Shown here one piece after another: positions 1-64,000 of a stretch of 64,000 nt of DNA. Position 1 is the stretch's first letter, and each line of letters begins with the position of its first letter. The position numbers and the translations under genes were made by a program. This DNA comes from Octopus sinensis (lineage: Eukaryota): the NCBI RefSeq assembly GCF_006345805.1, contig NC_042998.1:75888001-75952000 (forward strand), given 5' to 3'. Under the pieces are notes generated by a model that was not told the DNA's origin, searched no databases, and worked only from the letters and a program-made list of their open reading frames with translations.

Positions 1-215
1 CACAATAAAAGACAAATCTAAAATATTTTGAAAACGTCATTAGGGAAAAATAGTATACAGAAGCTGAAAGCAAGATGAATGGTAAGAGAGGAAACCGAGA
101 ATAATGTGGATCGATAATATCAAGAAGGGAGGTGACTTAAAACACAGGGAATGTATAAGGACAGTAAAAGAAAAATCGAGATTGCAATCCATAATGTTGT
201 ACCTGATGGATCCGT
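1..215 (+). mobile_element. RTE-clade LINE 3' remnant (ORF2 C-terminus)
   Basis: Frameshifted translation ESKMNGKRG/KPRIMWIDNIKKGGDLKHRECIRTVKEKSRLQSI matches the RTE C-terminal pattern GKRGRGRP..W.D.IK. Confidence 0.65.
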
Positions 216-534
216 ACGATACAGCAGCAGTATCAGAAGCAGAGCAGCAGCAACAGGAGTAAAAGATGACAGTTTGGAAAGGATTTTATTATACAGTGTG
301 GAATTGGAAGAAAAATTGGCAGCAAATGGAGTGATTATCTCAGTGGACCTACAGTTTCTAAAGCAGTTTTGTGAGTTCATAATCTCACTGAATTAAAGCG
401 TCAAAATAATACTAGGTTTGTCTTGTTTTAATTTTCCTAATTCAAAAAGTAGATATATTCAAGTTGTATATGAATTTGTTACTGTGTTATTAACAATTTT
501 ACAAATAAGTTTGTCTATCTTAATAATCTGAAGC

Positions 535-742
535 AAGGTGACGAGCTGGCAGTATCGTTAACACACTGGACAAAATCCTTACCAGAATATTATACATTTT
601 GAGTTCAAATTCCGCCTAGGTCGAATTTTCATTTCATCCTTCCTAGGTCGATAAAATAAGTGCCAACAGAGCACTTGGATCGATGTAATCAACTAGCCCC
701 TCACCCAAATTTCATGCCTTGTGCCTATAGTAGTAAGGATTA
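535..742 (+). mobile_element. tRNA-derived SINE, family M (MetaSINE-like central domain)
   Basis: A-box-like gagctggcagtatcgttaac, B-box gagttcaaattcc, central tttcatccttcctaggtcgataaaataag; homologous copies at 25360, 27826, 45308, 58905, 60325. Confidence 0.8.
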
Positions 743-3700
743 ATATTCTCAAGTGAATTTTACTGGCCTTTCCTAAACGCTATTTTTAATTTTTCTTTTT
801 TCTTAATTGTTACCAATGTACGCTAAAGAAAACAACGAGAAATCTGTGAACTCTTCCAGAAAATATTTTGCTGCAATTGTTGTTGAAACTTTCTGTTAGT
901 CATTTATTCCATTGTTAAGATTTCATCCAACAGACATCTGCACGTATAACTTCTTAACTGTATGAGTATAATAAAATTCAGTGTGTATCATTAAAAAAAT
1001 TGTTGGAGTAAACAAGTTATCTAGTAGGTTGCTGTTGATTTTCTAAGAACTCAAAATATTCACTTGTATTCCAGAAACCTTATATCTTACAACCATCGAA
1101 TCATAAATGCCGCTAACTTCACAATTTAATTTGTAAAATCTAAAGTAAATCGTTTAGAAATTTTGTTGCTGGGAGGACAAATAAACGATAACCAGTGCGT
1201 TAGTTCGATTTGTGTATCATAGCTTGACATAGCACCTCTTTTCTCTTCCTATCATCGATATTGCAGAGACAGTTCTCAGGGATTTGGGACTTGAAACATA
1301 GTCGATAAGTTTGATCAGCAAAAGCGGAGCTACTTCAAAATCTCGTTAGAGAAGCCAAATCTTTCATATACTATAGCATGTTAACCGAGAAAAGAAGGAA
1401 CAAACTTCAACATCTTCACTAGTGCAAACAATTAGCTGACTATTCAAATTCCTAAAGTGAGAAAATCATCAAATAAGAAACATACGAAATGCTTATCTTA
1501 GCCATGCAATAGAAGATATGGCTATGCATCAAATGTAATTCAACTCCAATTTCTTCATTAAATGAATTGCAATTGTTGGTTGTCAAACTTGTAATGAATT
1601 CTGTGGTGTAGAGTCACGAATCCATTCTGGTCTGCATATGCTTCAACAACCATCAAAGCCTTTAATCATTTATAATGTTTTGTTTTAAAAAAAAACGAAA
1701 GCAATATACTCGAGATACTAAACTTTACTCCAAGCAACTAAACACTACATTGTGTTATATATTTACATCAAACTACAGCTTGTCTGAGAAGATAACTATG
1801 AACTGTTCTCAAGATTTATCAACTACGTCAGTGTCGTTAAGATATTAATATCCCCGAGCTTAGACGAGAGGGATTATTGAAGACTAACAACAACTAAACA
1901 TCTAGATTATGCGCGTATACTATCATATGTTTAAAACTGTTGCATAATTTTGTGTGTAACACAACTCTTAACTTGTAAATCATACAGGGAAAAAGATTTG
2001 TTTTGTTTTATTTTTATAATTATTATCGATTTTTCATTCTATTTTAGAACTCAACTTAGACAGTTTTAAATTATTAATTAAAATTCTGTTGTAATAGCTG
2101 TGTTTCCATGACTTCGAGTTGATTCTTTTATTAGAGTTATTTTCGGTAGGTTGATGAAAATTTAACCAATTTTAATACATATGATAATTTCCATTAGTAA
2201 ATTGATTAATCCTAAAATTTATCGATCTTTTTTTCTGATGGTACTAAAAGCAAAAAATGTATTCATAGTATATTGTATATTAAGATAACAGGATCTTACA
2301 GAAAACACTATAGACCGTGTAAATATTTTTATTTTGCTCTAAAATGAGTCTTTTCAGTCATTTAGATAATGGCTGTGCTCATTACTTAAGGTGTAATTTT
2401 AATTAATTATATATCCTTAGCTTAATAGATCAGGTCTGCTAGCAACAACTTTACCAGTAGATGTTACTCTACATTCAAATATCATTTCTACACATCATAT
2501 TTTTAAGAGAATAACTACAATTTAGGCGTGAGCAAAGGAATTTTAACACTATTAATAATTTAGATCTAATTACCAAATTATTTTATCCTATTCGAAATTT
2601 CAACATTTTCTCTATCAAACTAGAATATTGAAACGTCTTTTATAGCAAAAGATCTGACTGATCTGTAAGTAGGTTTATTTTCATTCCAAAGAATGCATTA
2701 AAATGGACACATTATTAACAGGATTAACCTCTCAAGAATATAAACGTATATCTTCTCTCGACAAATATTCGATATTTCCTTTTCGTTTGTTGAGCAACTA
2801 TTATTAGATATTATGGACACAATTCTTTTCACTTCTAATTAGAAATTTCGACTAATTCCATAATTAAATATCGTCTACTGCTATACGATTCAAATTAAAT
2901 GTCCAGCAATATACTATCTGGATATGCTATTACAATGTTTAATCACCATAATTATTATCAAAAACCAAAATGTGGATTAAATCTCTCATATTATCCAGAT
3001 TCATCTATAAAATCAATCTATCATACATTAACTAAAGTGTGACGCTTGTTATCACAGCATGTTGTTATAAGAACCGCAATCTCAGCAGAATTTGTTTCCA
3101 TAAATACTGTATGTCATAAATTTGCTCTATATTTATCAGTCAGAAATCATTTTTAGGCAGCAGCCCAAACAGATATTTCGGTCCAAAAATAAATATTTTC
3201 ATGATATTAAGCTTAATATTTTGTTTGAATTATATTTCCATATGTGACAACATAGGTAGCTAGATTGCCACATTCATCAACACAAAAGGCTTGTCATATT
3301 TATAAAATATTTGCTGCGAAACGTATCATTTTTATTCGATACGCCACTATTTAAGAACAGAATTTCCCTAAGTTCAAATCAGCATCTTCTAACATTGATA
3401 ATCAGAGCCATTAATGCTTCAACCAACAAACATATTTACAAAACTGCATTAATAGACTTCCTGTTCTTGATTCATTGAAAACTTAGAGTATTAACGAATG
3501 AATGGCTTTGAAGAATGAGATAAAAATCCAGTGATAGCTAAATCTGTATAGAATCTAAATAATAATTATGTGTACAGTCGGTTAAAATTATAGACGTGTA
3601 TGTATTCTTAGATTCATACTGAGATTTATATATATATTAACGTACATAGTTTGCATGTATATTGCATATGGCATATATACCAAACACATTGTATGTGTAT

Positions 3701-3769
3701 GTGCGTACATCGATCCATATACATATATACACTGTTAATTATATATACAGATATCCGTATATATATAAT

Positions 3770-3839
3770 ATATATATATATGTTATATAATATATATATT
3801 ATATATTATATAATATATAATATATACATTATATATATT

Positions 3840-3927
<88 letters not shown>
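3770..3927. repeat. (TA)n microsatellite
   Basis: Direct inspection. Confidence 0.95.
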
Positions 3928-4053
3928 CATAACGAAGGCAGCTATACACAATATAAAGCCAAAAAGGAAAAATTCAATTGTCACTAATTGTGACTGACGG
4001 TGCAGGATAGCATCTACTTTGCTAGAAATACAAACTAAAATCCTCTCTGCCTT

Positions 4054-4121
<68 letters not shown>

Positions 4122-4328
4122 GTGAAATAGAAAGATGAATAATCTTGTTGTAGATTAATCAAAAGTTAACCGATACCTTAGTAGCAAAAATCACAGCAGT
4201 AAACAGCACGGTTGGAGGTACAACCATCTGGCGTTGCAACCGTGCGTTGGTGCGGATAATTGAAATTAAAACATTATTGGTGAATTGAAGAAATGGAGCT
4301 GAACGCAGATTGAACAGAAATCGTTTTA

Positions 4329-4417
4329 TTTCATTCTACACGTGTTTCGAAAGGCACAAATTACCAAAATCCGATTGAATAATGGGACCATATTGTGTCT
4401 TTCTCTTCAGGAAGAAA
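4329..4417 (-). ncRNA. Type I hammerhead ribozyme motif (mirror arm)
   Basis: Reverse complement of the motif at 5326-5414. Confidence 0.75.
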
Positions 4418-5095
4418 AAAGGAAATCCGTTAGAGAAACAAAAACAGAACAGAGGCGGAGCAAAAACCAAATCGAACTATGCTCCTAAGAGCCCATGGCG
4501 AAACTGTTTATCAGTGTATGCTGAGAACCGGTGGCTGAAGAATTCTACAGGTCAGGCATCGGTCAATCATGTGGGTGAGGGTGTATAGATGTTCTTAGTG
4601 ACCGAGAATAAGTTCTGACTATTTAAGGAATATTGGATGTTTTATAAGGGGCGAGAAAAAATCTACTTAGAGACGTGTGTGTGTGTATACTGTTCTATAT
4701 ATGTGTGTGTTGGCGTAGGGGTAGAAAACACTTTTTGTGTACGTGTGTGCGTTTGATCGTTCGGCTGTCAGTGGCTACTGCCGTGATAACCGTTGGGTGG
4801 CAGAAAGAAAAAAATATATATATATTATGTATTATGTGTGTGTGTGTTCATCTGAGCCTGCGGGGGGTTTCCTTGACAAGGCAGGCTCAGATGAACACAC
4901 ACACACATAATACATAATATATATATATTTTTTTCTTTCTGCCACCCAACGGTTATCACGGCAGTAGCCACTGACAGCCGAACGATCAAACGCACACACG
5001 TACACAAAAAGTGTTTTCTACCCCTACGCCAACACACACATATATAGAACAGTATACACACACACACGTCTCTAAGTAGATTTTTTCTCGCCCCT

Positions 5096-5130
5096 TATAA
5101 AACATCCAATATTCCTTAAATAGTCAGAAC
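5096..5130 (+). promoter_or_regulatory. Putative Pol II core promoter of the element (TATAAAA plus Inr-like agTCAGaa 28 nt downstream)
   Basis: Same TATAAAA..agtcagaa arrangement recurs at 24706-24741 in a different Penelope pseudo-LTR. Confidence 0.5.
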
Positions 5131-5325
5131 TTTATTCTCGGTCACTAAGAATATCTATACACCCTCACCCACATGATTTACCGATGCCTGACCTGTAGAA
5201 TTCTTCAGCCACCGGTTCTCAGCATACACTGATAAACAGTTTCGCCATGGGCTCTTAGGAGCATAGTTCGATTTGGTTTTTGCTCCGCCTCTGTTCTGTT
5301 TTTGTTTCTCTAACGGATTTCCTTT

Positions 5326-5414
5326 TTTCTTCCTGAAGAGAAAGACACAATATGGTCCCATTATTCAATCGGATTTTGGTAATTTGTGCCTTTCGAAACA
5401 CGTGTAGAATGAAA
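5326..5414 (+). ncRNA. Type I hammerhead ribozyme motif
   Basis: ttc-CTGAAGA-gaaagacacaa..ttgtgcctttc-GAA-ACACGTGT-A-gaa: intact core, long stem II, palindromic stem III, GUA cleavage triplet. Confidence 0.75.
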
Positions 5415-5482
5415 TAAAACGATTTCTGTTCAATCTGCGTTCAGCTCCATTTCTTCAATTCACCAATAATGTTTTATATATA

Positions 5483-5528
<46 letters not shown>

Positions 5529-5859
5529 TTATGCATGTACACATTTAGTATTCAAGAAATATATTTTGTAGAATTACATTTATGTAAAGATGCTTCAGTA
5601 GAATTATTTTCGTAACAAAGGCATATATATCGGAGTATATCTATAAGTATATGTTTAATATATGCACGGGGGTGATAAATTTGATACTCCACTTAATTGC
5701 ATTAGTGATCCGTCTGTTAATGTTTCATTATTTTAAGTATGAAATAATCCAGACTAACATGTGTTACTATGTGTGTGTGTGCGTGTGTATACGCGCCTAT
5801 GTGAATATATATGTGTGTGTATGTATGTATGTATGTATGTACGTATGTATGTATGTATG

Positions 5860-5938
<79 letters not shown>

Positions 5939-5940
<2 letters not shown>

Positions 5941-6547
5941 TATCAAGTTAAATGGCTTTAATACCTCTAAGGGATAATTAAATCCAGAGTCGCTCCTGGC
6001 TATTAGCTGGGTAGGTACAGTCTTTTGTAAGGTTGTACGGTAGCAAGTGGCTCGGTTGGTAAACCGGAGTTTGGGTTATATAGGAGAATAAAAAGATTAT
6101 GTATAAGGGAAGTAAGTAGTTCTGGATTTGGTGCAACTAGGGAAGATATAGATCTGTAATGTGAATGGTGTATGGGATGGAAGGGGGTTAGTTGTATTAA
6201 TTTAAAGGTTAGTATTGTTCAAACAGAAATATCACTCCGTCGAAGAACCACTCTCCACAAAGAACAAATCCGCCACCCACAATACAGATAGATACAGGTT
6301 AGGAACACATAGAAAGGTGTGCTAGGAATCTTAATCCTAATTTCCTAATTTTCCCCTTCTATCAATGTTCACAGAACACCTCAGTACAACAAAGTATGAA
6401 TAAAGAGGCAACTTTCATCAATAAATATCTTCCACAACTCAATATGAACACATAACATAATACAGAACACTACTAACCTTTCAATTAATACCACTAACCC
6501 CCATACATCCCATACACCATTCACATTACAGATCTATATCTACCCAG
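5939..6547 (+). mobile_element. Penelope-like element remnant: GIY-YIG C-terminus with inverted pseudo-LTR
   Basis: 6220-6455 reads QTEISLRRRTTLHKEQIRHPQYR..EHIERCA..IFPFYQC..KEATFINKYLPQLN; 6137-6220 is an inverted copy of 6465-6547. Confidence 0.75.
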
Positions 6548-6580
6548 TAAATATTGGAGCATTGTTGTACCACTATCCTA

Positions 6581-6620
<40 letters not shown>

Positions 6621-6825
6621 ACTTTTTCAGTCATTTGACTGCGGCCATACTAGGGCACCGCGTTGAAGAGTTTTGAGGCCTGACAACAACGGCACCACAT
6701 AAGATGCAAGACCAAACACACTCTCTAGAAAGCCTCCTTCTCCCTTTCTCTCTCTCTCCCTCTCTCTATCTATCTATCTCTCATTCTCTCTCTCTCTCCC
6801 TCTCTCTCTCTCCCTCTCTCACTCC

Positions 6826-6865
<40 letters not shown>

Positions 6866-7409
6866 TACATAACTAACCTTTTAAATTCTATTACTCCAGC
6901 ATTGAAACTATAATACTTATATAGTGCTAGCAGTTTATCTATTCATATTTTATATGAGAAACCGTATGAAGCATTTCAGAACAATTTATTTTAAATAGTG
7001 TTTACATCATTTTTACACACTTAGCCATGAGCCATCAACCTATATCTTTTAAGGTATGAAAATCATAGAAATGTATATGCTAACCACGGACGATAACTCG
7101 GTTGCAAGAAATTTGATTTATTTCACTTCAATACCGCCGTAAGTTTTAAGATATATACTTCTTCAATCATGGAATTATCATGCACATGACAGGAAATATC
7201 ATTCCAGATGGCTTATTGTAAATAGTGAAGAGATGGGTTTGCCAGAATATTCAATGTGTTAGTAAATATTAATTATTGTTATTAATATAATTTTGCAATT
7301 CTGCTTGGTGTAGCTTTAAAGGATGAAACATTTATTCATCTTATACTTCAATGCATTAAATTACTCTATTCAGTTTTGAGTTCTTACCTCATTAATGACA
7401 TAACTTATG

Positions 7410-7693
7410 TGTGTATATGTGTGTGTGCGTGAGTGTGTGTGTGTGTGCGTGAGTGTGTGTGTGTGTGTGCGTGAGTGTGTGTGTGTGTGCTGTATGTAAG
7501 ATAAATCGATGCATAGATAGATGTATATATATACATATATATGTGTGTGTATATACATATACGTACATATATATATGTTTCATATATATGTATACACAAA
7601 CACAATGTACATTAGTGTTTGTGTGTTTGTGTGTGTGTGTATATACAGACACAAAGAGAGACACACAAACACAAAGACAGAGAGACAGGGCAT

Positions 7694-7762
<69 letters not shown>

Positions 7763-7919
7763 ATATATATATACATACATATATATATATACATACATAT
7801 ATATATACATACATATATATATACATATATATATATACATAATATATATACATAATATATATACATACATATATATATATACTATATATATATATATATA
7901 CATACATACATATATATAC

Positions 7920-7952
<33 letters not shown>

Positions 7953-8161
7953 CATACATACATACATACATATATATATACATACATATATATATACATA
8001 TACATACATACATATATATATATACATACACATACATGCATATATATGCGTACACACATACATACATACATACATGCATACATACATACATACATACATA
8101 CATACATACATACATACATACATACATACATACATACATACACATACATACATACATACAT
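7410..8161. repeat. Compound (GT)n/(TA)n/(TACA)n microsatellite
   Basis: Direct inspection. Confidence 0.95.
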
Positions 8162-8167
8162 AATATA

Positions 8168-9428
8168 CGGGGTTTCCTAGAAATATTTACCCATTAATAT
8201 TTCTTAATTATTCAAAATAAACTTAAGGTAGGATAATGAAATTTGGCACACATGTTCTAATGTAAACTGTTAATCCATTGCTATAACTACATTTCAAATT
8301 GGTTACCTTTCTCCTTGATCATAGCCTGCAAACGAGTGGTCACTGAGATACATGAGCACCGTACCACCTCTTCATTCAATTTGACCTATGGAGACAGAAG
8401 GGCTTTTTTCAAATCTGACACATTTGAAAAGGAGTGAGCAGAAACATTACTCTCTAAGATGGACCAGATAGCAAAGTCCATTGGATTGATGTCTGGATCT
8501 GAGGGAGGCCATCTCACCTTGTCCCAAAAACCACTGAAATGTTCTTTGCACCACCTCTGTGTCAAATTGGATGTGTGGGCCGGAGTCCCGTTTTAAGTGA
8601 AGATGTAACAGTCACCAACGTTTTGTGTGAGCCGAGTTAACACTTTCTCATCCAACATTTCTACATAAATTTCCCTCTTGATCTTGACGCCAGCATCGAT
8701 GAAGACCAAGGGAGACTTGGACCCATCAGATGCCACTGGCTTCTGACGGCATAAATGACTCCTATTACTTTCAGGCAAGTCTTCTGCATCACGTGCATAA
8801 AACCTGTCACTCTTCCTATTGTTAACTGCTTCCACAGTGAAGATCTTTTCGTCGGATAAGATCAACACTTTGTTAGCGGTGCGCTTCATCTCAGCTAACA
8901 TAATTTTACCCCTTTCGAGCTATTTCTTCTTGGAAGCTGCTGAAATTAACTAGCGGGATTGTTTCTTGTATGCACTTAGCTTTAAATTCTCTTTAAAAAT
9001 CCTGTCTATTGACGATTTCGAAATACCAAGATCTTTTGCAGTTTTTATTGCACTTCTGTGGGGATTTCGGTTCATTCGCTTCTTCACAGCTTCAACAGTT
9101 TGTTTGGTATGAATCGATCGTTTCCTACCAGAAATTGGCTGGCTAGAAGTAGTAGCGGACTTCATATATCGTTTCCAGGCACTGAACACTGTTTTACAGC
9201 ACACATTCAACTGTTTTGTTATGTCCTTGTTGCTCACTCCAGCTGTCGTCTAAGTGATAATCTGGTCACGTTTTGCTTTCGCCGCCATGTTTGTTCACAA
9301 ACTTGTTATAGACGAACGAAACAATAGAGAGATGAACAAAAGACGTATGCAAATCTTTATGTAAAATATTATCTGAACCGATAGGTTTTAGGAAGAGTTT
9401 TAAACATGGGTAAATCTTTCTGGGACCT

Positions 9429-9431
<3 letters not shown>
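8168..9431 (-). mobile_element. Tc1/mariner DD37D (maT) transposon, near full length, inactive
   Basis: Imperfect ~26-bp TIRs (cggggtttcctagaaatatttacccat / atgggtaaatctttctgggacctcct) flanked by TA; internal transposase. Confidence 0.88.
8287..9288 (-). pseudogene. DD37D transposase pseudogene
   Basis: HTH region (DITKQLNVCCKTV, SAIKTAKDLGISKSSI), ILSDEKIFTVE, FT*NGTPAHTS and WPPSDPDINPMD with 37 residues between the 2nd and 3rd catalytic positions; stops and frameshifts. Confidence 0.88.
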
Positions 9432-9459
<28 letters not shown>

Positions 9460-9461
<2 letters not shown>

Positions 9462-9690
9462 TTTATCTTTTACTTGTTTCAGTCATTAAACTGGGATACC
9501 ACCTTGACGAATTTTAGTCGAATGAACCGATTCCCAGTGCATTTTTTCAAGCCTTATGCTTATTCACTTATCTCTTTTGCAGAAAAGCTAAGTTATGGGG
9601 ACTAGACACACCAATACCTGTTGCGAAGTGGTGGTGAGGGACAAGCACACACTCATTCACTCATACACACACATATACACACACAGACAC
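9460..9690 (-). mobile_element. SINE family A, 3' half
   Basis: tacttgtttcagtcatt.. is the reverse complement of the tail of full copies at 14768 and 40550. Confidence 0.7.
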
Positions 9691-9774
9691 AACTGCATCA
9701 GAAGTTATTTGTCACTTGCTCATTCTCAGTATTTACAATGGAGGTATAGGTGCCCTCACCTTGTTTGTTGTTAT

Positions 9775-9816
9775 CACAACGTTTCGGCTGATGTACTCTT
9801 CAGCCTTCATCAGGTG
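9775..9816 (-). ncRNA. Minimal type I hammerhead
   Basis: cac-CTGATGA-a-ggctg aagagtacat cagcc-GAA-ACGT-T-gtg. Confidence 0.75.
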
Positions 9817-10043
9817 TTCTGGTGGAATTTCGAACCCGACCCTTTATTTGACTAATTCTCATTCTCCTTCCTAAGGTATGTTGCTGATGTTATTTTTCAA
9901 GTCCCTGCCTCGGATTGGACTTAGAATCCGAGGATTAGTAGCCCGCGCTCTTATGTACTACGCTATATAGCAACATACTTCAGGAATGAGAACTGTGTAC
10001 CCCATTAGTCAAATAAAGGGTTGGGTTCGAAATTCCACCAGAA

Positions 10044-10085
10044 CACTTGATGAAGGCTGGAAAGTATATCAGCCGAAACGTTGTG
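10044..10085 (+). ncRNA. Minimal type I hammerhead, C3 mutated to U
   Basis: cac-TTGATGA-a-ggctg gaaagtatat cagcc-GAA-ACGT-T-gtg. Confidence 0.6.
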
Positions 10086-11449
10086 ATAACAACAAATAAA
10101 GTGAGGACGTCTATCCGTCCATTGTAAATAATGTACATAATTCCTCATCTCAAAAATATATAATAGTATTGCTCATTCTCTCCTATCCGTATACATATAT
10201 GCAGTTTTCACATCTTATAAAACTCGCACCACTCAGTACTCGAGACAACTACAGCGAAAATTGCAGCCAACCAGTTTCTCTGTCCGTTAGCAATCATTGA
10301 CCTAATCCTCCCAGCAAGCCTGCCAATCAGTTAGAAGTTTGAGTTGAACCAATAACTGCTACATTCCCGCAGTTTCTTTCATTATTCAACTATTTTAACT
10401 TCCAGAACACTAATTCTACCCAACATATCTACTACTAATACAACTGTCATTGATACTTGAATATGAATGATTATATATGTATATATAAAGGTGTCTATAT
10501 GTTCTATATTTTTGTTTCTATTTACCATTGTGTGTAGCTATAGTATATGTGCATAAGCGTTTAAGTATCCATTTTATTCCAGCTGACAATTTATCAAGGT
10601 AAGCATGGAAACCTCAGTAGTGTTTGGCAATGGATAATTGTGATTTTTACTATGATTAAAAACACTATGAATATTTTTTTCATAAATATAAAAATGTATA
10701 CACAAATCTGAGATTATCAAATGACAATCTCCAAGAATAGCTGAATAGACAGTACCTTTTACACAAACATTGTAAAAAGATTCAATCATTACACGGACCT
10801 GTTGTTTTCCACTTGCATAGTTAATCTTCTTTAGTCTCTAGCCAACAGAATTAATCCACCAATAACATTTCATAAGGAAGAATATAAACTGTAAACGAAA
10901 ATAACAGGCCGAAAATAGCGGTTGTTGTGAGCTAGATGGCAAAATTTTAATTTCTGGAATTTTTTGCATACAAAAGATCTGTTACAGAAATTTTGCATTA
11001 CCATCGCCCAAAAATATGTCCAAATAAATCATTATATTCTCAGATATTACTACATTCATACTTTCATGGAAGAAATAGAACATCTCTGAAATAAGTATCT
11101 TGTCCGTTAAATATTGCAGAGAATAAATTCAAATGTTATATGAACAAAATTCTGCTTAAATTTATGGATGTATTTCATAAATATTTAACGGAAAAGAATG
11201 AAAGCAATATTTTTAGTTGCCTCGGATGTATTAGGAATATCAGAAAAGTGTACAACGCATTTATCTATACCATAATGATATATCGTAGTCGGTTCGAGGA
11301 TTGAGCATCAATAGCTGATTTATTTGTAAATTACTTTGATAAAAATGCTTAAGGGTAATTTAATGAAATCATACATGAACTTTGCGGAATGTCGAAACGA
11401 TGTTAATCAACATTTTGAAAATTCTCTTGTACGTTTGTTTTCACTTCCA

Positions 11450-12659
11450 TACGCAATAAATCACGTACTGGTCTCTTCTCACGAGACTATTCTCTTCTTT
11501 ACCACGTATACATGATTGTTAGATTCTGAAACTATTGTGATCAATAAAGTCTTATTTGATATCAGACCCATGTTGCATTCCAGTCATCATTCTCAATAAG
11601 TCTTGGAATTGTCATTTAAGCGCACCCAAAAAGTTCCACCAGTCTCTCTTTACAAGTATCTAGATCAAAGATGTGACGTCCTATAGAGAGTTCTAATTCC
11701 TAAAATGCATGAACGTGTGTCCAGTGCCAAACCTTTAAGAACCTACCGACTACTGGTCTCTTTCCATGCCTAAAAATTCTAACTTTCCATATCTAAAAGT
11801 TCATGCTAATAGTCACAAACAATTGCTCACTTCATAAAATTGAATTTCTTTCCCTTCTCAATGATTTTAGTATTATTTCTTGTGAAGTAGATTCACTAGA
11901 ACCGTTCTTACCTCCGTTACACATCAATAATATATGTTCTTGAAATTTTTGGCTATAGCAAATATTGATTTCTTTTCGGGAACAAACCATTCAAATTCTA
12001 GCAATGCAAACCTTATATTCTGTTATGACACACCCTCCAATTGCATCCAGCATTGAATCATTCGTACCGTCTTACTCTCTTGACAGGATTTTCTTACATA
12101 GGACTATCCTTGATAGAAATATTCCTGACCACTTTTTATTAACTCAGATGTAAATCAAGAATCCATTATGTTTCCAACAGTTTTTATCACTAACAGCCTG
12201 TTAGGTATCACCTCAAACCATACAAATGACAACTGTTAGCTTCTTCCTAACTGACTTTATCCCTACTTCATCCACGCGTATCCTTAAAACTAATTCATAC
12301 AGGGTTAATATCCATAAACCGAAGCATCATTCCACTGTTGTGTGACATGAAAAATACTTTTTTATGGCTTGACATATAAAAACAATACCTTCTTTATGAC
12401 AAAAGATATATGAAAAAAATAACTGACGAAATTTTGGCAAAGAAAGATGGGCAGAGGCTCTGGCATAATTCAGAGTAGTAGGAAGGAAGGAAATTATCCA
12501 TAGAACTGAGATCTGGCCCGAATGTTTACTGCAGAGTGAACTCGGCTAATGGTACTAAAAGTACCTGGTAATGGTATTAACTCGTGAGATTGATCAAGTC
12601 TATTTCCCAAGAATAATAATATGGCAAGAATATTCTCTTTTTCGTTCTCCCTCTACCCG

Positions 12660-12690
<31 letters not shown>

Positions 12691-41292: not shown

Positions 41293-41379
41293 CACACATA
41301 TATACACGTGTATATGTATATGTATATATATATATATTCATATATATGTACACATGTATATATACACATACACACACAC

Positions 41380-41446
<67 letters not shown>

Positions 41447-41470
41447 TATATAATATATATATATATATAT

Positions 41471-42226
41471 TTCAACAATTGAGGGTAAAATTAATTAATT
41501 AATCAATTTCACCAAGTATTCAGTATGCAAAGGGGCCATTTAAGGCGAATTATCGCTTCTGAAGATCTGCTCGTAACTAACAGTGCCAACAAACTCAAAA
41601 AAGTTTTTTTAGCTGCTATTTCTAATGAGTTCAGTATGCGGCAAAGTAATTTATTTTACTAAGCCCTTTTATATAATGTAATAATTTGAATTCGCCTTAA
41701 ATGGTCCCTTTGCATACTGAATACTTGGTGAAATTGATTAATTAATTAATTTTACCCTCAATTGTTGAAATTATAATTCCTCTCTCTCTATATAATGCCT
41801 CGGATTTTACCGAAAAAAGCATAGTGTTTACTGATTTTAACCCACGTTGGTGGAAGGGGGAGAGAGCAGAAATTCTTCGCTTGCATTTTTGAGTTTGTTG
41901 GCACTGTTAGTTACGAGCAGATCTTCAGAAGCGATAAGAAGCCGAAAGGGTATGCTCCCACTTTCAGTGTTTTCAAATCCAAACCAGGGAGTTCTGAGCT
42001 GATGATAGAAATGTCGAGTTTGACTAATCTTGAAACGTACGTTCTCAAATAACCTTTGCATTGATTTTTTAATGTCTCTACCCCCAGATTTTCGTGAGTT
42101 GAATTGAGCAAACACTATATGAGAGGGTTTTCTTTAAGTATTAGAAATAGTTTAAAAAAGTTTTTTTAGCTGCTATTTCTAATGAGTTCAGTATGCGGCA
42201 AAGTAATTTATTTTACTAAGCCCTTT

Positions 42227-42232
<6 letters not shown>
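41471..42232 (+). mobile_element. Hammerhead element with 557-bp direct redundancy and inverted 5' pieces
   Basis: 41598-41677 repeated at 42154-42234; 41471-41550 inverted at 41689-41769; 41552-41601 inverted at 41886-41935. Confidence 0.8.
41995..42047 (+). ncRNA. Type I hammerhead motif
   Basis: tgag-CTGATGA-taga..gtc gagttt gac..tctt-GAA-ACGTACGT-T-ctca. Confidence 0.75.
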
Positions 42233-42268
<36 letters not shown>

Positions 42269-42315
42269 TATATAATATATATACATACATACATATATAT
42301 GCATACATATATACA

Positions 42316-42805
42316 TACAGCAGAGACACCAGGCGTCGCTCAGGATTAAAATGGCATAGTCTGTATATAATATATTACAGTTGTGTTGAAACAGGGGAAA
42401 TTGGCAAGTGCAGCATTATCAACAAAAAATTTGTGGAGTAAATGCAGGGCTAATTCGACTAAACAACATATATTGCGTCTGTTTGGAGTATTTCAGGCCC
42501 TAACCTGTGGGGGTTCTGTGATTTTTGAACGCACCGAGAAGCAGTCAGTGGATATACTCTCTTTTGCAGCAGTCGGCGCTGTGTCTAACACGACCCATCA
42601 TCTGAATTGATGACACCTCCTTCGGGTTTGGTGTCCTACATCACTCACAAAGTAAATTTAGAGGAAATCGGGTTGTTCATTTTTTAGATTACAGAATGCT
42701 CAGATCTGTCATGTATCCATGTTTAAAATTTCAGCGCGATTGGATGAACAATACTCGAGTTATAAGCGCACAAACAGACAGATAGAACGGATTTTATATA
42801 TTAAG

Positions 42806-42807
<2 letters not shown>
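42316..42807 (-). mobile_element. Non-autonomous Helitron-like element
   Basis: Minus begins a|TCttaatatataaaatc with ctgtctgtttgt and ccaatcgcgctgaaatttt; ends cctgagcgacgcctggtgtctctgCTG|t (hairpin plus decayed CTAG). Confidence 0.65.
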
Positions 42808-42901
<94 letters not shown>

Positions 42902-42902
42902 T

Positions 42903-42951
<49 letters not shown>

Positions 42952-43009
42952 TATATATACGTTTAAATATTTTATTGGCTAACCTGGCAAAATGACCATT
43001 CCGAAATAT

Positions 43010-43045
<36 letters not shown>

Positions 43046-43102
43046 CATTATTGGTGAATTGAAGAAATGGAGCTGAATGCAGATTGAACAGAAATCGTTT
43101 TA

Positions 43103-43191
43103 TTTCATTCTACACGTGTTTCGAAAGGCACAAATTACCAAAATCTGATTGAATAATGGGACCATATTGTGTCTTTCTCTTCAGGAAGAAA
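43103..43191 (-). ncRNA. Type I hammerhead motif
   Basis: Same motif as 5326-5414. Confidence 0.75.
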
Positions 43192-44096
43192 AAAGGAAAT
43201 CCGTTGGAAAAACAAAAACAGAACAGAGGCAGAGCAAAAAACAAATCGAACTGTGCTCCTAAGAGCCCATGGCGAAACTGTTTATCAGTGTATGTTGAGA
43301 ACCGGTGGCTGAAGAATTCAACAGGTCAGGCATCGGTCAAACATGTGGGTGAGGGTGTATAGATGTTCTTTGTGACCGAGAATAAAGTTCTGACTATTTA
43401 AAGAATATTGGATGTTTTATAAGGGGCGAGAAAAAATCTACTTAGAGACGTGTGTGTGTGTATACTGTTCTATATATGTGTGTGTTGGCGTAGGGGTAGA
43501 AAACATTTTTTGTGTACGTGTGTGCGTTTGATCGTTCGGCTGTCAGTGGCTACTGCCGTGATAACCGTTGGGTGGCAGAAAGAAAAAAAATAAAGAAATT
43601 ATATATATATATTTTATGTTTTATGTGTGTGTGTGTGTGTTCATCTGTGAACACACACACACACACATAAAACATAAAATATATATATAATTCTTTATTT
43701 TTTTTCTTTCTGCCACCCAACGGTTATCACGGCAGTAGCCACTGACAGCCGAACGATCAAACGCACACACGTACACAAAAAATGTTTTCTACCCCTACGC
43801 CAACACACACATATATAGAACAGTATACACACACACACGTCTCTAAGTAGATTTTTTCTCGCCCCTTATAAAACATCCAATATTCTTTAAATAGTCAGAA
43901 CTTTATTCTCGGTCACAAAGAACATCTATACACCCTCACCCACATGTTTGACCGATGCCTGACCTGTTGAATTCTTCAGCCACCGGTTCTCAACATACAC
44001 TGATAAACAGTTTCGCCATGGGCTCTTAGGAGCACAGTTCGATTTGTTTTTTGCTCTGCCTCTGTTCTGTTTTTGTTTTTCCAACGGATTTCCTTT

Positions 44097-44185
44097 TTTC
44101 TTCCTGAAGAGAAAGACACAATATGGTCCCATTATTCAATCGGATTTTGGTAATTTGTGCCTTTCGAAACACGTGTAGAATGAAA
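44097..44185 (+). ncRNA. Type I hammerhead motif
   Basis: CTGAAGA at 44104, GAAACACGTGTA at 44166. Confidence 0.75.
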
Positions 44186-44393
44186 TAAAACGATTTCTGT
44201 TCAATCTGCATTCAGCTCCATTTCTTCAATTCACCAATAATGTTTTAATTTCAATTATCCGCACCAACGCACGGTTGCAACGCCAGATGGTTGTACCTCC
44301 AACCGTGCTGTTCACTGCTGTGATTTTTGCTACTAAGGTATCGGTTAAACTTTTGATTAATCTACTACAAGATTATTCATCTTTCTATTTCAC

Positions 44394-44447
<54 letters not shown>

Positions 44448-44458
44448 CATAATATACA

Positions 44459-44491
<33 letters not shown>

Positions 44492-44513
44492 GTATACATG
44501 TATATACATATGC

Positions 44514-44562
<49 letters not shown>

Positions 44563-44689
44563 AAGAGAGAGAGAGTGACTGAGACTTGTGAGATAAATTC
44601 GTTAATTTTTTTTATTCTAATGTTTGTTTTTCATAAACAATTTTAACAAATCAGTCTTTAATATATTCTCCTTAATTGATCACGACTTC

Positions 44690-45290
44690 TTACTAACGCT
44701 TCATTTGCTTATCAATGCTCCAGTCATAAAAGTCACCGGGTCTTGTCTCGATGAATTCATCGAGCCACGTCGTTTTTGAACGAAACGCCTTGCAGACTAT
44801 TATAGAGCGACCAAAAGTGGCGAAAATCTCAAGAGAATACGATGGGTGTACCAGAACTTCCCAACCGAGTTCCTGAATACCATATTTGGTCAAATAAGCG
44901 ATGCTTTAGGGAGAGGGCAATGTTGTCATGTTGAAGAAGCACGCTATGCTGCCGGTTTTGTCATTTACACCTTTCCTATCGAGTGAAGGTGACGAGCAAC
45001 AGAATCATGAGAGCATCTCATTTGCAGAACCAATTCCCTAGTGGATTGATTATCGCTGATCTTCGTGAATAAGGTCGTTCAATCGATCTTCATTGAATTG
45101 AATAGGTCGGTCGGAACTCGGAAAGTATAAAAGATCGAATTTACCCTCCTTGAAGCACAAAAAACATTTTTGTCCAGTTCTTTCAGCCACAGAGCCTTCT
45201 CCGTACACAGCACAAATGCCTTTCGCAACTCTGGAACCTTCATTGAAAGCAAAAAGAAACAGGTGTCAAAAATCCTCAGTTTGTACAGCT
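44690..45290 (-). pseudogene. Mariner transposase remnant
   Basis: HLFLFAFNEG..KGICAVYGEGSVAERT..FKEGKFD..; LLQHDN; IQELGWEVLVHPSYS. Confidence 0.8.
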
Positions 45291-45307
45291 TAATATTTGT
45301 TGCTTCA

Positions 45308-45516
45308 AAGGCGGCGAGCAGTCAGAGTCGTTAGTACGCCGGGCAAAAAGCTTAGCTACGTTTAATTCGTCTTTACGTTCTGAGTTCAAATTCCACCGAG
45401 ATCAACTTTGACTTTCATCCATTCAGGCTCGATAAAACAAGTACCAGTTGAGCACTGATGTAATTGATTTGCCCACTCCCCCGAAATTGCTTGCCTTGTG
45501 CCAAAATTTGAAATCA
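45308..45516 (+). mobile_element. SINE family M
   Basis: aaggcggcgagc..gagttcaaattccaccgagatcaactttgactttcatcc. Confidence 0.85.
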
Positions 45517-45554
45517 ATGCTTGTTGCCCCGTGTGAGTGAAAATGCAAAGTAAT

Positions 45555-48020
45555 AAGTTACCAAATAATGGTGTGGAAGAGACAGGAACCAATGGTAAAG
45601 GTGATCTGCCCGGCAGGAGTCCTTTCTTATTGCAGGACGGCCCTGGTCGTAATTCTACAACTGCTAGTAAGTAGTTAAGACGAAAGTGGAGCAGGTTATT
45701 AAACGTGATAATTATGGAATGTTACTATTACAGCAATTCCAGAAATGAACAAGGTGTGTCAGTAAAAGGTACAAACAATAAATAAGTAGCGAATGGCAAA
45801 CAAGAAATTTGCTCGATAGTATCGAGTAAAGAATTTGTGACCAAAGAAGGAGATCAAGGCGAAATGGACGGCTTACTCAACAGGAACTTGAAGCAGTCGT
45901 ACGAAAAGTTTCACTTGTGAACGTAGATGATGTAAAAGGTAAAACTGAGAGAATTATAATTTTTGAGATTGAGGGAAATGAATGGGTTGAGGTTAATATG
46001 GAAAAAATATATCATTGAATTCAATAAATTCAATGAATTCAATAAATTAAATGCAGTCGATGGAGAAGTGCTGCGAAAAATTGCTGAAGTCATGGGAAAA
46101 CGGATTTGGGTGGTAGAAGAGCACTTAAGAATGTTTATAAGGCTAAAGCGGAAAATATAACTAAAAAAAAGTGAATGAAGCTATTACCCATCGTGTGAAA
46201 TCTGGCAATGTGATTGAAATCAACAATTTGATAAAAATAAGCTAAATATATATGTGCGTGTGTAACGAATAAATTGAAATCGAAATACGTCACAAGTGAG
46301 GTTGAGAAGTGGGAACCATGACGGAGAGAAGAGTACATGAAGATATAAATATATTGATTGGAAAGATATCAATATATTGATTGGAAAGACCAAGCATTTG
46401 TCAGATAAAACTCGAAAAGAAGTATGCTACTTTAGAAAGAAAATATTGCATTAAAAATAACGTTGTAACAACTGAAATGGAGTAGTTGAAACAGACGGGT
46501 TTGGTGAAACCAGAGGCACAAGAAAGTAAGAATTTCGGTTTTAAATTTGAGCCAAAGAAAAAAATTCATAATACTAAATCTGAATGGCTAAAACACCTGG
46601 AGTTGAAATAAAAATCAATAAACAGGAAGATATTCGTTACAAGGATGGTGGCAAATAGGCATTGTAATGAAATTCCCACATAAAATACCAAATAATGGTG
46701 TGGATGAGACAGGAACCAATGGTAAAGGTGATCTCTCATGAAATGATCCTGGGATCATTTCATGAGAGAACGATTATGTGAATAAGATAATAAGCAATGA
46801 AGCGATGTCTCCTGAATGGATGGCACACAAAGGAACTATTTTGGCATTAAAAGACCCATCAAAGAGGAATGTTATAGAGAATTTTTGCGCATTTTCATGC
46901 CTTGCTTTGATGTAAAAACACTTTACTGGAATTATTGCAAATATATTTATTTTTTGGAAAAGAAAATGTCGTTTCCATAGGAATAAAATGAATGTTGTAA
47001 GAAGAGGGTTAAACAGACAAGATGATATTGAAGGATTATAATAGAAGGCACAAACTTGGCAACTGACCTAGGTAGATCACAAAGAAAAAAAAATGTTTCC
47101 CACCAACAGAATGTATCAAATTATTTGGAGTGGCAAACAATGTCACCGACTTCATTGGATGTAGTATGGAAAACTAGAAAAACGTCATCACGAAAGTTAG
47201 TGGTGAAGACTGAAATAAAGAGAGGAATCTATTTAGAAGACAATTTATTGCTACTATTGTTCGTTTTATGCATGGTTTCTTTAATGTTAATGTCTAGAAA
47301 GGCAATTGGATATGGCTTAAGAAAAAGCAGTTAAAAAATAAGCCAACTACTTTCTGTGGATAATCTTAAAACGTATGAAAAAAACAAATATCAAATAGAT
47401 ATACTAGTATACACTGTTGTCAGAAAAATATAGCTTTCTGGATCAAGAAAATGTGGTGTATTAATTTTAGGGAGAAGAAAAGTTTTCATCTGATAGGAAA
47501 GCACTACGAGATGGGCAAGTAATAAATGATACTAATGAGAGTTAATACAAATATTTTGGTATAGTGGAAACAGACAAGATCAAGAGACGGAAATGGAAAG
47601 GACATTTAAAAAGTAATATGAAGTTGCTTTTTAAAAATCAAATACAATAGATAGAATAAGATTTTAATAATAAATACGTTAAGCATTTCGGTGATGAGAT
47701 GAGGAAGAAAGAGATCAAGGAGATGGCTTCTAAACCACCTTGAATGATACATCACAACCAAATCGTGATATCTTCCCAGAACAATAGTTTTCCTTAGCTG
47801 TGGAAACTGTTTAAAAACTGAGGAAAACAATTTTGGTAATGAAATAAAGTGCAATAAAAAAAAACCTGGATGAAGGAAGTAAAGCAATGTGGCATTTTAA
47901 AGATTAAAGTTGTATTAAAAAGAATGATCGTACGAAAAAGGAAAGACAACAAGCAACAGAGAAGTGAACTGATAAATTTTATGCACAGACAATTTATAAG
48001 AGACATGGTACACGGAAAAG
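45555..48020 (+). mobile_element. Degenerate R4/Dong-like LINE
   Basis: PEWMAHKGTILALKDP..ENFCAFSCL; EIKRGIYLEDNLLLLLFVLC; LLSVDNLKTY; YKYFGI; FMHRQF; collinear with 62695-64000. Confidence 0.7.
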
Positions 48021-48139
48021 ATAAACATACATACATACGTACGTACGTACATACATACATACGTACGTACGTACATACATACATACATACATACATACAT
48101 ACATACATACATACATACACATACATACATACATACATA

Positions 48140-48295
48140 GTTCAAATTTACAGAAAACAAAAAACGAAGACAGGTGAGGGAACAACAAGCAGGTGCATTA
48201 GTTTGACGCTCGGGAAGAATGGAAAAGTCTTTGACGTTTCGAGCCTACAGTCTTCGACAGAAAGAACAGTGAGAGAAAAAATATGTAGGGATTAT
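48140..48295 (-). mobile_element. Family B hammerhead repeat (motif 48229-48264)
   Basis: cttt-CTGTCGA-agactgtaggctc-GAA-ACGT-C-aaag. Confidence 0.6.
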
Positions 48296-48485
48296 TGGTT
48301 TACATACATACATACAGACACACATAGTTTATCATAGTTTATCAAGTACATGTAACTAGTAGGTATTCAAAGCGACATGATATAATGTACACACCTGTAT
48401 ACATACATATATACATACATATGTACATACATACATACACACACACACATACATACATACATACATACATACATACATACATACA

Positions 48486-48519
<34 letters not shown>

Positions 48520-50542
48520 CATACTCTTTAGGTCATATGTTACAAATGATCGCGATATCTGGGATTATAAAATCTGCAAGACCTTCCTAAGATTTAAATT
48601 ATGGTGGTTAAAACAAGATACTTTCCTTCACAACTTTACTACCAAAATTTACTCTAAATTAAAAAGAGAAAAAGTACATACATACATACATACATACATA
48701 CATACATACATACATACATACATACATACATACATACATACATACATACATACATACATAGTTGATGTCTACTTTCAGTGAAGGAATCCTGTTTCTTGAT
48801 TAGAAACTGACTTTTTCTATTCATGAATAATATTTTTAAATAAGCGCATATATACGTTCACACATGGGTAAATAGATACATGCATACATACATGCTCACT
48901 CATGTATGCGTATGTATATATATAGAGAGAGAGAGAGATACATTAATACATATTAAATATGTGAACGTATGTATGTATCTGTATTTATGCATGTGTGTGC
49001 ATGTGTGTTCATGTACGTACATGTTTGTGTCTTTTGTATTTGAATGTATGCATGTATTTATGTATGTGAGCATGTATGTGTATGTATGCGTATTATGAGA
49101 TTTTTGCACTTGTTTGTTATATCTCCACTACTTTCATTTCAAATAGAAGTAAACATAATATAGCTGTTAGCATCGTTGAGACAGCTGCAACTGAGTTGAA
49201 TAGATATGTTAGGACAAAGTGAATCTCTGTAAACATAAACAAGATCTGATAAGGAGAATGGTTACTTCAGAGAGATGAGTAGGAATTATAAGAATATTCT
49301 AAAGTGAAAGCATAACTATCAGAAATGCCAGACTTTGCTATGACCTCCGGTCATATTTTAAGTTATGCTTCCATTTCTTTGGTATTATTGACGAATTTTC
49401 CAGGTCCTTTTAAACACTCTATATCAGGGAGATGGTTGCCTCTTAGATAGCATTTGGATTAAAATGTAATTTTCTAATCATACAAACTGAATTTATAGCT
49501 AATATTTTATCCATAATTAATGTTTTTAATTCAATAATACATTTTGAATAATATTTTCCGATAGGATATGCAGTCACGCTATTAATACACGATGCAGTTT
49601 AATTCTTATTTCGACAGACATTGAATCACACGGTTCTGATTTCAGCTTGTGCTGAAAAGAAAAATCCGGCAGCAGTTGTTGAGACTACATTAAGTGTTAA
49701 TATAACCTCTACCACCATGGCGATAACATAATAACGTTTTAGAATTTCTTTCATCCAGCAACATCACCTGCTCTAAACCCACCTCTCTCAGTCATTTTTA
49801 CTCAGAGTCTCTTGTATGACATCATCTTCTGTAAATCTCAAAAGATATGCTATTATTTCCTATTTATGCCCCAGAACACAATGCGTCAACTACACCAAGC
49901 TCACTAGTCTGGGAGGGACTGAAAAGGTCATGGACGCTGCCTCGCCACCTCGCATCATCCAGATTAAATAATAAATAAATAAATAAATAAATAAACGTTC
50001 AGAGAAGAACCATGCATGGGATCACCATTACATTTGATTATTATCCTGTCTACATTGTTAGACATTCTATAGTTGTTTCAAAAGATTTCATCGATAAGCA
50101 GCAAGTTATTCGTACCTCCAAGACTTTTACATGTGCTATTCTATGGTAATCAGTATACATGGTTATATAATTCTTCAGATAGCATTCTTATTAATGCCTT
50201 TCAATTTAAATTCCATTCAGTTGAAGCTAACCGAGGGAAATTCCCCCATGTATATGTGTGTGCTTAATATCGTATGTCTGTATTTGTATTCTCATGTATA
50301 GAACATGTATATATGTTTTGACATCTAAATGTCAGTGTCTTCTTAATGTCTATGCATACAAATGTATATCTTTATGTTCCGATATATATATATATATAAA
50401 TGTGTTTCTTTCTCACATATGTGTGTATGTGTGTGCGCGCGCGCGCATTACTATCATATTCGTGTGAGTTTTTGTAATATGTATGTTTGTGCATTCTCAT
50501 ATATGTGTCTTCTCAAGCATATGTGTTTTTTGTTTTATATAT

Positions 50543-50661
<119 letters not shown>

Positions 50662-52229
50662 AGGTTTCCATTAATGTTCCCAATATATACATATGATGGA
50701 GAAGAGACTGGGAGTGCGTGTGAGAGTCGAGAGAGGGAAAGAAAGAGAGAGAAAGAGAGAGTGAGAGAGAGTGAGAGAGAGAGAGCGTGCGAGCGTGTGT
50801 GCGTGTGTACATTCTATTGAACAAACTGAAGCAAAGCTTACTTCTGTTCACTTTCTTCTCATTCAGCAAAATCTTTATGTACCTACTTCATTCACCAAAA
50901 CTGTTAATAACAATGGATAGGTTGTCATAAAATCTTGTTGCAGAATTCATTTTCAGATCTGCTATTTTTATAATTTAAGCATATCTGAGACTCCATATTC
51001 CAGGACGCTATTTTCACAAACCAGTTACAACTGCTCTACTTTATGTAGATATAAAAAAAGTTTTCTCTGCTTAATGCATTTTAAGAATTCAAGCAATTCA
51101 GATGTCAACTGTATTGATAATTGCATCTAATCAGATACAATGGTATATGATGCAATGTCAGCGAATAGGCTCGTTCTCACCACACATTTGCTCAAAGCTA
51201 TTAATGTTGTTGATCACTCAATTATCGTAGCCAAGTCGAATTGGTAAACTCTGTGTCTAAAGCGAAAGACTTATTAGAGAGGAAAAGATGGAAGCTGCAT
51301 GTGTACAATAATGATCTCGAACTAAGAAGTGTGCTGGCTCAAATAAATTCTTATCATTTGAAGTAGCTTCACTTAATTATTTGATGAAACTTTAGAATTC
51401 TTCATCAAAGGATACCATTGCTAGCTAACAAGGAAATAATTTCTTCTCTCTTGCGCCTTTTAATCTACAGAAACATTCCCTTCTCTAATTAAATAATTTT
51501 ATAACATAAAACATGTTTACATTACACTAACTCCATTTTCAACCAGAAATGTTTCCCTGTATAGATTGAGCGTATATTACTCATCACACATTCACGCAAG
51601 TTTACAAGTATATATATTTCCTTTATTCCCATAATAATGGAAGTGGACTATCTGAGTGGATAAATTCTGGATATTTTAACTCAAATGTTTTCGGTTCAAA
51701 CCTACAGTAAACGTATTGTGGTATTTCTAATATTTTATTTGGTAATTTCTAGTTCACAAAACTGTCGGGAATTTATAAGAGATATTTCCTAAAGTATAAT
51801 AGCTTACTTCCATGTTTTATATTTTATTGCAAAGACCAACAAACAGTATTTTCAGGCATTTTTAGATTAAATGACAGCAAAATTTAGATAAAAAAATACA
51901 ATTCACTTGTTATATGGAGAACATTGAAGAATATATTTTCCTGAGGATTAAAATTCGTGGGAGAACGGTTCAGGTTGTGTTTAGTCCGGTGCCGAGGCAG
52001 ATGGAATACAGTAGGGTTTGGAAAACAGAGAGAGAGTAATGAGCCAAGGCCTGCAAAATCACATTCATAAAAATTCTATTCAGCCATTTTTATTATACTC
52101 TGTCGATTTTTATAATTGAGGGAAATCTACATTAAAATCTTCAATACATATCGATTGTATTGAAAGATGAGTAACGGAACACTACTATTATTTGTGTTGC
52201 AAAATTGAAATCATCCGCAAGATCTGTAG

Positions 52230-52640
52230 GTTGGTACGTGTAGGTGCCTAACCTTCATTCCCTGCTCCTGTTATGCCTATCACACTCTCCCTTCTCTAGT
52301 GTAATGATTTATTTACTGTCACTTCCAATAAAGCCTACTCGCATACATGATACCTTTCTTCACTTCGTCCAAACATCTTGCACAATGATGTCATCTGCAT
52401 GCAGCCTAAATTACCTCCTGTCAAGTATGCACAACCTCCATAGACAGATGTTGAAGTCATTCTCCAATGAAAGCACCATCACCTCTCTGCTTTAACATAG
52501 CAAAGATATTATCAACGCACAGTCTTTCACAGTATACGATTCAAACTCCCAAGTTCATTATTATTGCTATAATCACTGCTATCTCTCCTAACGCTTTTAC
52601 ATCCATAACATAAAACTATACCACAAAAACTGGTTTCCTT
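52230..52640 (-). mobile_element. Degenerate LINE reverse transcriptase fragment (RTE-like)
   Basis: LHADDII (YADD-like) at ~52383-52405 followed by FIGS..ITLEKGEC. Confidence 0.45.
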
Positions 52641-54205
52641 CTTTAGAACGACAAAGTATTTCAGATCCCAATTGCAATAGATGTTCTACAAAGTTAAATT
52701 GAGGTATACAATGGACTATTTCTTCCCCATCTTAAGGTAGTGGCTGGGGGGGTAAGATACAAGGAGGTTGCTGGAAGAAAGGAGAACGTCGGATGGAGAT
52801 GATATGCAGTTAGCCATTTTCCAGCAGCAATAACAACAACTACTACTACAACATGCTAACATTATTCTCATCTTCACGTCATGCCAAATGAGAGTACTTA
52901 GCTCATATAAAAAATAACAATATTAAAAGGATAAAAAGAAATGGTAACAAATACAATGATGCTTGTCTTAAGAATTTTCATAGTTCGCGAAATTGTCTCT
53001 TGACTATAGGAAACCTACTACTTATTTTTTTTTATGTGACACAGAAAAACAACAAAAGAACACGTGAAAAAAAACATGAAAAATGTACATACACAACGGA
53101 TTCAGACGTGTTCAATCTATCAACGGTCGACCAAATGTCAGAAGTTTCGGCCGTGGTATCTCTAGAAGCAAAGAAAGATTTTGCAGATCTTCGGCACGCA
53201 GACATGCACTCATTTTCTAATATAAATACAAATATATATTAACATTCAGGTAAAAGGATGGCGCTATCCACTCGACTTTGGTAATTCTTTGCTATAAAAA
53301 GTACACTTACGTTATAGCAAGTAATCAAAATTCCTGTTCATTTTTATAATTGTAATAAGGAAACTATGTATGTCATTACAAGCGATTCACGAAGTGACTG
53401 CGTTATTGAGGAACATATCCTACAGTAGTTCTTCTATACTAATAGTTTAAATATATTACAGCATTAAAATAAACTGCTCGTATCAGTAATATTGATTACA
53501 CATGTGATGACTGGCAATTATAGTGAATTGATAAGAAAATTGAGAAAAATCAATAAGAATAATTAATGTATATGTTTTAATATTTTATATTTTAATTTTT
53601 TTAATATCTGTTTCGGCATTGGAAAGTATTTTATGGGTGTATGACTTTGCGGACTGCTAACAGTAATCAGAGAGCCAGAAATACAATAAAATGCATTCAG
53701 TGAAAAGGACTGTAATTATGATGGAATCGGAAAGTTAGTAGAAAGTAACTAAACATTAAAGGTTATAAAGCAATCACAGCAGCAAAGCAGAGGGTGTGGT
53801 CTTATTGGTAGTGATGTTATGTTGCCGTTGTTGTTGTTGGTGGTGGTGGTGGTGGTGGTGGTGGTGGTGGTGGTGGTGGTGCAGATTGTGATGGTAGTAA
53901 AGACAGTAATGCAAATTAACGATACAAATGCGAGTAGAGTTCAGTTTAGACAGGATGAATGGATGAATGGATGAATAAAGGTAAACACACAATGCAATAA
54001 CATGACGTCTGCAATTTTAAGCACCTGAATAGAGTCACTAACAGAAGTTGTAGCTTCAAATCCTTTCTAAAGCCAATATCTTAACGATAATGCCATATTT
54101 TCTAAATATCTATTTCAATATAAAAGTAAAAAGTTTCACGCAAATAACATAACGTCTATAAAAAGTGTCGAAAATTTAAGATAGACAAAAGCAATCATAT
54201 ATATA

Positions 54206-54996
54206 TACTTGGTCTGATCAATAAATATCCGGACTGTTGCCATAGTAACGAAGCTAAAACGCGCAGAGTAAAGCTGCTTGGCACGCACAGATTGACCTTG
54301 AACTCTGCTGTTCTAGCTCACTTCCGCTCTTTGCAACAGTGCTTGGAAGAAAAGTGTGTAGCGTGTGATCGCCGCATTGGCCATAACAGAGAAAGTTGAG
54401 CAAAGTTTTCGAAACCTTTTCACCGTTTTCGACACAATCAAGGATATCTTGTACAACTGCAACTCAAATGTCCTTTTGGTGAGTTGAAAGCAGTTTTGGC
54501 ACAAATTTAGCAGAGACGCGTCTCATACCCAAATCTTCTGTGATAATGGACTGAACTGAACAGTAACTAATCTGCACATCCTCTGATAACTCACGGATGG
54601 TGGTTCGATGATTTCCCTTCACATCTGCGATGTTTTTCTCAGTTCTGCTGGTTGTGGGTCTCCCTGAACGTTCGTCAATATCAACATTTTTCGGCCATCT
54701 TGGAAACGTCTGAACAACTCGGACACTTGTGTGTGGCTTATACACTCCTCTCCCTACATTTTCTGCGTCTTTGCGTAGGCCTGTTGGCAGGTATCGCCAT
54801 GACAACTTTCTGTCATGGTCAATGCGACGATCACACGCTACACACCTTTCTTCGAAGCACTGCTGTAAACAGCGGAAGTGATCTAGAACATTAAAACTTA
54901 ATGCCTATACACAACAGTGCTGAAGGTCAATATTAGCCAAGCGGCTTCACTCTGCGTGCTTTAGCTTCCTTACTATGGTAACATTCCGGATATTTT
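54206..54996. mobile_element. Mariner-derived element with two inverted 5' ends
   Basis: 54218-54400 inverted at 54803-54996; minus strand encodes DERSGRPTTSRT..TIRELSEDVQISYCSVQSIITEDLGMRRVSAKFVPKLL. Confidence 0.85.
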
Positions 54997-55109
54997 CTAA
55001 ATAATTGTCATGGTTGAACACTACACACGTGTTTGCTCCCTTACTACATTACTCAAACATTCACGTGCATGCATACAAACATGCGAGCACACACAGAAGC
55101 ACAGACACA

Positions 55110-55341
55110 TGTGTGTGCATGTATGTATGTATTTATGTATGTATGTATGTATGGATGGATGGATGGATGGATGGATGGATGGATGGATGGATGGATGTAT
55201 GTATGTATGGATGGATGGATGGATGTGTGTGCATATATAAATATATATGTATGTATGTATGCATGTATGTATGTATGTATGTATGCATGCATGTATGTAT
55301 GTATGTATGGATGGATGGATGTATGGATAAATGTATGTATG

Positions 55342-55434
<93 letters not shown>

Positions 55435-55631
55435 TTATGTATGGACGGATGGATGGATGGATGTGTGTGCATATATAAATATATATGTATGTATGCATGT
55501 ATGTATGAATGTATGCATGCATGTGTGTATGTATGTATGTATGTATGGATGGATGGATGGATCGATGGATGTGTGTGCATATACAAATATATATGTATGT
55601 ATGTATGAATGCATGCATGTGTGTGTCTATG

Positions 55632-55665
<34 letters not shown>

Positions 55666-55708
55666 TGTATGTATGTATGTATGTATGTATGTATGTATGT
55701 ATGTATGC
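55110..55708. repeat. Compound (TATG)n/(GGAT)n/(TA)n microsatellite with higher-order repetition
   Basis: ggatgtgtgtgcatata(t/c)aaatatatatgtatg recurs at ~55221, 55459, 55567. Confidence 0.9.
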
Positions 55709-55864
55709 ATTAGATAATAAAACGAATGGTATATACCTGGCAACTTACTGATAAAGCACGGTCATTTTCACAGCGTTCGTTATACATATGGTTAATGTGT
55801 CGAAACAATGGTCGTGATTAATAAAAATTCTCGTATCTTCCATCTTCCGTCTTTCATCTACTAC

Positions 55865-55908
<44 letters not shown>

Positions 55909-56354
55909 TGCACACTGCTTCTATACATGATAATGTCTCGCCCTTCTCTTCCACTAGCACCACAAACACACACACACACACACACACACACCACTTACTG
56001 TTACACTATATTATGTGACCAATCGACCGACACCTCACACTTTCCATTCCTTAACATGAAAACTGCTAAGCTATAAATTGAAACGGAAAATAATCTTCTA
56101 TCAAGAACAGATCGAGTTGACTACGAACTGATTCAGAGGACTCTTCACACGCTACTTGAAGATGGAATTTTTTTGTTCCGAAATATTGGAATATTAAAAA
56201 CGGTATTTTAGACATTTCTGCGTCTTTCTTATTTATTGGCAACGCCATATTTTATTCCGTTTTATTCCTCACTTGCATCGCCATAACGTTTTATTAAAAC
56301 TCATCATTTTTACCCACACATCGCGTCAAGCGAATCTTCAATCATATGTGTGTT

Positions 56355-56454
<100 letters not shown>

Positions 56455-56592
56455 ATATATATAGCTATATGTATGTATACATATATATTTGTATGTATGT
56501 ATACATATATATTTGTATGTATGTATGTATGTATGTATGTATGTATGTATGTATGTATGTATGTATGTATGCATGTTTGCATGCATGTATGC

Positions 56593-56690
56593 AGGCGATG
56601 GCGTGGCTGTGTGTTAAGAAGCTTGCTTCTCAACCACATGGTTCTGGGTACAGTCCCACTGCATGGCACCTAGGGCAAGTGACTTCTAAC
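56593..56690 (+). mobile_element. SINE family A head
   Basis: gtggctgtgtgttaagaagcttgc..acctagggcaagtg. Confidence 0.8.
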
Positions 56691-56704
56691 ATATATATAT
56701 ATAA

Positions 56705-57022
56705 AAAATTCAGGTCCAGATACTGCAACAGCTTGGGTTTCAGAGGACCACAGCTCTTTAACATCCTCCCTAAATGCCTGAGAGACTTACATGGTGTGGA
56801 TGTGGGTTTCTTTAAAACTAAACTGGATCTCTTCTTGTTGGGAGTCCCAGATGAACCTACCTCACGACAGGAGACACGGATGCGGGCAGCAGCATCGAAC
56901 TCCCTTGTTGATCAAGTGCCACGTATCAGAGGTGGATTCACAAACTAGTGTAGCTCATTCAGCGGTGGTGCCCCAGCATGGCCGCGGCCTTCGGGCTAAA
57001 ACATTTTTAAGGATTTAAGGAT
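56705..57022 (+). mobile_element. CR1/L2-group LINE 3' end with intact ORF2 C-terminus and (TTTAAGGA)n tail
   Basis: NSLGFRGPQLFNILPKCLRDLHGVDVGFFKTKLDLFLLGVPDEP..RAAASNSLVDQV*; 3' UTR hairpin ggtgccccagcatggccgc. Confidence 0.85.
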
Positions 57023-57034
57023 TATATATATATA

Positions 57035-57491
57035 TAAATTAGAGATAAAACCACTGTTGTGCAACTCAGACAGTGATAGACATAAACCAATACGTAAATA
57101 ACCAATATATATATTATTTTTTTTAATATAATTTTTTAAATATTATTTTAAATCGAATTTATTTCAATTGAATTTAAACTTAATAGTAATTCGAATTTAA
57201 TTGTAGCCATGAAACGTACGCAGTGTTTTTACATATTATATTATATATTTATCATTCATTTTATACTTTTTGAGATCTAGTTATAAGTTATATATTTATA
57301 AAAAATATATATATATATTTATAAAACAATTATATATATATATATTGGTTATTTATGTATTGGTTTATGTCTATCACTGTTTGAGTTGCATAATAGGGGT
57401 TTCATCACTAATTTATGTTTTATATATTTATACTGTGAAACTTGATTTAATGATAAATTGAATTTTTCCCTGTAAATTTAGAGTTATACTC

Positions 57492-57495
<4 letters not shown>
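57035..57495 (+). mobile_element. AT-rich fold-back element with 3' half of a hammerhead
   Basis: 57036-57092 inverted at ~57357-57414; tagccatGAAACGTACG at ~57204; family of 34013. Confidence 0.7.
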
Positions 57496-57568
<73 letters not shown>

Positions 57569-57620
57569 TTTTATATATATATGTATGTATGTATGTATGT
57601 ATGCATGCATACATGCATAC

Positions 57621-57653
<33 letters not shown>

Positions 57654-57789
57654 TGTATGTATGTATGTATGTATGTATGTATGTATGTATGTATGTATGT
57701 ATGTATGTATATACATACGACGGGCTTCTTTCAGTTTCACTCAATCAAATCCATAGACATGGCTTTGGTTGGCCCGAGGTTATACTAGC

Positions 57790-57950
57790 CAGAGAGAAGG
57801 GTCAATCTTTGTTATGTCAGGGAAGAATGAAAAATCGTGTCTTCTGCATAAGAATTGGTGTTATAAGATATGGTAGCAAGTAGCCCATTGATGTGTAGAA
57901 GAAAGAGAGTGGGGTTAAAACAGAGCTCTAGGGAACTCCAGGTTTGCTTA
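57790..57950 (-). mobile_element. LINE RT fragment (Jockey/CR1 group)
   Basis: PGVP*SSVLTPL..HINGLL..NSYAEDT (GVPQGS and YADD-like motifs). Confidence 0.6.
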
Positions 57951-58214
57951 AGAGTGAGAAAGAAAGAACATAGTCAACACATGAACATTTTCACACCAGA
58001 GTCTTCTCTCTGCTCCTATCTTCCCTGCGGATAATGATCTGCAATAATTTAAACAGAGATTTATGGTATCAAGCTCACTGATCTCGCGGAACCCACAAAA
58101 ATCGTGAGTAGCATGTCTTCCTTGAGACTTAGCAAGTAATGAAAATGTGTATACATTTAGACAATAGTACATGCGTCTACATAAATAGTGTAAGCATGTA
58201 CAGAGATAGTATAT

Positions 58215-58660
58215 TGTCATGAACGCTGAGGGTGTCTTAGCATTACTCAGAAAGACCTTTATCAGCCGCTCTCCAGCTATTATTTTAAATTTGTATATGA
58301 CTATAGTACTATCCATACTTAGAGTTTGCATCTCTAGTCTAGAACCGCTATCTTGCTCAGCATATCAATCTCCTGGAACCGTTCAGAAATGTGCAACCAA
58401 ACGAATACCCGCTGTTAAGCATCTACCATACTTCCCTGGTCATGGGCACGTTAAAGCCCCATCTGGTAACTGACTCGGTACACACTCACAAGATTATCCA
58501 ACATGTTTCCAAAAACAGCCTTCGGCACCTTTTTGAATTCCGTAGGTCTAACAATCGTAAACATGCTTACAAGATCAAAAAACAGCACAGCACCCATGAC
58601 TTCGTGTGCATATTCTATGTTCTGTTCGTACAGCTTTAGTTACCTTTTCTGAAGAGTTGC
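58215..58660 (+). mobile_element. CR1-like ORF2 C-terminal fragment
   Basis: LALLRKTFISRSPAIILNLYMTIV..VQKCATKRIPAVKHLPY..THKIIQH..RKHAYKIKKQ. Confidence 0.7.
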
Positions 58661-58904
58661 AACTGGACACTGTATGCAATAAGTTCGTGATTATTATTAT
58701 TGTTGTTGTTATTGTTGTTATTATTATTATTATTATTATTCCTATTATTATTATCATATACATGACAACACATGTATATTTAAAACAGTTTATGTGTATA
58801 TACAATAGTATATTTCTCTCACATAATAGTATATTTCTATACGTAACAGTGCATCTGTATACAAAACAGTATACATATATAGAATTGTATATGCATTAGG
58901 TGAT

Positions 58905-59048
58905 TACATCAACCCCAGTACTCAACTGGTACTTTACTGAGCCCGAAACGAAATTCCTCGGCGGAATTTGAGCTCAAAGCACAAAGATGGCTGAAATGTC
59001 ACTAAGTATTTTATCTGGCGCTGTAACTACTTTGCCAGATCAACGCCT
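58905..59048 (-). mobile_element. SINE family M fragment
   Basis: ccccagtactcaactggtact..cctcggcggaatttgagctca. Confidence 0.7.
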
Positions 59049-59255
59049 TGCGTGCACGCATAATAACATATAAGTATTTAAGCAAGGACACTTAGATAAA
59101 ATAATAGTACATGCTAATACGTAATTGCACAAGCATACACATAAATAATGCATGCATACATATGATAGTGCTTATATACACATTAATAGTACATTTACTT
59201 ACATAATAGTATAATGCAAAAATTGGTAGTACATATGTATAAAAATTCGTGTGTA

Positions 59256-59327
<72 letters not shown>

Positions 59328-59387
59328 TATATATATAAAGAAGTTTGAAAACGCCACTATATAAGATAAATTTTAATTTTCTTAGAA

Positions 59388-59435
59388 ATTTTACATGTTT
59401 CGGTTCTTCTTGAAAAAACGAACCTTATCAAAAAT
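59388..59435 (-). ncRNA. Hammerhead with U3:A8 core in a Penelope pseudo-LTR fragment (59335-59530)
   Basis: attt-TTGATAA-ggttc..gaacc-GAA-ACATGT-A-aaat; flank resembles 16811-16870. Confidence 0.75.
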
Positions 59436-59729
59436 ATTTCTAAAAGTAAAGTGTAATAAAAAAGTTCATAATTGTTTCTTACTGGTCTCAACAGAATCCA
59501 CGTGGTTGTTTTTAGCTGCCTTATGTGTCTGAATGACCAGTGGCTGAAATGGCAGTAGCAGCAGTGACTGTTGGTCGTAGTAGTAGTAACCGTGGTGGAG
59601 GTGGTTGGGGTTGCAGCAGCTCATTGGTTGTAGCAGCTTAGCTGTGGCAGTAGCAGTAGTAGTGGTAGTGGAAGACTGTTGATCGTAGTAGTAATAGTAG
59701 TGACCATGGTGGTTGTATATATATATAAT

Positions 59730-59774
<45 letters not shown>

Positions 59775-59960
59775 TATGATCGAAAAATAAAGAAAACACC
59801 AAAACGAGTTGAATGAACACAAACAGGATGTATTAGGTTGATGCCTAGCTAAAATGGAAAAAGTCTTTAATGTTTCGAGTCTACGCTCTTCTACAGAAAT
59901 GATAGGCGAGGAGTGAGAATAAGAAACGTGTCTGAGATAAACGCTCAAAGTATGCTCAAA
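59775..59960 (-). mobile_element. Family B hammerhead repeat (motif 59865-59900), decayed
   Basis: ttt-CTGTAGA-agagcgtagactc-GAA-ACAT-T-aaag. Confidence 0.5.
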
Positions 59961-60239
59961 AATATGTATATATAGGCGCAGGCGTGAATGGGTTGTAAGA
60001 AACACGCTTCCCAGCCACACTGTTCCAGGTTCCTTAAACAACACTTATTCAAGAACCTTTTGAGTGGGATGGGCTACTCGACCTGAACAAAAATTCTAAC
60101 TGGAGCTCGCCGTGTTGTACACATATTGTTGTGATGCACGTGCTGGTGTACCCTTATCTGACGAATAGTCATGATAGGTATACTGGGCTTCGTATTATTC
60201 ACCCCAGTGTCACTTTGATGGCACTGCTCTCTCACTCAA

Positions 60240-60321
<82 letters not shown>
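60240..60321. repeat. (GTA)n microsatellite
   Basis: Direct inspection. Confidence 0.95.
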
Positions 60322-60324
60322 CGT

Positions 60325-60503
60325 CCTTTCTACTAAAGGCACAATGCCTGAAATTTGGTGGAGAGGGGACTAGTCGAATACATCAACCCCAATGTTCCAC
60401 TGGTACTTATTTTATCGAAAGGATGAAAGGCAAAATCAACCTCAGTGGAATTTGAACTCAGGACGTAGGAACGGCGAAATACCGCTAAGCATTTCGTCCA
60501 GCG

Positions 60504-60505
<2 letters not shown>
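60325..60505 (-). mobile_element. SINE family M
   Basis: aaaggatgaaaggcaaaatcaacctcagtggaatttgaactcag..gaaataccgctaagcatttcg. Confidence 0.8.
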
Positions 60506-60548
<43 letters not shown>

Positions 60549-60863
60549 TAATAATAATAATAATAATAATAAACCATGACCACAGCATTAATTTGCTTGC
60601 TCTATCTACACCGTGTGTGGTGGTCCCTTTCTAGATATTGACAGGCTGGAGCCGAACCAGAATCTCTGAGCCTACCAGGTGTAATACTGTCACCATCATT
60701 GGCTTCAGTTTCATGTCCACCGTTATTCCCAATATTTTGCTTTTTCATTGTCACTTGTATGAGGTAGCGATTATCAGTTTGCGCAATTACCAGTGTTTTT
60801 CTTGTGATACTATCACTAGGTGTATCATTAATCAGCCCATGAGGAGGCTCCATCCGCCTCCTT

Positions 60864-60894
<31 letters not shown>

Positions 60895-61419
60895 CACTGA
60901 TATCACTGATATTATTGTTTTTATGTGTAGTAGCAGCAGTGGTTGCAGCAACAACAACAGTGGCAGGGGTGGGGTAGTGACAAGGGTGGTAGCTGGGCCT
61001 CAGATTCCTGTGCTATCGTAATAGTAGTAGTTGTAGTATTATTGTAGTATTAGTAGTATTTAGCATTAGCAGCATATTATTTTTATTTTTATCATTATCA
61101 CCATCACCACCACCACCATTGTTGGAGGAAATAGTTGGGCAGCAGTTTGGTGAATAGATCATATTCTACAGGTCCATAAATATATTCGGCAGATGGTGGG
61201 GAGGTCAGCCATAGAGACAAAAGAATCTTCCCACCCTTTGGGGCAGTAGAGGTCAAATGTGTTTACTACTACCAGTGGCCACTGAGACCACTGCCTTGAA
61301 AAGAAGCAATTCAACCTGTTCTATTTGTAATTACTAGTAGAAAAAAAACAATAATAATAATAATAATATATATATATATACATATACACACACACGCACA
61401 CGCACACATAATATACTGA

Positions 61420-62600
61420 TATTCACGTCGTTGAATTTTTGAATTTCTGAATTCAGTTTTGTTGTTGCAATAAAAGGTGTGATTACGTATTTGGATAATA
61501 TATTAAAGTTTTAAAGTTTTCTTGAGATGTTCGTTTGTCTGTCCAGTTGGAGAATACAGTAGGACTTTTGCAATGAAAAGGATGTTTACATTTTCGAATA
61601 ATCAGGGAGATTCAAAAAGAAAAGACAAGTTGTATATTGTAAATTTTTAAGATTTACTAAATATGGTCTTTTGTATGACCGCACAAAGAGAAATGGTAGT
61701 GTTCTTAGAAGAAAAAATAGGAGGATGTTTACATTTTCGAATACTCAGGGAGGGAGGAAAGGATAAGTATGTAAGATATCAATGGCTTTTTTTTTAAGCT
61801 GGTCGTTTGTGTGTTAGAAAGCTGTAGGTATATAAGTTTCCTAACTTATTTCATTTTGAGGGAGATTTAAAATATTCACAGGAAATTGTAAATATTCCAG
61901 ACTTTGGGAATAGTAGGAGGAAGAGATATTCACCTTGTTGGATTTTTGAATTTCTGAATTTCTTTTTCTTTTGGAATTTTTCTTTTCTTTTTAAAAGTTT
62001 TGCTGTGGTGTACTGTTTTTGTAGTTGTGCTGTATGTATATATTGGCAGGTGCTGCCTTAATTTCTTATCGTGTTTTTTACAATAAAAGGCATGCTTACA
62101 TATTCTGTTAGTCTGGGAAGGACAAAGTGTTCACACAAAGTTGGAGATATTAAAGTTTCTAACTTTTTTGAGGTGTTCGTTTGATGTCTGTTCAGAAAAA
62201 ACTGTGGTGTTTTTTCTTTTCCTTCTTTTTTTTACAATAAAAAGGATGTTTACATTTTCGAATATTCAGGGAAAAGGAACGGAAAGAAAAGGAAGGTAAA
62301 ATTTTTTCACAGAAAATTGTAGATATGAAGTGTTTAAAATTTACTGGAGATGAACAAAGAAAACTGTAATGTTCTTGGATGTAATGTAAAGAGGATGTTT
62401 ACATTTTCGAATACTCAGGGGGAAAGGAAATGATAGGTATTCACAGAGGGTGTAGATATTAAAGGTTTTAAAGCTGATTGTTTATGTGTTCGAAAGCTGT
62501 AGATATGTAAGTTCCTTAACTTATTTTGAGGGAAATTCAAAATACTCACAGGAAACTGTAGATATCCCAGTCTTTTATAGTTATTTTTCAGTTTTCCTGC
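61420..62600. repeat. Degenerate internally duplicated AT-rich repeat
   Basis: aggatgtttacattttcgaata four times (~61580, 61722, 62243, 62392); gaaagctgtag..taagtt at ~61817 and 62491. Confidence 0.7.
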
Positions 62601-62694
62601 TGGGTTGTATTAGTGTTTCTGTGTCTTCGGCTGCTGACAGGTCAGAGCAGCGAAGAACACGTCCAGCCCCTGTTACGCCCAGCCGCCTAATTCA

Positions 62695-64000
62695 CATCGA
62701 AAAAGGCAATACGGTAGACAATTACAGGCCGATATCCTGTTTGCCACTTATGTGGAAGTTATTGACTGGAATACTCACAGAGTCAATGTACGAACACCTG
62801 GAAAAAATGGAGTCCTGCCACATGAGCTGAAGGGTTGCAAGCGTAAGTGCAGAGGTACTAAGGATCAACTCCTGGTCGACAAAACTGTACTTACAAGAGG
62901 AGGAAAAGTAACTTAGCCATGTCATGGATCGACTATCGTAAGGCGTACGATATGATCCCACATTCTTGAATTATGGAATGTATGAACCTATTTGGTATTG
63001 CATCGAATGTTGAGCGATTGCTTGGAAAAAGTATGGCGAATTGGAGGACGGATCTGACAGCATACGGAAGAAGTTTAGGGACAGTAGAAATTAGGAGGTG
63101 CATCTTCCAAGGGGACTGCCTGTTCCCACTGATCTTTATACTGTGCTTGATACCACTAACACTGATTATGAGGAAAGCAAAAGCTGGGTATGTATTCAAA
63201 AGCCGCCAACAAAATGCCAACCATTTGTTATTCATGGACGACCTCAAACTTTATGGTAAAAATGAAGCCCAGGTCAGTTCCCTCGGTAATACGGTGTATA
63301 CCTTCAGTGCTGATATCAGAATGGATTTCGGACTGAAAAAGAGTGGTGTGTTAGTCTTGAAGAGAGGCAAAATCAAATGTATGGACGGGCTAACGATACC
63401 GTCCGGGGAGGTTATGAAGCAGATAGAAGAGACGGGCTATAAGTACTTGGGGATTTTGAAAATGGATAAATTGATGGAAAAAGAAATGACAGAAAAATTT
63501 AAGGTGGAGTACTTGAGCAGACTGAGACTGATCCTTAAGTAGAAATTAAACGGACGGAATAAGGTCGAAGCTATCAACACCTGGGCGGTTTCACTCCTTA
63601 GATATGGAGCAGGGGTAATTGCATGGACAGTAGACGAACTAAACAGCTTAGACAGAGAGACAAGCTGCTAACTAGATATGGGTTACTCCACCCAAAAAGT
63701 GACACAGACTGTATGTACCAAGAAAAATGAGGGGGAAGAGGACTTATTGGATGCGAACACAGCATTACAGCAGAAGAAAACAACATAGCATGGTATGTAA
63801 AAAATGCCGCAGAACCACTATTATTAGAAGTAAGAAGGTCAGACTTGTGTAGGATGAAAGATTGCAAACATAAAGCACTATACAAGAAATTGAAAACGAA
63901 TGAAACTGAAAATAGGTGGGTAAAGAAAAGAATGCATGGTCAATTTCATAGGAATGTTGAAGATAAGACAGAAAAAAGATGGCTGTGGATGATTAAAAGT
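62695..64000 (+). mobile_element. 5'-truncated R4/Dong-clade LINE reverse transcriptase, runs off the window
   Basis: [20 protein letters not shown]; WIDYRKAYDMIPH; IFQGDCLFPLIF; HLLFMDDLKLY; GYKYLGI; MHGQF; several stops and frameshifts. Confidence 0.9.

Follow-up and report, generated by a model that had tools for sequence, protein, structure and literature searches.

We conclude, at a probability of about 95%, that both hairpins found in a window of 64,000 nucleotides of Octopus sinensis (contig NC_042998.1, positions 75,888,001 to 75,952,000) are 5′-truncated, independent insertions of an autonomous 3.63-kb Hydra-like Penelope-like element (PLE). An inverted partner, a one-sided tail, a hammerhead ribozyme and a (TA)n target have all been described for PLEs before, and the locus is an ordinary product of a known class; what this study adds is a quantified rule, followed across the element family, that one tailed arm is paired with one tail-less arm. 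Our best model for the origin of such insertions, in which we have moderate confidence, is twin priming at fixed sites on one RNA, with two reverse transcription (RT) events starting from both ends of the cut target.

The window hairpins and their parent element

Positions in the element are given as q, the position in a natural 3,628-bp unit (L033:499-4126) numbered from the tail end; in the long arm of copy 1, q is the window position minus 4117, and the sense strand of the element runs from high to low q (Table 1). The original prediction of ~595-bp arms in both copies, a ~150-bp tail on one side only (149 bp on re-examination), a common short-arm end and (TA)n flanks holds for both hairpins. 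Over ~595 bp the arms of copy 1 are 2 substitutions and 1 indel apart, and those of copy 2, simple repeats set aside, are one substitution apart. The parent stop codon lies 5′ of the stretch kept in the tailed arm of copy 1, and besides the two hairpins, which hold 3′ UTR only, no other pieces of the parent element were found in the window. In tandem copies the 149-nt tail runs into the 5′ UTR of the next unit; its fold is better than that of shuffled sequences (z −2.5, 3 of 200 shuffles being equally good).

Table 1. Window coordinates of the two hairpins and of the sites within them
Feature	Window position	Strand	Element position and remarks
Copy 1 left flank, (TA)n target	4091-4117
Copy 1 tail	4118-4266	−	q1-149, 149 nt; q1 is the distal insertion end
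Copy 1 tailed (long) arm	4120-4861	−	q3-746; non-coding 3′ UTR/pseudo-LTR, 99.5% to natural unit L033
Type I hammerhead (mirror), copy 1 tailed arm	4331-4416 (4410-4337)	−	predicted cut after 4337
Mirror of the Inr-like site, copy 1	4505	−
Copy 1 inverted tail-less (short) arm	4860-5476	+	q767 to q150
TATA-like and Inr-like site	5092-5130	+	~q500; 7 arm ends at q484-502; possible weaker start
Inr-like site with DPE-like pentamer (+28 to +32)	5236-5269 (A at 5238)	+	A is q388; arm-end pile q380-394
Type I hammerhead, copy 1 tail-less arm	5327-5412 (5333-5406)	+	CUGAAGA core at 5333-5339; stem II extended, stem III a palindrome; predicted cut after 5406
Copy 1 right flank, (TA)n target	5477-5524
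Copy 2 tail-less arm	43041-43647	−	q150-739
Type I hammerhead, copy 2 tail-less arm	43184-43111	−
Copy 2 tailed arm	43655-44397	+	q732 to q1 (q732-3 at 43655-44395); tail 44248-44397
Type I hammerhead, copy 2 tailed arm	44104-44177	+

Copy 2 is an insertion independent of copy 1, with other subfamily alleles. A local duplication of copy 1 was ruled out by the different alleles, junction and flanks, the non-repeat flanks of the two copies having no similarity. The difference between GGAKTKSNY and GRAKNKSNC in the translated arms is real, but the substitutions that separate the copies, which had been called copy-specific, are mostly subfamily alleles common to other loci.

The arms belong to a coding element. 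For most of the 30 loci examined first, shared sequence extends beyond the arm, and in longer stretches of 31 loci a 3,628-bp unit is repeated head to tail (e.g., L033, L041, L046). The tandem joint occurs 77 times in the 2.72-Gb assembly and is also present in contigs of two public DNA runs; in these runs the depth at the 5′ end is ~25- to 50-fold lower than at the 3′ end. The unit encodes, in a single ORF, a reverse transcriptase followed by a C-terminal nuclease-like domain (GIY-YIG), and L200 retains an uninterrupted 867-aa frame with DKT, YRDD and the C-terminal nuclease-like part. Thus, the Penelope-like origin that had been proposed is borne out, the arm being the 3′ UTR of a 3.63-kb RT + GIY-YIG element, whereas the proposal of a non-autonomous family fails because the arm belongs to this element and most copies continue into it. 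The family is young, as had been suggested. The loci L191, L170, L200 and L093 (7-8.5 kb) hold two near-full units in tandem or inverted arrangement and are candidate source copies.

The parent protein has 543 homologues. Among the 120 listed, DKT is present in 108, RWK in 90, YRDD in 119 and CxCX5C in 92, and the DKT, FD and YRDD columns are conserved in an alignment with 90 homologues. Among 50 aligned members Pfam recognized RVT_1 in 2 and GIY-YIG in 4, the query itself having no match, and a PDB profile search with the parent protein gave 0 hits. This protein has DKT instead of DKG and RWL where most of the listed homologues have RWK; it has no CCHH, and CxxC and CxH stand beside conserved E and N. 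The CxCX5C linker ahead of the nuclease is absent in P0002, in P0123 and in every copy aligned, and (TA)n targeting is strict despite this loss, TA runs making up 187 of 190 flanks of inverted loci. A Ser/Asn-rich insert precedes the nuclease (parent protein at L200:4488-7088 and L033:1397-2212) and recalls the Asn-rich inserts of rotifer Penelopes (PMC3846280).

Each of the four arms carries one type I hammerhead core, as predicted, and we regard these as candidate ribozymes. Every arm has the CUGAAGA core, a stem II with a G-C base and a long extension, GAAAC, a palindromic stem III and a GUA cut triplet. As had been claimed, the hammerhead lies in a Penelope-like pseudo-LTR, but the long extension of stem II sets it apart from the minimal type. 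A strict core pattern is matched by 120 of 150 spanning arms. In a narrow search, Rfam Hammerhead_1 scored 14.8 bits on the hammerhead (E 0.83), below the gathering score of 34; across the whole window, Rfam gave only microsatellite-driven miRNA hits among the matches listed (150 of 239). Free folding of the region forms stem II alone (z 0.36), and the palindromic stem III can self-pair (−10.3 kcal/mol), similar to the animal hammerheads described as dependent on dimers (PMC4209133). The two hammerheads of one locus cannot dimerise in cis because they are on opposite strands.

Microsatellites dominated the whole-window repeat search. A 250-bp palindrome (92%) at 28429-28677, one end of which resembles ~42965-43020, just left of the (TA)n flank of copy 2, may represent either a MITE or another family's short inverted insertion. 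At 30118-30880, SINE-like arms of ~300 bp stand head to head around (TA)n, with 99% identity over the outer 227 nt and indels near the run, and represent an inverted pair or an assembly turn-around. Fragments at 18003-18371 (−) and 23919-24248 (+), with cysteines within the core, are presumably like the GIY-YIG nuclease of another PLE type, and we take the reading frames at 62456-63542 and at 8593-9249, 38453-38773 and 54464-54904 to be decayed non-LTR RT-like and Tc1/mariner-like ones.

One tailed and one tail-less arm across the genome

A search of the 2.72-Gb genome with one arm gave 1,992 candidates. The best 40 of these were scored and are biased to tailed, copy-1-like loci; therefore, the counts rest on a position-ordered sample from contig C1, which comprises all 111 probe clusters past 36 Mb, the first 36 Mb being viewed through L062-L091. 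Genome-wide, a 26-mer beside the tail boundary has 2,358 matches; with a longer probe, 906 matches are tail-less and adjoin TA, and 1,110 probe matches continue into the tail. Together with the sampled loci, these counts lead to an estimate of ~1,300 loci. Pairs of like with like would be caught by both probe types.

Inversion is the common state, in line with the inverted partner that had been predicted (95 of 111 loci), and a tailed arm is joined to a tail-less one in 92 of the 95. Tail-less pairs number 0/95 and tailed pairs 1/95, a complex one (L132), with two loci left unclassed for pairing (L113 and L162). All 49 facing probe pairs on C1 likewise consist of one tailed and one tail-less arm. 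Eight of the 16 loci that are not inverted are a lone tail-less arm. The tail-less arm ends at q148-161 in 91 of 92 cases.

The hairpin is not, however, a unit that moves. The original prediction, of a near-total 1.35-kb palindrome as the normal product, does not hold, each junction being unique and arm lengths varying from ~30 bp to >3.6 kb. A non-autonomous family moving as a fixed palindrome of that size would agree with two non-coding copies 39 kb apart with similar centres, but the 24-mers across the junctions of copies 1 and 2 occur once each in 2.72 Gb, the facing pairs on C1 span 72 to 8,341 bp with only 2 of 49 between 1,100 and 1,300 bp, and most copies run on into the coding element; we regard such a family as extremely improbable. 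A fixed palindromic family or MITE was also rejected by the test for recurrent internal junctions (1 match per junction), and a non-LTR retrozyme was rejected on the grounds that the arms are inverted and that the tandem unit is the 3.6-kb coding element rather than a direct non-coding repeat. The fold points of the two window copies, which lie within ~10 bp of each other, had been taken as a family trait; only 2 of 84 simple loci have both arm ends at q700-800. The likeness of the two centres is therefore a coincidence, perhaps aided by a mild local stop region, because junctions are unique, spans are variable and the alleles are common to other loci. Non-palindromic copies with random fold points had been named as evidence against the palindromic-family reading, and fold points do vary widely, but most copies are inverted.

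It is also very improbable that the hairpins are fold-back artefacts of long-read assembly. The near-perfect arms and the frequent single-base indels of assembly type in the copies would fit such an artefact. However, the inversion stops at a fixed position of the element, beyond which come (TA)n and unrelated sequence but no mirrored flank; the tail-less end beside TA is found in contigs of a public DNA run; and the arms differ at a few sites.

Of the 84 simple two-piece loci, 46 have a tail-less arm longer than the tailed one, 26 a shorter one and 12 arms of equal length. The tail-less arm is ahead by >30 nt in 33 of 84 loci, and by kilobases in L045, L059, L167 and L170. In 17 loci the tailed arm is shorter than 150 nt and the arms do not overlap; in 9 of these 17 the tailed arm stops at q80-92, where a hairpin of the tail has its base. 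The two ends of a locus are nonetheless coupled: they lie within 10 nt of each other in 27/84 loci (4.7 by permutation), in 12/41 outside the hot spots (1.3 expected) and within 30 nt in 33/84, both window copies included, and the tail-biased first sample agrees (9/33 within 30 nt vs 1.1 expected). Alleles at common variable sites in 50 loci are discordant between the two arms at 4 of 183, compared with 47% when arms are shuffled, which supports the claim that each hairpin was built from one source. Clean joins overlap by ≥2 nt in 11 of 17 cases (18% expected); this exact count covers 17 of the 84 loci, since of the 42 that could be anchored 25 were broken by variants or inserts. Arm ends were set by BLAST, and microhomology may shift them by several nucleotides. 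The junctions of L132/L052, L156, L182 and L125 are complex: the arms are separated by A/T filler or by short templated fragments, which suggests that copying jumped between templates while the arms were being joined.

Arm ends are concentrated at three places. The main pile, at q380-394 (32/168 vs 2.2 expected; 16 in each arm type), is centred on the A of an Inr-like site at q388, the Inr/DPE pair occurring at 2 places in 3.6 kb. A second lies at q228-241, the foot of hammerhead stem II (13 ends, 6 and 7 by arm, vs 3.6), and a third at q484-502 (7 vs 1.65). At the predicted hammerhead cut site (q214-224) there are 0/168 ends vs 2.95 expected, and hammerhead-cut RNA is ruled out as the template; it appears that the uncut RNA is the template and that the hammerhead is carried along. 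Judging from the cDNA ends and from the consensus motifs behind the Inr-like and DPE-like labels, q388 is likely to be the main 5′ end of the RNA. An internal promoter of this sort is present in the Penelope of D. virilis (PMC2377424). Should the internal starts be functional, one outward RNA carrying a single hammerhead would be expected from each arm, both RNAs being of the same sense. Long dsRNA would require read-through from outside because the promoters of the element would point outward and give same-sense RNAs, and the hammerhead would be buried in such a duplex. Two runs, presumed to be RNA but possibly DNA, cover 27/30 and 30/30 bins of the unit at low depth, which is not evidence of expression. 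No A-to-I editing signature was found in the copies, rare A>G standing at 7.9 per 10,000 vs 15.2 for T>C.

Proposed priming on one RNA and its alternatives

The mechanism is read from finished insertions, and the 16 of 111 loci without inversion count against it as a general route. Firstly, both outer junctions look like primed reverse transcription, because on each side the 3′ end of the (TA)n run continues into antisense element sequence. Secondly, two priming events are the simplest explanation because the tailed arm alone holds q1-149, yet the tail-less arm often reaches further 5′, so that neither arm can in all loci have been copied from its partner. Lastly, a single RNA is favoured because of the use of one of each site per insertion, the shared alleles and the coupled stops. 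We suggest that the GIY-YIG nuclease would cut both strands of (TA)n, after which one 3′-OH would prime at q1, the distal site, and the second at q150, the proximal site 149 nt away, each through a few A/T pairs, and the trailing polymerase would displace the leading cDNA so that the same stretch would be copied twice. Copying would halt where the RNA forms hairpins, is broken or reaches its 5′ end (mostly q388); microhomology of 1-5 nt would then join the two cDNAs before fill-in. For short insertions that stop at q388, priming may have taken place at the upstream tail in a partial-tandem transcript, and for the window copies, which run past q388, in the downstream pseudo-LTR.

In vitro, the PLE protein of the anole cuts both strands and extends them, starting at two internal RNA sites that flank the tail; it is predicted to dimerise, and hammerhead cleavage is not required (PMC11167929). 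In that system the start site is the same on both strands, and such equal use does not by itself explain the strict asymmetry of the octopus insertions. The predicted dimer, together with the dual priming proposed for L1 (PMC2837659), lends some credit to priming on two RNAs, in which a dimer would hold two RNAs transcribed from one source copy, the distal and proximal sites being allotted to the two target ends by an asymmetric complex. This would account for both directions of arm-length difference, for non-overlapping arms and for the common hot spots, but an extra rule would be needed against tailed/tailed and tail-less/tail-less pairs, and it predicts neither the coupling of ends outside the hot spots nor an allele discordance of 2% where several alleles are near 50%. 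We consider it unlikely, while noting that shared arm alleles would also follow if a single source copy were active per cell.

Fold-back self-priming, related to that proposed by Arkhipova et al. (2013) (PMC3846280), would have the cDNA turn on itself and copy to q150 before the nuclease resolves it, later one-sided deletions blurring the centre. The one-sided tail and the shared alleles would follow directly, short overlaps at junctions and the 12 loci with equal arms agree with it, and the 33/84 loci with ends within 30 nt suit it equally well; the window copies alone, having near-equal arms, cannot separate fold-back from priming on one RNA or on two. The rest of the family is less accommodating. 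The tail-less arm that outruns its partner, in some loci by kilobases, and the eight lone tail-less arms speak against fold-back, the 17 loci whose arms share nothing cannot be its direct products, and the stop of short tailed arms at a hairpin base suits polymerase stalls better than deletions. Fold-back thus seems to us doubtful, and a weaker candidate than priming on two RNAs.

Relation to known elements and significance

The octopus element shares with the Hydra clade of C-terminal EN+ PLEs, which includes Hydra-1_Obim, the RT-then-nuclease single ORF, DKT, the lack of CCHH, the CxxC/CxH, a canonical hammerhead near the 3′ end and the (TA)n target (Craig et al., 2021; PMC8557442), and an inverted 5′-truncated copy is recorded there for Penelope-13_HM. 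It differs from the clade in its length (3.63 kb, where members are generally <3 kb), in RWL for RWK, in the missing CxCX5C linker, in the Ser/Asn-rich insert before the nuclease and in its 149-bp tail, and its hammerhead is not the one listed for Hydra-1_Obim (2,507 bp). We regard it as Hydra-like, and not a clean member of the clade, because the linker is absent and the unit is longer. EN+ PLEs in general share partial tandems and pseudo-LTRs, an adjacent inverted 5′-truncated copy, a tail at one end and a promoter in the pseudo-LTR (PMC8557442; PMC3846280; PMC2377424), but their published tail is optional and of 30-40 bp, in contrast to the 149-bp tail and the one-each rule described here.

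A biochemical parallel is the Poseidon element PAc of Anolis (Frangieh et al., 2024; PMC11167929): a tail bounded by two internal RT start sites, an AT-rich target, both strands cut and extended, and hammerhead cleavage that can be dispensed with, all of which resembles what the octopus insertions suggest. PAc belongs to another clade, and its start sites are inside the ORF and 30-40 nt apart; the accessible part of that report gives no model for the inverted copy. In the twin or dual priming of L1 (PMC2837659; also treated in 10.1101/2024.12.14.628481), the second target end primes an inverted cDNA, a geometry shared by the 17 non-overlapping loci. However, in L1 this is a variant outcome with variable internal sites and inversion with deletion, whereas here it would be the main route, with a fixed site and mostly duplicated arms. 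Animal non-LTR retrozymes are likewise non-coding, carry a type I hammerhead and are related to PLE pseudo-LTRs (bioRxiv 10.64898/2026.07.22.740005), but they are direct tandem repeats with a hammerhead per unit, and the octopus hairpins are inverted one-off truncations. The term twin priming was not found in the PLE papers searched, a search that left most subscription literature outside, and the idea may stand in older PLE reviews.

How PLEs build tandem and inverted structures, and why microsatellites are favoured, are listed as open questions in PMC8557442. A strict, countable rule in a young family with >2,300 probe matches argues against simple self-priming, and it ties the two-start result obtained in vitro to the inverted copy; for a direct test, the family also supplies two defined RNA sites and a naturally occurring coding copy of near-full length. 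Because (TA)n targeting persists although the linker zinc finger has been lost, the link proposed between that motif and target choice is weakened. We see even odds that this family normally inserts by programmed twin priming, with the tail and the inverted pseudo-LTR as two traces of one reaction, and that the linker zinc finger is not needed for (TA)n targeting. If so, one type of reaction would have produced >1,000 custom-made hairpins in this genome. The many long inverted repeats may feed dsRNA pathways under host read-through transcription.
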